DNA from: Clostridia bacterium
GTDB lineage: Bacteria > Bacillota > Clostridia > Oscillospirales > CAG-272
Assembly: GCA_017502975.1 (NCBI GenBank)
Contig: JAFVTV010000015.1
Coordinates: 6,473 to 70,472, forward strand
Direction: 5' to 3'
Length of the DNA stretch: 64,000 bases
The notes under the pieces were generated by a model. It was not told where the DNA came from. It made no database searches and was given only the letters and a program-made list of their open reading frames with translations. The position numbers and the translations under genes were made by a program. Shown in pieces: positions 1 to 64,000 of the stretch (its first letter is position 1; every line of letters begins with the position of its first letter).

Positions 1-1
1 A

Positions 2-472
2 GGTGCGGTAGCGGTTCTGCTTTTTGCATTGCCTGTGGCGGCTGTGATCGGCTTATTTTCGGGGGCATTGCATTTATATAGTGAGGTGCTTTCGATTTAT
101 TTCAGCGCCCCCGTTGCGGTGCTTTTGCTGATCCTTTTGCTTTTGCTCGCAATTGTGATATCGGTTGGCGTGCTCTTTTTTGGTGGCATATATATTGCTT
201 TTGCGGCTGTTGCGGTCGGCAATGAGCAGTTAAAATTGCGTGTAGCCTTTGTGCTTGCTGTTAGGGGAGGAAAGCGTCATACAAAGGAGATCTTTGTTTT
301 TTCGCTGAGATCCTTGCTGTGGCTTGCGCTTTCGCTTCTCACGGTCGGCGTGCTGTTCGTTTTATGGTTCTCACATTTTTATAATTTGTCTTATATGCGC
401 CTTTCGATGGCGCTTGTCTCCCTTGAGAGTGAAAGCATTGACTCTTGCGGGATAAAGGAGGAAACGGTATGA
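2..472 (+). CDS. hypothetical polytopic membrane protein, 5'-truncated by the window edge
   Basis: The frame is open from nt 2, with no stop upstream of the track start at 29. The product is very hydrophobic (LLLILLLLLAIVISVGVLFFGGIYIAF). Its TGA overlaps the metG ATG as ATGA at 469-472. Confidence 0.5.
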   Translation, partial: GAVAVLLFALPVAAVIGLFSGALHLYSEVLSIYFSAPVAVLLLILLLLLAIVISVGVLFFGGIYIAFAAVAVGNEQLKLRVAFVLAVRGGKRHTKEIFVFSLRSLLWLALSLLTVGVLFVLWFSHFYNLSYMRLSMALVSLESESIDSCGIKEETV

Positions 473-2451
473 AGGAAAAATTTTATCTTACAACAGCCAT
501 TGCTTACGCCTCGCGCAAGCCGCATTTTGGCAACACCTACGAGGTCATCATGGCAGATGCATATGCGCGTTACAAACGCCAGCAGGGCTTTGATGTGTTT
601 TTCTGCACGGGCACTGACGAGCACGGTCAGAAGATCGAAAATCTTGCCAATGAAGCGGGGTTGACACCGCAGAAATACGTGGATAACGTAGCAGGTGAGA
701 TTCGCGGTATTTGGGATAAAATGAATGCGAGCTATGATTATTTCATCCGCACCACGGATGAAACGCACTGCACCGCCGTACAAAAAATATTTAAGAAGTT
801 CTATGAGCAGGGCGATATTTACAAGGGACATTACGAGGGCTGGTACTGCACGCCCTGCGAATCCTTCTTTACCGAAACGCAGGTCGTTGACGGTAAGTGT
901 CCCGATTGCGGTCGCCCCGTTGAGCAGGCAAGGGAAGAAGCCTATTTCTTTAAGATGAGCAAGTATGTCGACCGTCTGCTTGCACATATCGATAGCAATC
1001 CTTCTTTTATTCAGCCCAAATCTCGTAAAAAGGAAATGGTAAATAATTTCCTGCACGTTGAGGGTGGATTGCAGGATCTTTGCTTATCCCGCACCTCGTT
1101 TAAATGGGGCATCCCTGTGACCTTTGATACGCGCCACGTGATCTACGTGTGGTTTGATGCGCTGACCAACTATATCACGGCACTTGGCTACGATCCCGAT
1201 AAAAGCTTTGAGGAGCAATCTGAGCACTTTAAGAAATATTGGCCCTGCGACGTGCATGTGATCGGCAAGGATATTTTGCGCTTCCATACGATCTATTGGC
1301 CTATTTTCCTGATGGCTTTGGGGCTTCCGCTCCCGAAAAAGGTATTTGGTCATCCGTGGTTTAATGCCGCTGAGGAAAAGAAGGGAAATGAGGGCGCGGA
1401 GATCAAGATGTCGAAATCTCGCGGCAACGTGATCTATGCGGACGAGCTTGCTGAAACCTTTGGTGTTGACGGCGTGCGTTATTTCGCTCTTTCCGAAATG
1501 CCCTACGATCAGGACGGCAGAATTTGCTATACAAATGTGCTGACGCGCTATAATACCGACCTTGCCAACAATCTTGGCAATCTTGTCAGCCGTACGCACG
1601 CCATGACTGTGAAGTATTTTGGCGGCGTTGTGCCGGCTCCCGCAGGCGAGGAGGGGACGGACACCGAGCTGAAGGCAACCGTTGCCGAGGCAGTTGCAAA
1701 ATATAAGGCTTTGATGGATGATTATCACATTGCCGATGCCGCTGAAGCGGTATTTACGATGCTGCGCCGCGCCAATAAGTATATTGATGAAACAATGCCC
1801 TGGGCACTTGCCAAGGATGAAAGCAAAAAGGCGCGCCTCGGCACGGTTCTTTATAACCTGCTTGAGTGCATCCGCACGGCGGCTGTGCTCCTTACGCCCT
1901 TTATCCCCACTACGGCTGAGGCGATCTTTGTGCAGATCGGCAGTGATGTAAAGGATTTTGAGAGCGTTGCTTCTTTTGGCGCATTGGTTCCTGAAAAGCC
2001 GCTTGGTACGGCGTATCCGCTTTTTGCCCGCATTGATGAAAAGGTCATCGATGAGATCATCAAAAAGCGCGAGGAGGCAGCCCTTGCCGCAGAAAAGGCG
2101 GCGGCACCCGTGGAGAAGCCCGAGCCCGTTGCACCCATTGGCATTGAGGACTTTATGGGACTTGAGTTGCGTACTGCCAAGATCTTGGCATGCGAAAGAG
2201 TACCCAAGGCGAAAAAACTTTTAAAATTGCAGCTTGATCTCGGTTATGAAAAGCGACAGGTGGTGTCGGGCATTGCTAAATTCTACGAGCCCGAAGCCCT
2301 GATTGGGAAGAAGGTTATCGTTGTAGCAAATCTCAGGCCCGCAACGCTTTGCGGAATCGAATCACAGGGCATGATCCTTGCCAGCGGCGAGGAGCAGGTG
2401 CGCGTGGTATTCCTTGATCCCGAAACGCCCCTTGGTGAGCGTGTACGGTAA
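469..2451 (+). CDS. metG: methionyl-tRNA synthetase with C-terminal tRNA-binding (EMAP/Trbp111-like) domain
   Basis: MKEKFYLTTAIAYASRKPHFGNTYE (HIGH-type region), KMSKS present (IKMSKSRGN), and a CxxC...CxxC zinc knuckle (CTPCESF...CPDCGRP). The C-terminus reads GLELRTAKILACERVPKAKKLLKLQLDLG. AAGGAGG lies 7 nt upstream of the ATG at 469. Confidence 0.95.
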   Translation: MKEKFYLTTAIAYASRKPHFGNTYEVIMADAYARYKRQQGFDVFFCTGTDEHGQKIENLANEAGLTPQKYVDNVAGEIRGIWDKMNASYDYFIRTTDETHCTAVQKIFKKFYEQGDIYKGHYEGWYCTPCESFFTETQVVDGKCPDCGRPVEQAREEAYFFKMSKYVDRLLAHIDSNPSFIQPKSRKKEMVNNFLHVEGGLQDLCLSRTSFKWGIPVTFDTRHVIYVWFDALTNYITALGYDPDKSFEEQSEHFKKYWPCDVHVIGKDILRFHTIYWPIFLMALGLPLPKKVFGHPWFNAAEEKKGNEGAEIKMSKSRGNVIYADELAETFGVDGVRYFALSEMPYDQDGRICYTNVLTRYNTDLANNLGNLVSRTHAMTVKYFGGVVPAPAGEEGTDTELKATVAEAVAKYKALMDDYHIADAAEAVFTMLRRANKYIDETMPWALAKDESKKARLGTVLYNLLECIRTAAVLLTPFIPTTAEAIFVQIGSDVKDFESVASFGALVPEKPLGTAYPLFARIDEKVIDEIIKKREEAALAAEKAAAPVEKPEPVAPIGIEDFMGLELRTAKILACERVPKAKKLLKLQLDLGYEKRQVVSGIAKFYEPEALIGKKVIVVANLRPATLCGIESQGMILASGEEQVRVVFLDPETPLGERVR

Positions 2452-2499
2452 AAATCAAACGGAGGGAGCCATCTCCCTCCGTCACTTTTAGGAGCAGGT

Positions 2500-2907
2500 A
2501 TGAAAAAGCATATTTTGCGCTTTCTTTGCGGTGGCATTCTTTACTTTATTGTAGAGGTCGTTTGGCGTATTTTTATGAGGCATGGCGAGGCTTCGTTTTT
2601 AATGGCGCCAATGGCGGGTATCGTGTGCGTTACGGTCATGTGGCTTTACGATAAAAAAGTACCGATCATACTCGGTTCACTTGTGGGCGCAATTGTTACC
2701 ACCACCCTTGAGTTAATCGTTGGGTCGATCGCACTCTTTGGCTTTGGGCACCGCTTTTGGCATTACGGCAGGATCAATTGGCACGGCATCATCGCGCTTG
2801 ACTGGTTCTTTAAGTGGTGGGGCGTGTGCTTTGGTGTGCTTTTTGCAAGATGGCTGCTTGCGCTTTACTTAAAACGGAGAAGACAAAGCAATGGAAAAAA
2901 TGTTTGA
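2500..2907 (+). CDS. small integral membrane protein (resembles the putative 'ABC-transporter type IV'/DUF1113-like family)
   Basis: 135 aa with about 4 predicted TM helices; AGGAGCAGG sits before the ATG. The family assignment is from memory only. Confidence 0.55.
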   Translation: MKKHILRFLCGGILYFIVEVVWRIFMRHGEASFLMAPMAGIVCVTVMWLYDKKVPIILGSLVGAIVTTTLELIVGSIALFGFGHRFWHYGRINWHGIIALDWFFKWWGVCFGVLFARWLLALYLKRRRQSNGKNV

Positions 2908-3679
2908 TTCACATGCTCATTATTATGATGAGCGGTTTGAGCGAGAAACGGGCGGCACTGACGCGTTGCTCAAAAGCCTGTTTGAAACCGATGTGTGCGG
3001 CATTATAAATATCGGCACAGATCCTGATAATTCTCGCCTTGTGGTTCGCGAAGCTGCCAAGTGGCAGGGTATGTATGCAACCGTTGGTATTCATCCCGGC
3101 GACGGGCAGCGCCTTGCCGATATCGATACGGCGCTTTCTGAGATCAAGGAGATGCTTGACGGTGCAAGAGAAAAAAAGATCGTCGCGCTCGGCGAGATCG
3201 GGCTTGATTACCATTACGATGATACCGATCGGGAAAAGCAGGCATATTTTTTTGAAAAGCAGCTGGAGCTGGCAGAAAAATACGGCATGCCTGTGGTGAT
3301 CCATGATAGAGAAGCACACGGCGACTGCTTTGATGCAGTGTGCCGCCACCCTAACGTCACGGGCGTGTTTCATAGCTACAGCGGCTCGGCGGAAATGGCA
3401 AGGGATCTTGTGCGCCGTGGCTGGTACATCTCTTTTTCGGGAGTGGTAACCTTTAAAAATGCACCCAAGGTACGAGAGGCGGTGGCGGCAACACCGCTTG
3501 ACCGTATCCTTATTGAAACCGATTCCCCCTATCTTGCACCCGTACCGCATCGCGGAAAATTAAATCATTCGGGGCTGATGCGCTATACCGCCGAGGCGGT
3601 TGCCGCCGTGAAGGGCATCACCACCGACGCGCTTATTCGCGTCACGCGCGAAAATGCCAAGCCCCTGTTTAAAATTTAA
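2891..3679 (+). CDS. tatD: TatD-family metal-dependent hydrolase/DNase
   Basis: MFDSHAHYYDERF, GEIGLDYHY, VIHDREAHGD, ETDSPYLAP: the classic TatD motif set. The start may be the ATG at 2900. It follows metG as in Bacillus (metS-yabD). Confidence 0.9.
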   Translation: MEKMFDSHAHYYDERFERETGGTDALLKSLFETDVCGIINIGTDPDNSRLVVREAAKWQGMYATVGIHPGDGQRLADIDTALSEIKEMLDGAREKKIVALGEIGLDYHYDDTDREKQAYFFEKQLELAEKYGMPVVIHDREAHGDCFDAVCRHPNVTGVFHSYSGSAEMARDLVRRGWYISFSGVVTFKNAPKVREAVAATPLDRILIETDSPYLAPVPHRGKLNHSGLMRYTAEAVAAVKGITTDALIRVTRENAKPLFKI

Positions 3680-3686
3680 CCTTGAA

Positions 3687-3718
3687 GCGGCCAAAATTAC
3701 GGTTTTGGCTGCTTTTTT
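3687..3718 (+). terminator. rho-independent terminator after tatD
   Basis: GCGGCCAAAA-N6-TTTTGGCTGC stem (one G.U pair) followed by TTTTTT. Confidence 0.75.
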
Positions 3719-3805
3719 GCTTTAAATCGCTAAAATTTTGTTGTTGTTGCACAAAAAGCGAGCGAAAATTTCTACATTCGATGTGAAAAATACAGCAAAA
3801 TTCTC

Positions 3806-3834
3806 TTGAAAAATGAATAAATTTTAGATATAAT
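3806..3834 (+). promoter_or_regulatory. sigma-A type promoter for the EF-G-like gene
   Basis: TTGAAA (3806-3811), 17-nt spacer, TATAAT (3829-3834). Confidence 0.6.
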
Positions 3835-3912
3835 GAATTTAATGGCGTATAAAATGACGTCCCTATATATTTATTAACGCATAAGACAGGCGTTTGAAGG
3901 AGGAAACTCACT

Positions 3913-5958
3913 ATGGCAACCTTTGACACAAAATCAATTCGTAATCTTGCGCTTCTCGGTCACGGCGAATGCGGTAAAACCAGCCTTGCCGAGGCTATGC
4001 TCTATCTTGCGGGCAAGACCGACCGTCTTGGCAAGATTGCTGACGGCAATACCGTTTGTGACTTTGATCCTGAGGAGCAAAAGCGCGGTATTTCTATTTC
4101 TTCAGCGCTGGCACATGTCGAGTGGAAAAATATTAAGATCAATATGATCGACACCCCCGGTGACCCCGACTTTGCGGGTGAGGTAGGGCAGGCACTGCGT
4201 GTAGCCGGCTCCGCTGTGATCGTGGTAGACGGCAAGAGTGGCATTGAGGTAGGCACCGAGCTTGCTTGGAATGCGGCGGAGGCAGCAGGCGTGCCGCGCG
4301 TATTCTTTGTAAACAAGTGCGATGATCCCGAGTACAGCCTTGAAAAATCCTTCTATGAGCTGCACGACAAGTTTGGCACAACCGTGTGCCCCGTGTTTGT
4401 GCCCTGCAACATCGGCAACGAAATGGCAATGATTGACCTGATCTCCAACACCGCCTACACCTACAACAACGCCGGCAAGCGCTTTGAGATTCCTATGTCC
4501 GATACCATGAAGGAAATGGTAAATCGCTACAAGGATGCGCTCAATGAGGCGATCGCGTCCACGAGCGATGAGCTCATGGAAAAATACTTTGCGGGCGAGG
4601 AAATCACACGTGAGGAGGCAGCACTTGCGCTTCACGAGGGCATTATTGCAGGCACTATCACTCCTGTTTACTGTGGCTCTGCCACCAAGATGTGGGGCGT
4701 GATCGCTATGATGGATGCAGTTGCAGAGTCCTTCCCGCGCTTTACCGCTAAAAAGGTTGAAACCCTTGCCGGCGGCAAGACACTTGATATTGACGTTAAC
4801 GGCGATCCCGCCATTTTCGTATATAAGACCGTTGCCGATCCGTTTGTTGGTCAGATGTCCTTCTTTAAGGTCATGAGTGGTACGCTCAAGCGTGATATGG
4901 TTTTGAAGAATGCACGCACGGGCACTGCCGAGAAGCTTGCTCACTTCTATGTAATGAACGGCAAGACCCAAGCCGAGGTAGAGGAGCTTTACTGCGGCGA
5001 TATCGGCATGATCGCCAAACTCTCCGACACCAAGACGGGCGATACACTCTCCCTTGGCGGCACGGTTGTATATAGCCAGATGAGTTATCCGACGCCTTAT
5101 ATGACTAAGGCAATCCAGCCCCTTACCGCCAAGGACGAGAGCAAGATGTCCCAAAGCATTGCTAAGATGCTTGAGGAGGATCGCACGCTCCGTTATGAAA
5201 ACAATAAGGAAACCTCTCAGGTCCTGATTTCCGGTATGGGTGATACGCACCTGTCGGTTCTGGTTGCACGTCTTGAAAGCCGCTTTGGCGTCAAGGTGAA
5301 GCTGGAGGAGCCCAAGATCGCCTATCGCGAGCGCATTACCAAGCGCGTGGACGTAGAAGGCAAGCACAAGAAGCAGACCGGTGGCTCGGGTCAGTACGGT
5401 CATGTAAAGATCCGTTTTGCACCCGCAGAGGAGCAGGGGCTTACCTTTACTGTTTCCGTGGTTGGCGGCGCAGTACCCAAGAACTTTAATCCTGCTGTAG
5501 AAAAAGGCTTGCAGGATGCAATGGTAAAGGGCGCTTACGGCTATCCTCTGGTGCAGCTTGCTGCAGATCTTTACGACGGCTCTTACCACGCTGTTGACTC
5601 CGATGAGCTTTCCTTCAAGCTTGCCGCTCAGCTTGCTTATAAGAAATGCCTTGAGCAGGCAGCACCTGTTTTACTTGAGCCTGTCGGCAATCTTGATATC
5701 ACCGTTCCCGAATCGCTTGTTGGTACCGTTATGGGTGATCTTAATAAGCGCCGCGGTAGCGTAATGGGTATGGATCACGCTGAGGGTAAGAAGGGCTACA
5801 CCGTTGTACACGCAGTTGTACCCAAGGCTGAGATCATGGATTATCCTATTGCTCTTCGCGCAATGACAAAGGGCTTTGGCAGCTTTGAGTTTGCTGTAAC
5901 CGATTATGAGGTGGTTCCCGGAAATCTGACTGCAAAAATTACCGCAAACAAGGAATAA
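3913..5958 (+). CDS. elongation factor G paralogue (EF-G-like translational GTPase, atypical G motifs)
   Basis: 681 aa with full five-domain EF-G architecture by colinearity with EF-G. G1 is GHGECGKTS, G2 RGISIS, G3 DTPGDPDF (Asp where canonical EF-G has His), and G4 NKCD. GGAGG lies upstream of the ATG. Confidence 0.85.
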   Translation: MATFDTKSIRNLALLGHGECGKTSLAEAMLYLAGKTDRLGKIADGNTVCDFDPEEQKRGISISSALAHVEWKNIKINMIDTPGDPDFAGEVGQALRVAGSAVIVVDGKSGIEVGTELAWNAAEAAGVPRVFFVNKCDDPEYSLEKSFYELHDKFGTTVCPVFVPCNIGNEMAMIDLISNTAYTYNNAGKRFEIPMSDTMKEMVNRYKDALNEAIASTSDELMEKYFAGEEITREEAALALHEGIIAGTITPVYCGSATKMWGVIAMMDAVAESFPRFTAKKVETLAGGKTLDIDVNGDPAIFVYKTVADPFVGQMSFFKVMSGTLKRDMVLKNARTGTAEKLAHFYVMNGKTQAEVEELYCGDIGMIAKLSDTKTGDTLSLGGTVVYSQMSYPTPYMTKAIQPLTAKDESKMSQSIAKMLEEDRTLRYENNKETSQVLISGMGDTHLSVLVARLESRFGVKVKLEEPKIAYRERITKRVDVEGKHKKQTGGSGQYGHVKIRFAPAEEQGLTFTVSVVGGAVPKNFNPAVEKGLQDAMVKGAYGYPLVQLAADLYDGSYHAVDSDELSFKLAAQLAYKKCLEQAAPVLLEPVGNLDITVPESLVGTVMGDLNKRRGSVMGMDHAEGKKGYTVVHAVVPKAEIMDYPIALRAMTKGFGSFEFAVTDYEVVPGNLTAKITANKE

Positions 5959-5976
5959 AATCAATAAAACACAAAA

Positions 5977-6045
5977 ATTTCGGAAAACCTATTGACATTC
6001 TTAAATTCATACATTATAATTGAATTATGAATTATTTTCCGAAAT
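5977..6045. repeat. perfect 11-bp inverted repeat bracketing the promoter of the small ORF
   Basis: ATTTCGGAAAA (5977-5987) and TTTTCCGAAAT (6035-6045) are exact reverse complements, 47 bp apart. The distal half abuts the Shine-Dalgarno AAGGAGG (6046-6052). Confidence 0.8.
5992..6020 (+). promoter_or_regulatory. consensus sigma-A promoter
   Basis: TTGACA (5992-5997), exactly 17 nt, TATAAT (6015-6020). Both hexamers match the consensus perfectly. Confidence 0.75.
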
Positions 6046-6058
6046 AAGGAGGCATAAA

Positions 6059-6208
6059 ATGAAACTGCACTATCTTGAGCCCAGCGCTGAAATTCGTTTC
6101 CTTTTAAGCAAAGATATCATTGCCGCATCTCAGGAGCCTCAGGAGCCTACGGATCCTCTGAAGCCCGAAACTGCTCCTAACGACGATGTAGTTGCGGATC
6201 CGTTCTAA
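6059..6208 (+). CDS. small acidic proline-rich protein (49 aa), unknown function
   Basis: The ATG at 6059 is 6 nt after AAGGAGG, so it is preferred over the track's 6020 start. Product: MKLHYLEPSAEIRFLLSKDIIAASQEPQEPTDPLKPETAPNDDVVADPF. It has its own promoter and a downstream terminator. Confidence 0.6.
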   Translation: MKLHYLEPSAEIRFLLSKDIIAASQEPQEPTDPLKPETAPNDDVVADPF

Positions 6209-6268
6209 GTCCTGTTATCGTATAGGGCGGCTTTGTTTAGCGCCGAACGAAAATATTAACAATTAAGA

Positions 6269-6309
6269 ATCACCTTTCTATTCTTTAAGCGGTAGAGAGG
6301 TGATTTTTA
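6269..6309 (+). terminator. rho-independent terminator
   Basis: 12-bp stem ATCACCTTTCTA / TAGAGAGGTGAT (one G.U pair), 12-nt loop, then TTTTT. Confidence 0.75.
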
Positions 6310-6389
6310 TATGCATTTATTTTGAATTTAAATTTATATTTTTTACCGCCACACCTCTAAATTTATGCAGAATAGAGATGCCTTACTTT

Positions 6390-6437
6390 TGTCGCAGTAT
6401 GTCGCACACTTTTTTTGTGTGCTGACAGACTGCGACC
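6390..6437 (+). promoter_or_regulatory. three Spo0A-box-like elements upstream of the spoIIA operon
   Basis: TGTCGCA at 6390-6396 and 6400-6406 (10-bp phasing), and inverted GTCGCAG at 6430-6437. The 0A box consensus is TGTCGAA. An extended -10-like TGTTACAAT lies at 6456-6464. Confidence 0.3.
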
Positions 6438-6500
6438 TTTTTTTTGCTTACGCTTTGTTACAATCATATGGAAGATATTGCTTTGAAAGGACGTGAAAAA

Positions 6501-6845
6501 ATGTTTCGGACGGACTATCGTTTGGAGATAAAAAAACGCGATTGGCTATTGGTGGTGCGGCTTTTTGGTGAGATCGATCACCACAGCGCGGTGTATATGC
6601 GCGAGGAATTGGACAAGCTCATTTTAAAGGAGCGCCCGCGGCGCTTGGTGCTTGATCTTTCCTGTATTGAATTTATGGATAGCGCAGGCTTGGGGCTTTT
6701 AATGGGACGCCTGAGGTTGATGCACGATATTGGTGGTGTAATGGCACTTACACGCCCCAATGAAAGAATTATGAAGATCTTGCGACTTGCAGGTATGGAG
6801 CGCTTTATGGAAATCGACGGTGAAGGCGCGAAAGGAGATAGATAA
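6501..6845 (+). CDS. spoIIAA: anti-sigma-F factor antagonist (STAS domain)
   Basis: GEIDHHSAVYMREELD...FMDSAGLGLLMGR retains the phosphorylatable Ser after Asp. It is the first gene of a spoIIAA-AB-sigF triad. The start was chosen at MFRTDY (6501); the ORF is open from 6444. Confidence 0.9.
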   Translation: MFRTDYRLEIKKRDWLLVVRLFGEIDHHSAVYMREELDKLILKERPRRLVLDLSCIEFMDSAGLGLLMGRLRLMHDIGGVMALTRPNERIMKILRLAGMERFMEIDGEGAKGDR

Positions 6846-6847
6846 AA

Positions 6848-7318
6848 ATGGATATGAAAGCAGAAAAAAGATTTAGAGATGAAATCAATCAGATGGAGCT
6901 TGTGCTGCCTGCCATTTCAGTGAACGAGGGAATGGCACGTGCGGCTGTTGCGGCATTTTGTGCACAGCTTTCACCCGATACCACAGAGCTTGCCGATATC
7001 AAATGTGCAGTATCCGAGGCAGTCACCAACTGTATTGTGCATGCCTACAAACACAAAAAAGGGAATTTTTACATAACGGTAAGCCTTTACTCTGATAAGA
7101 CGGTTCGCATTGCAATTCTTGATAAGGGGTGCGGTATTCCCGATGTGCGCCGTGCGCGCGAGCCACTTTTCACCACCGACAGTGCCGGTGAGCGCAGCGG
7201 AATGGGCTTTACGGTTATGGAAAATTTTATGGATCGGCTAACTGTTACATCCCGTGCGGGAAAAGGAACCTTGGTGGTTTTAACAAAGCGGCTGGGGCGG
7301 TTGGCGACGGAGGAATAA
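6848..7318 (+). CDS. spoIIAB: anti-sigma-F factor / serine protein kinase
   Basis: 156 aa with a GHKL ATPase signature (AVSEAVTNCIVHAY; DKGCGIPD; GMGF). It sits between spoIIAA and sigF. Confidence 0.92.
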   Translation: MDMKAEKRFRDEINQMELVLPAISVNEGMARAAVAAFCAQLSPDTTELADIKCAVSEAVTNCIVHAYKHKKGNFYITVSLYSDKTVRIAILDKGCGIPDVRRAREPLFTTDSAGERSGMGFTVMENFMDRLTVTSRAGKGTLVVLTKRLGRLATEE

Positions 7319-7319
7319 G

Positions 7320-8081
7320 GTGAGCCTTGCAACAGAGGAAAAAAACGGGAAAGAAAGGCACTATCGGCTACTGCACGAGGCGCAGTCACAAGATAAGAAG
7401 TGTGCGGATGCTGCAACCGAAGCCTTGATAACTGAAAACATGGGGCTTGTGCGTGCTGCGGCTATGCGTTTTCGGGATCGCGGCATTGAATATGAGGATC
7501 TAATGCAAATCGGAACCATTGGCATGCTGCGCGCAATACGCACCTTTGATATTTCGCGCGGCACGGCGTTTTCAACCTTTGCAGTGCCGCTTATTGTTGG
7601 CGAGATCAGGCGAAATCTGCGCGATGATGGTATTATTCACGTCAGCCGCAGCTATAAGCAGCTCGCGGCAGAGCTTGCACGCCAAAAGCAGGAGTTCATC
7701 TCAAAAGAGGGCAGGGAGCCAACCCTTGGCGAGCTTGCCGCCGCAGTAGGTGTCACGGGGGAGGAGGCGGCAATTGCGCTTTCTGCAACATCGCCCGTGG
7801 CTTCACTTTCCGAAAAGCTTTTTGAGGATGAAAAGGGTGAGCTTGGAGATCGCATCACAGATGATGAAAGTGAGCACGAGCCCGCGATCCTTACGGATCG
7901 GATCGCACTCAGCGAAGCAATTTCGCATATGCCGCCTCTTTGGCGAAAAATATTGCTCATACGCTATTTTAGAAACAGAACACAGCAGGAAACTGCCGAG
8001 GTTTTAGGCCTGACGCAGGTAAAGGTGTCGCGAGAAGAGAAAAAAATATTAACCTTTTTGCGCGGTGAAATGACCGTGTGA
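7320..8081 (+). CDS. sigF: RNA polymerase sporulation sigma factor F
   Basis: Sigma-70 regions 2-4 (YEDLMQIGTIGMLRAIRTFD, FSTFAVPLIVGEIRR, LGLTQVKVSREEKKIL). GTG start 7 nt after GGAGGA. Operon context supports the call. Confidence 0.9.
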   Translation: MSLATEEKNGKERHYRLLHEAQSQDKKCADAATEALITENMGLVRAAAMRFRDRGIEYEDLMQIGTIGMLRAIRTFDISRGTAFSTFAVPLIVGEIRRNLRDDGIIHVSRSYKQLAAELARQKQEFISKEGREPTLGELAAAVGVTGEEAAIALSATSPVASLSEKLFEDEKGELGDRITDDESEHEPAILTDRIALSEAISHMPPLWRKILLIRYFRNRTQQETAEVLGLTQVKVSREEKKILTFLRGEMTV

Positions 8082-8090
8082 TCCTTTCGT

Positions 8091-8118
8091 AAAAAACAGA
8101 GCAGTCGCTCTGTTTTTT
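8091..8118 (+). terminator. rho-independent terminator after sigF
   Basis: AAAAAACAGAGC-AGTC-GCTCTGTTTTTT perfect hairpin with a U-tract. Confidence 0.85.
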
Positions 8119-8147
8119 GCATTTTTCGGCAAAGCAAGCACATACTA
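8119..8147 (+). promoter_or_regulatory. candidate forespore-type (sigma-G/F-like) promoter ahead of ytvI
   Basis: GCATT (8119-8123), 17 nt, CATACTA (8141-8147). CATACTA equals the B. subtilis sigma-G -10 consensus as I recall it. Confidence 0.3.
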
Positions 8148-8174
8148 TAAGCTAAGGAATAAAAGGAGAGCGAT

Positions 8175-9269
8175 ATGTCAGAGAAAAAATGGGTAAAATA
8201 TGCCGCAATTACCGTAACGGTTGCGGGAGTGCTTCTTGCGCTATATTTATTTTTCGATTTTTTGCTTGGGATACTTCTGCCATTTTTGATCGCTTTTTTG
8301 CTTGCGGCGGTCACGCATCCCGCAGCAAAGCGCTTTGCTGCCCGTACGAGGATTCCGCAAAAGGCGGTTGCCGCGGTGTTTACGCTTTGTGCACTTGGCT
8401 TGTTTGCTACATTAATTTATTTGCTGTTCAGCCGTGCTTTACTGGAGCTTCAAAACTTCATCGGACATCTTATAGAGGAGCAGGGAGCGCTGCAAGAAAA
8501 GATTTCACGGGTTTTTGATCTGTTTCGCTCCTTCTTTTCGCACTTGCCTATCGAGCTTTCGGGTGCGTTTGCTTGGTTTGAGTATTTTATTGAGGATCCG
8601 CAAACTTTTTTTGCCGAGCAAATGCGAGGCTGGCTTTCCCGTATTTCGGAGGGGATTCCCGTGCTTGTTATGCGCTTTGTGAGGGCACTTCCTGCGGCAC
8701 TGCTGTTTTTGCTTGTCACGCTGATTGCCTGCTTTTACTTTTCTGTAGAATATGAAACGGTTACAGTAAGCCTCAAGAGGCTTTTGCCGCAAAAATGGCA
8801 GGAGCATGTGCCGCAGCTTTCGGCGAAGGCACGCGCAGCGGCAGGGCAATATCTGCGCGCCTATTGTCTGCTGTTTCTGATCACCTTTGGTGAGCTTTTT
8901 CTCGGGTTTCTTATTCTGCGCGTAAACTATGTGTTTTTGCTCGCCATGCTAGTTGCGCTTCTTGATTTTTTGCCGATCTTTGGCGTTGGCACCGTGCTTT
9001 TACCTTGGGGAGTTTTTTCCATTCTCACAGGCAACGCCTTTCTTGGCATAGGGCTTGTTGTGCTTTATGCCATCATTACAGTGATCAGGCAGGTGATCGA
9101 GCCTCACATCGTTGGAAAAAGCCTTGGTTTACACCCGATCTTGATGCTGGTTGCTCTTTATGCAGGGCTTAAGATCTTTGGAATTATCGGTGTGTTTGCA
9201 GGACCCGCCCTTGCTCTTATGGCAAAGGTCTTATTAACACGTGAGAAAGCCGACGAGGTGGGCAAGTGA
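8175..9269 (+). CDS. ytvI: AI-2E/PerM-family permease, sporulation integral membrane protein YtvI-like
   Basis: 364 aa with about 8 TM helices. The N-terminus and the C-terminal IEPHIVGKSLGLHPILMLVALYAGLKIFGIIG are typical of the YtvI/AI-2E family. AAGGAGAG lies before the ATG. Confidence 0.8.
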   Translation: MSEKKWVKYAAITVTVAGVLLALYLFFDFLLGILLPFLIAFLLAAVTHPAAKRFAARTRIPQKAVAAVFTLCALGLFATLIYLLFSRALLELQNFIGHLIEEQGALQEKISRVFDLFRSFFSHLPIELSGAFAWFEYFIEDPQTFFAEQMRGWLSRISEGIPVLVMRFVRALPAALLFLLVTLIACFYFSVEYETVTVSLKRLLPQKWQEHVPQLSAKARAAAGQYLRAYCLLFLITFGELFLGFLILRVNYVFLLAMLVALLDFLPIFGVGTVLLPWGVFSILTGNAFLGIGLVVLYAIITVIRQVIEPHIVGKSLGLHPILMLVALYAGLKIFGIIGVFAGPALALMAKVLLTREKADEVGK

Positions 9270-9329
9270 TACAGGTACTGTGTTGAAAAATAGGAAGAAG
9301 CAAAAGGATCATAATTATGAATTGCCAAG

Positions 9330-9357
9330 GGAGCTTTGTATAAAAGCTCCTTTTTTT
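9330..9357 (+). terminator. rho-independent terminator after ytvI
   Basis: GGAGCTTT-GTATA-AAAGCTCC followed by TTTTTTT. Confidence 0.8.
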
Positions 9358-9428
9358 ATGGTTTTGTGATGAAAAAGAAAATATTTGCACTCTGTACCTT
9401 AAAAATGCAAAAAAAATTATTAAAATCC

Positions 9429-9457
9429 TTGACAAAAGGTAAAAATAATGGTATATT
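9429..9457 (+). promoter_or_regulatory. sigma-A promoter of the hrcA-dnaK operon
   Basis: TTGACA (9429-9434), 17 nt, TATATT (9452-9457), immediately followed by CIRCE. Confidence 0.75.
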
Positions 9458-9469
9458 TTTTATTGTGAG

Positions 9470-9496
9470 TTAGCACTAAACGAGCAAGAGTGCTAA
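9470..9496 (+). promoter_or_regulatory. CIRCE operator (HrcA binding site)
   Basis: TTAGCACTA-N9-GAGTGCTAA, against the consensus TTAGCACTC-N9-GAGTGCTAA. It lies between the -10 and the hrcA start. Confidence 0.92.
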
Positions 9497-9518
9497 AAAT
9501 TTGAGAGGGAGGTATGAT

Positions 9519-10589
9519 ATGTCTGCAGGTAGCAATGAGTTAAGCGATCGTAAAAAGTTGATTTTAAAGGCTATTGTAGAAGCACATATTCGGGGTGGAG
9601 AGCCTGTTGGATCAAAATACATTACCGAAAGCAAGCAGCTGTCCTGCTCCTCTGCAACCATACGCAATGAGATGGCAGAGCTTGAGAGCCTTGGTTATCT
9701 CGAGCAGCCTCACACCTCGGCAGGGCGCGTGCCAAGCAAGCAGGGCTATAGATTATATGTAGATACCTTGCTTGAGGAATATGCGATGACTGCCAAGGAG
9801 ATCGCACAGATCAATCAGCTGATGAAGATCAAAATGTCTGAGCTTGATCAAATTCTTGATAAGGCATCCAAGGTGGCGTCGGTTTTGACCAATTATACGG
9901 GTTTTGCCATAAAGCCGCGTGCCCATGCCGTTACGGTTACCAAATATGAAACGGCGCTCATTGATGCGCATAGCTTTATTCTTATCGTGGTTGCTTCAAA
10001 CGGCGCGGTCAAGACCAGAAACGTGTTGCTGGATACCGAGATCGATGAGCATGTGCTTGCACGGCTTACTGCCGCGCTTAATGAGCTTGTGGTGGGGCTT
10101 GATGCCGAGCAGATCTCGCTTTCCGTCATGATCTCGCTTGAAAACCGACTTTCGGGTGACAGCGTGCTGGTAAATGCTGTAATGAAAAGCATTTATGAAA
10201 TGTTAAGTGAGCTTGATAGCGGTGAACTCAAGGTTAGCGGACTTGACAGGCTCTTGCAATACCCCGAATTTTCCGATGCACAAAACCTTGGCGAGCTGCT
10301 GGGTGCCTTTGAGCGCAAGGATGATATTCTCGATCTGATCTCCGAGATCGACGGCGAGGATGTCAATGTGGTGATCGGCAAGGAAAGCTCGGTAAAGGTA
10401 ATTAACAATTCCACGCTCGTTTTCAAGCCGATCCGCAGCAATGGCAGAACGGTTGGTGCGATCGGCGTGATCGGGCCATTGCGCATGGATTATGCACGCG
10501 TGCTTGCTACGCTTGATAATCTTGGCGGTAACATCTCGCATTTGCTAAACGAGCCAAAACAATTACCCAAAGGAGATAAAAATGACTGA
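9519..10589 (+). CDS. hrcA: heat-inducible transcription repressor HrcA
   Basis: LSDRKKLILKAIVEAHIRGGEPVGSKYI...SSATIRNEMAELESLGYLEQPHTSAGRVPS. The ATG at 9519 is preferred because GAGGGAGG lies upstream. It is the first gene of the dnaK operon. Confidence 0.93.
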   Translation: MSAGSNELSDRKKLILKAIVEAHIRGGEPVGSKYITESKQLSCSSATIRNEMAELESLGYLEQPHTSAGRVPSKQGYRLYVDTLLEEYAMTAKEIAQINQLMKIKMSELDQILDKASKVASVLTNYTGFAIKPRAHAVTVTKYETALIDAHSFILIVVASNGAVKTRNVLLDTEIDEHVLARLTAALNELVVGLDAEQISLSVMISLENRLSGDSVLVNAVMKSIYEMLSELDSGELKVSGLDRLLQYPEFSDAQNLGELLGAFERKDDILDLISEIDGEDVNVVIGKESSVKVINNSTLVFKPIRSNGRTVGAIGVIGPLRMDYARVLATLDNLGGNISHLLNEPKQLPKGDKND

Positions 10590-11160
10590 AGAATTGAAGC
10601 ATGAAGAAATCATCGATCCCATTGAGGATACGGTGGTAGAGGAAGAGGCAGCCGAGGAGGCAATACCGGAGAAGGGTGCAAAGAAAAAGATGCGTGCGCT
10701 TGAGGCAGCGCTTCTTGAAAAGGAAAAGGAAGTAAAAAAGCTTTCCGATGACTTGGCTTCTCTCAACGATACCTATCTTCGTCTTGCGGCGGAGTATGAT
10801 AATTTCCGCCGTCGCACCGCCAAGGAGCGCGAGGGGATTTATACAGATGCCTTTGGTGAGGCGCTGAATGTACTTTTCCCTGTAGTGGATAATCTTGAGC
10901 GTGCCGCACAGTACAGCGACGGAGAAAATGTTGCCAAGGGTGTTGAGCTTACGCTAAAGAGTGTACGCGATACCTTCACCAAGCTTGGGGTCACGGAGAT
11001 AGATCCCGTGGGTGAGGTATTTGACCCGAATTTCCATAATGCCGTCATGCATGTAGAGGATGATACGGTAGGGGAGAGCGTTGTGGTAGAGGTCCTGCAA
11101 AAGGGCTATTGCCGCGGTGATCGTGTGCTCCGTTACGCAATGGTAAAGGTAGCAAACTGA
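10582..11160 (+). CDS. grpE: nucleotide exchange factor GrpE
   Basis: LRLAAEYDNFRRRTAKERE...VDNLERA...HNAVMHVE...VLQKGY are typical GrpE motifs. It overlaps the hrcA stop by 8 nt. Confidence 0.93.
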   Translation: MTEELKHEEIIDPIEDTVVEEEAAEEAIPEKGAKKKMRALEAALLEKEKEVKKLSDDLASLNDTYLRLAAEYDNFRRRTAKEREGIYTDAFGEALNVLFPVVDNLERAAQYSDGENVAKGVELTLKSVRDTFTKLGVTEIDPVGEVFDPNFHNAVMHVEDDTVGESVVVEVLQKGYCRGDRVLRYAMVKVAN

Positions 11161-11220
11161 TTTGAAAACAAAAATATAAACCTATAAATAAAACTATTAT
11201 TTTCTTGGAGGAATACAATC

Positions 11221-13050
11221 ATGGGAAAAATTATTGGTATCGATCTTGGTACAACCAATTCGTGTGTAGCAGTTTTTGAGGGTGGAGAGCCTAAGGTTAT
11301 CCCCAATCCCGAGGGTGCGAGAACCACACCCTCTGTTGTGGCGTTCTCAAAATCGGGTGAGCGTATGGTAGGTCAGGTGGCAAAGCGTCAGAGCATCACC
11401 AACCCCGACCGTACCGTTAGTTCTATCAAGCGTGAAATGGGCTCTAGTTATAAGGTAAAGATTGAAGATAAGCAGTACACACCTCAGGAGATCTCCGCAA
11501 TGGTGCTGCAAAAGCTGAAGGCAGATGCTGAGGCGTTTCTTGGCGAGCCTGTAACCGAGGCGGTTATTACCGTTCCCGCTTACTTTAAGGATGCACAGCG
11601 CCAGGCAACCAAGGATGCAGGTAAAATTGCAGGCCTTGATGTAAAGCGTATCATCAACGAGCCCACCGCCGCAGCCCTTGCATACGGCATGGATAAGGAA
11701 AACGACCAAACCATTATGGTATTTGATCTTGGTGGCGGTACGTTTGACGTTTCCATTCTCGAGATCTCCGACGGCGTGTTTGAGGTGCTTGCGACCGCAG
11801 GCGATAACCGCCTTGGCGGCGATGATTTCGACCAGCGCGTGATCGACTGGATGGCAGAGCAGTTCCTGCGTGAGAACGGTGTGGATCTGCGTCAGGATAA
11901 AATGGTGCTTCAGCGCCTGAAGGATGCGGCAGAGAAGGCAAAGATCGAGCTTTCCGGCATGACCTCCTCTAACATCAATCTGCCCTTCATCACCGCAACT
12001 GCGGCAGGCCCGCTTCACTTTGAGGCTACGCTTACGCGTGCCGAGTTTGACCGCCTGACTGCCGATCTTGTAGACCGTTGCATGGTGCCCACCCGCAAGG
12101 CGCTTACAGATGCAGGCAAGTCTGTTTCCGAGATCCACAAGGTGCTTCTCGTAGGCGGCTCTACCCGTATCCCCGCCGTGCAGGAGGCAGTTAAGAAATT
12201 TACGGGCAAGGAGCCCTTTAAGGGCATTAACCCCGACGAATGCGTAGCGGTTGGTGCCGCTATTCAGGGCGGTGTGCTTGGCGGTGACGTAAAGGATCTT
12301 CTCCTTCTTGACGTTACGCCCCTCTCCCTTGGTATTGAAACGCTTGGCGGCGTATTTAACCGCATCATTGACCGCAACACCACCATTCCCGTAAAAAAGA
12401 GCCAGATCTATTCTACCGCTGCAGACGGTCAGACCTCGGTTGAGATCCACGTGTTGCAGGGCGAGCGCGAAATGGCCGCCGGTAACACCACGCTCGGTCG
12501 CTTTACGCTTGACGGCATTCCCGCAGCACCCCGCGGTGTGCCCCAGATCGAGGTAACCTTTGATATCGATGCAAACGGCATTGTAAACGTATCCGCAATG
12601 GATAAGGGCACAGGCAAGGAAACCAATATTACAATTACTTCCTCTACCAATATGTCCCAAGAGGATATCGACCGTGCCGTAAAGGATGCAGAGCGCTTTG
12701 CCGAGGAGGATAAGAAACAAAAAGAGGCTGTGGATACCAAAAACCATGCTGAAACACTGATCTTCCAGAGCGAGAAGACCCTCACCGAGATCGGCGATAA
12801 GGTTTCTGAGGAGGAAAAGGCAGAGGTAAAGAGTGCTATTGAGAAGCTGCGCACTACCGTGGCAGGCGGCGATACCGCTGCAATCAAGGCAGATACCGAG
12901 GCACTGGAAAAGGCATTCTACGCACTCTCCGAGAAGCTCTATAAGCAGCAGGGCGCGGCAGGTGCCGACATGGGCGGTGCCGATGCAGGCGCTGCAGGCG
13001 CTGAGGGCGGCTTCTATAATGCTGATTTTGAGGATAAGAGCGGCAATTGA
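11221..13050 (+). CDS. dnaK: molecular chaperone DnaK (Hsp70)
   Basis: [44 protein letters not shown]: the Hsp70 signatures. Confidence 0.98.
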
Positions 13051-13079
13051 TCGTTCTTATTTGAAAGTAAGAGAGAATT

Positions 13080-14225
13080 ATGGCAGATAAACGCGACTAT
13101 TATGAGGTTTTGGGTGTAGACAAGGGGGCGGATGAAACCGCTATCAAAAAGGCGTATCGCTCCCTTGCGAAAAAATATCACCCTGATATGAACCCCGGTG
13201 ACAAGGAAGCGGAGGTCAAATTCAAGGAAGTAAACGAGGCATACGACGTATTGTCTGATGCCGATAAGCGTGCCAAGTACGATCAGTTTGGGCATGCGGC
13301 ATTCGATCCCGCCGCCGGTGGAGCCGGCGGGGGATTTGGCGGCTTTGGTGACTTCGGCGATATCTTCAGCAGCTTTTTCGGCGGGGGATTTGGTGGCTTT
13401 GGGGGCGGCTCGCAGCAGCGAAACGGTCCGGTGCGCGGTGACGACATCGGTGCGCGCGTTTCGGTTACCTTTGAGGAAGCTGCCTTTGGCGTGAAAAAGG
13501 AGATCAATTATAACCGTGTGTGCCGCTGTCCCGATTGCTCGGGTAGCGGTGCCGCAAAGGGCACGACTGCCGAAACCTGCGGCAAATGCCGCGGCTCCGG
13601 GCAGATGCGTGTGATGCAGCGCCTCGGTGGCATGCAGTTCCAAAGCACAACCACGTGCGACAGCTGTCGCGGCAAGGGTAAGATCATCAAAAATCCCTGT
13701 AACAATTGCCGTGGCACGGGCTTTATTCGCATTAGTAAAAAGCTTGAGGTGTCGATCCCCGCGGGTATTGACGACGGCGAGCGTATTGCACTGCGCGGTC
13801 AGGGCAATGACGGTCGAAACGGCGGTAGCGCGGGAGATCTGATCCTGCAGGTTACCGTTAAGCCACATCCTATTTTTGAGCGTGAAGGCTACAATATTTA
13901 CTGCGAGGTACCGCTCCCCGTCACTGATGCCGTTCTTGGCGCCGAGATCGAGATCCCTACGCTTGAGGGGAACACCAAGTACACCATTCCCGAGGGTACG
14001 CAGCCCGGCACTGCCTTTACCGTTAAGGGGCAGGGCATTCCCTTTATCAATAACAAGCAGCGCCGCGGCGATCTTGTTTTCCAAGTTAACGTGGAGATCC
14101 CGCATGGCTTGAATGATAAGCAAAAGGAGCAGGTGCGCGCTTTTGCCAAGGGGTGCAGTGAAAGCAACTACGGTAAAAAATCGGGCTTTTTCAAGCGTAT
14201 TTTTGAAAAACTGAACCGTTCCTGA
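13080..14225 (+). CDS. dnaJ: molecular chaperone DnaJ
   Basis: J domain (DYYEVLGV...YHPDMNPGD), a G/F-rich region, and four CxxCxGxG zinc-finger repeats. Confidence 0.97.
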
Positions 14226-14234
14226 GGAATAACT

Positions 14235-15161
14235 ATGGAATATTGCAAGGATTGGTCACAACTTAAGGTGACCGTAAAATTGGAGCATCTTGATACGCTT
14301 GTTGCCATCATGAGCATGCTCAACAACAATTTGATGATCGAGGATTTCAGCGATATTGATCTTAAGACCTGCTATGGCGATCTGATCGATGAAAGCATTT
14401 TGAATGCAGATAAGACCGTTGCGGCTGTTTCGATCTTTTTGCCGGCGGACAGGCCCTTTACCGATGCTGTTGCCTTTGTGCGCGAGCGCATGGGGGAAAG
14501 CGGCTTTGAGGGTAAGATCGAGATCATCGGCGTTTCGGAGGAGGATTGGGCTAACTCCTGGAAGGCATACTATAAGCCCCTTCATATCGGTAAAAAAATG
14601 GTCATCGTGCCCGCATGGGAAAAATACGAGGAGCAGCCGGGAGAGATCATTGTACGCATGGATCCCGGCATGGCTTTCGGCACGGGTACGCACGAAACCA
14701 CACGCCTTGTTATCGAGTTGCTTGAAACCTATACAAAAAAGGGCTCGCGTGTGCTTGATGTTGGGTGCGGAAGTGGCATTCTTGCCATTTGTGCCGCCAA
14801 GCTCGGTGCTGCGGAATGTAAGGCGTACGATATTGACCCTGTTGCGGTACGTGTTGCGCGCGAAAACATCAAGGATAGCGGCGAGGCAAATGTTACATGT
14901 GATGTTTCCGATCTCTTGAAGCAGGTGGATCTTACAGGCGGTAAATACGATCTTGTGTGTGCCAATATCGTGGCGGATATTATCATTCGCATGGCGCCCG
15001 ATGTTGGAAAATACATGAAGGATGATGCGGTTTTGCTTGCATCGGGCATCATCACAGAGCGCGCCGAGGAGGTCATAGATGCCTTGCTTGCACAGGGGCT
15101 TCGCGTGACCGAACGACTTGATGACAATGGCTGGTGTGCCTTGGTCGTTCAAAAAGCATAA
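14235..15161 (+). CDS. prmA: ribosomal protein L11 methyltransferase
   Basis: DPGMAFGTGTHETTRL...VLDVGCGSGILAI. It follows dnaJ as in Bacillus (yqeT). Confidence 0.92.
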   Translation: MEYCKDWSQLKVTVKLEHLDTLVAIMSMLNNNLMIEDFSDIDLKTCYGDLIDESILNADKTVAAVSIFLPADRPFTDAVAFVRERMGESGFEGKIEIIGVSEEDWANSWKAYYKPLHIGKKMVIVPAWEKYEEQPGEIIVRMDPGMAFGTGTHETTRLVIELLETYTKKGSRVLDVGCGSGILAICAAKLGAAECKAYDIDPVAVRVARENIKDSGEANVTCDVSDLLKQVDLTGGKYDLVCANIVADIIIRMAPDVGKYMKDDAVLLASGIITERAEEVIDALLAQGLRVTERLDDNGWCALVVQKA

Positions 15162-15183
15162 CTTGGAAATTGTTAATTTATTT

Positions 15184-15223
15184 ACAAAACGGACATCTTT
15201 AGGTGCCCGTTTTGTCATTTTTG
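15184..15223 (+). terminator. rho-independent terminator after prmA
   Basis: ACAAAACGG-N14-CCGTTTTGT followed by CATTTTT. Confidence 0.65.
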
Positions 15224-15256
15224 TGCGAAAAGTGGTAAATAATCACAAAACAGCCA

Positions 15257-15285
15257 TTGACAAATTGTTCAATTTGCGTTATAAT
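15257..15285 (+). promoter_or_regulatory. consensus sigma-A promoter for rsmE
   Basis: TTGACA (15257-15262), 17 nt, TATAAT (15280-15285). Confidence 0.7.
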
Positions 15286-15315
15286 AAGTAAAACACCATT
15301 GTGGAGGTTGACGAG

Positions 15316-16059
15316 GTGCCGCGTTTCTTTGTTACAAGTGATCAGATACAGGACGGGCATATTACCGTCAGTGGCGATGATGCACATCATATCTCCCGCG
15401 CCCTTCGCATGGCGGTGGGTGAGCACATCACGGTCTGTGACAGTGCCGCTAACGAATACGAGTGTATCCTCACCGAGTTTTTGCCCGACTATGTGCGGTG
15501 CGAGATCTTAACGGTCAAAAAGCAGGAAACCGAGCCACCCTGCAAAATCACGCTTTATCAGGCGCTTCCAAAAGGGGACAAACTTGATTTGGTGATACAA
15601 AAATCGGTAGAGTGCGGTGCTTCTCTCATTGTTCCGTTTGAAAGCGCGCGCTGCATCGTGCGTGCCAAGCCTGAGGCAGAACAAAAAAAGCGTGAGCGCC
15701 GCTTGCGCATCGCGCAGGAGGCGGCAAAGCAATGCGGCAGGGGCGTGCTGCCCGAGGTCAAGGCAACGGTCGGATTTGAGGAAATGCTTTCAATGGCAAA
15801 AAAAGCGGATCTGGTGCTGTTTTGCTTTGAGGGCGAGGGAACTGTGCCCATTTCCCGTATCTTATCCGAAAGCAAGTTGCAGGCAGGGCAGGAAATCGCG
15901 CTGATCATTGGCAGTGAAGGGGGCTTTTCGCTAGCGGAGGCACAGCAGGCACGTGCGGCAGGCTTTCGCATGACGGGGCTTGGTAAACGTATTTTGCGTG
16001 CCGAAACCGCCCCGATATTTGCACTTGCCTGCGTGAGTGCCGCACTTGAATTACAGTAA
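15316..16059 (+). CDS. rsmE: 16S rRNA (uracil1498-N3)-methyltransferase
   Basis: MPRFFV...GDDAHHISRALRM, and the C-terminal SEGGFS..E......G......LG.RILRAETA motif. GTG at 15316 lies 8 nt after GGAGG; the ORF is open from 15301. Confidence 0.88.
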   Translation: MPRFFVTSDQIQDGHITVSGDDAHHISRALRMAVGEHITVCDSAANEYECILTEFLPDYVRCEILTVKKQETEPPCKITLYQALPKGDKLDLVIQKSVECGASLIVPFESARCIVRAKPEAEQKKRERRLRIAQEAAKQCGRGVLPEVKATVGFEEMLSMAKKADLVLFCFEGEGTVPISRILSESKLQAGQEIALIIGSEGGFSLAEAQQARAAGFRMTGLGKRILRAETAPIFALACVSAALELQ

Positions 16060-16115
16060 GCATAAAAAATTAACAAATTAAACGTGTTTTTTTTGTGAAA
16101 AATGGTAACAACCTA

Positions 16116-16144
16116 TTGCAAAATCACAAAAAATCGTGTAGAAT
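16116..16144 (+). promoter_or_regulatory. sigma-A type promoter
   Basis: TTGCAA (16116-16121), 17 nt, TAGAAT (16139-16144). Confidence 0.5.
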
Positions 16145-16191
16145 ATACCTATTCTGCATATTTTATATACAAAGAAGGATGAGGTAGTAGT

Positions 16192-17277
16192 ATGTCTAAC
16201 AGATTGTTTCAAGGCGTAATTCATCAAATGAAGGATGCGATTGACCGTGTGATCGGCGTCATAGACGAAAATGGGGTCATTATTGCCTGCTCTGAGCTTG
16301 TAAAGATTGGTGAGATCAAGCAGGGCATTCGTGATGAGCTTGCCTACGCATCGGAGGAGGTCGTGACCGGTGGCTATACCTACCGTCCTATTGTCAGCAA
16401 TGCCAGAGCCGATCATATCGTGTTTGTTGAGGGCGAGGATAAAATGGCTGAGAAGATGTGTAAGATGCTTACCATTGCACTCGGCAATATCAAAAACCTT
16501 TACGATGAGAAATACGATAAGGGCTCCTTTATCAAAAATATCATCCTCGATAACATTCTGCCAAGCGATATTTACATCAAGAGCAAGGAATTGCATTTCA
16601 ACACCGATGAGGCACGCATCGTATTCCTCATTAAGTTCTTTGGCAAAACCGATATGCTCCCCTTTGAAATGCTGCAAAACATGTTCCCTGATAAATCAAG
16701 AGATTATGTGATCAGCGTGGGTGAGCACGATATCGTGCTGGTTAAGGATATCAAGCACGGTACCGAAGCAAAGGAAATTGAAAAGATCGCTACCAACATC
16801 GCAGATACTCTTTCTACCGAATTTTATACCAAGGTGGCAATCGGTATTTCCACTGTGGTTGATAACATTAAGGATCTTGCCCGTGCATACAAGGAAGCGC
16901 AGGTTGCACTTGAGGTTGGTAAGGTGTTTGAAACCGAGAAGAACATCATCAATTATGAAAATCTCGGTATCGGTCGCCTTATTTATCAGCTTCCCACAAC
17001 GCTTTGTGAGATGTTTATGCAGGAGGTCTTCAAAAAGGAGAGCCTTGAATCTCTTGACCGTGAAACGCTCATGACCATTCAGAGCTTCTTTGAGAACAAT
17101 CTTAACGTTTCCGAAACCTCGCGCAAGCTTTTTGTGCATCGCAATACGCTGGTTTACCGTCTTGAAAAGATCCGTAAACTCACAGGCCTGGATCTTCGTG
17201 AATTTGAGCATGCCATTACCTTTAAGGTTGCCTTAATGGTAAAGAAATATCTTGATTCTAAGCCCGGTAAGTTTTAA
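16192..17277 (+). CDS. CdaR/PucR-family transcriptional regulator (sugar-diacid-recognition N-domain plus C-terminal HTH)
   Basis: The N-terminus IGVIDENGVIIACSE..KIGE is like the Diacid_rec domain. The C-terminus NLNVSETSRKLFVHRNTLVYRLEKIRKLTGLDLR is the PucR-type HTH. Confidence 0.8.
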   Translation: MSNRLFQGVIHQMKDAIDRVIGVIDENGVIIACSELVKIGEIKQGIRDELAYASEEVVTGGYTYRPIVSNARADHIVFVEGEDKMAEKMCKMLTIALGNIKNLYDEKYDKGSFIKNIILDNILPSDIYIKSKELHFNTDEARIVFLIKFFGKTDMLPFEMLQNMFPDKSRDYVISVGEHDIVLVKDIKHGTEAKEIEKIATNIADTLSTEFYTKVAIGISTVVDNIKDLARAYKEAQVALEVGKVFETEKNIINYENLGIGRLIYQLPTTLCEMFMQEVFKKESLESLDRETLMTIQSFFENNLNVSETSRKLFVHRNTLVYRLEKIRKLTGLDLREFEHAITFKVALMVKKYLDSKPGKF

Positions 17278-17286
17278 TTACATATA

Positions 17287-17324
17287 AAGTAAGCGGCAGG
17301 GCATTTGCTTTCCGCTTACTTTTG
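17287..17324 (+). terminator. rho-independent terminator
   Basis: AAGTAAGCGG-N15-CCGCTTACTT running into TTTTG. Confidence 0.7.
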
Positions 17325-17373
17325 ATTGTTTGACCCACTTATGCATGCTTCCCGGAAAGAAAAGAGGGAATGA

Positions 17374-18939
17374 ATGGAACTTTATTTTTCTATATCGCCC
17401 GTTCCCGCCCCCACACGGCGCGATGAAATTTTAGGGGCAATTTCGGCAACTGTACCGGGAGCAAGCGCAGAATTTAGCAAAGATGGCGCAAAGATTCGGG
17501 TAAGGATCCCTGCAGGGGCTGACCGCTTGTCGGCGCAGGATGCCATTGTATTTCGCTTGCTGGGGCTTGGCTTTGAAGCCAAGGAGCTTGCCTACACGCC
17601 CCCTCAAGCACCGCCTATTACCAATATTCCGCAGCATTATACAAAGCCGCAGCCGCGTACCGTGCGCCTTTCGGTATTCATCATTTCGCTCGTTGCAACG
17701 GTGCTTGCGGTATCGATTCTTGGCTTTGCACTTGGCGCTGCGTTTATGGGCATTTTTGGCGATGGTGGCACGCTTGGTGTTGACGGCACAGAGGATTACA
17801 GCGGAAAGATTGGTATTATAGATACTATTTTTTCTGAATATGCGCTATACGATACAAATGGCGATTTTTTGCTTGACAGTATGCTTAAGGCATATGTCGC
17901 GGCAACGGGTGACCAATATGCCGCTTACTATACCGCTGAGGAATTTGCCGAGATCATGGCAGAAAACAGCGGCGAATTGGTTGGCGTTGGTATTACGGTA
18001 GTCGAGAGCCTTGATCCCGTAGGCATTGCTATTATTGGCGTTATGCCGGGGTCCCCCGCTGAGGAGGCAGGCGTTTTGCCGGGCGACGTGATTGTGGTGA
18101 TTGGCAGTGGCGAGAACGCTTTTTCCGTGGCAGACCGTGGATACGAAGCGGCGCTTGCAGCCTTGCGTGGTGAGGCAGGCAGCATTGCTAACTTTACCGT
18201 GCAACGTGAAGGGGAGCAAATAAGTTTTTCCATTGCGCGCGCATTGGTAGAAAATGTATCGGTTACAGGTCGCGTAAGCGAAACCGATAATAGTGTTGGT
18301 ATTGTAAGCATTTCTCAGTTTATAATTAATACCCCCGTGCAATTTGAAGTCGAAATGGATAAACTGATCGCTAAGGGATGCACGCGCTTCGTGTTTGATG
18401 TGCGCAACAATCCCGGCGGTGATTTGAACTCCATCGTTGCCGTGCTTTCCTATTTCTTAAACGAGGACGATCTTATTGTGACTACGGTCTATAAGGACGG
18501 CACCACTGAAAGTGAGTATGCATCTCCTGTAGATTACAAGGGTGATTATGAGGCTTGCAGTATCGCAAAAGAGGATATTGGTAAGTATCGCAATTATCAA
18601 AAGGCTGTTTTGATCAACGGCAATACCGCCAGCGCAGCAGAGCTTTTTACAGCAGTGCTGCGAGATTATGAATTGGCAACGATCGTTGGCACTACAACCT
18701 ACGGCAAGGGTGTGTTACAAAGCATTTTTGATCTCTCGAGCTTTGGATATAGCGGTGGCATAAAGCTGACCACAGGGTACTATAATCCGCCCTCGGGCGA
18801 AAATTACGACGGCAAGGGTGTTGCGCCCAGCGGAGCGCAAACGCCGCTTGACGACGCTGTAAAGAATAAAAATCTCTACCTTCTCACAGAGCAGGAGGAT
18901 AACCAACTTCGCGCTGCAATTGCGGCAGTTACACAGTAA
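17374..18939 (+). CDS. S41-family C-terminal processing peptidase with PDZ domain and an atypical ~95-aa N-terminal cytoplasmic extension
   Basis: PDZ (GVGITV...VMPGSPAEEAGVLPGDVIV), catalytic Ser context NGNTASAAELF and Lys context TYGKG, and a single TM (LSVFIISLVATVLAVSILGFALGAAF) after residues 1-95. Confidence 0.85.
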   Translation: MELYFSISPVPAPTRRDEILGAISATVPGASAEFSKDGAKIRVRIPAGADRLSAQDAIVFRLLGLGFEAKELAYTPPQAPPITNIPQHYTKPQPRTVRLSVFIISLVATVLAVSILGFALGAAFMGIFGDGGTLGVDGTEDYSGKIGIIDTIFSEYALYDTNGDFLLDSMLKAYVAATGDQYAAYYTAEEFAEIMAENSGELVGVGITVVESLDPVGIAIIGVMPGSPAEEAGVLPGDVIVVIGSGENAFSVADRGYEAALAALRGEAGSIANFTVQREGEQISFSIARALVENVSVTGRVSETDNSVGIVSISQFIINTPVQFEVEMDKLIAKGCTRFVFDVRNNPGGDLNSIVAVLSYFLNEDDLIVTTVYKDGTTESEYASPVDYKGDYEACSIAKEDIGKYRNYQKAVLINGNTASAAELFTAVLRDYELATIVGTTTYGKGVLQSIFDLSSFGYSGGIKLTTGYYNPPSGENYDGKGVAPSGAQTPLDDAVKNKNLYLLTEQEDNQLRAAIAAVTQ

Positions 18940-18970
18940 ATAATTTTTTCTAAATAGAGGAGTTACCGTC

Positions 18971-19459
18971 ATGGCAAATGTAAAGAAGATCACAATGACC
19001 CAAGAGGGCTATAACGAACTTGTAAAAGAGCTTCAATGGCGCGAAGGTGAAGAGCGCGAGCGCATTAAAAACGATATCGTAACCGCACGCGGCTTTGGCG
19101 ACCTTTCCGAGAATGCGGAGTATGACGCTGCGCGTAACGCACAGGCAGAAAACGAGGCTCGCATTCTTAAGCTGAAATATGATATTGAAAACGCAGAGGT
19201 GTACGATGCTTCCAAAGCAGTGCGCGGTGTAATCGACATTGGCTCTGTGATCAAGGTTTATGATGAGGATTTCAAGGAAGAGTGCAATTGGCGCATTGTA
19301 GGCTCTAACGAGGCTGATGTTGTCAGTGGCAAGATCTCCGACCAATCTCCTGTTGGCAAGGCACTGATCGGTCACCGTGCAGGCGACGTTGTAACAGGTG
19401 TTGTGGAAGCATCCGGCTATAATTTTACCTACCGTATTTTGGAAGTAGGACGCGACTAA
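18971..19459 (+). CDS. greA: transcription elongation factor GreA
   Basis: ITMTQEGYNELVKEL...ARGFGDLSENAEYDAAR...SPVGKALIGHRAGDVV. Confidence 0.95.
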   Translation: MANVKKITMTQEGYNELVKELQWREGEERERIKNDIVTARGFGDLSENAEYDAARNAQAENEARILKLKYDIENAEVYDASKAVRGVIDIGSVIKVYDEDFKEECNWRIVGSNEADVVSGKISDQSPVGKALIGHRAGDVVTGVVEASGYNFTYRILEVGRD

Positions 19460-19471
19460 TAGAGGTATAAC

Positions 19472-20992
19472 ATGGCTGAAGAAAAGAGAAACGAGGCGGT
19501 CGGTGCCGCTGACGAGGTTAATTTAGGCGATATTCTGCGCGTGCGCCGCGAAAAGCTGTCCGCACTTCGCGAGGCGGGCACTGATCCCTTTCAAATTACC
19601 AAATATCCGCAGGATGCTTACTCTGCTGACATCAAGGCGCGCTTTGCCGATCTTGCCGCAGAGGAGGAAACCGATGTAACGGTTTGCCTTGCCGGGCGTA
19701 TGATGACAAAACGCGTAATGGGTAAGGCAAGCTTTGCGCATTTGCGTGACGATAAGGGCGATATTCAAATTTATGTGCGCCGCGATGTGATCGGCGAGGA
19801 GGCCTATGCCGGCTTTAAAAAGATGGATATCGGCGATATCATTGGTGTAAAGGGCATTGTGTTCCGCACCAAGATGGGCGAGATCAGCGTACGCTGCACC
19901 GAGCTGGTGCTGCTTTCCAAGAGCCTTTTGCCCCTGCCCGAGAAATTCCATGGTCTCAAGGATCAGGAAACACGTTACCGTCAGCGCTACGTGGATCTTA
20001 TTGTCAATCCCGAGGTTAAGGATACCTTTGTCAAGCGCAGCCTTATTCTGCGCGAGCTTCGTGCATTCCTTGATAGCAAGGGCTTCCTTGAGGTGGACAC
20101 ACCTATCCTTACCCCCTTTGAGATCGGTGCTTCCGCACGTCCTTTTTTGACGCATCATAATACCCTTGATATGGATATGGTGCTGCGCATTGAAACCGAG
20201 CTTTACTTAAAGCGCTTAATCGTTGGCGGTATGGACCGCGTTTATGAGGTAGGCCGTATTTTCCGTAATGAGGGTATGGATCCTAAGCACAATCCCGAAT
20301 TTACTAGCATCGAGCTGTATCAGGCATACACCGACTATCACGCTTTAATGGATCTGGTAGAGGAAATGATGCGCACCGTTGCCGAGAAGGTTTGCGGTAG
20401 CCTTGTGATCCCATACTGCGGTCATCAGATCGACCTCGGTCATTGGGAGCGCATGACCATGCTTGAGGCGGTTAAGAAGTACAGCGGCGTTGACTTTAAC
20501 GAGATTGAAAACGATGAGGAAGCGATCGCTATGGCGAAAAAGCACCATGTCGAACTTCCCGAGGTGCCCACCAAGGGCGCGATCCTTGCTGAGTTTTTTG
20601 ATGCCTTTGTTGAGGACAAGCTGATTCAGCCCACCTTTATTTACGATTATCCTGTTGAGATCAGCCCGCTTGCGAAGCGCAAGCCCGAGAATCCTGCCTA
20701 TACCGAGCGCTTTGAGTACTTTATCAATGCAACCGAGTTTGGCAACGCATTCTCCGAGCTCAACGATCCCATTGATCAAAAGGAGCGCTTTGAGCGCCAG
20801 GTAGCCGAGCGTAAGGCAATCGATCCCACCTGCCGTGCGCAGGTTGACTATGACTATATTACCGCGCTTGAGTATGGCTTGCCCCCGACAGGCGGCCTTG
20901 GCTTTGGCGTTGATCGTCTTGTCATGCTGCTTACCGATAGCGCATCGATCCGCGATGTGCTGTTGTTCCCGACAATGAGACCCCTTGATTGA
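19472..20992 (+). CDS. lysS: lysyl-tRNA synthetase (class II)
   Basis: RREKLSALREAG.DPF, an OB-fold region, RIFRNEGMDPKHNPEFTSIELYQAY, and GGLGFGVDRLVMLLT. Confidence 0.97.
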   Translation: MAEEKRNEAVGAADEVNLGDILRVRREKLSALREAGTDPFQITKYPQDAYSADIKARFADLAAEEETDVTVCLAGRMMTKRVMGKASFAHLRDDKGDIQIYVRRDVIGEEAYAGFKKMDIGDIIGVKGIVFRTKMGEISVRCTELVLLSKSLLPLPEKFHGLKDQETRYRQRYVDLIVNPEVKDTFVKRSLILRELRAFLDSKGFLEVDTPILTPFEIGASARPFLTHHNTLDMDMVLRIETELYLKRLIVGGMDRVYEVGRIFRNEGMDPKHNPEFTSIELYQAYTDYHALMDLVEEMMRTVAEKVCGSLVIPYCGHQIDLGHWERMTMLEAVKKYSGVDFNEIENDEEAIAMAKKHHVELPEVPTKGAILAEFFDAFVEDKLIQPTFIYDYPVEISPLAKRKPENPAYTERFEYFINATEFGNAFSELNDPIDQKERFERQVAERKAIDPTCRAQVDYDYITALEYGLPPTGGLGFGVDRLVMLLTDSASIRDVLLFPTMRPLD

Positions 20993-21017
20993 ATTGTTAT
21001 ATAGTGAAACGGGAGCA

Positions 21018-21060
21018 GAACCCGCCGGAAAGCAGTGCTTGAGGGCGGGTTCGGATTATT
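21018..21060 (+). terminator. possible terminator after lysS (weak U-tract)
   Basis: GAACCCGCC-N17-GGCGGGTTC perfect 9-bp stem, followed only by GGATTATT. Confidence 0.35.
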
Positions 21061-21082
21061 CACTCTTGCTAAGGAGAAAGGA

Positions 21083-21883
21083 ATGGAACATAACAGAGAA
21101 GAAAAGCGCGAGGCGCGCCAGATCAGGCTCGGCGGTGGCAAAAAACGCCCCGAAAAGGAGCATGGCAAGCTTTACCGCTGGCTGGATAATTTTTGGTATC
21201 ACCACAAATGGGCAACGCTTGCCACACTTTTCTTGGTGATCGTGATCACCGTTTGCGCTTTGCAAATGTGCTCGCGCGAGGAAAAGGGCGATATCACAGT
21301 TGTAACCGCAGGTCCTTATGGCTTTGTTACGAACGAAGCGGGGCTGCTTGATCTGAAAAATTGCCTTTCTACATACTTGCCCGAGGATTATAACGGCAAT
21401 GGCATAAAGGATATTACCGTATATTCCTATAGCATCTTTTCGGAGGATGAGGCGCAGGAGCTTGAAAACCGTGTGGATGAAAACGGAGAACCGGCAGGTG
21501 TTGCGGTAGACCGTTATCAAAACACACAGGAATACTCCAATTTTTCGCAGTATCTTCAAACGGGCGATGCAGCAGTGCTGTTTTTGTCCCCTTGGCTCGC
21601 TGAGGAATATTCCAAACGAAGCGGTGTACTTGTTGATTTTGCCGAGCTGCTTGAAAAGGAGCCCGAAAATGGAGCGTATGCAACGCTTGAGAGTGGAAAG
21701 ACGGTATGCTATGGCATCAAGCTTTGCGAAACGGCTCTTTGGCGCGAAAACAGCGCTGTGAGAAGCGCCTTGCCCGAGAATACAGTCATTTGCTTGATGA
21801 TGCCGGGGATAATTGGTAATAACAGCGATCAAGAAATATACAATCACGCGATAGACTATGTAAAGAAACTGATCGAGCAATAA
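21083..21883 (+). CDS. hypothetical membrane-anchored protein
   Basis: The ATG at 21083 has AAGGAGAAAGG upstream. The N-terminus is charged (MEHNREEKREARQIRLGGGKKRPEKEHGK), followed by one TM (WATLATLFLVIVITVCAL) and a ~200-aa extracytoplasmic domain with no motif I recognise. Confidence 0.6.
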   Translation: MEHNREEKREARQIRLGGGKKRPEKEHGKLYRWLDNFWYHHKWATLATLFLVIVITVCALQMCSREEKGDITVVTAGPYGFVTNEAGLLDLKNCLSTYLPEDYNGNGIKDITVYSYSIFSEDEAQELENRVDENGEPAGVAVDRYQNTQEYSNFSQYLQTGDAAVLFLSPWLAEEYSKRSGVLVDFAELLEKEPENGAYATLESGKTVCYGIKLCETALWRENSAVRSALPENTVICLMMPGIIGNNSDQEIYNHAIDYVKKLIEQ

Positions 21884-21889
21884 AATAAG

Positions 21890-21920
21890 GAGAGATAGGA
21901 AAACACTATCTCTCTTTTTT
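21890..21920 (+). terminator. rho-independent terminator
   Basis: GAGAGATAG-N7-CTATCTCTC followed by TTTTTT. Confidence 0.85.
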
Positions 21921-21953
21921 CGTTACGAGGAAGTTTTTACATATCCTTTTTTT

Positions 21954-21982
21954 GTATAACAAAAATCTCGCACGGCAATACT
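21954..21982 (+). promoter_or_regulatory. sigma-F-type (forespore) promoter for sigG
   Basis: GTATA (21954-21958), 15 nt, GGCAATACT (21974-21982). This fits the B. subtilis sigma-F pattern GyATA-N15-GGnnAnAnT, recalled from memory. Confidence 0.5.
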
Positions 21983-22009
21983 TTCATTACTCCACAAAAG
22001 GAGAGTGAA

Positions 22010-22783
22010 ATGTATAAAAACAAAGTTGAAATATGTGGGATCAACACCTCTGAATTAAAAACGCTGACCGATGAAGAAAAGCGCGAACTGCTAAAAAAAG
22101 CGCAGGCAGGGGACAGCGCCGCGCGCGATGAGGTGATACTTGGAAATTTGCGTCTGGTGCTTTCGATCATTCAACGGTTTTCGGGGCGCAAGGAAAATGT
22201 GGACGACCTTTTTCAGGTAGGGTGCATCGGTCTTGTTAAGGCGGTGGATAATTTCAACCTCGCGCTTGATGTTAAATTTTCCACTTATGCCGTGCCTATG
22301 ATCATTGGCGAGATCAGGCGTTATTTGCGCGACAATAACTCTATTCGCATCAGCAGATCGGTACGGGATCTTGCATATCGCGCTTTGCAGGTAAGAGAAG
22401 AGCTGACGCGCGAGCGAGAGTATGAACCGAGCGTTGATGAAATTGCCAAAAAGCTTGGTGTAGAGCGTGAGCCAATTCTGCGTGCTATGGAGGCGATTGC
22501 CCAGCCAATCTCTCTTTATGAACCGGTGTATAACGAGAGTGGTGATGCCATTTATATCATGGATCAGATCAGTGACACCTCGGCTCAGGATGAGCATTGG
22601 CTTGAGCATATTGCGTTGCGCGACGCGATGAAAAAGCTTTCCGACAGGGAGCGAAAAATCATTGAGTTGCGCTTTTATAAAAACAAAACGCAAATGGAAA
22701 TTGCAGAAAGCATCGGCATTTCACAAGCGCAGGTATCGCGCCTTGAAAAGGGGGCGCTTGAGCGCATGCGAAAAGAAATTTAA
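22010..22783 (+). CDS. sigG: RNA polymerase sporulation sigma factor G
   Basis: MYKNKVEICGINTSELKTL, NLRLVLSIIQRF, DDLFQVGCIGLVKAVDNF, KFSTYAVPMIIGEIRRYLRDNNSIRISRS, and GISQAQVSRLEK are near-identical in pattern to B. subtilis SigG. Confidence 0.92.
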   Translation: MYKNKVEICGINTSELKTLTDEEKRELLKKAQAGDSAARDEVILGNLRLVLSIIQRFSGRKENVDDLFQVGCIGLVKAVDNFNLALDVKFSTYAVPMIIGEIRRYLRDNNSIRISRSVRDLAYRALQVREELTREREYEPSVDEIAKKLGVEREPILRAMEAIAQPISLYEPVYNESGDAIYIMDQISDTSAQDEHWLEHIALRDAMKKLSDRERKIIELRFYKNKTQMEIAESIGISQAQVSRLEKGALERMRKEI

Positions 22784-22871
22784 TACCTTTATTTTTACAA
22801 AAATTCCTTAAAACTGATATTAAAATAAAATATGTTCTATTTTTCAACAAAATATATTTAAAATATGAAAT

Positions 22872-22911
22872 GCCGGCTTGGATCAAAAAGAACCGAGTCG
22901 GCTTGCTTTTT
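22872..22911 (+). terminator. probable terminator after sigG
   Basis: GCCGGCTTGG-N11-CCGAGTCGGC (two G.U pairs) followed by TTGCTTTTT. Confidence 0.55.
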
Positions 22912-22981
22912 CTAAATTCTCCCTGCTTTAAGAACTGCTTTTTTAGATATATTAAGTTTTGGTTAGGGCGGTGATAACGAT

Positions 22982-24403
22982 ATGAAAAAGCAAGAGTCCT
23001 TGCTTTCAAGCACGGTAATACTTGGCGTGGCGGCGGTCCTTTCAAAGGCAACGGTCTTTTTCTTGATGCCGTTTTACACAGCGCGTTTGACACCTGCAGA
23101 TTTTGGGAATGCAGATGTTCTTGTGGGCACGGCACTGTTGCTGTTGCCCTTTGTTTCGCTCAATGTGCCCGAGGCACTCTTTCGTTTTCTTGCGGGTGAT
23201 CGATGTTGCAAAAAGGAGTTTTTTTCGGCAGGTGTTTTTCTTCTGGTGATTGGTGCTTCGCTGTTTTTCTTGCTCATTTCCCAAACGGTATATTCCTCGC
23301 TTCTTTTTGCTTATCGGTGGTATTTGTTCTTTTATGTGCTCGCTTCTGTTTCTCGCAGCCTTCTCGCGCACATTTTGCGTGCAGAGGGGAATTATATATT
23401 TTATGCAGGGCAGCAGGTGCTTTGCACGCTGTTGACCGTTTTACTGCAAATTTTTCTTTTGGCGGTGCTTCAAAAGGGTGTAGGTGGCTACTTGCTTGGC
23501 GTTATTCTTGCTGATGCCACGGTGTTTTTTTGCTTGCTGTTCTTACTGCGCCCATGGCGCTATTTTTCTGCTTTTGAGATCAAACGGGGAACGGTAAAGA
23601 AGATTCTGCGTTATTCCTTGCCGTTAATGCCAACGGCGGTTTTGTGGTGGGTCACAGCTATTTCCGATCGGTATATTTTGCTTCATTATCACGGTGCTGA
23701 GCTCACGGGTCTTTATGCGGCGGCATCTCGTATTCCAACGGTGCTGACCTTTCTTATCGGTGTTTTTTTGGAGGCGTGGCAATATGCCGCTATCAGTACA
23801 AAGGAGGAAGCGCGCGCCCTGCGCTATGGGCGCATCTACAGTATGCTTTTGCCCGTGGCGATCATAGGCGCTGCAGGTGTACTTTCGGTGGCTTACCCGC
23901 TTGTTTTACTGATCTATGCACCCGAATACGGCGGTGCTGTGGTGTTTGTTCCGTTTTTAACGTTAGCCTCTTTGTTTGCGGCGCTTTCCTCGTTTCTGGG
24001 AAGCATATATGTGGTAAGACTAAAGTCCTTGGCTTCGCTTTTTACCGCACTGTGCGGTGCCTTGCTGAACGTTGCGTTTAATTTTCTGCTCATTCCGCGC
24101 TTTGGGGGGCTTGGCGCGGCGTTTGCAACGCTTGTCGCATATTTCACGGTGTTTTTTGTTAGAACGTTGCACAGCAAGCGGTATCTGCACTTCTCGCATC
24201 ACACTGTCAAATTTACAGTTTCGGCACTGTTTTTGTGGCTTGCCGCTTTTGCCGTTATGCGTGGGGGATATGTAATTGCGCTTCTCCCTGCTATTTTATC
24301 GCCCTTGCCGTTTGTTGTAGAGATAGGGGAGGGCGTGTCCCTTTTGCTCGAAAAAACGGTGGATGTATGGAAAAAGCGACAAAAAAGGACAAAGGGATAT
24401 TGA
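22982..24403 (+). CDS. MOP-superfamily polysaccharide/oligosaccharide flippase (Wzx/polysaccharide biosynthesis protein family)
   Basis: 473 aa with about 12-14 TM helices. The N-terminus LSSTVILGVAAVLSKATVFFLMPFYTARLTPADFG is typical of this family. Confidence 0.75.
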   Translation: MKKQESLLSSTVILGVAAVLSKATVFFLMPFYTARLTPADFGNADVLVGTALLLLPFVSLNVPEALFRFLAGDRCCKKEFFSAGVFLLVIGASLFFLLISQTVYSSLLFAYRWYLFFYVLASVSRSLLAHILRAEGNYIFYAGQQVLCTLLTVLLQIFLLAVLQKGVGGYLLGVILADATVFFCLLFLLRPWRYFSAFEIKRGTVKKILRYSLPLMPTAVLWWVTAISDRYILLHYHGAELTGLYAAASRIPTVLTFLIGVFLEAWQYAAISTKEEARALRYGRIYSMLLPVAIIGAAGVLSVAYPLVLLIYAPEYGGAVVFVPFLTLASLFAALSSFLGSIYVVRLKSLASLFTALCGALLNVAFNFLLIPRFGGLGAAFATLVAYFTVFFVRTLHSKRYLHFSHHTVKFTVSALFLWLAAFAVMRGGYVIALLPAILSPLPFVVEIGEGVSLLLEKTVDVWKKRQKRTKGY

Positions 24404-24428
24404 CATTTTCTTCATATTGATTTATAAT
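24400..24428 (+). promoter_or_regulatory. consensus sigma-A promoter driving the L-box leader
   Basis: TTGACA (24400-24405, overlapping the flippase stop), 17 nt, TATAAT (24423-24428). Confidence 0.75.
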
Positions 24429-24435
24429 TATTAAC

Positions 24436-24606
24436 GATAGAGGTGCAAGCTTCATCAGTAGCGTGGGGAATGCGGTCTTGACGCATCGGCACGGAAATGC
24501 CGCGCGCGAAAGGGAAGATTGCCGAAATGGGCTGTAGTTTCCGATACCGCTTGTTGGGACAGGGCAAAATATGCGCTGTACTGTCACATTGCGTGGAGTG
24601 CTATCG
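24436..24606 (+). promoter_or_regulatory. lysine riboswitch (L-box)
   Basis: GATAGAGGTGCAAGCTTCATCAGTAG...GAAAGGGAAGATTGCCGAA...CTGTCAC...GGAGTGCTATC. This is colinear with the B. subtilis lysC leader blocks AGAGGTGC / AGTA / GAAAGGG / GCCGAA / CTGTCA / GGAG.GCTATC. P1 pairs GATAG with CTATC. Confidence 0.85.
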
Positions 24607-24621
24607 TGTGCAAGTGTTTGT

Positions 24622-24650
24622 GCCGTGGCAGTTTGCCGCGGCTTTTTGTT
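24622..24650 (+). terminator. riboswitch expression-platform terminator
   Basis: GCCGTGGC-AGTTT-GCCGCGGC (one G.U pair) followed by TTTTTGTTT, 29 nt before the transporter ATG. Confidence 0.75.
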
Positions 24651-24678
24651 TAATCTTTAAAAAATTAAAGGAGTCAGT

Positions 24679-26316
24679 ATGAAAAAGAAACAGCTTGTAA
24701 ATCTAATCATCTTAGTAGTGGCTGTCATTGCTGTTGTTGTGCTTGCCATTACCATGCGCACAGCAGGGGCGGATGCCGAAACGCCTTACTACGCAACCTT
24801 TATGTCGCTTGTGCCGCCCATCATTGCCATTGGGCTTGCTCTTGTGACGAAAGAGGTGTTCAGCTCGTTGTTTGTCGGTGTGCTGGCAGGCGGCCTGTTT
24901 TATGCGGATTTTTCACCTGTAAAAGCAGTTGATACCGTTGTTAACACAGGCATTATTGAGGCTGTGTCAGGCACGGCAGGCATTTTTGCCTTCCTTGTGA
25001 TCCTTGGAGCTGTCGTTATTTTGCTTAACAAGGCAGGCGGCTCGCAGGCATTTGGTAAATGGGCACAGACCCATGTAAAAACACGCGTTGGCGCTTTGCT
25101 TGCAACCTTTGCGCTTGGCGTTCTGATTTTTGTTGACGACTATTTCAACTGCCTCACGGTTGGTAGCGTTATGCGCCCTGTTTGTGATACGCATAAGATC
25201 TCCCGTGCAAAGCTTGCATATGTGATCGATGCAACTGCCGCTCCTATTTGTATGATCGCACCTGTTTCCTCTTGGGCAGCTGCGGTTTCTGAGCACGTAG
25301 CAGATGGGCAGGGTCTTACCTACTTTATCAAAGCAATTCCTTACAACTTTTATTCTCTGCTTACCATTGCCTTTGTGATCACGATCACGATAATGGGCTT
25401 TGACTACGGTAAAATGTCGGGCGTTGAATTCAAGGCGCTTAACACCGGTGATCTTGGCGCAGCTGATCCGAGCGAGGATGCTGAAAAGTTGCCCGAGGGC
25501 GCTGTAGGTGCACGTGTGTATGACTTGATCGTACCGATCGTTGTTCTGATCGTTTCCTGCATTGTGGCACTTATGTATGTGGGTGGCTTCTTTACCGCCG
25601 GTGACTATCAGTGGAAACTGATCGATGCCTTTGGCAATACCGATGCAACCGTTGGCTTGCCTCTTGGCTCGCTTGTGGCATTGATCATCACCATTGTGTA
25701 CCTCATGGCTCGTCGCCTCATTTCCTTCAAGGAATCGATGGAAGCGATTCCGAAGGGCTTTATCGCAATGGTTCCCGCGATCCTCATTCTTACCCTTGCA
25801 ACTGCACTGAAGAATACTACGGGTCTGCTTGGCTCTGATGTGTTTGTTGACAATCTTCTTAAGAATGCAGGTGCGCTCAAGCTCTTCCTGCCTGCCATTA
25901 TCTTTGTCATTGCATGCTTCCTTGCTTTTGCAACCGGTACTTCTTGGGGTACATTTGGTATTCTCATTCCCATTGTTTCTGCCGCGTTTGGCGGTCTTAA
26001 CTCTGAGATCGCTGTAATTGGTATGTCTGCTTGCCTTGCAGGTGCAGTTTGCGGAGACCACTGCTCGCCTATTTCCGATACCACCATTATGGCATCGGCA
26101 GGTGCACAGTGCAACCATGTAGAGCACGTTTCCACGCAGTTGCCCTATGCGCTCACTGTTGCAGCCGTTTCCTTTGTATCTTACGTGATCGCAGGTCTTT
26201 TGCAGAGCATTGGCCTTTACTGGTGGGTATCTCTTCCCATTGGCATTGCTTTGATGATTGGCACGCTTTTCGGTATCAAATTCTATCAAAGCCGTAAGGT
26301 CAAAGCAGAAATTTAA
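24679..26316 (+). CDS. NhaC-family Na+/H+ antiporter-type transporter, probable lysine transporter (LysW-like)
   Basis: 545 aa, polytopic, with an NhaC-like repeated hairpin architecture. It is directly controlled by the L-box. AAGGAG lies before the ATG. Confidence 0.8.
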   Translation: MKKKQLVNLIILVVAVIAVVVLAITMRTAGADAETPYYATFMSLVPPIIAIGLALVTKEVFSSLFVGVLAGGLFYADFSPVKAVDTVVNTGIIEAVSGTAGIFAFLVILGAVVILLNKAGGSQAFGKWAQTHVKTRVGALLATFALGVLIFVDDYFNCLTVGSVMRPVCDTHKISRAKLAYVIDATAAPICMIAPVSSWAAAVSEHVADGQGLTYFIKAIPYNFYSLLTIAFVITITIMGFDYGKMSGVEFKALNTGDLGAADPSEDAEKLPEGAVGARVYDLIVPIVVLIVSCIVALMYVGGFFTAGDYQWKLIDAFGNTDATVGLPLGSLVALIITIVYLMARRLISFKESMEAIPKGFIAMVPAILILTLATALKNTTGLLGSDVFVDNLLKNAGALKLFLPAIIFVIACFLAFATGTSWGTFGILIPIVSAAFGGLNSEIAVIGMSACLAGAVCGDHCSPISDTTIMASAGAQCNHVEHVSTQLPYALTVAAVSFVSYVIAGLLQSIGLYWWVSLPIGIALMIGTLFGIKFYQSRKVKAEI

Positions 26317-26334
26317 AAAAATATCAAAAAACTA

Positions 26335-26363
26335 TTGCATTTTAGAAAAAATTGTGATATAAT
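26335..26363 (+). promoter_or_regulatory. sigma-A promoter (extended -10) for rplS
   Basis: TTGCAT (26335-26340), 17 nt, TGaTATAAT (26355-26363). Confidence 0.65.
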
Positions 26364-26448
26364 ATCACGCGTGTGTGTCAAACACGAATTTAAGGGTGGT
26401 CCGCTGCGAAGCTCTGCATGAACATCCGGATTTTAAAGGAGGCCAAAC
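26364..26448 (+). promoter_or_regulatory. possible ribosomal protein L19 leader RNA
   Basis: An ~85-nt structured-looking 5' UTR before a stand-alone rplS. Firmicutes are known to carry an L19 autoregulatory leader. I cannot verify the fold by eye. Confidence 0.3.
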
Positions 26449-26790
26449 ATGAACTTGATTCAGGCTTTTACAAACGAGCAGTTGAAGACAGAGGTACCCG
26501 TGATTCGCATTGGTGACACCATTCGTATTCACAACAAGATCGTTGAGGGTACCAAGGAGAGAATCCAGCTTTTCGAGGGTACCGTTATCGCTAAGCACGG
26601 TGGCGGCATTTCCGAGACCTTCACAGTAAGACGCGTTTCTTACGGTGTTGGTGTTGAGAAGACCTTCCCGCTTCATTCCCCCAACGTTGCAAAGGTAGAG
26701 GTTGTTCGCGTGGGTAAGGTTCGCCGCGCAAAGCTTTACTATCTGCGTGACCGTATGGGCAAAGCTTCTAAGGTTAAAGAAAAGATCTAA
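26449..26790 (+). CDS. rplS: 50S ribosomal protein L19
   Basis: [60 protein letters not shown] is unmistakably L19. Confidence 0.98.
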
Positions 26791-26806
26791 ATTCTCAAAG
26801 AAAATG

Positions 26807-26838
26807 GGCGGTTGCTTTTGCAGCCGCCCGTTTTCTTA
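26807..26838 (+). terminator. rho-independent terminator after rplS
   Basis: GGGCGGTTGC-TTTT-GCAGCCGCCC followed by GTTTTCTT. Confidence 0.8.
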
Positions 26839-26846
26839 CAGATAGA

Positions 26847-26879
26847 AAACATCCCCCGCCAAGCGGGGGATGTTTTTTA
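26847..26879. terminator. bidirectional hairpin terminator (serves the convergent pck gene)
   Basis: AAAACATCCCCCGC-CAA-GCGGGGGATGTTTT is a perfect 14-bp stem with A/T runs on both sides. Confidence 0.85.
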
Positions 26880-26888
26880 TTGGTTTAA

Positions 26889-28682
26889 TTAACCAAGGCG
26901 AGCTTCAAGAGCTGCAAGCTCCTCGTACATGGTAGCGGGAACAGCCTCGCCAACCTGTGCGTAGAATGCCTTGATGTTTTCGATGTCAGCCTTCCAGGAC
27001 GCAACGTCAACGGAAAGGAGATCGCGGATGGTGTCGATGGTGATGTCCTCGAGACCCTCGATGTTGATATCCTCAGCCTTCGGAACGTAACCGATAGCAG
27101 TCTCAACAGCGTCAACCTTATCCTCGCAACGAGCCAGGATCCAGAGAAGAACGCGGAGGTTGTCACCGAAGCCGGGCCAAATGAAGTGACCCTCGTCGTC
27201 GGTACGGAACCAGTTTACGTGGAAGATCTTGGGAGCGTTGGGAATCTTCTTGCCCATGTCGAGCCAGTGCTGCCAGTAGTCACCCATGTTGTAGCCAACG
27301 AAGGGACGCATAGCCATGGGGTCGCGGCGAACCACGCCAACCGCACCTGCTGCTGCTGCAGTGGTCTCGGAAGCCATGATAGAGCCAACGAAGGAGCCGT
27401 GCTGCCAGTTGAAGGACTGGTAAACCAGAGGAGCAGTCTTTGCACGACGGCCGCCGAATACGATAGCGGATACCGGAACACCCTTCAGGCTGTTAAACTC
27501 GGGGGAAATGCAGGGGCAGTTCGCAGCGAGTGCCGTGAAACGGGAGTTGGGATGTGCGCCGGCGGTTGCAGCCTTGTTTGCTTTGTCGTACTTGGAGATA
27601 TCCCAAGGATTGCCTCTCCAGTCGATAGCGTTTGCGGGAGGATTGTCGTTAAGACCTTCCCACCAAACGGTGTTGTTGTCAAGATCGTGAACCACGTTGG
27701 TGAAGATGGTGTCACGCAGGCAGGTATGAAGCGCGTTGGGGTTCGATTTCTCGTTGGTGCCGGGAGCAACGCCGAAAAAGCCGTTCTCAGGGTTAACAGC
27801 GTAAAGCTTGCCGTCTTCCTTGTTAACACGCAGCCAAGCAATGTCGTCACCTACGCACTCAACCTCATAGCCCTCAGCCTTAAGAGCCTTGGGGGGAATG
27901 AGCATTGCAAGGTTGGTCTTACCGCAAGCAGAGGGGAATGCGGCGGTGATATATTTCTTCTCGCCATTGGGGTACTTCACGCCGAGAATGAGCATGTGCT
28001 CTGCCATCCAACCCTCTTTACGGCCGAGGTAGGATGCGATACGAAGTGCAAAGCACTTCTTGCCGAGCAGTACGTTTCCGCCGTAGCCGGAGTTAACGGA
28101 CATGATCTCGTTGGTCTCGGGGAAGTGAGTGATATAACGGTTCTCAGCGTCGATGTCAGCGCGTGCGTGCAGACCCTTGATGTAGTCTGCGCTGTCGCCA
28201 AGTGCCTCAAGAACGTTGGTGCCAACGCGAGTCATGATGAGCATGTTAAGCACAACGTAAATGGAGTCGGTCAGCTCGATACCGTATTTTGCAAAATCAG
28301 AGCCTACAACACCCATGGAATAAGGAATCACGTACATGGTGCGACCCTTCATGGAGCCACGGTAAAGCTTGAAGAGCTTTTCCTTCATCTCGGCGGGAGC
28401 CATCCAGTTGTTGATATTACCTGCATCCTCTTTCTTGGTGGTGCAGATAAAGGTTCTGTCCTCTACGCGCGCAACGTCGTTGATTGCGGTGCGGTGCAGG
28501 TAGCAGTTGGGCAGAAGCTCTTGGTTGAGTTTAATGATCTCACCGGTAGAGCAAGCCTCAGCGCGAAGTGCCTCAGCCTGTTCCTCGCTACCGTCGATCC
28601 AAACGATCTTGTCGGGCTGAGTCATGGCAGCCATTTCGTCGATCCAAGACAAAACGAACTTGTTGTTGGTCAAATTAGCCAT
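26889..28682 (-). CDS. pckG: phosphoenolpyruvate carboxykinase (GTP)
   Basis: 597 aa: WIDGSEEQ, FPSACGKTNLAML (the kinase-1a P-loop of GTP-PEPCK), NPENGFFGVAPGT, VNWFR. Confidence 0.95.
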   Translation of the reverse strand: MANLTNNKFVLSWIDEMAAMTQPDKIVWIDGSEEQAEALRAEACSTGEIIKLNQELLPNCYLHRTAINDVARVEDRTFICTTKKEDAGNINNWMAPAEMKEKLFKLYRGSMKGRTMYVIPYSMGVVGSDFAKYGIELTDSIYVVLNMLIMTRVGTNVLEALGDSADYIKGLHARADIDAENRYITHFPETNEIMSVNSGYGGNVLLGKKCFALRIASYLGRKEGWMAEHMLILGVKYPNGEKKYITAAFPSACGKTNLAMLIPPKALKAEGYEVECVGDDIAWLRVNKEDGKLYAVNPENGFFGVAPGTNEKSNPNALHTCLRDTIFTNVVHDLDNNTVWWEGLNDNPPANAIDWRGNPWDISKYDKANKAATAGAHPNSRFTALAANCPCISPEFNSLKGVPVSAIVFGGRRAKTAPLVYQSFNWQHGSFVGSIMASETTAAAAGAVGVVRRDPMAMRPFVGYNMGDYWQHWLDMGKKIPNAPKIFHVNWFRTDDEGHFIWPGFGDNLRVLLWILARCEDKVDAVETAIGYVPKAEDINIEGLEDITIDTIRDLLSVDVASWKADIENIKAFYAQVGEAVPATMYEELAALEARLG

Positions 28683-28740
28683 TGTTTACATTTCCTCCTA
28701 AAATTTTCAACTGTGTAGAGCAGTCAAATCTACGAAATAG

Positions 28741-28769
28741 ATTTTACTATATTTTTGCACAATTTTCAA
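28741..28769 (-). promoter_or_regulatory. sigma-A promoter for pck
   Basis: On the minus strand: TTGAAA (28769-28764), 17 nt, TAAAAT (28746-28741). Confidence 0.5.
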
Positions 28770-28887
28770 CTAAAACTTTCAAAGGTTACAAATTATTAAC
28801 ATTTAATTTTTTTATTTTTATAATTAAATATTTAATTTTTATAATGTTAATGTTTTTTGCAAGATTTTGGATTAAAACTTGCAAAAA

Positions 28888-30471
28888 TCATTGTATACCT
28901 TCATCTGCTTGCTTACGCGTGGAAAAGCGTTTTTTGTCTGTGCCAAGAAGCGATGCGGAAAGCCATTTTACATCGCTTGCGGGTAGCGTGTGAGTCAGCA
29001 AAAGCAGCGCAAAATACAGTGCACTCACGATTAGGATGTGTAAAACAAGCGTGGCGGCGGTGCTTGCGTGAGCAGTGAAAAAATGAAGCAGCAGATTTGC
29101 AATCACGGTGGCACCAATCGCCGCAAAGAGGGGGCGCACAAACAGGGAAACGATTTTCGGTCGGTATCCGCTCACCTTTAGCAAGCGACAGATGCTGCAT
29201 GCAGCATTAAATATCTCAGTAACGTAAATGGTAACCAAATAGCCGCTTATGCCCATGTGAGGAACGAGAAGCCATACCAAAATTACCGAGATTAGCGCAT
29301 CAATAATATTAACATTCATGGAATAGACCTGCTCGCCAAGCCCCTTGAGCAGAGCATCGGTTGCGGTGTCAATATACATGATGGGAATCAGCGGTGCAAG
29401 CAACTTGATAAAACGGCCAACCTCACTACTGCTATAAAGCACCTCGCCAAGCTCACCCGAGAGAAAGAGCATGACCGCTGCCGTGCCAATGGAAAAGAGC
29501 AGTGCGGCTTGGTAAGCGCGCCCGGCGATATAACGGATCTCGCGCTTGTTTCCAATGGTGTTTTGTTCTGTGATTTCGGGTATGAGCAAGGCGGAAAAGG
29601 AGGAGAGGATTGCCGCCGGATAAAGGATTACGGGTAGTGCCATGCCGTGTAGCGTTCCGTAAGCAGCAAGTGCTGCAGAATTTCCTGCTCCGTAGGCTTG
29701 AAGTCCGCGAGGAATTAAAATATGTTCTATTGTTAGTAAACCAGACCGCATATATGCGCTGATTGCAACGGGCAACGCAATTGCCGCCACATTGATTTTT
29801 GAACCGTTTTTTTGCTGCTTGATGCCTTTGAAATGGCGCTTGTCAAGCATGTAAAGCACAAGGTTTAAAAGGAAGGTGAGCGTTTCGGAAACGGCACCGC
29901 CCATTAAGATTGCAAGGATGCTGCCCTCTACTGTGTTGGGTGCAACGAGAACGAGTAAGTAGCCTGTGAAAGTGATTTTTACGGCTTGCTCCGTTACCTG
30001 TGCTATCGCGTTTTTGTAGGCGCGTCGCATCGCGGTAAAGTATCCGTTGAACACGGCGCTTACCGCAATGGGAAACAGGGTGAAGGCAAGCATGGTGAGC
30101 GCACGTACGGTGCGTGCATCCTTCAGAACATATAAGCCGATGGGGCGCGCGAGTGCAAAGAGCAGGATGCTTGCCAGGGACCCGAAAAACGCGGCATACG
30201 ACAGGCAAGCACAAAGGCACTTTCTGTTTTCGGCGCCGCCCGAGAGTTTTAAACGCTCGGCAAAGGTGCGCACCGTGGCAAGATGAATACCGGAGGTGGC
30301 AAGTGTTACCGCAAAGCCATAAACACCCGAAACCAGAGAAAGTAGTCCCATAGCCTCGGCGCCTACCTTTCCCGACACATATACATTAAACCCAACGCTT
30401 ACGGTGCGCATCAGGAGTGTTACCACCGTTAAGAGCAGGGCGTTATAAAAATACTGTTGCTTTGTTTTCAT
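28888..30471 (-). CDS. spoVB: stage V sporulation protein B (MOP-family flippase)
   Basis: MKTKQQYFYNALLLTVVTLLMRTVSVGFNVYVSGKVGAEAMGLLSLVSGVYGFAVTLATSGI is the typical SpoVB N-terminus. 527 aa, polytopic. Confidence 0.8.
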   Translation of the reverse strand: MKTKQQYFYNALLLTVVTLLMRTVSVGFNVYVSGKVGAEAMGLLSLVSGVYGFAVTLATSGIHLATVRTFAERLKLSGGAENRKCLCACLSYAAFFGSLASILLFALARPIGLYVLKDARTVRALTMLAFTLFPIAVSAVFNGYFTAMRRAYKNAIAQVTEQAVKITFTGYLLVLVAPNTVEGSILAILMGGAVSETLTFLLNLVLYMLDKRHFKGIKQQKNGSKINVAAIALPVAISAYMRSGLLTIEHILIPRGLQAYGAGNSAALAAYGTLHGMALPVILYPAAILSSFSALLIPEITEQNTIGNKREIRYIAGRAYQAALLFSIGTAAVMLFLSGELGEVLYSSSEVGRFIKLLAPLIPIMYIDTATDALLKGLGEQVYSMNVNIIDALISVILVWLLVPHMGISGYLVTIYVTEIFNAACSICRLLKVSGYRPKIVSLFVRPLFAAIGATVIANLLLHFFTAHASTAATLVLHILIVSALYFALLLLTHTLPASDVKWLSASLLGTDKKRFSTRKQADEGIQ

Positions 30472-30622
30472 AAAATTTCACCTCAAAAAACTCTATTCAA
30501 AATTTTAGGCGCTTAACACACATTACCGTCTTTACAAACCAAAAAAAATATGCTAAGATGAAATTGTAGCAGGATAGAAGCGTATATAAGAGTGTGTAAT
30601 GTTTTTCTTTGGAGGTACGAAT

Positions 30623-31267
30623 ATGGCAGCAAAATTGTCTATTACGATCGGCAGACAGTACGGCAGCGGCGGTAAGGATATCGGTATGCGCCTGGGCGAG
30701 CTACTCGGATTTCGCGTTTATGACAGGGAACTGCTTTTCATAGCAGCGCAAAAAAACGGTATCAGTGCCGATGCGCTCCGACGCGTGGATGAAAAGGCGA
30801 ATAACAGCCTGCTTTATACGCTTGCAATGGGCACCTCGCTTTACGGTGCGCGGAATTTTGGGATAGATGTGCCTATCAATGACCAACTGTTTATTACACA
30901 GACCGATATTATTAAGCAGGCGGCGCAGGAGGAGAATTGCATTTTTGTAGGTCGTTGTGCCGACTATGTGCTGCGCAACTATCCCCATCGCATCAGCGTC
31001 TTTGTACATGCCGATAAGGAAACAAGAATAGCACGTATCAGGGAGGAGCTTGGCGTTGGTCACGATGAGGCAGTATCTTTGATCAACAAAACCGATAAGC
31101 GCCGCATCAATTACTATAATTTTTACACCGGAAAAAAGTGGGGAAAGCCCGAGAATTACCATATTTGCGTTGACAGCTCCTTGCTTGGTATAGAGGGCTC
31201 GGCGCAAATGATTGCCAATATCGCAAGGCTTTATATGACAAATTCCCGGGATCAAGAGGAGCAATAA
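30623..31267 (+). CDS. cytidylate-kinase-like family protein (P-loop NMP-kinase fold, function unknown)
   Basis: ITIGRQYGSGGKDIGMRLGELLGFRVYDRELL is typical of the Cytidylate_kin2 family. The ATG at 30623 follows GGAGG. Confidence 0.75.
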   Translation: MAAKLSITIGRQYGSGGKDIGMRLGELLGFRVYDRELLFIAAQKNGISADALRRVDEKANNSLLYTLAMGTSLYGARNFGIDVPINDQLFITQTDIIKQAAQEENCIFVGRCADYVLRNYPHRISVFVHADKETRIARIREELGVGHDEAVSLINKTDKRRINYYNFYTGKKWGKPENYHICVDSSLLGIEGSAQMIANIARLYMTNSRDQEEQ

Positions 31268-31320
31268 TCCCCTTGATTTTTGGGCATAATGACAAAAATG
31301 TTAAAACAGTAAAAATATAC

Positions 31321-31349
31321 TTGACAACTTGGTGACTGCTGATTATGAT
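31321..31349 (+). promoter_or_regulatory. sigma-A promoter for rubredoxin
   Basis: TTGACA (31321-31326), 17 nt, TATGAT (31344-31349). Confidence 0.65.
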
Positions 31350-31385
31350 ATATATTGCAAATGTCAGTCATAGAGGAGGTTTTGT

Positions 31386-31562
31386 ATGACAGCTTATATT
31401 TGTGAACTTTGTGGTTATGTGTACGATCCGCACAACGGTGAGCCCGAAAACGGAATTGCAGAGGGTACTGAATTTGAGGATCTGCCTGAGGATTATGTTT
31501 GCCCGCTTTGCGGCGCTTCAAAAGAAGATTTTGAGCCCGTAAACGGTGAGGATGACGCGTAA
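31386..31562 (+). CDS. rubredoxin (58 aa; absent from the supplied ORF track)
   Basis: Own translation: [58 protein letters not shown]. It has both CxxCG knuckles and the conserved YxYDP / FEDLP / W(Y)xCPxCG blocks. GAGGAGG lies 6 nt upstream. Confidence 0.93.
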
Positions 31563-31597
31563 GTCGTTCCATTTTCCTTAAAACAGAATGATAAAAC

Positions 31598-31634
31598 AAA
31601 AATCGGAAGTACTGCAGTGCTTCCGATTTTTTGT
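31598..31634 (+). terminator. rho-independent terminator after rubredoxin
   Basis: AATCGGAAGTAC-TGCA-GTGCTTCCGATT (one G.U pair) followed by TTTTTTG. Confidence 0.85.
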
Positions 31635-31654
31635 TGCAAATCAAGAAAAAAATA

Positions 31655-31670
31655 TGCATAAATTTATGCA
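31655..31670. repeat. perfect 16-bp palindrome upstream of the nusB promoter
   Basis: TGCATAAATTTATGCA equals its own reverse complement. It is flanked by direct ATATGCA copies at 31653-31659 and 31672-31678. Confidence 0.85.
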
Positions 31671-31687
31671 AATATGCACTTATTCTA

Positions 31688-31716
31688 TTGACATTATAAT
31701 TATTAAGGAGTATAAT
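31688..31716 (+). promoter_or_regulatory. consensus sigma-A promoter for the nusB cluster
   Basis: TTGACA (31688-31693), 17 nt, TATAAT (31711-31716). Confidence 0.7.
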
Positions 31717-31757
31717 AGTATAAAAATTTTAAACTTTAAGGGACAAAGGAAAGCACC

Positions 31758-32177
31758 ATGGCTATCAACAGAACACAAGCACGCGAGGCTGTATTTCAAT
31801 TGTTGTTTGAAACCGAATTTAAATCCGCCGAGGCAAGAGAGGATATTTTTGCTCTTTCCTGTGAAAATCGCGAGATTGAAGCAAATGATTATATCAAAAA
31901 CGCTTATTTTGGCGTGTACGAGCATCAAGAGGAAATCGATGCGTTGATCGGTAAATATGCAAGGGGTTGGAAAACAGCGCGCATTTCTCGCGTTTCTCGC
32001 TCAATCCTGCGTCTTTCGATTTATGAGATGCTGTATATGCGCGACATCCCCGCAAGCGTTTCGATCAACGAGGCGATCGAGCTTTGCAAAAAGTTTGATG
32101 AGGAGAGTGCGCGTGCATTTGTCAACGGCATTCTCAACAGTATAAAGGAAGAACTGTTTGGTGCCAACAATGCGTGA
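31758..32177 (+). CDS. nusB: transcription antitermination factor NusB
   Basis: RTQAREAVFQLLFETEF...ISRVSRSILRLSIYEMLYMRDIPASVSINEAIELCKKF...FVNGILN. Confidence 0.93.
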   Translation: MAINRTQAREAVFQLLFETEFKSAEAREDIFALSCENREIEANDYIKNAYFGVYEHQEEIDALIGKYARGWKTARISRVSRSILRLSIYEMLYMRDIPASVSINEAIELCKKFDEESARAFVNGILNSIKEELFGANNA

Positions 32178-33129
32178 GGCATGCTATATTGGCATTGATA
32201 CCAGCAACTATACCACCTCGGTGGCAGTTGCAAATGAGAGAGGGGATATCATTGCAAACCTCAAGACACCGCTGCCCGTAAAAGAGGGAGAACGCGGCCT
32301 TAGGCAAAGCGATGCGGTGTTTGCGCACACCAAAAATTTACCCTCGCTGCTTGATGGCTTGCGTGACAGCATCAAGGGGCTTAGCCCCGTGGCTGTTTGC
32401 TATTCGCAAAAGCCGCGCAATGCTAAGGACTCTTATATGCCGTGCTTTCTGTCGGGCGCCGTTGCGGCGCATGCCATTGCCGCGGCGCTGGATATCCCGA
32501 TCTACACCTGCTCACACCAAGAGGGGCATGTGATGGCGGCACTTTACGGTGCGGGAGTGCTTGAAGCGTTCTCGGATAAGCCGTTTGGCGCTTTTCATGT
32601 ATCGGGCGGCACGACCGAGGCACTCTTTGTCATCCCCGCTGAGGACGCTCTTGATATTCGGCTGCTTGGCGGCAGTGCGGATCTTCATGCAGGACAGGCG
32701 ATTGACCGCATTGGCGTTGCCATGGGCTTGCCGTTTCCGTGCGGACCGCACCTTGAGGTGCTGGCAAGGGAAAACACGAAAAAAATTCCCAAGCCGCGTA
32801 TTTGTGTGTCAGAGATTACCTGTCACCTGTCGGGGCTTGAAAACCTTGCCTTAAAGCTGCTTACTGACACGGGTGATAAGCCGTTGGTGGCGGCGTATGT
32901 GCTTCGGTTTATCTCCGATACGCTCTTTGTTATGGCAAAGCATGTACGAGAGGGAAATCCCGATTTGCCGCTTGTGTTTGGTGGTGGTGTGATGAGCAAC
33001 CGTATCATTGCCGCGGAGCTCACGGCTAAACTTGGGCGCGATGTATATTTTTCTGCCCCTGCCTTTTCTGCGGATAATGCGGCGGGCGTGGCACTTCTGT
33101 GCCGCAAAAAAGCAAAGTTTTTGCAATAA
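32170..33129 (+). CDS. Kae1/TsaD-like (glycoprotease/M22, ASKHA fold) family protein, divergent subfamily
   Basis: IGIDTSNYTTSVAV (TsaD has GIETSCDET), SHQEGHVMAAL (an HxxGH metal site), and the C-terminal GGGVMSN. It overlaps the nusB stop by 8 nt. Confidence 0.7.
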   Translation: MREACYIGIDTSNYTTSVAVANERGDIIANLKTPLPVKEGERGLRQSDAVFAHTKNLPSLLDGLRDSIKGLSPVAVCYSQKPRNAKDSYMPCFLSGAVAAHAIAAALDIPIYTCSHQEGHVMAALYGAGVLEAFSDKPFGAFHVSGGTTEALFVIPAEDALDIRLLGGSADLHAGQAIDRIGVAMGLPFPCGPHLEVLARENTKKIPKPRICVSEITCHLSGLENLALKLLTDTGDKPLVAAYVLRFISDTLFVMAKHVREGNPDLPLVFGGGVMSNRIIAAELTAKLGRDVYFSAPAFSADNAAGVALLCRKKAKFLQ

Positions 33130-33146
33130 TTTATAGGGGGGAGAAT

Positions 33147-34358
33147 ATGTCCGATCGTCTTTTAACGGTAACACAGCTGAATGAATACTTGAAATTGATG
33201 ATGGATAACAATCCCTTTCTTGCAGATGTATTTGTGCGCGGTGAAATCTCCAATTTTACCAACCACTATAAAACAGGACACTTTTATTTCTCGCTCAAGG
33301 ATGAAACTGGCACGCTGCGTGCGGTCATGTTTCGCTCGGCGGCGCAGTATGTGACCTTTAAGCCCGAAAACGGCATGAAGGTGATCCTGCGCGGGCGCGT
33401 ATCTGTTTTTCCGCGTGACGGGCAGTATCAAATTTATGTAAACGAAATGCAGCCCGATGGCATAGGTGCTTTGTATATCGCGTATGAGCAGCTGCGCCGC
33501 AAGCTTGAGGCAGAGGGGCTTTTTGAGGCATCGCGCAAAAAGCCCTTGCCTAAAATCCCTGCCGTTATAGGTCTTGTAACCTCGCCCACGGGCGCCGCTG
33601 TGCGTGATATGATCGATATTCTTTCTCGGCGTTTCCCGTGTGCACGCGTAATTTTGTATCCTGCCTTGGTGCAGGGGCAGGGGGCAGCCGAAAGCGTTGC
33701 TGCCGGCGTGCGGTTTTTCAATGAGTGCTTACCTGTCGACGTCATGATCGTAGGTCGCGGTGGCGGCTCGGCTGAGGATCTTTGGGCATTTAACGATGAA
33801 ATGCTTGCGCGTACTGTTGCTGCATCCCGCGTGCCTGTCATCTCTGCTGTCGGGCATGAAACGGATGTTACACTGTGTGATTTTGTGGCAGACCTGCGCG
33901 CCCCAACCCCCTCTGCCGCGGCAGAGCTGGCGGTGCCGGATGGCACAGAGCTGAAGAATGCGCTTGCAGCCAAGGAAACACTCTTATATAATACGCTGAT
34001 TAGCAGACTTACGGCGGCACGCGGTGCTGTTAATGCGTTGGCAAGTGCGCGTTCCATGCGCTCGCCGCTTGCGTATCTTGATGACAAGCGTATGTCACTC
34101 ATCTATCTCACACAGAAGCTGGAGCACCCTGTTGAACGGTGCCTTTTGCAGAGTAAAAACCGTTTTGCTGCGCTGTGTGGCAAGTTGGACACACTCAACC
34201 CCCTTAAAGTGCTTACACGCGGCTATGCCGCTGTTTTCGATCGGGATGGCAATGCCGTATCACGGGTAGGAGCACTTGATTTGGGAAAAGAAATCTCGGT
34301 TCGCATGGCTGATGGCACGTTTGATGCCACAGTAACAGATGTGCGGAAAGGTGAATAA
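33147..34358 (+). CDS. xseA: exodeoxyribonuclease VII large subunit
   Basis: LTVTQLNEYLK....F..V.VRGEISNF..H..GH.YFSLKD, and IITSPTGAA-like VTSPTGAAVRD...RGGGS.EDLW.FN. Confidence 0.93.
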   Translation: MSDRLLTVTQLNEYLKLMMDNNPFLADVFVRGEISNFTNHYKTGHFYFSLKDETGTLRAVMFRSAAQYVTFKPENGMKVILRGRVSVFPRDGQYQIYVNEMQPDGIGALYIAYEQLRRKLEAEGLFEASRKKPLPKIPAVIGLVTSPTGAAVRDMIDILSRRFPCARVILYPALVQGQGAAESVAAGVRFFNECLPVDVMIVGRGGGSAEDLWAFNDEMLARTVAASRVPVISAVGHETDVTLCDFVADLRAPTPSAAAELAVPDGTELKNALAAKETLLYNTLISRLTAARGAVNALASARSMRSPLAYLDDKRMSLIYLTQKLEHPVERCLLQSKNRFAALCGKLDTLNPLKVLTRGYAAVFDRDGNAVSRVGALDLGKEISVRMADGTFDATVTDVRKGE

Positions 34359-34360
34359 GT

Positions 34361-34594
34361 ATGGCAGAAAAGGAATTACAATTTGAAGAAGCGCTTCAAA
34401 GGCTTGAAGCGGTAGTGGAAAAGCTTGAGGCGGGAAATGTACCGCTTGACGCGGCGCTTTCTTATTATGAGGAGGGTGTTTCGCTCATCCGCCTTTGCAA
34501 CGAAAAAATAGATGCTGCGCAGCAGCGTGTTGAGGCTGTGCGGAAAACAGATAAGGGCTTTACCACAGAGCCGTTTGGCGGTGAAAAGGCATGA
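34361..34594 (+). CDS. xseB: exodeoxyribonuclease VII small subunit
   Basis: 77 aa. FEEALQRLEAVVEKLEAGNVPLDAALSYYEEGVSLIRLC is the XseB signature. Confidence 0.92.
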   Translation: MAEKELQFEEALQRLEAVVEKLEAGNVPLDAALSYYEEGVSLIRLCNEKIDAAQQRVEAVRKTDKGFTTEPFGGEKA

Positions 34595-35478
34595 TGGTAG
34601 AAAAACAGCTTGCTGAAAATGCAGCCAAAATAGAGCAAGAGTTGATACGCTTGACAAACAAGAGCGATCCCGATTTCGCACCTGTTCTCGATGCGTTGCG
34701 GTATAGCCTTCTGGCGCCCCGCGCCAAAAGGATCCGTCCTTCGCTCACGCTTGCATTTTGCCGTTTGTTTGGGGGAGAGGAGCGCGCCGCGCTGCCTGCT
34801 GCAGCGGCAGTGGAAATGGTGCACACCTATTCTTTGATACATGATGATCTTCCTTGTATGGATAATGACGATCTGCGCCGCGGGCGCCCCACCTGCCACG
34901 TGGCACACGGTGAGGCAACTGCCTTGTTGGCGGGGGATGCATTGCTGACGTATGCCTTTGAGGTGCTTGCGCAAAATGAAGCAATGGGCGACCGTGCCGT
35001 GCGTGATGCTGTTCTCACGCTTTCTTCTCTTGCGGGTGTGTTTGGTATGATTGGCGGTCAGGTAATTGATCTTGCGGGCGAAAAAAGAAAATTGCCTGAA
35101 GAATTGCTTTTAAAGTTGCATGATAATAAAACAGGGGCGCTGATGGTGGCATCCGCCACCCTTGGGTGCCTTGCGGCAGGTCTTACGCTCACTGACCCTC
35201 GCACGGTGTCTGCCAAGCGCTATGCCGAGGGGATCGGGCTTGCGTTTCAGATCGTTGATGATGTGATCGACGCCACCACCGATACCGAAACGGCAGGCAA
35301 AAGCGTTGGATCTGATGAAAAGCAGAACAAGACGACCTTTCTTTGCTATTACACGCCAAAGGAAGCGCTTGCTTATGCCAAGCGCGTGACCGAAGCGGCA
35401 AAAGCGGAGATATCATCCTATGAAGGAAGCGAGTTTTTGCTGGTTCTTGCCGACAAATTAATTGAGCGAAAATTTTAA
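34591..35478 (+). CDS. ispA: (2E,6E)-farnesyl diphosphate synthase / polyprenyl synthetase
   Basis: First and second Asp-rich motifs are present (LIHDDLPCMDNDDLRRG and FQIVDDVID). It has an ATGA overlap with xseB. Confidence 0.9.
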   Translation: MMVEKQLAENAAKIEQELIRLTNKSDPDFAPVLDALRYSLLAPRAKRIRPSLTLAFCRLFGGEERAALPAAAAVEMVHTYSLIHDDLPCMDNDDLRRGRPTCHVAHGEATALLAGDALLTYAFEVLAQNEAMGDRAVRDAVLTLSSLAGVFGMIGGQVIDLAGEKRKLPEELLLKLHDNKTGALMVASATLGCLAAGLTLTDPRTVSAKRYAEGIGLAFQIVDDVIDATTDTETAGKSVGSDEKQNKTTFLCYYTPKEALAYAKRVTEAAKAEISSYEGSEFLLVLADKLIERKF

Positions 35479-35506
35479 CGAAGCAAAAAACGTTAAGGAG
35501 TTTACC

Positions 35507-35998
35507 ATGGTGGGTCTAAAAGAGAGTTTGATTGATTTTTTCACGAATCGTGTATTAATGTGTGCGGTCTTCTCTTGGATGGTGGCACAGATCTTAAAAA
35601 TTTTCACCTCGCCGCGGCATCGAGAGGAGATCTCGTTTTTGCGCATTGTTGCGGGCAGTGGCGGTATGCCAAGCTCGCACTCTGCGGTAGTAACTGCAGC
35701 CAGCTTCTCCTGCGGTATCATTTACGGCTTTGGCTCTCCCTTTTTTGCCATTTCTGCAGTGCTTGCCGTTGTGGTCATGCGTGATGCTGCGGGCGTGCGC
35801 CGCGAATCGGGCAAGCAGGCAGCAGCGATCAACCAGATGTCACGTGAATTAAACAAAAAGAAGAATTTTGACATGGATCTTTTAACAGAGCTGCTGGGGC
35901 ACACGCCGCTTCAGGTATTCTTTGGCGGTGTGCTTGGTATTATCATGGCATATCTTTGCCAGCTGTGGCTGTTTCCCATGATCTTTCCCCCTATGTAA
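35507..35998 (+). CDS. divergent PAP2-family membrane protein (acid phosphatase/vanadium haloperoxidase-related, DUF212)
   Basis: GGMPSSHSAVVTA...RDAAGVRRESGKQA...ELLGHTPLQVFFG are typical of this family. The ATG at 35507 follows AAGGAG. Confidence 0.75.
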   Translation: MVGLKESLIDFFTNRVLMCAVFSWMVAQILKIFTSPRHREEISFLRIVAGSGGMPSSHSAVVTAASFSCGIIYGFGSPFFAISAVLAVVVMRDAAGVRRESGKQAAAINQMSRELNKKKNFDMDLLTELLGHTPLQVFFGGVLGIIMAYLCQLWLFPMIFPPM

Positions 35999-36001
35999 CC
36001 T

Positions 36002-36781
36002 ATGAGAATCGACGTTTATTTAGTAAGTGCCGGTTATGCCCCCAGTCGCCAGAGTGCTAAGCGCCTGATTGAAGAAGGGCTTGTCACACTTGACGGCAAG
36101 GTCATAACAAAGCCGGCAAGCGAGGTGATCGGCACGCCCGACATCACGGTTACCCCCAAAAAATATGTAGGGCGCGGGGGAGAAAAGATGGAGGCGGCGC
36201 TTTCTGCCTTCAATATTGACCCAAAAGGCCTTCGCGTGCTTGATATCGGTGCATCAACGGGCGGCTTTACCGATTGCCTTCTGCAACGCGGTGCAAGCTC
36301 TGCCGTAACGGTGGATGCAGGTGTGGGACAGCTACACCCAAAGCTATTGGCAGATCAGCGCGTGCGCAATATTGAGAAGTACAATGCGCGCAATTTAAGC
36401 GTTGCCGATACAGGCGTGGCAGATCTTGTTGTTATGGATGTTTCCTTTATTTCTCAAACCTATATTTTGCCTCGTATTCCTGCGGTTTTGGCGGAGGGCG
36501 GTATACTTGTGTCACTGATCAAGCCGCAATTTGAAGCGGGGCGCGGCGCGCTTAATAAGCAGGGTGTGGTGCGTAACGTTAAGGATCGCATATTTGCCGT
36601 GGCACGCGTCTTTGAGGCGGCTGCTGCCGTCGGGCTTACCCCTGTGGGACTTGCTCCCTCGCCCATACTTGGCGGTGACGGTAACGAGGAGTTTCTTGCC
36701 TTGTTCTGTCAAACACCGCAAAAGTCAAGCATTAATATTGAAAAAACAGTGAAGGATAAGGTGGTGGTCAATTTCAAATGA
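36002..36781 (+). CDS. tlyA: TlyA-family rRNA (cytidine-2'-O)-methyltransferase with S4 domain
   Basis: MRIDVYLVSAGYAPSRQSAKRLIEEGLV (S4), RGGEKMEAAL..F......VLDIGASTGGFTDCLLQRGA, and SLIKPQFE. Confidence 0.88.
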   Translation: MRIDVYLVSAGYAPSRQSAKRLIEEGLVTLDGKVITKPASEVIGTPDITVTPKKYVGRGGEKMEAALSAFNIDPKGLRVLDIGASTGGFTDCLLQRGASSAVTVDAGVGQLHPKLLADQRVRNIEKYNARNLSVADTGVADLVVMDVSFISQTYILPRIPAVLAEGGILVSLIKPQFEAGRGALNKQGVVRNVKDRIFAVARVFEAAAAVGLTPVGLAPSPILGGDGNEEFLALFCQTPQKSSINIEKTVKDKVVVNFK

Positions 36782-37653
36782 AAAACATAGCTCTTATCAC
36801 CAATTTTAACATTTACGATAAGGCAAATGCAGCGCTTACCGTTGCTGAGGAGCTTGTCAAATACGGTGCTAGCGTCATGCTTGCCTCGATCAACAAGGAC
36901 CGTATTTTCCGTTTGCATAAAAACAAAAAGGAATATGTGTACCTATCCTTAGAGGAGCTTTATCGTGAGGCGGACGCTATTATCGTGCTTGGCGGTGACG
37001 GCTCTTTGCTTGATGCCGCGCGCCGTGCGGCGCCACACGGAAAGCCTCTGCTTGGCATCAACATGGGGCGTCTTGGTTACATGACGGAGCTTGAGATGAG
37101 CGAGCTTGCTTTGCTTGAAAAGCTTTTTACGGGAGAATATGAGTTGGATCACCGTGCGATGCTACACATTGCCGTTAAAACACAAGCCGGTGGCACAAGA
37201 GCCGAATCCTTTGCGTTAAACGATGCCGTGATCTCCAACGGCTCGGTGGCGCGTATTGTTGATCTTGAGCTGTATGAGGCAGGGGAATTGGTTACCACAT
37301 ACCGTGCTGACGGCGTGATCGTATCGACGCCTACGGGCTCTACTGCTTATTCGATGTCGGCAGGCGGACCCATTACCGACCCTCACTTGGGGTGTCTTTG
37401 CGTTACACCGATCTGCTCGCACTCCTTAACGGCACGACCGATCGTATTTCGCGATGATGCCACGCTGGAGATCAAAAACACTTGCCAACGTGAGAAAATG
37501 CTGTATCTTACCGTTGACGGCAAGATCAATTTTGAAATTTATCGCGGAGATTTTGTTACGATTACAAAATCACCCATGGAAACTGCGCTCATTCGCTTTA
37601 AAAAGAGTGGATTTTATAACAGATTGCAAAATAAAATGAATGCACAAGATTAA
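36778..37653 (+). CDS. nadK: NAD+ kinase
   Basis: GGDGSLL, INMGRLGYMTE, NDAVI, ADGVIVSTPTGSTAYSMSAGGPI are the NadK motifs. It has an ATGA overlap with tlyA. Confidence 0.93.
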   Translation: MKNIALITNFNIYDKANAALTVAEELVKYGASVMLASINKDRIFRLHKNKKEYVYLSLEELYREADAIIVLGGDGSLLDAARRAAPHGKPLLGINMGRLGYMTELEMSELALLEKLFTGEYELDHRAMLHIAVKTQAGGTRAESFALNDAVISNGSVARIVDLELYEAGELVTTYRADGVIVSTPTGSTAYSMSAGGPITDPHLGCLCVTPICSHSLTARPIVFRDDATLEIKNTCQREKMLYLTVDGKINFEIYRGDFVTITKSPMETALIRFKKSGFYNRLQNKMNAQD

Positions 37654-37666
37654 AGGAGTAAGACAC

Positions 37667-38122
37667 ATGAAAAGCAACAGACAAAAGAAAATTTTAGAGA
37701 TCGTCAACCGTTTTCACGTCGAAACGCAGGATGACCTGATTGCTTATCTTGAAACAGAGGGCTACTCTGTGACGCAGGCAACTATTTCCCGTGATATTCG
37801 AGAGCTGCAGCTCACCAAGGTGCTTACCACCCGCGGAACCTATCGCTACATAGCACCAAAGCGCGAGGACATGGTGTCCGGGCTTAAGTTTAATGCCGCA
37901 TTGGTTGATTCTATTATCAGTGTGGAGTACGCGCTCAATATGATCGTAATCAAGACCTATCCCGGTCTTGCACAGGCAGTTGCGGCAGGTGTGGACAACC
38001 TTTCGCTTGCCGAGGTGCTTGGATGTGTTGCGGGCGATGATACGATCATGATCGTTACCAAAAATGAAAGCGCCGCGAAAAGCATTAGCGAGCGCATTCA
38101 TGTCATTATGAAAGACGGCTGA
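37667..38122 (+). CDS. argR: arginine repressor
   Basis: RQKKILEIV......TQDDLIAYLETEGYSVTQATISRDIRELQLTKV and GCVAGDDTIMIV. The ATG at 37667 follows AAAGGAG. Confidence 0.93.
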   Translation: MKSNRQKKILEIVNRFHVETQDDLIAYLETEGYSVTQATISRDIRELQLTKVLTTRGTYRYIAPKREDMVSGLKFNAALVDSIISVEYALNMIVIKTYPGLAQAVAAGVDNLSLAEVLGCVAGDDTIMIVTKNESAAKSISERIHVIMKDG

Positions 38123-38125
38123 TCT

Positions 38126-39811
38126 ATGCTGCAATCTCTCCATATTGAAAATATGGCGATCATCTCCTCGCTCGACGTTGATTTTGGCAACGGGCTTTCG
38201 GTAATCACAGGCGAAACGGGTGCGGGTAAATCTGTTATGATTGATGCAATCTTGTTTTTGCTTGGCGGGAAGCCACCGCGAGATATGCTAAGGCGAGGCT
38301 CTGAGAGGGGAACGGTCAGCGCGGTATTTTCCGAGGTGGGGGTGGTGTGCGCTTCTTATCTTACCGAAATGGGTTTTTGGGGGGAGGAAGCGGCAGATGC
38401 CGAATTGCTGCTGCAACGCACCCTCGATCAAAACGGTAAGACCGCGGCGCGCCTGAATGGCAGAATGATCCCGCAAACGATACTGCGCGAGCTTTCAAGG
38501 TATCTTGTGAGTGTGCACGGTCAAGCAGATAATCAACTGCTCTTACAGCAAGCAGTGCAAAAACAGATACTTGACGGCATTGCCGATTTTGGTGAATCAC
38601 TTGCACAGTACCGCACCTGTTATCAAAAAAGAGCAGAACTGCAACGTCAACTTGCCGATACCGCCCGTGATACGGCGGAAATGGCACGCCTTGCCGATAT
38701 TTTGCGTTTTCAGATTGCGGAGATCGATGAGGCACAGTTAAAGCTTCATGAGGAAGAGGAGCTGCTTACACAGCGCACAAGGCTGCAGCATGCGGAAAAG
38801 ATTGCCAAGCAGACCGCATTTGCGTATCATGTGCTGTATGGGAGCGAGAAGGGCTCGGCGTTTTTGATCCTTGAGCGTGCTGCTGCCGCTATGACCGGCA
38901 TTGCTGGCGTGATACCCGAGGCGGCATCGCTTGCCGAGCGGCTTACCGCCATGCGTTATGAGGTTGAGGATATTGCCAATACCGCACGCGATTACGGTGA
39001 AGTGGTGGAGGGTGACCCCACCGAGGCGCTTGACCGCGTGGAAACGCGCCTTGACCTTATTAGCAAGCTTGAACGCAAATACGGCAAGGATATTGCTGAA
39101 ATTTTGATATTCCGTGCCGAGGCCGCAAAAAGGCTTTCCTTGATTGACCACTCTGATGAAGAAAGTGCGCGACTTAACGCCGAGATCAAGGCGCTTGAGG
39201 CACAAATGCAGATGCTTGCCACACAGTGTCATGCGGCGCGTGTTTCCGCGAGCGAGGTGCTAAACAGCAGAATTGCCGAAGAGCTTGCCTTCCTTGATAT
39301 GCCTTCTGTTCGCTTTGAAATTGCCATAACACAAACAGATCACTTTTTGCCGGACGGTAATGATGAGGTCTGCTTTATGATCGCCACCAACAAGGGCGAG
39401 GCTATGATGCCTCTTGCACGTGTGGCATCGGGTGGTGAGCTGGCGCGTGTTACGCTTGCTCTTCGCAGTGTGCTAAACGACCGTGACGGTGTTGGCACGG
39501 CTGTGTTTGATGAGGTCGACACAGGTATTTCGGGTAAGACCGCACGCAAGATCGGCATCAAACTTTCCGAGATCGGCAAAAAGACGCAGGTGCTTTGTGT
39601 GACACACTCGGCTCAGATCGCTTCTCTTGCCACGGCACATTATAAGATTGCCAAAAAGGAGCAGGGAGAGCGAACCGTTTCTACGGTTTCCTTGCTTGAT
39701 GATGACGGGCGCGTTGCAGAGGTGGCACGCATCCTTGGCGGTCTTTTGGTGACCGATACGCAACGCCGTGCGGCTGCGGAGATGATCGGCGAGGGGGTAT
39801 CTTACCGATGA
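38126..39811 (+). CDS. recN: DNA repair protein RecN
   Basis: MLQSLHIENMAIISSLDVDFGNGLSVITGETGAGKSVMIDAI (Walker A), coiled-coil middle, SGGELARVTLAL (signature) and FDEVDTGISG (Walker B). Confidence 0.95.
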   Translation: MLQSLHIENMAIISSLDVDFGNGLSVITGETGAGKSVMIDAILFLLGGKPPRDMLRRGSERGTVSAVFSEVGVVCASYLTEMGFWGEEAADAELLLQRTLDQNGKTAARLNGRMIPQTILRELSRYLVSVHGQADNQLLLQQAVQKQILDGIADFGESLAQYRTCYQKRAELQRQLADTARDTAEMARLADILRFQIAEIDEAQLKLHEEEELLTQRTRLQHAEKIAKQTAFAYHVLYGSEKGSAFLILERAAAAMTGIAGVIPEAASLAERLTAMRYEVEDIANTARDYGEVVEGDPTEALDRVETRLDLISKLERKYGKDIAEILIFRAEAAKRLSLIDHSDEESARLNAEIKALEAQMQMLATQCHAARVSASEVLNSRIAEELAFLDMPSVRFEIAITQTDHFLPDGNDEVCFMIATNKGEAMMPLARVASGGELARVTLALRSVLNDRDGVGTAVFDEVDTGISGKTARKIGIKLSEIGKKTQVLCVTHSAQIASLATAHYKIAKKEQGERTVSTVSLLDDDGRVAEVARILGGLLVTDTQRRAAAEMIGEGVSYR

Positions 39812-40281
39812 AAAACAAAACGAATGTGATGCGTATGCTGGATGCGGCAAAGATCGCTTATCGGGTTTTTGAATACGAGGTAGACGAAAATAATCTTGCA
39901 GGCACGCATATTGCCGATGAGATCGGGCTTGCTTATGAAAAGGTGTTTAAAACACTTGTAGCACGCGGTGATAAAACAGGTCCTGTGGTTTTTTGCATTC
40001 CCGCAGATCTTGAGATCGACCTCAAAAATGCGGCGCGCGTAACGGGCAATAAGCGCATAGAGATGATACCTGTCAAGGATCTGCTTGCGCTAACGGGATA
40101 TATTCGCGGCGGCTGCTCACCGATCGGCATGAAAAAAAGGTTTCCAACCTTTATCAGCCATCATGCAATGGAGCAGCCCGAGATCACGGTAAGCGCGGGC
40201 GTGCGCGGTGCGCAGCTTTTGCTAAGCACAAAGGAATTGATCGCCTTTGTGGATGCAAAATGCGAGGATATTACCGTTTAA
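39808..40281 (+). CDS. ybaK: Cys-tRNA(Pro)/Cys-tRNA(Cys) deacylase YbaK
   Basis: 157 aa with VFKTLVARGDKTG.VVFCIP....DLK and GYIRGGCSPIGMKK. It has an ATGA overlap with recN. Confidence 0.85.
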   Translation: MKNKTNVMRMLDAAKIAYRVFEYEVDENNLAGTHIADEIGLAYEKVFKTLVARGDKTGPVVFCIPADLEIDLKNAARVTGNKRIEMIPVKDLLALTGYIRGGCSPIGMKKRFPTFISHHAMEQPEITVSAGVRGAQLLLSTKELIAFVDAKCEDITV

Positions 40282-40293
40282 ACGCCAAAAGGC

Positions 40294-40322
40294 TTGACAA
40301 TATTTCATATTAGTATTACAAT
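40294..40322 (+). promoter_or_regulatory. sigma-A promoter for glyQS
   Basis: TTGACA (40294-40299), 17 nt, TACAAT (40317-40322). No T-box leader fits in the ~35-nt UTR. Confidence 0.65.
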
Positions 40323-40356
40323 AATATCAATTATTTATTTTTTAGGAGCACAGATC

Positions 40357-41772
40357 ATGAACAACAGTGAAAAAACAATGGAAAAAATCGTAGCCCTTTG
40401 TAAGAACCGCGGGTTTATTTTCCCCGGCTCTGAAATTTACGGTGGTCTTGCAAACTCTTGGGATTACGGCCCCCTTGGCGTAGAGTTTAAAAACAATGTA
40501 AAGCGCGCTTGGTGGAAAAAGTTTGTGCAAGAAAACCGCTATAATGTGGGCCTTGACAGCGCCATTATCATGAATCCCGAGGCTTGGGTAGCATCGGGTC
40601 ACGTGGGCGGCTTTTCCGATCCCTTGATGGATTGCAAGTCCTGCAAGGCTCGTCACCGTGCAGACAAGCTCATTGAGGAGTATGCTTTTGAAAACGGCCT
40701 TGAGGACAATCCCGCAGGCTGGAGCTTTGAGCAGATGTCCCAATACATTGAGGAGAAGGGTATTGTTTGTCCTGTTTGCGGCAAGCGCGATTTTACTGCT
40801 ATTAAGAAGTTCAATCTTATGTTTAAGACCTTCGTTGGTGTAAATGAGGATACTGCAAATACTGTGTATCTGCGCCCCGAAACGGCACAGGGTATTTTCG
40901 TGAATTTCCCTGCAATTGCACGCTCTACGCGCCGTAAGCTCCCCTTTGGTGTTTGCCAGATCGGTAAGTCCTTCCGTAACGAGATCACGCCCGGCAACTT
41001 TGTTTTCCGCACCCGCGAGTTTGAGCAAATGGAGCTTGAGTTCTTCTGCAAGCCCGGCACCGACCTTGAATGGTTTGCTTATTGGAAGGATTACTGCAAG
41101 AAGTGGCTGCTTGATCTTGGCATGAGAGAGGAAAATCTTCGCTTGCGTGACCATGATCCCGAGGAGCTTGCCTTCTATTCTAAGGGCACCACTGACTTTG
41201 AGTTCCTGTTCCCGTTTGGTTGGGGCGAGCTGTGGGGCATTGCTGACCGTACCGATTACGACCTTTCTCAGCACGCCAAGCACAGCGGCAAGGATCTTAC
41301 CTATTTCGATCCCGAAACAAACGAGCACTACGTGCCTTACGTGGTTGAGCCCTCTCTTGGTGCTGACCGTGTGGCGCTTGCCTTCCTTGTAGACGCTTAC
41401 GATGAGGAAGTAATTGATGCCGAGAAAAACGACGTGCGCGTGGTTCTGCATCTGCATCCCGCACTTGCACCCTATAAGGTGGCAGTTCTGCCTCTTTCCA
41501 AAAAGCTTTCCGAAAAGGCGCTTGAGGTGCGCGATGAGCTTGCTAAATATTTTGCTGTCGATTACGATGAAGCAGGTTCTATCGGTAAGCGTTACCGCCG
41601 TGAGGATGAGATCGGTACCCCCTTGTGCGTAACCGTCGACTTTGAAACGGTTGGCGATGACACCAAGCCTGCGGATAATTGCGTTACCGTTCGTGATCGT
41701 GATACCATGCAGCAGGTGCGTGTGCCGATCAGCGAGCTTAAGGATTATATCGAAAAGCGCATTGCTTTTTGA
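40357..41772 (+). CDS. glyQS: glycyl-tRNA synthetase (homodimeric alpha2 type)
   Basis: [64 protein letters not shown], and GADRV. The ATG at 40357 follows AGGAG. Confidence 0.96.
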
Positions 41773-41804
41773 TTGAAATTTGATGATAGAAAGGATGTTT
41801 AGCT

Positions 41805-42533
41805 TTGTTTCGGATACGTATTGCAGAATTGAATGTTGAAATACAAAATAAATATCCTTTCTCTGAAAAATTTTGCCGTGAGTTTGCGGCTGAATTTTCT
41901 AAGCCCGATATTACGGTCTTTGTTACCCCGGAGGAGCTAGAGGCGGAACGAGAATTGGATCTTTACAATTCTACCGACGGGTATCTTGAATGTATCTGCA
42001 TTTATCGAAAGATTGCTTTGGAGCTTCCTAAATTTGATGCCATGGTCTTTCATGCCTCGGTGATTTCCTGTGACGGTGAGGGATATGCCTTTGCCGCGCA
42101 CAGCGGAACGGGAAAATCCACGCACACCGATCTTTGGCTGCGCGTTTTTGGTGAGCGTGCCTCGGTTGTAAACGGTGATAAGCCCATTTTTCGTTTGATC
42201 AACGGCAAATGGCAGGTCTTTGATACCCCTTGGCGCGGCAAAGAGAAATTAGGAAATCATTCCAGTGCACCCCTGAAAAGTATTTGCTTTTTGGAGCGCG
42301 GCAAGGAAAACACCATAAATCCGATTGGGGATGCGGAAGCGGTATCTCGCCTGTTTTCGCAGGTCCTTTTACCCAACGACCCCGTTATGGCAGAGCAGCA
42401 GCTTGCTTTGCTCGACTCCCTCATTACAAATACCCCCACATATTTGTTACATTGTAATATGATGCCCGAGGCGGCAATCGTTTCTTATCAAGGTATGTGT
42501 GGACAAAAGGAGAACAACAATGAAACGCAGTAA
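41805..42533 (+). CDS. HPr-kinase-like P-loop protein (HprK-related kinase family)
   Basis: 242 aa from a TTG start 9 nt after AAGGA. GYAFAAHSGTGKSTHTDLW resembles the HprK C-domain P-loop G.SG.GKS. Shape and length match HprK-related kinases found next to PqqD-like genes. Confidence 0.6.
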   Translation: MFRIRIAELNVEIQNKYPFSEKFCREFAAEFSKPDITVFVTPEELEAERELDLYNSTDGYLECICIYRKIALELPKFDAMVFHASVISCDGEGYAFAAHSGTGKSTHTDLWLRVFGERASVVNGDKPIFRLINGKWQVFDTPWRGKEKLGNHSSAPLKSICFLERGKENTINPIGDAEAVSRLFSQVLLPNDPVMAEQQLALLDSLITNTPTYLLHCNMMPEAAIVSYQGMCGQKENNNETQ

Positions 42534-42786
42534 GGATTTTATCAAGCGCAAGATCGGCACACAGTATGTGATCGTTGCCGTTGGTGCTGCAACCAAAAAA
42601 TTTAACGGCATGATCTCCGTAAACTCCACCGGTAGCTTTATTTGGGATCAGCTTGAACAAAGCATGACGATGGATGAGCTGGTAAATGCTATTGTTGAAA
42701 ATTATGAGATAGACGCAGCAACCGCTACTGCACATGCTACCCAATTTGTTAATACATTGAAGGGAGTAGGCGCGATTGCAGAATAA
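42520..42786 (+). CDS. PqqD-family protein (RiPP recognition element-type peptide chaperone)
   Basis: 88 aa. YVIVAV....KFNGMISVNSTGSFIWDQLEQSMTMDELVNAIVENYEIDAATATAHATQFVNTLKGVGAI follows the PqqD/RRE pattern (LN.tg..iW..l....t..el...l...Y.vd...a..D...Fi..L...G.i). AAAGGAG lies 7 nt before the ATG. It overlaps the kinase gene by 14 nt. Confidence 0.75.
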   Translation: MKRSKDFIKRKIGTQYVIVAVGAATKKFNGMISVNSTGSFIWDQLEQSMTMDELVNAIVENYEIDAATATAHATQFVNTLKGVGAIAE

Positions 42787-43240
42787 GCAATATACCATGC
42801 AGGAGATGTACCCCTTGCTTCTTGAGGTGATCGAAAGCGGCGGGGAATTTCGCCTTTGGCCGCGTGGCACCAGCATGATGCCGTTGCTTCGTCAGGGTAA
42901 GGATAGCGTGCTGCTTGTGTCACCACACCATTTGCAAAAGCGCGATATTTGCCTGTATCGCCGTGCTGACGGTGCATTTGTGCTACACCGCTTGATGAAG
43001 CTTGAAAAAAACGGTGCGCCTGTTTTTTGCGGTGATAATCAAACGGCATTTGAATACGGCGTGCCGCGTGAGAGCATCATTGCGCGCGTGTGTGATGTAT
43101 ATCGAGGAGATCGCCGTATCTCGGTAGGATCAAAAAAATACCGTTTGTATGTTTTTTTTCACTGTATTATGCCGTTGCGTTTTTTGCGCTTTTTGCCGCG
43201 TCGTGCATGGGGGCGCTTGAAAAGAATTTTCAAAAAATAA
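42776..43240 (+). CDS. S24/S26-family (LexA/signal-peptidase-like) serine peptidase
   Basis: FRLWPRGTSMMPLL (a G.SM.P nucleophile motif) and DICLYRRADGAFVLHRLMKL (the typical beta-strand with the following Lys). The C-terminus is basic and amphipathic (LRFLRFLPRRAWGRLKRIFKK). The start is TTG 42776 or ATG 42797. It overlaps the PqqD gene. Confidence 0.65.
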   Translation: MQNKQYTMQEMYPLLLEVIESGGEFRLWPRGTSMMPLLRQGKDSVLLVSPHHLQKRDICLYRRADGAFVLHRLMKLEKNGAPVFCGDNQTAFEYGVPRESIIARVCDVYRGDRRISVGSKKYRLYVFFHCIMPLRFLRFLPRRAWGRLKRIFKK

Positions 43241-43251
43241 GATCTTATAGC

Positions 43252-43292
43252 AAAAGAACCGCTTTCTCTATGATAGAGAAAGCGGTTCTTTT
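43252..43292. terminator. bidirectional terminator between convergent operons
   Basis: AAAAGAACCGCTTTCTCTA-TGA-TAGAGAAAGCGGTTCTTTT is a perfect 19-bp stem with A/U runs built in on both strands. Confidence 0.9.
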
Positions 43293-43309
43293 GCGTCGTT
43301 GTATGTGCT

Positions 43310-43492
43310 TCAGATCGTAAATGTGTAGGAGGGAAGTACAGCCTTGCTTTCTGCCTTTTCTTCCTCTTCTTTTGCTTCCTTAATGTTTTCTACGATCATG
43401 TAAACGGTGTAAAATGCCATGCTTACTACCATCAACACAGAAAGCACGATCGCCAGCAGGCGTGCGTAAAATTTGCTTGTTTTCTTGCTCAT
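43310..43492 (-). CDS. small single-pass membrane protein (60 aa), unknown function
   Basis: MSKKTSKFYARLLAIVLSVLMVVSMAFYTVYMIV (TM) followed by an acidic tail ENIKEAKEEEEKAESK. GGAAGG lies 9 nt before the ATG, 18 nt after the upstream stop. Confidence 0.55.
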   Translation of the reverse strand: MSKKTSKFYARLLAIVLSVLMVVSMAFYTVYMIVENIKEAKEEEEKAESKAVLPSYTFTI

Positions 43493-43510
43493 TGTTTTTT
43501 ACCTTCCTTG

Positions 43511-45766
43511 TTATAAAGTGTCGTCCATGCTCAGTTGCATGGTATCAATGTTTTTTTCGTTTAATAAAACACCCGCGGCGGGAATTTTATACTTGCGATA
43601 GCCCTTTGCATCGCCAAAACGCTGTGTAAAATCAGTTAGTGCCTCGGTAACACGCTTTTCCTTTTTGCCAAGGCTGATCAGGGTATTGCCCTTAGAGGAG
43701 CGTGTTGACATGATGGGTATCAGTGAAGATTTGATAACGATGGCACGGTCAGCATCCGTGAGGAGCATCAGCTCAAACGGATTTTTTTCCACCTCGTAGA
43801 AAATCCCCACAACGGCGGAGGCATCAGAGAATGCGCCTGTCAACTTGCGGCGGTTGCCCTTTGCCACATAAGCGGTAATGGGGATGCGCACACCCTTGCC
43901 GTTTTCAAACACAAAGAGCATATTTTCGCCCTCGGGATATGTGTTTTGTACGTGCATAAAGATGGGGCGCTCATCCTTTTCCATGCCAAGCTTGGCATTT
44001 AAAAAGTCACCCATAGCAGATGCTTTGGTTGTGTCGAAATCATTTACGGCAACACGGTAAACCTGTGCTTTGTCGGTAAAGATCAACAGGTTATCACGGT
44101 TTTCGGCATCAAAGATCTGATTGATGCTGTCACCTTCCTTTAACTTTTGCTCATCGTTGCCGCGCAACGATTGGAAGGTGATCTTTTTAAAGTATCCCTC
44201 CTTGGTCAGCACCAAGCGAACGGGATAATTTTCCACAGCTTGTATTTCCTCAACTTCGGGAATATCTGAGGCAAAGATGAGCTGTGAGCGGCGGGGTTGT
44301 CCATGCTTTTTCTTGATCTCGGCAAGCTGCGTTGCAACTTTTGCACGGAGCTTGAGATCGTCTGCAAGGATATCTTCAATTTCGGCAATATCCTGCTTGA
44401 GTGCCTCCATCTCTTGGATACAGTTGACAATATATTTTTTGTTGAGGTTGCGCAACTTGATATTGGCGATGTAATCTGCCTGCACCTGGTCAATGCCAAA
44501 GCCGCGCATCAATTCGGGCACGACCTGATCATCGCTTTCCGCATGACGGATAATGCGTACTGCCTTGTCAATATCCAAAAGAATTTTGCCAAGACCGGTG
44601 ACAAGATGCAATCTGTCACGCTTCTTTTTCAGATCAAAGCGCAACTCGCGGCGCACACATTCTATGCGGAAGGTGATCCATTCCTTTAGAATATCTACCA
44701 CGCCAAGCTGACGGGGCACCGAGTTGATCAGCACGTTGAAGTTGCATTTAAAGCTGTCTTCAAGGGGAGTAAGCTTAAAGAGTTGATTCATCAGCTTATC
44801 GGGGTCTGTGCCGCGGCGCAGATCAAGCGTAAGCCGAAATCCGTTAATACCGATCTCATCACGGAAATCGGTAATTTCCTTTACCTTGCCTTCCTTTACA
44901 AGAGCCGCAATGCTGTCACGAATCGCCTCAATGGTAGTGGAGTAGGGAATTTGCGAAATGTCGATACAGTTTTCCGCTTTGTCGTAGCTGTAACGTGAGC
45001 GAATACGGAAGGAACCCTGTCCCGTTTCGTAAATGCGGCGCATTTGATCGCGATCGTAGACAATCAGACCGCCGCCCGAAAAATCGGGAGCCTTGATGAG
45101 GTCAAGAATACGATCGGTAGAAGCCTTGGGGTTTTTCAGCAGTGCAATTGCGCCGTCACAAACCTCGCCGAGGTTAAAGGAGCAGATATTGGATGCCATG
45201 CCTACCGCAATACCGACGTTTGGGGTCACAAGCACGTTGGGGAAGGTGGTGGGAAGCAATACAGGCTCCTTCATGGTGCCGTCGTAGTTGTCCACCAGAT
45301 CAACAGCATCCTTATCAATGCCCGCAAACAGCTCGTGGCAAATGCTGTCAAGCTTTGCCTCGGTGTAACGCGATGCCGCATATTTCATATCGCTTGAATA
45401 TTGCTTGCCAAAGCTACCTTTTGAATCTACAAACGGGTGTAGGAGCGTTGCATTGCCGCGCGTAAGACGCACCATGGTTTCATAAATAGCGGCATCACCG
45501 TGTGGGTTCAGCTTCATGGTCTGCCCCACGATATTGGCACTTTTGGTTCTCGCACCTGTCAAAAGCCCCATTTTATACATGGTGTATAAAAGCTTGCGGT
45601 GCGCGGGCTTAAAGCCGTCAATTTCGGGAATGGCGCGCGAAACGATTACACTCATAACGTAAGGCATATAGTTTTTTTCAATCGTTTCGGTGATCGGCTG
45701 TGGCGTGGCAGGTGCCGGAATAATTTGAGAGAGTTCGGTTACGGGGGAGGATCTTTTCTTTGCCAT
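43511..45766 (-). CDS. type IIA topoisomerase subunit A (ParC/GyrA family, topoisomerase IV-like)
   Basis: DGFKPAHRKLLYTM, NPHGDAAIYETMVRL, and the active-site AASRYTEAKL. 751 aa with a shortened C-terminal beta-pinwheel region. No B subunit is adjacent. Confidence 0.85.
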   Translation of the reverse strand: MAKKRSSPVTELSQIIPAPATPQPITETIEKNYMPYVMSVIVSRAIPEIDGFKPAHRKLLYTMYKMGLLTGARTKSANIVGQTMKLNPHGDAAIYETMVRLTRGNATLLHPFVDSKGSFGKQYSSDMKYAASRYTEAKLDSICHELFAGIDKDAVDLVDNYDGTMKEPVLLPTTFPNVLVTPNVGIAVGMASNICSFNLGEVCDGAIALLKNPKASTDRILDLIKAPDFSGGGLIVYDRDQMRRIYETGQGSFRIRSRYSYDKAENCIDISQIPYSTTIEAIRDSIAALVKEGKVKEITDFRDEIGINGFRLTLDLRRGTDPDKLMNQLFKLTPLEDSFKCNFNVLINSVPRQLGVVDILKEWITFRIECVRRELRFDLKKKRDRLHLVTGLGKILLDIDKAVRIIRHAESDDQVVPELMRGFGIDQVQADYIANIKLRNLNKKYIVNCIQEMEALKQDIAEIEDILADDLKLRAKVATQLAEIKKKHGQPRRSQLIFASDIPEVEEIQAVENYPVRLVLTKEGYFKKITFQSLRGNDEQKLKEGDSINQIFDAENRDNLLIFTDKAQVYRVAVNDFDTTKASAMGDFLNAKLGMEKDERPIFMHVQNTYPEGENMLFVFENGKGVRIPITAYVAKGNRRKLTGAFSDASAVVGIFYEVEKNPFELMLLTDADRAIVIKSSLIPIMSTRSSKGNTLISLGKKEKRVTEALTDFTQRFGDAKGYRKYKIPAAGVLLNEKNIDTMQLSMDDTL

Positions 45767-45790
45767 CTCGTATCTGACCTTTCCTTTGTT

Positions 45791-46831
45791 TTATACTTTC
45801 TTTATCGTGTGCGCTGCGGCGCGAATCAGGCGATTGTACAGGGCGAGCCCTAAGCCGTCCTTTGGCGGTAAATGCGCGTAAAGCGTTGTGATATTGGGGT
45901 GATCGTCAGCCTCTCGCAGCACTGCAAATAAGCGGTGGGCTTGCGTTGCAAGATCATCCTGTGCACCGACGGGAAACAGCGTGGAATCTGTTGGCAAGAG
46001 AGGTATCTCCTCATTATAGCACAGTAATCCAATACCTTTTGTCGTGGCAACAGATCTCATAAAGGCTTTTATGCTGCTATCATCACCGTCAAGCAGCGTA
46101 AGGGTAGCACGCGGTGCGTAATGCCGATATTTCATGCCGGGCGAGAGGGGGCGCTCATTTTTGGCAAGCCCCTCCAGCACCGCAGGGGCAACGCGCACCT
46201 CTTTGCAAACACAGCAAAGTGCATCGTATGTAATGGCACCCGGGCGCAAAAGCGTGCCAACCTCACCGTCAAGTGAAACAATCGTGGATTCAAGCCCCAC
46301 CTCGGATGCCCCACCGTCAATGATCATGTCTACTTTGCCCGAAAGATCATCTATGACGTGTGCGGCAAGTGTGGGAGAGGGCTTGCCCGAAAGATTTGCC
46401 GAGGGGGCGGCGATCGGCACGCCCGCCGCACGGATCAGCGCGTTCGCTACGGGATGCGCGGGACAGCGAAGCGCCACCGTATCAAGCCCACCTGTAACGG
46501 TTGACGGTACAGTGTCCTTCTTAGGTAAAATAACCGTCAGAGGTCCCGGCATAAACTGCGCGGCAAGCTTATAATAGGTTTCATTGGTGATCGCATATTT
46601 TTCTGCCTGCTCCGGTGTTTCCAAATGCAAAATAAGAGGGTTGTCCGACGGGCGCCCCTTTGCGCGGTAAATGGCGGTGGCGGCTGCAGCATCGGTTCCG
46701 TTTCCCCCTATGCCGTAAACGGTTTCAGTGGGAAACACCACAAGCCCGCCACGGCAAATGATCTCTGCCGCGCGCGAGATATCTTTTTCTTGAGTGCTTA
46801 AGTCCTCAATTTTAAGTATTTCGGTTTTCAA
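45791..46831 (-). CDS. tsaC: L-threonylcarbamoyladenylate synthase (Sua5/YwlC type, with Sua5 C-domain)
   Basis: GGLVVFPTETVYGIGGN, KGRPSDNPLILH, SANLSGKPSPT; 346 aa. Confidence 0.9.
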   Translation of the reverse strand: MKTEILKIEDLSTQEKDISRAAEIICRGGLVVFPTETVYGIGGNGTDAAAATAIYRAKGRPSDNPLILHLETPEQAEKYAITNETYYKLAAQFMPGPLTVILPKKDTVPSTVTGGLDTVALRCPAHPVANALIRAAGVPIAAPSANLSGKPSPTLAAHVIDDLSGKVDMIIDGGASEVGLESTIVSLDGEVGTLLRPGAITYDALCCVCKEVRVAPAVLEGLAKNERPLSPGMKYRHYAPRATLTLLDGDDSSIKAFMRSVATTKGIGLLCYNEEIPLLPTDSTLFPVGAQDDLATQAHRLFAVLREADDHPNITTLYAHLPPKDGLGLALYNRLIRAAAHTIKKV

Positions 46832-46843
46832 GCGAAAAACTCC

Positions 46844-47911
46844 TTATTTTTCTTGTTGTAGCTTTAAGGCAGTATCGGCGGCGATCAGTGCATCTATGAT
46901 ATCGCTGATGTTACCGTTTAAGATCTTATCGAGTGAATAGAGCGTAAGGCCGATGCGGTGATCGGTCATACGTCCCTGTGGGTAGTTATAGGTTCTGATA
47001 CGCTCACTGCGATCTCCCGTGCCTACTTGCGTGCGGCGCTCGCTTGCAATTTCATTTTCCTGCGCGGTGCGCTTGATATCCAGCAGCTTGGCACGCAGCA
47101 TCTTCAATGCTTTGTCGCGGTTTTTAAATTGGCTGCGTTCCTCCTGACATTCCACCACGATGCCCGTAGGCTTATGTGTGATGCGAACGGCAGATTCTGT
47201 TTTGTTGATGTGCTGACCGCCCGCGCCGCTGCTTTTGCAGGATTCCATAATGATATCGGCGGGATTGATCTCTACATCCACCTCCTCCGCCTCGGGAAGC
47301 ACGGCGACCGTAACGGTTGAGGTTTGGATGCGCCCTTGGGATTCGGTAACGGGCACACGCTGTACGCGGTGCACACCCGATTCAAATTTAAAGCGGGAAT
47401 AAGCGCCGTCACCCTCTACCATGAAAACAATTTCTCTAAAGCCGCCAAGCTCGGTTTCATTTTCACTCATGCGGGAGGTTTTAAAGCCAGCTGCTTCAGC
47501 GTACATGGTATACATGCGGTAAAGAACAGCAGCAAAAAGCGCTGCCTCCTCACCGCCGGCTCCTGCACGAATTTCTACGATCACGTTTCGATCGTCATTT
47601 TCGTCGCGGGGCAGAAGTAATATTTTCAGCTCCTGCTCCAGTGCCACAAGGTGCTCGGAAAGCGCTTTTTGCTCTTCCAGCGCAAGCGCCTTCATTTCTT
47701 GGTCATCCACTACTTTGAGCAGATCATTGATATCCTGAAGTTCAGTGCTCGCCTTTTTATAGCTGCGGTAAACCGTTGCAATGGGCTCAAGGCGCCGATA
47801 TTCCTTCATCAGCGCAGTATAAGCGGCAGGATCTGTTACCACAGCAGGGTCAGCACTGCGCTCCTCAAGCTCTCTGAAACGAGCCTCGGTCGTATTTAAC
47901 TTGTCAAACAT
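46844..47911 (-). CDS. prfA: peptide chain release factor 1
   Basis: The PVT tripeptide (RVQRVPVTESQGRIQTS) and the GGQ motif (SGAGGQHINKTESAVRITH). No frameshift site, consistent with RF1 rather than RF2. Confidence 0.96.
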   Translation of the reverse strand: MFDKLNTTEARFRELEERSADPAVVTDPAAYTALMKEYRRLEPIATVYRSYKKASTELQDINDLLKVVDDQEMKALALEEQKALSEHLVALEQELKILLLPRDENDDRNVIVEIRAGAGGEEAALFAAVLYRMYTMYAEAAGFKTSRMSENETELGGFREIVFMVEGDGAYSRFKFESGVHRVQRVPVTESQGRIQTSTVTVAVLPEAEEVDVEINPADIIMESCKSSGAGGQHINKTESAVRITHKPTGIVVECQEERSQFKNRDKALKMLRAKLLDIKRTAQENEIASERRTQVGTGDRSERIRTYNYPQGRMTDHRIGLTLYSLDKILNGNISDIIDALIAADTALKLQQEK

Positions 47912-49296
47912 CAGTCGCGAGAAAAGGCGATAAAGGCAAGATATGCCTCATAAAGATCGACCTTGGAGATCACCTCAAAGGGCGCGTGCATGGAAATGAC
48001 GGGTACACCGAGGTCAACCGTTTCAATGTTGTGGCCTGCGATATACTTGGCAACCGTTCCGCCGCCACCGACGTCAACCTTACCAAGCTCGCCTGCTTGC
48101 CATACCACACCTGCACGCTCCATGACACCGCGAAGCCAGCCAACATATTCGGCACTTGCATCGTTGGTTGAGGATTTGCCGCGAGAGCCGGTATATTTGG
48201 TCAGAACCACACCGCAGGAAAGAAGGGGGGTGTTGCGCTTCTCAAAGACATCCGAAAAATTGGGATCGTATGCGCAGGATACATCTGCCGAAAGGCATTT
48301 GGAGTTGGCGCGTACCACAGCGGGATCGCCGCCAAGAGCTACTGCGATCTGATTGATCAGGTCAGGCAGAAGCGCGCTCTTCATGCCGGTATTGCCCTCG
48401 CTGCCTGTTTCCTCCTTATCGGCAAGCACGCACATAAGTGTGTGTGTCGGCGCATCCTCCTGTAACAGGGCAGTCAGTGCAGGATAAGCACAAACACGGT
48501 CATCGTGTCCGTAGGCACCCAGCAAAGCGCGATCAAAACCAATATCCCGCGCCTTGAAGGCAGGCACCACACAAAGCTCTGCGGAAAGAAAATCATCCTC
48601 TGTAATACCGTATTTTTCGTTTAGAAGATACATCGTGTTTAGCTTGATGGCATCACCCTCGGCAGCGTCATAGGGGCGACTGCCAACGAGAACGTTCAGC
48701 TTTTCTCCGGGAATGGCTTCGCCAAGGGGCTTTTTATCAGTTTCGTGCCCCAGGTGGGGGAGAAGGTCGTTGATATAAAATACGGGGTCACCCTCATCCT
48801 CACCGATATTCACGGTAATGCGTGTGCCGTCTGCCTTCACGATAACACCGTGCAAGGAAAGGGGAATTGCTACCCATTGATACTTGCGAATACCGCCGTA
48901 ATAATGGGTCTTGAAAAAGCTCATGCCGCCCTCCTCATAAAGTGGGCATTGCTTGAGGTCGATGCGCGGTGCATCGATATGCGCCGCATTGATGCGAATG
49001 CCGTTTTCGATCGGCTCGTTGCCAATGACGAAAAGAAACAGATTTTTATCTCTGTTGTTGTAGTAGTATTTATCGCCGGCCTTGAGCGCATCCCCCATTT
49101 TATAGGGTCTAAAGCTCTTTTCTTCAGCCATTTTTATAGAAGTATACACCGCCTCGCGCTCGGTTTTTGCGGCGTCAAGAAATGCGGCGTAGCCCTTTGC
49201 AAAATCAAATGCCGCGTCGACTGTTTTTTTATCGGCTTTTTCGTAAACGCTTTTTTTGCGGTAAAGCAGTTTTTCGGAAAGTTCCTTTGCGTTCAT
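47911..49296 (-). CDS. M18-family aminopeptidase (aminopeptidase 1 / ApeA-like)
   Basis: 461 aa. The N-terminal helical region plus HIDAPRIDLK, GHDDRVCAY, DKEETGSEG and ISMHAP blocks are typical of M18/M42-type aminopeptidases. Confidence 0.8.
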   Translation of the reverse strand: MNAKELSEKLLYRKKSVYEKADKKTVDAAFDFAKGYAAFLDAAKTEREAVYTSIKMAEEKSFRPYKMGDALKAGDKYYYNNRDKNLFLFVIGNEPIENGIRINAAHIDAPRIDLKQCPLYEEGGMSFFKTHYYGGIRKYQWVAIPLSLHGVIVKADGTRITVNIGEDEGDPVFYINDLLPHLGHETDKKPLGEAIPGEKLNVLVGSRPYDAAEGDAIKLNTMYLLNEKYGITEDDFLSAELCVVPAFKARDIGFDRALLGAYGHDDRVCAYPALTALLQEDAPTHTLMCVLADKEETGSEGNTGMKSALLPDLINQIAVALGGDPAVVRANSKCLSADVSCAYDPNFSDVFEKRNTPLLSCGVVLTKYTGSRGKSSTNDASAEYVGWLRGVMERAGVVWQAGELGKVDVGGGGTVAKYIAGHNIETVDLGVPVISMHAPFEVISKVDLYEAYLAFIAFSRD

Positions 49297-49298
49297 AA

Positions 49299-49985
49299 TT
49301 ACTCCTTAAAATTATATTTTTCAAGATATTCGCGGTAAGCTTCAAGCGTTACCGTAACGTAGTGTGCGGTTTCGGGATAGGGAATATCAAAGAGATTTAC
49401 ACCGTCGGACAGTGTACTGTCAGAAAGCCATTGCTCCACTCGCCCCTCGCCTGCGTTGTAGGCAGCAAGTGTTACCTGCCAATTCCCAAAGCGTGAAAAA
49501 AGGTAGGAAAGGTAATAGGTTCCGTAGCGGATATTGACTTGTGGCTTCCAAAGGTCATTATCGGTGAGATCCTCGTTTAATTTTTCTTCTCTTAGATAAG
49601 CAAAGGTTTGAGGCAGCAACTGCATTAAGCCAACTGCGCCTGCCGATGAGAGGGCATCTTGATAAAAATCGCTTTCGGTGCGGATTACGGCAAGCACCAT
49701 GGCAGGTGAAACACCGTAGGTGTTAGCGGCTGTAAGAACGATACTGTAAACCGCGTTTTCACGTCTGTTTCTGCGGTGCGCGTCTGTAAGGTGTGCAAGG
49801 GTTAGGGATAAGACCGCAAGCAGTAAAAAAATTGCCAGAACCGTAATGAGCCGTTTGCGAGATGCCGCATAATGCACGCTATAAAACCCCCGTTTTGATG
49901 AGTAGCGCCAAGAGGCTTTGCTCAAGGGCAGCTTCATCGGTATTGTTTTCGAGAATGTAATGACAGCGTTCGAGGAAAAATGCAT
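49299..49985 (-). CDS. lytic transglycosylase (SLT domain), membrane-anchored
   Basis: VLAVIRTESDFYQDALSSAGAVGLMQLLPQTF (SLT catalytic Glu context) and AAYNAGEG. The start is uncertain. In-frame GTG at 49877, just after the coaE stop and 9 nt after GGGGG, would give RKRLITVLAIFLLLAVL as a signal anchor. The ATGs at 49937 and 49985 overlap coaE. Confidence 0.8.
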   Translation of the reverse strand: MHFSSNAVITFSKTIPMKLPLSKASWRYSSKRGFYSVHYAASRKRLITVLAIFLLLAVLSLTLAHLTDAHRRNRRENAVYSIVLTAANTYGVSPAMVLAVIRTESDFYQDALSSAGAVGLMQLLPQTFAYLREEKLNEDLTDNDLWKPQVNIRYGTYYLSYLFSRFGNWQVTLAAYNAGEGRVEQWLSDSTLSDGVNLFDIPYPETAHYVTVTLEAYREYLEKYNFKE

Positions 49986-50484
49986 CGCTTTTTTGTGCGT
50001 TTAAGCGCTTTTCTGTGCTTTCGCGTGAAATGCGGTCGCGCGCCATAATGCGCTCGGCACGCAGTGTGCGTTTGGCAATTACCCCGATTACAAAATCACA
50101 TTCAAGATGAGCGTTTGCTTCAAAAAGAAGCGGCGCGTCAATCACGGCAGCCTTTGCGCCGTTTTCTTTTAGCTCACGCAATCTTTTTTTGATCTCGCTC
50201 ATAACATATTTATGGGTAATCGTGTTCAAAGTATGCAAAAGTGTATCTGTATTTGGTTTGTCAAACACCGTGTCGGCAAGTGCTTGACGTGATATCAGCC
50301 CATTTTGATCCAGCACAGCAGCACCAAACGCCTCGGCAAGCTCCTTGGTGCACTCGCCGCCGATGCTGAGAATTTCGTGATACACGCAATCGGCATCGAT
50401 AACGGGAATGCCATGCTTTTTAAAAATTGAGGCGGCAACGCTTTTGCCCGCGCCGCTACTGCCTGTAAGACCGATCACCTGCAT
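49879..50484 (-). CDS. coaE: dephospho-CoA kinase
   Basis: MQVIGLTGSSGAGKSVAASIFKKHGIPVIDADCVYHEI, and DAPLLFE. Confidence 0.93.
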   Translation of the reverse strand: MQVIGLTGSSGAGKSVAASIFKKHGIPVIDADCVYHEILSIGGECTKELAEAFGAAVLDQNGLISRQALADTVFDKPNTDTLLHTLNTITHKYVMSEIKKRLRELKENGAKAAVIDAPLLFEANAHLECDFVIGVIAKRTLRAERIMARDRISRESTEKRLNAQKSDAFFLERCHYILENNTDEAALEQSLLALLIKTGVL

Positions 50485-50573
50485 GAAAGCACCTCCGCCT
50501 AATTATTATTTAGTATTATACTACATTTAGTATTAAAATGCAAGAGAAAATCATAATATAGTCTGTTTTTGAC

Positions 50574-50602
50574 TTGAAATTTTTGAAATTTTCGGTTATA
50601 AT
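50574..50602 (+). promoter_or_regulatory. sigma-A promoter for the HAD-murB-whiA-dnaE block
   Basis: TTGAAA (50574-50579), 17 nt, TATAAT (50597-50602). Confidence 0.6.
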
Positions 50603-50637
50603 GCTTATATAATAAATTAAAAAAGGTGGTGTTACGG

Positions 50638-51327
50638 TTGTCGGCTTATCGCACGATCCTGTTTGATGCAGATAACACACTGTTCGATTTTTCCCGTGCG
50701 GAGCGTGAGGCACTTGCCGACACGCTTATATATTGCGGCATTACTCCCATGGACACGCTGATCAAGGCATATAGCGAGATCAACGACCGTATGTGGAAGC
50801 GATTGGAGCGCGGTGAGATCGCCAAGGAGGCGCTGCGAGAGGCGCGCTTTGAGGAATTTTGCAAAGCCTTTGGCTTTGATGCGGACGTGCCGCAAATGTC
50901 AAAGACTTATATTGATTTTCTTTCTGAAAAGGCACATCTGATCGACGGTGCGGGCGAGATCTGTGCAGCGCTTGCCGCGCGTTATCAGCTGTATATTGTT
51001 ACGAATGGCATCAAGACCGTACAAAGAAGGCGCTTTGCGGCTTGTGCATTAAAGCTGTATTTCTCCGATATCTTTATTTCCGAGGAGATCGGCTTCGAAA
51101 AACCGCATGTCGGCTATTTTGAGGCTGTGGCGGCACGCATTCCCGAATTTACGCCAAAGACCGCACTGATCGTAGGAGATTCGCTTACCTCCGATATAAA
51201 GGGCGGCATTGCCGCAGGGATCGATACCTGTTGGTATAATCCTCGCGCGCTTGAAAACAGGGAAGCACTCCCCATTACTTATGAGATCAAAGCACTGCAG
51301 GAGCTGGCTCCTCTGTTGCTTTCTTGA
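50638..51327 (+). CDS. HAD-superfamily hydrolase, YjjG-like (noncanonical pyrimidine nucleotidase family)
   Basis: ILFDADNTLFDF (DxDxT motif I), VTNG (motif II), and GDSLTSDIKGG (motif IV). TTG at 50638 lies 8 nt after AAGGTGG. Confidence 0.8.
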   Translation: MSAYRTILFDADNTLFDFSRAEREALADTLIYCGITPMDTLIKAYSEINDRMWKRLERGEIAKEALREARFEEFCKAFGFDADVPQMSKTYIDFLSEKAHLIDGAGEICAALAARYQLYIVTNGIKTVQRRRFAACALKLYFSDIFISEEIGFEKPHVGYFEAVAARIPEFTPKTALIVGDSLTSDIKGGIAAGIDTCWYNPRALENREALPITYEIKALQELAPLLLS

Positions 51328-52244
51328 TGCGGACGTTTTTTGAGGAAACGTTAAAGAGAAAGAATATTATCTTTCAAGAATATGTAAAGACAGCAGATCT
51401 GTGCACCTTTCGCATTGGTGGAACCTGCCGCTATTTGATAGAGCCCCAATGCATCGGGGAGCTGGTAGAGGCAATACTGCTTTGTGAGCAAGAGGGCATT
51501 TCGTACGTGGTGATCGGCAGAGGGAGCAATCTGTTGTTTTCGGATGCTTCAATGTCCGTTGCACTGATCCGTACCACTGCACTAGACGGTTTGTTGATAC
51601 AAAACAACGAATTGATCGCCTCGTGTGGCACGTCCTTGCCGCACTTGGCGCAACGAGTAGCAAGGCTCGGATTTTCCGATCTTGTCTTTGCCTGCGGTAT
51701 ACCCGGCACGCTTGGCGGCGGCATCTGTATGAACGCAGGTGCACATGGAAAAGACCTTGGCAGCCTTGTAAAATGGGTTGAGGTGTTATATCCTAAAACG
51801 GGCGAAATTAGAACGTTATTTAACGAAGAATTGAGTTATTCTTATCGTAATAGCGTGTTTCAACATGAAAACATCCTTGCGTTGCGCGCTTGCCTGACAT
51901 TGTGTGATCCTTTGGACTTTGATGCTGTAAGGGCGCAGATGTGTGCGTTGCTCGCACATCGCAAGGCAACACAACCGATCCATCTTCCAAGTGCCGGCAG
52001 CGTTTTTAAACGGGCAAACGGCAATATTTCTATCGGAAAGATATTGGATGAATTGGGGTTAAAGGGTATGCGTTGCGGCAAAGCTGCCGTTTCGGAAAAG
52101 CATGCCGGCTTTATCGTGAATCTTGGCGGTGCCACCGCAAGTGATGTTTGCACCCTCATCGAGCGTATCGGGCGTATCGTCAAAAGAGAAAAAGGATTTG
52201 AGCCGATTACGGAAATTCGATTTGTCGGATTTGATAAGTACTGA
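51324..52244 (+). CDS. murB: UDP-N-acetylenolpyruvoylglucosamine reductase
   Basis: TFRIGGTCRYL, VIGRGSNLLF, PGTLGGGICMNAGAHG, PSAGSVFK, AGFIVN. Confidence 0.95.
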   Translation: MMRTFFEETLKRKNIIFQEYVKTADLCTFRIGGTCRYLIEPQCIGELVEAILLCEQEGISYVVIGRGSNLLFSDASMSVALIRTTALDGLLIQNNELIASCGTSLPHLAQRVARLGFSDLVFACGIPGTLGGGICMNAGAHGKDLGSLVKWVEVLYPKTGEIRTLFNEELSYSYRNSVFQHENILALRACLTLCDPLDFDAVRAQMCALLAHRKATQPIHLPSAGSVFKRANGNISIGKILDELGLKGMRCGKAAVSEKHAGFIVNLGGATASDVCTLIERIGRIVKREKGFEPITEIRFVGFDKY

Positions 52245-52272
52245 TCGGCACATAACGGAACGGAGGGAAAAT

Positions 52273-53124
52273 ATGAATTATTCCTTACAGCTAAAGGAAG
52301 AATTGATCGCGGGCGCTCCGCGCAGAGCCTGCTGTAAAAAAGCATATTTTCGCGGACTTTTTCTCAATGCCGCGCAGACCAAGGGCGGTGCGATCGTGCT
52401 ATCCTTGTCAAGCCTTGCCGCACGGCAGGAATGTGCGCGTGTGTATCGCGAGCTCTATCGCAGTGAGGCACTGATCGATGCCGGCACTATGCTATTTTCC
52501 TCCGAGCGCTTATATCGGGATCTCACAGATACGGCACCTGCCTTTTGCTGCGAGCGTTGCGCGGTGCATTTCCTACGCGGAGCCTTTGTTTCGGCAGGCT
52601 CTGTTACCGATCCCGAAAAAGGGTATCATCTTGAATTTAAGGTGTACGAGGAGGAGGAACGCACGTTTCTCACCTCACTTCTTCTACAGTACGGTTGGCA
52701 GGCAAAAAGCCGTATACATCGCGCGGGCTTTGGCGTCTATTTTAAAAATAGCGCTGTAATTGAGGAGATTCTCTCGGCGCTAGGGGCAAATAACGCACTT
52801 TTTGCATTGATGAACGCAAAGATTGCACGTGGGATTAGGAACGAGGAAAACCGCGCGACCAACTGCGTGGCAAAAAACATTAGTAAATCGGTTGCGGCCT
52901 CCGGGCGTGCGCTTGAAGCAATCGCAGCCATTCGTGAAGCAGCACGCCTTGATGCGTTGCCCCAAGAATTAAGGGAAACCGCGGCACTGCGCGAGGAAAA
53001 TGCGGATGCCTCGCTTTCCGATCTTGCCAAATTACATAATCCACCGCTTACAAAATCGGGTCTAAATCACAGATTACAAAAGATCATTGCATTTTCGGAT
53101 GCGTTACAAAATAAGGAGTTCTAA
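52273..53124 (+). CDS. whiA: DNA-binding protein WhiA
   Basis: MNYSLQLKEELI......CCKKAYFRGLF, LAGLIDADG-derived middle domains, and the C-terminal HTH LSDLAKLHNPPLTKSGLNHRLQKI. The ATG at 52273 follows GGAGGG; the longer track ORF overlaps murB. Confidence 0.88.
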   Translation: MNYSLQLKEELIAGAPRRACCKKAYFRGLFLNAAQTKGGAIVLSLSSLAARQECARVYRELYRSEALIDAGTMLFSSERLYRDLTDTAPAFCCERCAVHFLRGAFVSAGSVTDPEKGYHLEFKVYEEEERTFLTSLLLQYGWQAKSRIHRAGFGVYFKNSAVIEEILSALGANNALFALMNAKIARGIRNEENRATNCVAKNISKSVAASGRALEAIAAIREAARLDALPQELRETAALREENADASLSDLAKLHNPPLTKSGLNHRLQKIIAFSDALQNKEF

Positions 53125-53142
53125 AAAAGGGGAGGTGTGCGT

Positions 53143-56100
53143 ATGTCTTCATTTGTACATTTGCATTTGCACAGTGAATATAGCCTGCTTGACGGCGCTT
53201 GTCGCATTCGTGATATTCCGAGGCGCGCCAAGGCGTGTGGGCATGATGCGGTTGCTCTTACCGATCACGGTGTCATGTATGGTGCAGTTGCATTTTACAA
53301 GGCGTGCATTGCTGAGGGCGTGAAGCCGATCATCGGGTGTGAGGTTTATGTTGCACCTCGCTCACGCTTTGCGAAATCCACGCTTGATGCACACCCCAAT
53401 CATCTTGTCTTGCTTTGCAAAAACGAGGTGGGATACCGCAATCTGATTAACCTTGTTTCCCGTGGCTTTACCGAAGGGTTTTACACAAAGCCCCGCATTG
53501 ATATCGAGCTTTTGCGTGAGCACTCCGAGGGCTTGATCGCGCTTTCCGGGTGTCTTGCGGGGCGCATCCCGCAGCTGCTTGTCGCAGGGGATTTTGAGGG
53601 CGCTTGCAAAACAGCGCGCGAATATGCCGCTATTTTTGGCAGGGATAATTTTTATATTGAAATACAGGATCACGGCTTGCCCGAGCAAAAGCAGATCCTA
53701 CCCATGCTGGTAAAGCTGGCAAACACCTGTGCTTTGCCCCTTGTTGCCACCAATGACTGCCATTATCTGACGCGCGCCGATGCCGAAACGCAAGCGGTGC
53801 TGATGTGCATTCAAACCAATAGCAGGCTTGACGACGGGCGCCCGATTGGCTTTGAAACCGATGAGTTTTATTATAAGGATAGCGCCGAGATGCAAATGCT
53901 TTTCGGCTCTTATGATGGTGCAATAGCCAATACCGTGAAAATCGCAGATAGATGTGAGTTAGCTTTTGATTTTTCGCAAAATCATCTACCCAAATTTCCG
54001 TGTCCCGAGGGTAAAAGCGCTGTGCAGCATTTGCGCGAGCTTGCCCAAAATGGCTTTGTCATGAGAAAAGCCACAGGGGGCTTGGCGCTTGAACTTTACA
54101 GCGAGGCTGCCTATCGCGAGCGCATGGAATATGAGCTTTCCGTCATTGAAAAAATGGGATATGCGGATTATTTCCTGATCGTGCAGGACTACGTTAATTT
54201 TGCAAAATCTAAAAGCATTCCCGTTGGCCCCGGGCGTGGCTCGGGGGCGGGCAGTGTAGTGGCATATTTCCTTGGCATTACTGACGTGGATCCGCTTCGC
54301 TTTGATCTGCTTTTCGAGCGTTTTCTCAATCCCGAGCGCGTCAGCATGCCCGATATCGACGTTGATTTTTGCTATAATCGCCGTGATGAGGTGATCAAAT
54401 ATGTCACCGCTCGCTACGGGCGTGAGCACGTATCTCAAATTATTACCTTTGGTACGCTTGCCGCAAGGGCGGCGGTGCGTGATGTGGGCAGGGCATTGGG
54501 AATTTCCTATCAAGAGGTGGATGCGGTGGCGAAAGCCATTCCGCGCGAGCTTGGAATTACGATTGCAGAAGCCATAAAGCAGCCCGAATTAAAGCGCTTG
54601 TACGAAGGCAAGCAGGAGATCAAAAAGCTGCTTGACCTAGCCATGGCGCTCGAGGGGATGCCTCGCAATATGTCTATCCATGCGGCGGGTATTGTGATCA
54701 CCGAAAAGCCCATTTCCTCGTATTTGCCGCTGGCGGCAAGCAACGGTATTGTGGTGACACAGTACGACATGGACACTGTGGCGGCGCTAGGACTTTTGAA
54801 GTTTGATTTTTTAGGGCTTCGTTACCTTACGATCATTGACGATGCCGTAAGATCCGTGCGCCGTGATGATCCTGATTTTGATATTCACAAAATTCCGCTT
54901 GATGATGCCGCAACCTATAAGCTGATCGCCAGAGGCGCAACCTCGGGCGTATTTCAGCTGGAATCGGGCGGTATGCGTCAAATGCTTGCTAACCTTGCCC
55001 CAAATTGCTTTGAGGATATCGTGGCGGCGATCGCGCTTTACAGACCCGGCCCCATGGACTCTATTCCTACGTTTGTAGAAAACCATCACAATCCGCAAAG
55101 GGTCACCTATAAGATCCCTCAGCTTGAGCCTATCCTGCGTTCGACCTATGGCTGCGTGGTATATCAGGAGCAGGTGATGCAGATCTTTCGCGAGCTTGCG
55201 GGATATACCTTTGGGCATGCAGACGTGGTGCGCCGCGCCATGGCAAAGAAAAAGGCTTCTGTCATGGAGGCAGAGCGTGATTCGTTTTTAGTTGGCTGTG
55301 CCCAAAACGGCATAGACAAAGAGCTTGCGGGAGAGCTGTTTGACGAGCTTTCAAGCTTTGCCAATTATGCTTTTAATAAAAGTCATGCGGCTGCGTATGC
55401 AATCATTTCTTATCAGACCGCATATTTGAAGGAGCATGCGCCAAAGGCTTATTTTGCGGCATTGCTGACCTCCGAGCTTGGAAATATGCCCAAGATTGCC
55501 GCCTATATTGCCGAGGTTGGCAAGCGCGGCGTGCGCGTTCTGCCCCCCGATATCAATGCCTCCGATATTAATTTCAGTGCTTGCGGCGATCATATTCGCT
55601 TTGGGCTTTTGGCGCTGAAAAATGTAGGTAGGCAGTTTCTCGAGGCCGTGGTAGAGGAGCGCAGGATCGGTGGCAAGTATCGCTCGTTCCATGATTTCCT
55701 TGAGCGCATGTCCTCGCATGACCTCAACAAGCGGCAGATCGAGTCGCTGATCAAATCGGGCGCTTTTGATTCACTTGGCATTTTCCGCAGTCGCCTTATG
55801 GCTGTATATGAGCAAATGATCGATCAACTGCAAAGCAAAAACCGAACCAATCTCACGGGTCAGCTTGATATGTTTTCAAGTGTTGTGAGTGAGGAGCTGC
55901 ATGTTACCTATCCCGATCTTCCCGAGTTTGGTCTGCGCCAACTGTTGGCCGAGGAAAAGGAAGCGGCAGGCATGTATTTTTCAGGACATGTGCTTGACGG
56001 ATTTTCAAATGCGCTTTCAGCCACCGATATCGTTCCGATCCACACGATCTGCGACGTAGATGAGGGAGAAAGCACCGCATTTACTGACAGACAAGCGGTT

Positions 56101-56667
56101 ACTGTGGCGGGAATCATTACAGCACTGACACACAAAACCACAAAATCAAACGAGCAAATGGTATTTTTTACAGTTGAGGATCGCATGGGAGAGATCGAAT
56201 GCATTGCTTTCCCCAAGACACGTGAAAAATTTGCCGATCAATTATTCCTTGATAATGTGGTGCGCATTGAGGGACAGCTGTCCCTGAGGGAAGATGAGCC
56301 CCCAAAAATCATTATCTCGCGTATGAGCGAGTTGCCCGCAAACGGTTCTGCACAGCAAGCGGCGGTACATGCAAAAAAAGAGGTAACAGCTAAAGCGCAG
56401 GAAGTGGAGCGAGCAAAGGGTGGCGCTGCCAACACGGAAACGCTTGAGAAAGCGCGTATTCTTTATTTGCGTGTTCCTTCGCTTGACCATGCGCTTTGCC
56501 AGTGCGCACGCAGTATCCTAAACAATAATAAAGGAGATCTGCCGGTATCGATCTTTGATGCAGCAACTAAGACTTATCACAAGCAAGCAGTAGGATTTGC
56601 GCTTTCATCCGCCGCTCTTACTGAATTGTATCATATTTTGGGTAAGGAAAATGTTGTGCTGAAATGA
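53143..56667 (+). CDS. dnaE: DNA polymerase III subunit alpha (DnaE type)
   Basis: FVHLHLHSEYSLLDGA (PHP domain), GPGRGSGAGSVVAY, PDIDVDF, and an OB-fold near the C-terminus. About 1174 aa. Confidence 0.97.
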   Translation: MSSFVHLHLHSEYSLLDGACRIRDIPRRAKACGHDAVALTDHGVMYGAVAFYKACIAEGVKPIIGCEVYVAPRSRFAKSTLDAHPNHLVLLCKNEVGYRNLINLVSRGFTEGFYTKPRIDIELLREHSEGLIALSGCLAGRIPQLLVAGDFEGACKTAREYAAIFGRDNFYIEIQDHGLPEQKQILPMLVKLANTCALPLVATNDCHYLTRADAETQAVLMCIQTNSRLDDGRPIGFETDEFYYKDSAEMQMLFGSYDGAIANTVKIADRCELAFDFSQNHLPKFPCPEGKSAVQHLRELAQNGFVMRKATGGLALELYSEAAYRERMEYELSVIEKMGYADYFLIVQDYVNFAKSKSIPVGPGRGSGAGSVVAYFLGITDVDPLRFDLLFERFLNPERVSMPDIDVDFCYNRRDEVIKYVTARYGREHVSQIITFGTLAARAAVRDVGRALGISYQEVDAVAKAIPRELGITIAEAIKQPELKRLYEGKQEIKKLLDLAMALEGMPRNMSIHAAGIVITEKPISSYLPLAASNGIVVTQYDMDTVAALGLLKFDFLGLRYLTIIDDAVRSVRRDDPDFDIHKIPLDDAATYKLIARGATSGVFQLESGGMRQMLANLAPNCFEDIVAAIALYRPGPMDSIPTFVENHHNPQRVTYKIPQLEPILRSTYGCVVYQEQVMQIFRELAGYTFGHADVVRRAMAKKKASVMEAERDSFLVGCAQNGIDKELAGELFDELSSFANYAFNKSHAAAYAIISYQTAYLKEHAPKAYFAALLTSELGNMPKIAAYIAEVGKRGVRVLPPDINASDINFSACGDHIRFGLLALKNVGRQFLEAVVEERRIGGKYRSFHDFLERMSSHDLNKRQIESLIKSGAFDSLGIFRSRLMAVYEQMIDQLQSKNRTNLTGQLDMFSSVVSEELHVTYPDLPEFGLRQLLAEEKEAAGMYFSGHVLDGFSNALSATDIVPIHTICDVDEGESTAFTDRQAVTVAGIITALTHKTTKSNEQMVFFTVEDRMGEIECIAFPKTREKFADQLFLDNVVRIEGQLSLREDEPPKIIISRMSELPANGSAQQAAVHAKKEVTAKAQEVERAKGGAANTETLEKARILYLRVPSLDHALCQCARSILNNNKGDLPVSIFDAATKTYHKQAVGFALSSAALTELYHILGKENVVLK

Positions 56668-56708
56668 CAAAATCCGTGCATCTTCCCATATAGAAACAAG
56701 TATGATAT

Positions 56709-56754
56709 CCCCTCGCTTGGCGGCAAACTAAAGCCAAGCGGGGGTGATTTTTTT
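56709..56754 (+). terminator. rho-independent terminator after dnaE, overlapping the PBP start region
   Basis: CCCCTCGCTTGGC-N11-GCCAAGCGGGGG followed by TGATTTTTTT. Confidence 0.7.
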
Positions 56755-59137
56755 GCATACAAAAAGAAAGGAAAGCAGGATCGCGATATTTTTCCTTTCC
56801 TGCACACTCATACTACTGACCGTTTTATCGTTTGCAGTGGTCGTGGGGGCAATTTGGGCGCGTACTGTTCCGCAAAGCGATTTAAAAGAGGAGATCTTTT
56901 CCATTGGTGTAAGCGATCGCACCACAAGGCTATATTGCTATGATCAAAATGGGGCTGAGGTAGAACTGGTCAGCGATCGCGTCAGCGGCTATGAGAACGC
57001 GCTTTACTGCCCAATCTCGCAAATGCCCGAAAATCTTAAAAATGCTTTTATTGCCATTGAGGATAAGCGTTTTTATGATCATGGCGGCATCGATTGGATC
57101 AGAACGGCATCTGCGGTACGTAGTTACCTTACAGGAGAGAATGAGAGTAAATTTGGCGGCTCTACCATTACACAGCAGCTTGTAAAAAATCTAACTGGGG
57201 ACAGTGAAAAAACGCTGTCGCGCAAGGTAGGAGAACTGATGCGCGCGGTAAAGGTAGAGCAAAAGCTATCTAAAAATGCAATTCTTGAGCAATATCTTAA
57301 TGTTGTCAATTTGGCAGAGAATTGCTACGGTGTAAAAACGGCCGCCAATGCTTATTTTTCAAAGGAGCCAAGCGAGCTAACCCTGTCAGAATGTGCCAGC
57401 ATCGCTGCCATTACCAATAACCCCACAAAATATGATCCCATACGGCATCCCGAAAACAACCGCGCGCGCCGCGATCTGATTTTAAACGAAATGCTGTTAC
57501 AAGGAATGATAAGCGAAACGGACTATAACGAGGCGGTTGCTTGCGAAGTGGAGCTGTCAGTCAATCGCGAGGCGATGACAGGAAGGGTAAATTCGTGGTA
57601 TGCCGATCTTGCGATATCCGATGTTATAGATGCCTTGGTGAAAGAAAAGGGCTACACAGAAGCCGAGGCAAGCAGGCTTGTGTATTGCGGCGGATTGAAG
57701 ATATATGTTGCAATGAACCGAGAATTGCAAGAGGTTGTTACCGAATATTATGAGAACATTAAAAATTTTCCTGTGCATGAGGGTGGGGAACAGGCGCAAA
57801 GTTCCATTATGATCGTTGATCCCGCAAACGGAGATATTTTAGCAATTGCGGGAGCGACGGGTAAAAAGAACTCCAATCGCATTCAAAATTACGCTACCGA
57901 CACCAAACGCCCCTCAGGCTCTGTTATCAAGCCCTTGGCGGTTTACGCGCCGGCGCTTGAACGCAATCTGATCAATTATGCAAGTGTATTTGACGATGTG
58001 CCGCAGCTCTTTCGAGCGAACGGCGCACCCTGGCCTCGCAATTCTCCCGATGTTTACCGTGGGTTAACTACAGTAAACGCAGCACTGACTCATTCTGTCA
58101 ATACTGTATCGGTTGCCATACTGCAAAGGCTTGGTACGCAGGAGTCATACCGCTTTTTGCGTGATAAATTAGGCTTCACCTCTCTTGACCGAGAAAAGGA
58201 TATCGGTGCAGCAGCGCTTGCGCTTGGTCAACAGCATAAGGGTGTGACCCTGCGTGAAATGCTTGGCGGTTATACCGCATTGGCGAACAATGGAGTATAT
58301 GAGGGCACGCGCAGTTATTATAAGGTGCTTGACAGCAACGGAGAGTTGTTGCTGACGAATGAAAGAAACGAGAGGCGCGTGCTTGGTGAGGATACCGCAT
58401 CAATCATGACGATGATGCTTCGCCGCGTTGTGCGCGAGGGAACAGGGAAAGCGATCACCTTGAAGGAAAGGGTGGATGTGGCAGGCAAGACGGGAACCAG
58501 CAGCAACAATTGTGACAAGTGGTTTATCGGATACACGCCCGAATTACTTTGCGGCGTTTGGTACGGATATGAATATCCAAAGTCTGTGGCGGATATCAGC
58601 GGAAATCATGCTCTTGGTATTTGGGATGCCGTGATGCAGCGTGCCATTGATGCGGTTGGTATCAGTTCTCCGCAGTTTAAAACCGCAGAGGGAATCGTTA
58701 CAGCGCGTTACTGTAAGGATTCGGGGCTTCTTATGAGTGATGCTTGTTATCATGATCCGCGCGGTGATCGTGCAGAGATCGGATACTTTAAAAAGGGAAC
58801 CGAACCGCACACCGCATGCCAATGCCACACACTAATTGATTATTGTGATTGTGGGGGGATAGCCACGGAAAATTGCCCCGAGGAGCATTGTCACAAGACA
58901 GCGCTTTTGCGCGTTTCAAGAAACTTTCCCCGACAGATCAAGGTGCTTGATGCACCCTATTCCTACGGCGGCACATACGTCGAAAAAGAACGAGAATTAT
59001 CTAAAAATGAGCCATATTATGCCAATAAATACGAAACCAAGCAAAATTTTGGCATAGGCTTAGATGTAATACCGTACAATCACGTTTGCCCTGCGCACAC
59101 CGAGGATGCTTTTTGGCGCAGACGCGCAGTCATATAA
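56744..59137 (+). CDS. class A penicillin-binding protein (glycosyltransferase GT51 + transpeptidase)
   Basis: GT51 motifs (AFIAIEDKRFYDHGGID, GGSTITQQLVKN, RKVGEL) and transpeptidase motifs (SGSVIKP, SVN, KTGTS). The start is GTG 56744 or TTG 56753, 8 nt after GGGGG. Confidence 0.92.
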   Translation: MIFLHTKRKESRIAIFFLSCTLILLTVLSFAVVVGAIWARTVPQSDLKEEIFSIGVSDRTTRLYCYDQNGAEVELVSDRVSGYENALYCPISQMPENLKNAFIAIEDKRFYDHGGIDWIRTASAVRSYLTGENESKFGGSTITQQLVKNLTGDSEKTLSRKVGELMRAVKVEQKLSKNAILEQYLNVVNLAENCYGVKTAANAYFSKEPSELTLSECASIAAITNNPTKYDPIRHPENNRARRDLILNEMLLQGMISETDYNEAVACEVELSVNREAMTGRVNSWYADLAISDVIDALVKEKGYTEAEASRLVYCGGLKIYVAMNRELQEVVTEYYENIKNFPVHEGGEQAQSSIMIVDPANGDILAIAGATGKKNSNRIQNYATDTKRPSGSVIKPLAVYAPALERNLINYASVFDDVPQLFRANGAPWPRNSPDVYRGLTTVNAALTHSVNTVSVAILQRLGTQESYRFLRDKLGFTSLDREKDIGAAALALGQQHKGVTLREMLGGYTALANNGVYEGTRSYYKVLDSNGELLLTNERNERRVLGEDTASIMTMMLRRVVREGTGKAITLKERVDVAGKTGTSSNNCDKWFIGYTPELLCGVWYGYEYPKSVADISGNHALGIWDAVMQRAIDAVGISSPQFKTAEGIVTARYCKDSGLLMSDACYHDPRGDRAEIGYFKKGTEPHTACQCHTLIDYCDCGGIATENCPEEHCHKTALLRVSRNFPRQIKVLDAPYSYGGTYVEKERELSKNEPYYANKYETKQNFGIGLDVIPYNHVCPAHTEDAFWRRRAVI

Positions 59138-59172
59138 AAAAACGGCGAAGCCATGTGTGTGGCTTCGCCGTA
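59135..59172. terminator. hairpin terminator between the convergent PBP and mnmA genes
   Basis: AAAAAAA-ACGGCGAAGCCA-TGTGTG-TGGCTTCGCCGT. The U-tract is well formed for the minus-strand (mnmA) transcript. Confidence 0.8.
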
Positions 59173-59175
59173 AAT

Positions 59176-60246
59176 TTATTTGATTTTACCGCCGCCAATG
59201 ACGTAATCGCCATCATACAGCACAAGGGATTGCCCCCGCGAGATGGCGCGCTGCGGCTCTTGGAATTCCACGGTGAGTTCATCCTTTCCGGTTTGCTCTA
59301 CACGGGCGGGGGCCGCCTCTTGACGGTAGCGCGCCTTTGCAAGAAGCGTGAGGGGAGAGGATAAATTGTCAAACGGAATAAAATTAAGATTTTCAACCGT
59401 AAGCCGTTTGGTAAACAGATCCTCGTTCGTGCCAAGCGTTACGGTATTGTTAGCAGCGGATTTTGAAACCACAAACGCGGGTCTGCCAAGAGAGATACCA
59501 AGCCCCTTTCGCTGACCGATGGTGTAATGTATTATGCCGCGATGCTCGCCAAGGATCTTGCCATCAGTTGAAAGAAATTTGCCGGGCAAGGGCGTGCGAG
59601 TGCTGTGATCCTTGATGAAGGTGGCATAATCGCCGCTTGGAATGAAGCAAATATCCTGGCTCTCACTCCTTTGTGCGGCGGCAAAGCCTTGCGCCGAAGC
59701 AATCTCTCTTACCTCCGCCTTGCTCATATCACCCAAGGGGAATTCTACGCAAGAGAGCACCTCTTGAGAGAGCGTGTAAAGCACATAGGTCTGATCCTTA
59801 GTAAGATCCTTGGCACGGCGCAGCAGAAACCTGCCGTTACCGTCTTTTTCGATCCGCGCATAATGACCTGTAGCAAGGCGGTTAAAGCCATGCTCCGCGG
59901 CGAAGCGCAAAAGCGCACCGAATTTGATCTCCTTGTTGCAGTCAATGCAAGGGTTTGGCGTTTTTCCTTCTTCATATGCACGCACAAAGGCATTGACCAC
60001 CAATGCGCGAAATTCCTCGGAAAGCTCAGCCACAACGTGAGGAATCCCAAGCGCCTCACACGTACTTGCCGCATCCTTTATGTCTTGCACTGCCGCTTTT
60101 TTATGCTCGCCATGGTCAAATGCAAGGCGCATGGTAACACCGCAGGCGGTGCGGCCGCGAGAGGCAAGAAACGCGGAAACCGCGCTGTCAACACCGCCAC
60201 TCATGGCAATCATAATCTTATCATTCATGTGCTTGATCCCATTCAT
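59176..60246 (-). CDS. mnmA: tRNA 2-thiouridine(34) synthase
   Basis: IMIAMSGGVDSAV (PP-loop), NPCIDCN, ATGHYAR, KDQTYVL. The start is ATG 60246 or 60228; neither has a strong RBS. Confidence 0.93.
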   Translation of the reverse strand: MNGIKHMNDKIMIAMSGGVDSAVSAFLASRGRTACGVTMRLAFDHGEHKKAAVQDIKDAASTCEALGIPHVVAELSEEFRALVVNAFVRAYEEGKTPNPCIDCNKEIKFGALLRFAAEHGFNRLATGHYARIEKDGNGRFLLRRAKDLTKDQTYVLYTLSQEVLSCVEFPLGDMSKAEVREIASAQGFAAAQRSESQDICFIPSGDYATFIKDHSTRTPLPGKFLSTDGKILGEHRGIIHYTIGQRKGLGISLGRPAFVVSKSAANNTVTLGTNEDLFTKRLTVENLNFIPFDNLSSPLTLLAKARYRQEAAPARVEQTGKDELTVEFQEPQRAISRGQSLVLYDGDYVIGGGKIK

Positions 60247-60733
60247 ATTTCGTTAAGCTGCCAACCTCTAAAAGTCCCTCAAATTCACTTTGTCTGAGTA
60301 CCTCATAAACAGCGATGGCTACCGAATTGGATAGATTTAAGCTGCGAAGCTTATCGCGCATGGGAATGCGCACCGCAGTCTTTGGATGTGAAACCAAAAG
60401 CTCCTCGGGAAGTCCCGCGCTCTCCTTGCCAAACATTAAAAATACTTCCTCCGGATACCGAACATCAGCATAGGTGTTTCTTGCCTTTGTGGTAAAATAG
60501 TAGATCGGCTTATCGCCGTGCTTCGAGAAAAAATCGGCAAGTCCGTCATAGTATGTAATATCCAGCTTGTCCCAATAATCAAGCCCGGCTCTCTTTAGTT
60601 TTTTGTCGTCAATGGTAAAGCCGAGGGGGCGGATCAGGTGAAGGGAAGAACCGGTTGCCGCACAGGTTCTTGCTACATTACCTGTATTTTGCGGAATTTC
60701 GGGCTCAAACAAAACAATATGTATGTGGGGCAT
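60221..60733 (-). CDS. trmL: tRNA (cytidine/uridine(34)-2'-O)-methyltransferase (SpoU/TrmL)
   Basis: IVLFEPEIPQNTGNVARTCAATGSSLHLIRPLGF, MFGKESAGLP, and SLNLSNSVAIAVYEVLRQ. Confidence 0.9.
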   Translation of the reverse strand: MPHIHIVLFEPEIPQNTGNVARTCAATGSSLHLIRPLGFTIDDKKLKRAGLDYWDKLDITYYDGLADFFSKHGDKPIYYFTTKARNTYADVRYPEEVFLMFGKESAGLPEELLVSHPKTAVRIPMRDKLRSLNLSNSVAIAVYEVLRQSEFEGLLEVGSLTKYEWDQAHE

Positions 60734-60830
60734 AATGCTCTCCTTTATTTTTTGCTTCTTTTATTATAGCCGATTTCTTTAAAACATGCAAGTAATGCGA
60801 AAATAATTTGCAAATTTTTTGTGCCGGCTA

Positions 60831-60859
60831 TGGAAATTTCGTTTTATATGTAGTATAAT
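60831..60859 (+). promoter_or_regulatory. possible sigma-A promoter for secA
   Basis: TGGAAA (60831-60836), 17 nt, TATAAT (60854-60859). Confidence 0.4.
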
Positions 60860-60891
60860 AATTATAATTTGTTTATACTCGGAGGAAAACC

Positions 60892-63648
60892 ATGGCACTC
60901 TTTCGTAAAATTTTCGGCACATACAGTGACCGTCAAATAAAAAAATTAAAGCGTGTGGCTGATGAGATCGAGGCGTTAGCACCCAAGTACGCAGCGCTCT
61001 CCAATGAGGAACTGGCACACGTTACGGTAGAGTTAAAGGAGCGTCTTGCGGCAGGCGAGACTTTAGACGATATACTTTGTGATGCATTTGCTGCTGTGCG
61101 TGAGGCAGACGCACGTGTGCTCGGAAAGCGCCCCTTCTATGTACAATTGCTTGGTGCTATCATTTTGCATCAAGGCCGTATTGCTGAAATGAAGACCGGT
61201 GAGGGTAAAACGCTGGTGGCAACCATGCCTGCATATCTCAATGCCTTGGCAGGTAAGGGTGTGCATGTGGTTACGGTAAACGATTATCTTGCTCGCCGTG
61301 ACAGTGAGGAAATGGGTAGAGTATACGCGTTTATGGGGCTGTCTACGGGACTTGTGGTGCACGGCATCAGCCCTGCCGATAAAAAGGCGGCATATGAAGC
61401 CGATATTACCTACGGCACCAACAATGAGTTTGGCTTTGATTATCTGCGCGATAATATGGTGGTTTACAAAAATGACATGGTACAGCGCGGTCATGCGTTT
61501 GCCATCGTTGATGAGGTGGACTCGATCTTGATCGATGAAGCCCGCACTCCCTTGATTATATCAGGCGCAGGGCAAAAATCCACCGATCTTTACGAGCGTG
61601 CCAACACACTTGTGCGCACCATGACAAAGCTTGTGCGCAAGGAAGTGGATAATAAGGAAGCCACTGACGATATCGAGGCGGATTATTTGGTGGATGAGAA
61701 GGGGCGCAATGCCATTCTTACCCCCCGCGGTGCCAAGCGCGCTGAGGAATTTTTTGAACTTGAAAACTTTGCCGATCCCGCCAATTCCGAGATTGCGCAC
61801 CACGTTAATCAAGCCATTCATGCTTGGGGCGTGATGAAGCGTGACGTTGATTACGTGGTCAACGAAAACGGCGTTATGATTGTTGATGCATTTACGGGGC
61901 GCATCATGCCCGGCAGACGCTATTCAAATGGCTTGCATCAAGCCATTGAAGCCAAAGAGGGTGTAGAGGTCAAAAAGGAAAATCGCACCCTTGCCACGAT
62001 CACGTTCCAAAATTATTTCCGTATGTACTCCAAGCTTTCCGGCATGACGGGTACCGCGCTTACAGAGGAAATGGAATTTCGCGAAATCTATTCGCTTGAT
62101 GTGGTTGAGGTGCCTACCAATATGCCTATGATCCGCATCGATCAAAACGATGTGGTATACAAGGATGTCAGATGCAAGACCGATGCCATTGTTGCACAGA
62201 TCAAGGAATGCCACGTAAAGGGACAACCCGTGCTTGTGGGCACGGTAAGCGTAGATAAATCCGAGGAGCTCTCCGCTCGCTTGAAGCGCGAGGGCGTGCG
62301 CCACAATGTTCTCAATGCCAAGCATCATGAGCGAGAGGCGGAGATCATCGCGCAGGCAGGCAAATTTGGTGCTGTTACCATTTCCACCAACATGGCAGGA
62401 CGCGGTACTGACATTATGCTTGGCGGCAACTCCGAATTTTTGGCAAAGAATGAAATGCGAAAGCAGGGCTTTTCCGAGGATCTCATTGCTATGGCAACGG
62501 GTACTACGGACATCGATGATGACGAGGTACGTGCCGCACGCGAAACATTTCATAAATTAAATGCGCAGTTCAAGCGTGAGATCGAGCCTGAGGCAGAACG
62601 TGTACGTGAGGCGGGCGGTCTTTATATCCTTGGCACCGAGCGTCACGAAAGCCGCCGTATCGACAATCAGCTTCGCGGCCGTTCGGGTAGACAGGGCGAT
62701 CCCGGTGAATCACGCTTTTTCCTCTCTCTTGAAGATGATCTGATGCGCCTGTTCGGTCACAATATCGACCGCATCAAAGGGCTTGTTACCAAGATCGGCT
62801 TACCCGATGACCAACCGATCAGTGCAACGATTCTCTCGGGCTTGATCGAGAATGCACAGCGCAAGATCGAGGATGTTCATTTTAAGCGCCGTAAGAATGT
62901 GCTGACCTATGACGACGTCATGAACCAGCAGCGCAATCTCATTTACAAGCAGCGCCTTGAGGTTCTGAACGGAGAGGATATTTCGGGAACTATTTTGCAA
63001 ATGATCCGCTCCACCATCGAGGAGAATGTAGCTCACTTTATGGGCGATGGCAGCGAGGAAACGCGCAATCTTGAGGGTCTTGAGGCTATTTACAGATCCT
63101 ATCTCTTAAAGCCGAATGAATCGCTTGAGGATATGTTTGCACAAATGAAAAAGCCCGCAGAGCTTACCGCGTTTTTAACTGCACGTGCCGAGGAGATCTA
63201 TGCCGAAAAGGAAAAGCTTTTTGGCAGCGAGGTGTTCCGCGAGGTAGAGCGCTCGCTTCTTTTGCAGGCTGTTGACAGCCACTGGATGGAGCATATCGAT
63301 ATTATGGATGATCTCAAGGGAAGCATTGGCTTACAGGCATATGCGCAGCGCGACCCTGTAAACGAATACCGCTTGCAGGGTGCGGATCTCTTTGACAACA
63401 TGATCAACGAGATCCGTGATGAAACCGTTCGCCATGTCCTGACCGTTATCCCGCGTGCGCAGCCCATAAAGCGTGTGCAGCTTGCAAAGCCGTTGCAGGA
63501 AAATCTCGCGGATGATAAAAGCGCGCAAAAGAAAAAGGTTATCGTGGTGCGCAAGGCAGAAAAGGTTGGAAGAAACGATCTTTGTCCTTGCGGCAGCGGA
63601 AAAAAATACAAGAAATGCTGCGGTATGACGCAGGGGAATTCCAATTAA
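60892..63648 (+). CDS. secA: preprotein translocase ATPase SecA
   Basis: MKTGEGKTLVATMPAYLNAL (Walker A), DEVDSILIDEARTPLIISG (DEAD-like), TNMAGRGTDI, and the C-terminal zinc motif CPCGSGKKYKKCCG. Confidence 0.98.
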   Translation: MALFRKIFGTYSDRQIKKLKRVADEIEALAPKYAALSNEELAHVTVELKERLAAGETLDDILCDAFAAVREADARVLGKRPFYVQLLGAIILHQGRIAEMKTGEGKTLVATMPAYLNALAGKGVHVVTVNDYLARRDSEEMGRVYAFMGLSTGLVVHGISPADKKAAYEADITYGTNNEFGFDYLRDNMVVYKNDMVQRGHAFAIVDEVDSILIDEARTPLIISGAGQKSTDLYERANTLVRTMTKLVRKEVDNKEATDDIEADYLVDEKGRNAILTPRGAKRAEEFFELENFADPANSEIAHHVNQAIHAWGVMKRDVDYVVNENGVMIVDAFTGRIMPGRRYSNGLHQAIEAKEGVEVKKENRTLATITFQNYFRMYSKLSGMTGTALTEEMEFREIYSLDVVEVPTNMPMIRIDQNDVVYKDVRCKTDAIVAQIKECHVKGQPVLVGTVSVDKSEELSARLKREGVRHNVLNAKHHEREAEIIAQAGKFGAVTISTNMAGRGTDIMLGGNSEFLAKNEMRKQGFSEDLIAMATGTTDIDDDEVRAARETFHKLNAQFKREIEPEAERVREAGGLYILGTERHESRRIDNQLRGRSGRQGDPGESRFFLSLEDDLMRLFGHNIDRIKGLVTKIGLPDDQPISATILSGLIENAQRKIEDVHFKRRKNVLTYDDVMNQQRNLIYKQRLEVLNGEDISGTILQMIRSTIEENVAHFMGDGSEETRNLEGLEAIYRSYLLKPNESLEDMFAQMKKPAELTAFLTARAEEIYAEKEKLFGSEVFREVERSLLLQAVDSHWMEHIDIMDDLKGSIGLQAYAQRDPVNEYRLQGADLFDNMINEIRDETVRHVLTVIPRAQPIKRVQLAKPLQENLADDKSAQKKKVIVVRKAEKVGRNDLCPCGSGKKYKKCCGMTQGNSN

Positions 63649-63684
63649 GTTTGATAAGATAGTGTAAAAGGGAGGTGACTGAGC

Positions 63685-64000
63685 ATGGGCTTTGGATTGT
63701 TGTTGATCGGATACTTTTTGGCAAATGTTTTGCCTGTAATATCATTTTTTTCGGTAGCAATGCTGCCTGGATTTGCCATGATCACGGTGGCTCTGTATCG
63801 GTTGGCTCCCTATCACAAACGTTTTTATCATGCATGGTTGTTTTCCTTGCCGGCAGCTCTTTTTGGTGTGTACTATACCTTGTACAGCTTTGCGTCGGTC
63901 GGCATTCTTCCGGAGCTTATGATACTTGGTGGCACATTATTTAACGTAGTAGAGTGGGTCTATTTGGCGTATACGCTTTTCTTAAGTATACTGATTCTTT
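63685..64000 (+). CDS. hypothetical polytopic membrane protein, 3'-truncated by the window edge
   Basis: Own translation from ATG 63685, 8 nt after GGGAGG: MGFGLLLIGYFLANVLPVISFFSVAMLPGFAMITVALYRLAPYHKRFYHAWLFSLPAALFGVYYTLYSF... The frame is open to nt 64000. It is preferred over the track ORF 63675-63944, which is in another frame. Confidence 0.6.
   Translation, partial: MGFGLLLIGYFLANVLPVISFFSVAMLPGFAMITVALYRLAPYHKRFYHAWLFSLPAALFGVYYTLYSFASVGILPELMILGGTLFNVVEWVYLAYTLFLSILIL

Follow-up and report, generated by a model that had tools for sequence, protein, structure and literature searches.

A putative small-protein family encoded behind a second EF-G gene in uncultured gut Clostridia, and an inverted repeat that is probably incidental

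Small proteins that control larger partners are well known from Bacillus, whose developmental control makes frequent use of small acidic antagonists (Sda, SinI and AbbA, for example) and where these three, together with MciZ, represent disordered binders or antagonists of less than about 70 amino acids that are mostly helical and folded. Acidic tails serve as binding elements in larger systems as well. The C-terminal tip of SSB reads DDD[IL]PF, with a free C-terminal Phe that is essential for binding to the tip, and the tail of the archaeal and eukaryotic ribosomal P-stalk is acidic, disordered and binds translational GTPases. Among peptide precursors, the YxxP motif marks the leader of lasso peptides. 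Here we compare with these systems a 49-codon open reading frame, positioned between a gene for an EF-G paralogue and the spoIIA operon, in a 64,000-nucleotide stretch of DNA from a Clostridia bacterium, referred to as the window.

The open reading frame is located on the forward strand at 6059-6208, with the stop codon at 6206-6208, and encodes the 49 amino acids MKLHYLEPSAEIRFLLSKDIIAASQEPQEPTDPLKPETAPNDDVVADPF without a single Cys, codons 1-24 forming an invariant segment and codons 25-49 an acidic, Pro-rich tail. The frame of 49 codons with an ATG at 6059 had been proposed in the initial annotation and stands as proposed. An in-frame TTG further upstream (6020), which would give a 62-aa version, was rejected as a start, as it overlaps the -10 hexamer, lacks a Shine-Dalgarno (SD) sequence and is closed in relatives. 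The protein has 49 codons here and 46 in the closest relatives because of a tandem 9-bp duplication, CTCAGGAGC twice at 6129-6146 (forward strand), which encodes QEPQEP. The first homologue searches gave 8 close representatives and another 8 that were more distant, and the final set comprises 89 distinct members of 42-67 aa, all of them small and all from metagenome assemblies. The conservation of the reading frame, on which the initial annotation had made the reality of the gene depend, was observed among the homologues: over codons 1-24 the mean pS was 0.58 versus a mean pN of 0.20, the invariant residues A10, L15 and A22 are each encoded by four synonymous codons and S24 by three, and all length differences in the alignments are in-frame indels, with none that breaks the frame. 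Judged from these alignments, 6059-6208 is a genuine and evolutionarily conserved protein-coding gene. The view that it is an untranslated chance frame within a regulatory spacer or a small RNA gene could draw on its short length, on the lack of a database family and on the annotation of all named homologues as "hypothetical protein", but we give it a negligible probability, since purifying selection acts at the amino acid level while synonymous codons turn over, indels occur in frame only, and a consensus SD sequence at ideal spacing is found at every locus. Moreover, a scan of 5800-6600 against Rfam at E≤1 gave three matches, all far below threshold and none near the gathering score, and thus no known RNA family was recognized in this region.

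The 42-67-aa family is previously undescribed and, as far as sequence searches reach, was found only in a clade of uncultured animal-gut Oscillospiraceae/Clostridia. When 1.84 billion representatives were searched exhaustively with a profile, the only matches were 8 relatives, all small, and a repeat protein that was judged spurious. The window protein was unmatched in Pfam, where 75 aligned members gave three isolated single-member matches (best E-value 0.084); no match to the small protein was obtained in NCBIfam at E≤10 or in PHROGs and PADLOC, nor did a profile search of the PDB with the family yield any at E≤10. As peptides, IRFLLS, RFLLSKD and DIIAAS were found in no paper in the literature, and the small protein was not found in the supplementary tables of a human-microbiome small-protein catalogue (bioRxiv 10.1101/494179). 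The division of the peptide into two halves, read earlier from a single sequence, extends to the whole family. Residues 1-24 are almost invariant (Y5, P8, A10, R13, L15, D19, I20, A22 and S24), with P8 kept in all members and Y5 in at least 90% of them, and the tail is acidic, Pro-rich and variable in length. For the window protein, whose tail reads QEPQEPTDPLKPETAPNDDVVADPF, the earlier description as Cys-free with 6 Pro and 8 Asp/Glu was right on Cys and Pro, but the Asp/Glu residues number 7. The family tails average 5 Pro and 8 Asp/Glu per 25 residues with a mean net charge of -6.8, none of the 89 contains Cys, and they end in DDxxxD[PN][FW]; in the family alignment short conserved motifs are separated by linkers of variable length.

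Inspection of the alignment revealed no Sec signal peptide, which would need 10-15 hydrophobic residues in a row, the N-terminal segment being broken up by E7, E11, R13, K18 and D19, and no double-glycine leader, for which a conserved G-[GAS] at -2/-1 and hydrophobic residues at -4, -7 and -12 would be expected, as the variable residue 23 falls at -2 in one register and -1 is variable in the other. AlphaFold2 with a 75-sequence alignment predicted an extended chain devoid of secondary structure (pLDDT 71, pTM 0.17), although the lack of a predicted fold in a 49-mer is weak evidence for disorder. We consider it rather probable that the small protein is cytoplasmic and intrinsically disordered and works by binding rather than as an enzyme. 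In that case the 24 invariant N-terminal residues would attach to a partner and fold on contact with it, the Pro-rich tail with its net charge of -6/-7 would act as a flexible arm, and the anchor motifs EEP, PE and DDxxxD[PN][FW] might provide a second contact or charge mimicry. Such a protein would resemble Sda, SinI, AbbA and MciZ in its size class, its separately promoted single gene, the absence of an enzymatic domain, its short conserved contact segments and its position adjoining developmental and housekeeping operons. It resembles none of them, however, in sequence or profile searches and is predicted to be unstructured, half of it being a Pro/Asp/Glu tail, whereas those proteins are mostly helical.

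Expression signals surround the gene on both sides. A sigma-A-type promoter, TTGACA-17-TATAAT at 5992-6020 (forward strand), matches the consensus at 12 of 12 positions, in accordance with the perfect hexamers and 17-nt spacing reported in the initial annotation, and from the spacing alone we infer a transcription start at about 6027. The SD sequence AAGGAGG (6046-6052, forward strand) is positioned, as had also been noted, 6 nt before the ATG at 6059. An intrinsic terminator hairpin is located at 6264-6309 (forward strand) with its T run at 6304-6308; the presence of a terminator had been recognized correctly, but its stem, taken for 12 bp, has a G+C-containing core of 11 bp (6270-6280 / 6293-6303) that reaches 19 bp through A-U and G-U pairs (6264-6282 / 6291-6309), with a minimum free energy of -35.4 kcal/mol (z -4.6). 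All 14 distinct EF-G-linked loci examined keep TTGAC[AT]-17-TATAAT, down to 44% protein identity, and carry a G+C hairpin with a T run at the same position, in unrelated sequences, so that hexamers at conserved positions, the 17-nt spacing and a hairpin followed by T residues, as expected for a sigma-A promoter and an intrinsic terminator, are all found. The SD context AAGGAGGCAT[AG]AAATG is kept in loci L001-L013, and the distant loci have AAGGAGG or GGGAGG. Furthermore, the 5' UTR (-38 to -1) is conserved above the level of four-fold sites, with identities of 0.95, 0.89, 0.89 and 0.68 versus 0.74, 0.60, 0.55 and 0.51. These predicted signals indicate that the small ORF is transcribed from its own conserved sigma-A promoter, with a strong SD sequence and its own intrinsic terminator. 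The perfect promoter is far above chance, but consensus promoters are typical for this genome and no special mark of the small ORF, because the window has 4 perfect TTGACA-17-TATAAT sites and 6 with one mismatch where 0.29 are expected, and being so common they do not point to an exceptionally high expression of the small ORF.

The gene upstream, at 3913-5958 on the same strand, encodes a 681-aa EF-G paralogue with five of the five EF-G Pfam domains and is preceded by a promoter-like site (TTGAAA-17-TATAAT, 3806-3834). It scores 801 bits against the NCBIfam model NF009381, above the cut-off, and falls below the cut-off of the canonical EF-G model TIGR00484 (584 < 659). This paralogue is found immediately 5' of the small ORF in every main-subfamily locus, and in the relatives compared the 73-105 nt from its stop codon to the small-ORF ATG are filled entirely by promoter and UTR. 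In the window, 33 nt separate the EF-G stop (5958) from the -35 hexamer, and a scan of this interval revealed no terminator-like site, which agrees with the earlier observation that no terminator parts the EF-G gene from the small-ORF unit. Because of this lack of a terminator, the small ORF is predicted to be cotranscribed with EF-G as the 3'-terminal gene, and the terminator at 6264-6309 would end both the small-ORF transcript and any read-through transcript from EF-G. The proposal of an autonomous monocistronic unit thus needs to be amended: the promoter, SD sequence and terminator of its own are present in 14 loci, but the gene would be the last one of the EF-G transcript as well.

The initial annotation had further described an 11-bp inverted repeat flanking the promoter, which is indeed present: ATTTCGGAAAA at 5977-5987 has its exact reverse complement at 6035-6045. 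The left arm is held within an A/T-tract, AAAAATTTCGGAAAAC (5959-5991, forward strand), that, judged from the known consensus, resembles an UP element, and the right arm (forward strand) lies inside the conserved 5' UTR. Two roles had been suggested, a stem formed in EF-G read-through transcripts or paired operator half-sites bracketing the promoter, and we regard a functional repeat of either kind as unlikely, in spite of several features that would fit it. A perfect 11-nt inverted repeat spanning the promoter was obtained in 1/2000 shuffles of the flanks (P ~0.0005), and the 9-bp version in the nearest species (L007) gave P = 0.01; a stem of -15.9 kcal/mol (z -2.5) is predicted in the read-through RNA, and no significant structure is predicted in the promoter-initiated RNA; pairing is kept through a G-U pair in L002 and by a matching one-base shortening of both arms in L004; and each arm contains the near-palindrome TTTCSGAAA. 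On the other side, 12 of the 14 distinct loci carry no repeat beyond what chance would give, although promoter, SD sequence, ORF and terminator persist there, an unpaired A-C occurs in L001, and the predicted read-through stem stops one base before the SD sequence and leaves it uncovered. Conservation in close relatives, by which a regulatory role was to be judged, is already weakened in the nearest species, where the perfect repeat is reduced to 9 bp, and the repeat does not persist beyond the nearest relatives. Moreover, the tract that holds the left arm evolves at about the neutral rate: A/T tracts are present upstream of the -35 hexamer in all relatives but with differing sequences, and identity over -100 to -68 was 0.48 versus 0.55 and 0.39 versus 0.51 at EF-G four-fold sites.

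Known operators were compared with the repeat arms. Neither arm matches the CodY box (AATTTTCWGAAAATT) within 3 mismatches, the arms having 4 and 5, and the 7 sites with at most 3 mismatches in the window are not above chance. A Spo0A box in the small-ORF promoter was likewise rejected, as the arms match TGTCGAA at only 5 of 7 positions and the candidate boxes of this lineage read TGTCGCA. TTTCSGAAA occurs 9 times in the window versus 1.2-3.9 expected; as a regulon signal it was dismissed, since 7 of the 9 copies are coding and the four plus-strand copies that were translated spell (L/V)-S-E, encoded by CTT/GTT-TCC-GAA. By eye, TGAATTATTTTCC resembles an ARG box at about 11 of 14 positions, a match that is not conserved in the distant loci, and an argR gene is located within the window at 37640-38122. 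Most likely the inverted repeat is a by-product, the UP-like A/T tract and the A/U-rich 5' UTR both happening to hold TTTCSGAAA. The comparison of loci thus speaks against a conserved regulatory device, and the repeat is probably incidental, although a lineage-specific role may exist, given the P value of ~0.0005 and the similar repeats in L002 and L004 that deviate by a G-U pair or a single mismatch.

The N-terminus had also been likened to the leaders of small clostridial peptides, and the small ORF could accordingly encode a precursor of a ribosomally synthesized and modified (RiPP) or signalling peptide, with residues 1-24 as leader, the acidic tail as core and the maturase or exporter encoded elsewhere. 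The architecture, an invariant N-terminus of about 24 residues followed by a C-terminal part that is more variable, also in length, is leader-like, the gene has the strong promoter and own terminator typical of precursor genes, the extended AlphaFold chain is as seen for leader peptides, Y5-x-x-P8 fits the lasso motif, and P..A.IRFLLSKD with its R-F-L loosely resembles the microviridin motif. The latter is PFFARFL and, more generally, P-h-h-x(1,2)-h (PMC8939145). Across the family, the residue after P8 is S, K, R, A, N or H and the next one is the invariant A10; with a polar residue after P8 the hydrophobic "Phh" is absent, and compared with microviridin the R-F-L stretch is shifted by one residue. 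Neither in the 64-kb window nor in the flanks examined at related loci did we find an ATP-grasp, radical-SAM/SPASM, PqqD/RRE, lasso B/C, Lan, AgrB or peptidase-ABC exporter gene; a graspetide would need an adjacent ATP-grasp ligase, and the PqqD cassette considered in the initial annotation as a possible neighbour of the homologues is also missing there. The graspetide core is not recognizable either, for Asp/Glu are plentiful but Thr/Ser/Lys nucleophiles are not conserved, and the position following the conserved PE is occupied by 11 different residues among the 89 tails. For a lasso peptide the YxxP is present, but as a short motif it is weak alone; there is no conserved Thr at -2 before the tail (A22, x23, S24), the acidic residue expected in the 7-9 register is replaced by P-L-N in P0004 when S24 is counted as core residue 1, and adjacent B (protease/RRE) and C (Asn-synthetase-like cyclase) genes were not found in the window or the related-locus flanks examined. 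Peptides that depend on Cys in the core, or on Ser in some AgrD (lanthipeptide, sactipeptide, ranthipeptide/SCIFF, AgrD-type), are contradicted by the complete lack of Cys in the 89 tails and of a radical-SAM/SPASM, Lan or AgrB domain in the window. Since Cys occurs nowhere and Ser/Thr/Lys are absent in some tails (the minimum among the 89 is 0 for Ser+Thr and 0 for Lys+Arg), lanthi-, sacti-, ranthi-, thio-, graspetide and AgrD-type chemistry is ruled out for the family. In addition, tail composition and terminal motif are constant throughout the family, unlike hypervariable cores, and no Pfam or NCBIfam precursor model matches. We therefore hold a peptide precursor to be improbable; of the leader-like N-terminus, the YxxP motif stands, but no maturase or exporter accompanies it in the window or the flanks, and the tail lacks the residues needed.

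The neighbourhood of the homologues, for which EF-G paralogues and spoIIA had been named as possible constant partners, proved to be stable. Besides the EF-G gene at all main-subfamily loci, the main-subfamily loci examined all have spoIIAA-spoIIAB-sigF immediately 3' of the small ORF, except L023, which has an ABC transporter in place of spoIIA but still EF-G upstream. This placement, the presence of the spoIIA operon in nearly all carrier loci recovered and the Bacillus precedent of small acidic antagonists would be in line with a sporulation regulator, acting for instance on the SpoIIAA/SpoIIAB/sigma-F switch, on Spo0A or on asymmetric division and placed by spoIIA for that reason. The small-ORF terminator, however, insulates the gene from spoIIA, which has an operator-like element and promoter of its own. 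This boundary element, outside the small-ORF unit at 6391-6445 (forward strand), is a conserved palindrome with tandem TGTCGCA boxes and T8, located 13-15 nt upstream of the spoIIAA -10 (TGnTACAAT; spoIIAA ATG at 6501), and its sequence blocks are invariant in 8 species while its 3-nt spacers covary. Furthermore, the small-ORF promoter is of the housekeeping sigma-A type and not of a sporulation sigma, the gene in L023 keeps its EF-G neighbour without spoIIA, a paralogous subfamily resides in the infB operon, and the small protein resembles no known sporulation protein in sequence. A role in sporulation control thus seems to us an unlikely explanation of the gene.

The tail could also act as a decoy, imitating the disordered C-terminus of a hub protein, such as the DDDIPF tip of SSB or the C-terminal peptide of FtsZ, and competing for the partners of that hub. 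It resembles the SSB linker plus DDD[IL]PF tip in its Pro-rich acidic linker, and 39 of the 89 members end in D-P-F-COOH. In another 17 of 89, however, 1-3 residues follow DPF, and the remaining 33 end differently (DNF, DPW, DTF, DTL[DE], D[IL][DE]W[NDS] and, once, DDFAPM). As 50 of 89 members end otherwise than in DPF-COOH, a free C-terminal Phe is not a family feature, and the D-D-D-[IL]-P-F tip with such a Phe is not found, the residue before Pro being Asp and not Ile or Leu. Mimicry would moreover leave the invariant N-terminal 24 residues unexplained, and we judge it very improbable. The likeness to SSB and P-stalk tails that does hold consists in a flexible linker, Pro-rich or acidic, that ends in an Asp-rich motif with Phe or Trp after it, and in gene neighbours that are translational GTPases (the EF-G paralogue and, for the paralogous subfamily, IF2). 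The small-protein tail differs in being carried by a 24-residue peptide and not by an OB fold or a stalk dimer, in its D-P-F instead of [IL]-P-F or GFGLFD, and in an unfixed C-terminal residue.

Translational GTPases are the neighbours of the paralogous subfamily as well, which follows infB-NUDIX in three contig sets with a gap of 24-48 nt; in the two contig sets checked, no TTGAC[AT]-17-TATAAT was found ahead of these infB-linked paralogues, and one assembly (GCA_054269775.1) carries both paralogues. Because the main subfamily shares the EF-G transcript and the paralogous subfamily comes last after infB-NUDIX, a translational GTPase or the ribosome is put forward as the partner, a tentative proposal that we regard as doubtful. 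The adjacency to EF-G may be inherited order and not functional linkage, since the gene order metG-tatD-EF-G-X-spoIIAA is conserved clade-wide, and a single rearrangement (L023) and one placement of the paralogues are all that bears on this point. More specifically, the small protein might be a dedicated partner of translational GTPases, its N-terminus docking and its acidic, aromatic-tipped tail reaching to the EF-G paralogue, or to IF2 for the paralogues, and might thereby tune translation in spore-forming Oscillospiraceae, for example at entry into sporulation, in a manner functionally reminiscent of archaeal and eukaryotic P-stalk tails; in this specific form the idea is speculative and unlikely to be correct as it stands. 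Taken as a whole, we lean slightly towards a coding gene that is also reached by read-through from EF-G and encodes a disordered binder, possibly linked to GTPases, with an inverted repeat that is incidental.

The repeat illustrates that a striking feature of a single genome can disappear once relatives are compared, which is a useful negative result. If translated as predicted, the 89 members, with their purifying selection and conserved expression signals, would make a new, well-supported family of conserved small bacterial proteins, of which the catalogue is still thin, and one encoded by genes of uncultured rumen and gut Clostridia of a kind that is usually ignored. Moreover, the two independent placements behind translational GTPase genes, the EF-G paralogue and infB, provide a concrete and cheaply testable hypothesis, and should binding to such a GTPase prove true, the small protein would provide a first clue to what the second EF-G, widespread in Clostridia, does.

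Direct reading of positions 5700-6600 and mechanical scans agreed on the features that the initial annotation had placed around the small acidic, Pro-rich ORF: a plus-strand promoter TTGACA-17-TATAAT (5992-6020, 12/12 matches), the plus-strand SD AAGGAGG (6046-6052) with the ATG (6059) 6 nt further on, a 49-codon plus-strand ORF (6059-6208, TAA stop 6206-6208) and an inverted repeat with the left arm ATTTCGGAAAA at 5977-5987 and its exact reverse complement at 6035-6045. A terminator follows (6264-6282/6291-6309, T run 6304-6308; MFE -35.4 kcal/mol, z -4.6), but instead of the 12-bp stem first described it has an 11-bp G+C-containing core, lengthened to 19 bp by A-U and G-U pairing; the tail is acidic as claimed, with seven rather than eight acidic residues. 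Its QEPQEP derives from an exact 9-bp tandem duplication (6129-6146), and the unit is single in the closest relatives, whose ORF has 46 codons. The upstream 681-aa ORF, an EF-G paralogue, stops at 5958, 33 nt before the -35, and the mechanical scan found no terminator-like site between this stop and the -35. Therefore, transcripts of the EF-G paralogue, which probably start at a TTGAAA-17-TATAAT upstream of it (3806-3834), must enter the small ORF and stop at its terminator. The proposed monocistronic unit thus has its own promoter, SD and terminator but, given the expected read-through, is not strictly autonomous; judged from its signals it is an EF-G and small ORF unit with a strong internal promoter.

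The window holds four perfect (5992, 15257, 24400, 31688) and six one-mismatch (3806, 9429, 28796, 31321, 40294, 50574) TTGACA-17-TATAAT sites against 0.29 expected, all on the plus strand. Several of these ten sites closely precede genes on the plus strand (EF-G, rsmE-like, Na+/H+ antiporter, nusB). Promoters of consensus type seem typical of the source genome, that of the small ORF being real yet unexceptional there. At 6027-6047, ATGAATTATTTTCCGAAATAA forms a 6-codon mini-ORF (MNYFPK), which begins at the predicted transcription start and whose stop overlaps the SD. Among the related loci on contigs of other assemblies (L001-L026), ATGAAT occupies this position in L001-L008, L011-L013 (ATGGAT in L013) and L019, with differing mini-ORF length and frame; either a leaderless upstream ORF or merely a conserved initial transcribed sequence may lie here.

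A word-indexed search with the small-ORF protein yielded 8 near relatives. When 1.84 billion cluster representatives were searched exhaustively with a profile, 8 further small proteins came up and, one spurious repeat protein aside, nothing larger; after two rounds of profile iteration the family comprised 89 distinct members of 42-67 aa. In a gap-free comparison of 15 loci, mean pS over the first 24 codons was 0.58 versus a pN of 0.20, and the invariant A10, L15 and A22 were each encoded by four codons and S24 by three. Length variation among relatives was in-frame throughout and confined to the tail, and no Rfam family came near threshold at this region. Neither frame-breaking indels nor equal synonymous and nonsynonymous change were found, and these observations together rule out, for practical purposes, a chance reading frame or an RNA-only element, so that the annotated ORF stands as a real gene. 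Nucleotide identity of codons 1-24 (6059-6130) to L007, L001 and L004 was 100%, 94% and 89%, that of EF-G four-fold sites 74%, 60% and 55%. At its synonymous sites the beginning of the small ORF seems to be under tighter constraint than the EF-G gene next to it, for which codon bias or an RNA-level constraint close to the start could account.

The proteins share the consensus MK..Y.EP.A.[ILV]R[FLM]L....DI[IL]A.S followed by a tail, and among the 75 members aligned M1, K2, P8, A10, R13, L15, D19, I20, A22, S24 and D47 never vary. Across the 89 members the tails span 18-43 residues with on average 5 Pro and 8 Asp/Glu, no Cys and nearly no basic residues, and the whole protein has a mean net charge of -6.8. 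Three short anchors recur in the tail: EEP directly behind S24, PE in the middle and DDxxxD[PN][FW] at the end. The exact DPF end is present in only 39/89 members, the others carrying 1-3 extra residues or DNF, DPW, DTF or DTL[DE] ends or, in a second subfamily, APD[IL][DE]W[NDS]; this variation of the C-terminal residue makes a decoy of the SSB or FtsZ tail highly improbable. AlphaFold2 with the 75-sequence alignment predicted an extended chain without secondary structure (pLDDT 71, pTM 0.17). No match was found in Pfam, NCBIfam, PHROGs, PADLOC or PDB sequences, and by sequence comparison the proteins form a well-supported new family within a known general class, that of small acidic proteins. 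The overall shape and a YxxP motif would fit a RiPP or signalling-peptide precursor, yet of the defining features checked only YxxP is present: no maturase gene neighbours any locus whose flanks were examined, the tails are Cys-free, Ser/Thr/Lys do not occur in every tail, and both the 'Phh' leader motif (PMC8939145) and Thr(-2) are absent. Such a precursor is thus quite unlikely, and the leader-like N-terminus could not be demonstrated as that of a known peptide family. The 64-kb window contains no ATP-grasp, radical-SAM/SPASM, PqqD, lasso, Lan or AgrB genes, the remainder being housekeeping and sporulation genes only. At E<=1e-5, Pfam gave no match for three sizeable ORFs of 282, 242 and 154 aa (21035-21883, 41805-42533, 42776-43240); the first of them immediately precedes a sigma-70-family gene (22010-22783), a position in which a spore former would be expected to have a SpoIIGA-like protease.

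The named carriers are, without exception, Oscillospiraceae/Clostridia genomes assembled from animal-gut metagenomes. In every main-subfamily locus examined the EF-G paralogue, whose score exceeds the NCBIfam NF009381 cut-off and falls short of that for canonical EF-G, lies immediately upstream, and spoIIAA-spoIIAB-sigF lies downstream in all except L023 (small ORF 6001-6174), where EF-G is still upstream and genes for an ABC-transporter ATPase and two FtsX-type permeases replace spoIIAA, the only rearrangement seen at the small-ORF locus. In 14/14 distinct EF-G-linked loci, with protein identity as low as 44%, the gene has kept TTGAC[AT]-17-TATAAT with an A/T-rich tract ahead of its -35, a consensus SD and, past the stop codon, a G+C hairpin with a T run. 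The A/T tract, which occupies the position of the left repeat arm, is consistent with an UP element, and the hairpin sequence differs from lineage to lineage, a pattern expected under selection for function rather than sequence. The near-constant 73-105 nt from the EF-G stop to the small-ORF ATG consist wholly of promoter and UTR. A second subfamily of 59-67 aa with longer tails (MK[QK]DYKIP.A.LRFL...DILAAS...DP.APDIDWN; tail end APD[IL][DE]W[NDS]) is found in three contig sets (L018 8001-8195, L021 4380-4574, L026 1485-1664), 24-48 nt past a NUDIX gene (141 aa) located behind infB; TTGAC[AT]-17-TATAAT was absent ahead of it in both sets scanned (L018, L021). Since GCA_054269775.1 carries both forms (EF-G-linked copy L024), the two subfamilies are paralogues.

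The inverted repeat fared less well as a conserved regulatory element. An 11-nt perfect repeat spanning the promoter arose in 1/2000 flank shuffles of the window; in L007, the nearest species, the repeat is 9 nt long (P = 0.01), and none of the remaining 12 distinct loci exceeded chance. In close relatives, the arm change is G-U-compatible in L002 and an A-C mismatch in L001, and both arms are one base shorter in L004. The left-arm tract (-100 to -68), with identities to the window of 0.88, 0.73, 0.48 and 0.39 in L007, L001, L004 and L009, is conserved no better than EF-G four-fold degenerate sites (0.74, 0.60, 0.55, 0.51), whereas the 5' UTR carrying the right arm (0.95, 0.89, 0.89, 0.68) is clearly under constraint. 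The suggested stem beside the SD is indeed predicted in read-through RNA (-15.9 kcal/mol, z -2.5), ending one base before the SD, and promoter-initiated RNA has no significant predicted structure. We conclude that the repeat is not a family feature and is at most a young, lineage-specific device, with a small chance of being functional in the source lineage only. Neither arm qualifies as a CodY box. Both contain the near-palindrome TTTCSGAAA, and TTTCCGAAA/TTTCGGAAA occurs nine times in the window versus about 1.2-3.9 expected; all seven copies outside the promoter region (1490, 7807, 17108, 29883, 41507, 49272, 52090) lie in coding sequence, and the four plus-strand copies that were translated read (L/V)-S-E (CTT/GTT TCC GAA). 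A binding-site regulon was rejected, as the excess looks like a codon-usage effect.

Between the small-ORF terminator and spoIIAA lies a separate conserved palindrome (6391-6445; TGTCGCA-gta-TGTCGCA ... TGACAGA-ctg-CGACC + T8), followed 13-15 nt later by a TGnTACAAT -10. It recurs in L001, L004 and L009-L013, with the right half in L019, L020 and L025; its blocks are invariant in 8 species, with covarying 3-nt spacers. Its tandem 7+3+7 arrangement has the geometry of Spo0A '0A boxes' (TGTCGAA). The palindrome is probably the operator through which Spo0A acts on spoIIA; it may also be a second terminator. Adjacency to spoIIA is the sole basis for regarding the small protein as a sporulation regulator, which is unlikely, as the terminator insulates its gene from spoIIA and spoIIA is preceded by this operator-like palindrome of its own.

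Comparison across loci has thus shown the small ORF to be a conserved coding gene with consensus expression signals, predicted to share a transcript with the EF-G paralogue. We infer that its product would work by binding, as an intrinsically disordered protein of the cytoplasm. Docking would fall to the invariant N-terminal segment, in which small or hydrophobic residues at alternate positions (I20, A22, S24; A10, I12) would suit either strand addition or an amphipathic stretch, short and formed on the partner, and the acidic Pro-rich tail would be a flexible arm that carries short linear motifs. The family lies behind translational GTPase genes in two independent settings, which makes the translation machinery the first, though tentative, candidate partner. 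The EF-G adjacency could be explained by inherited gene order, and the link to translation is a lead rather than a finding. Unless the link to translational GTPases holds, the interest of this family would be modest.
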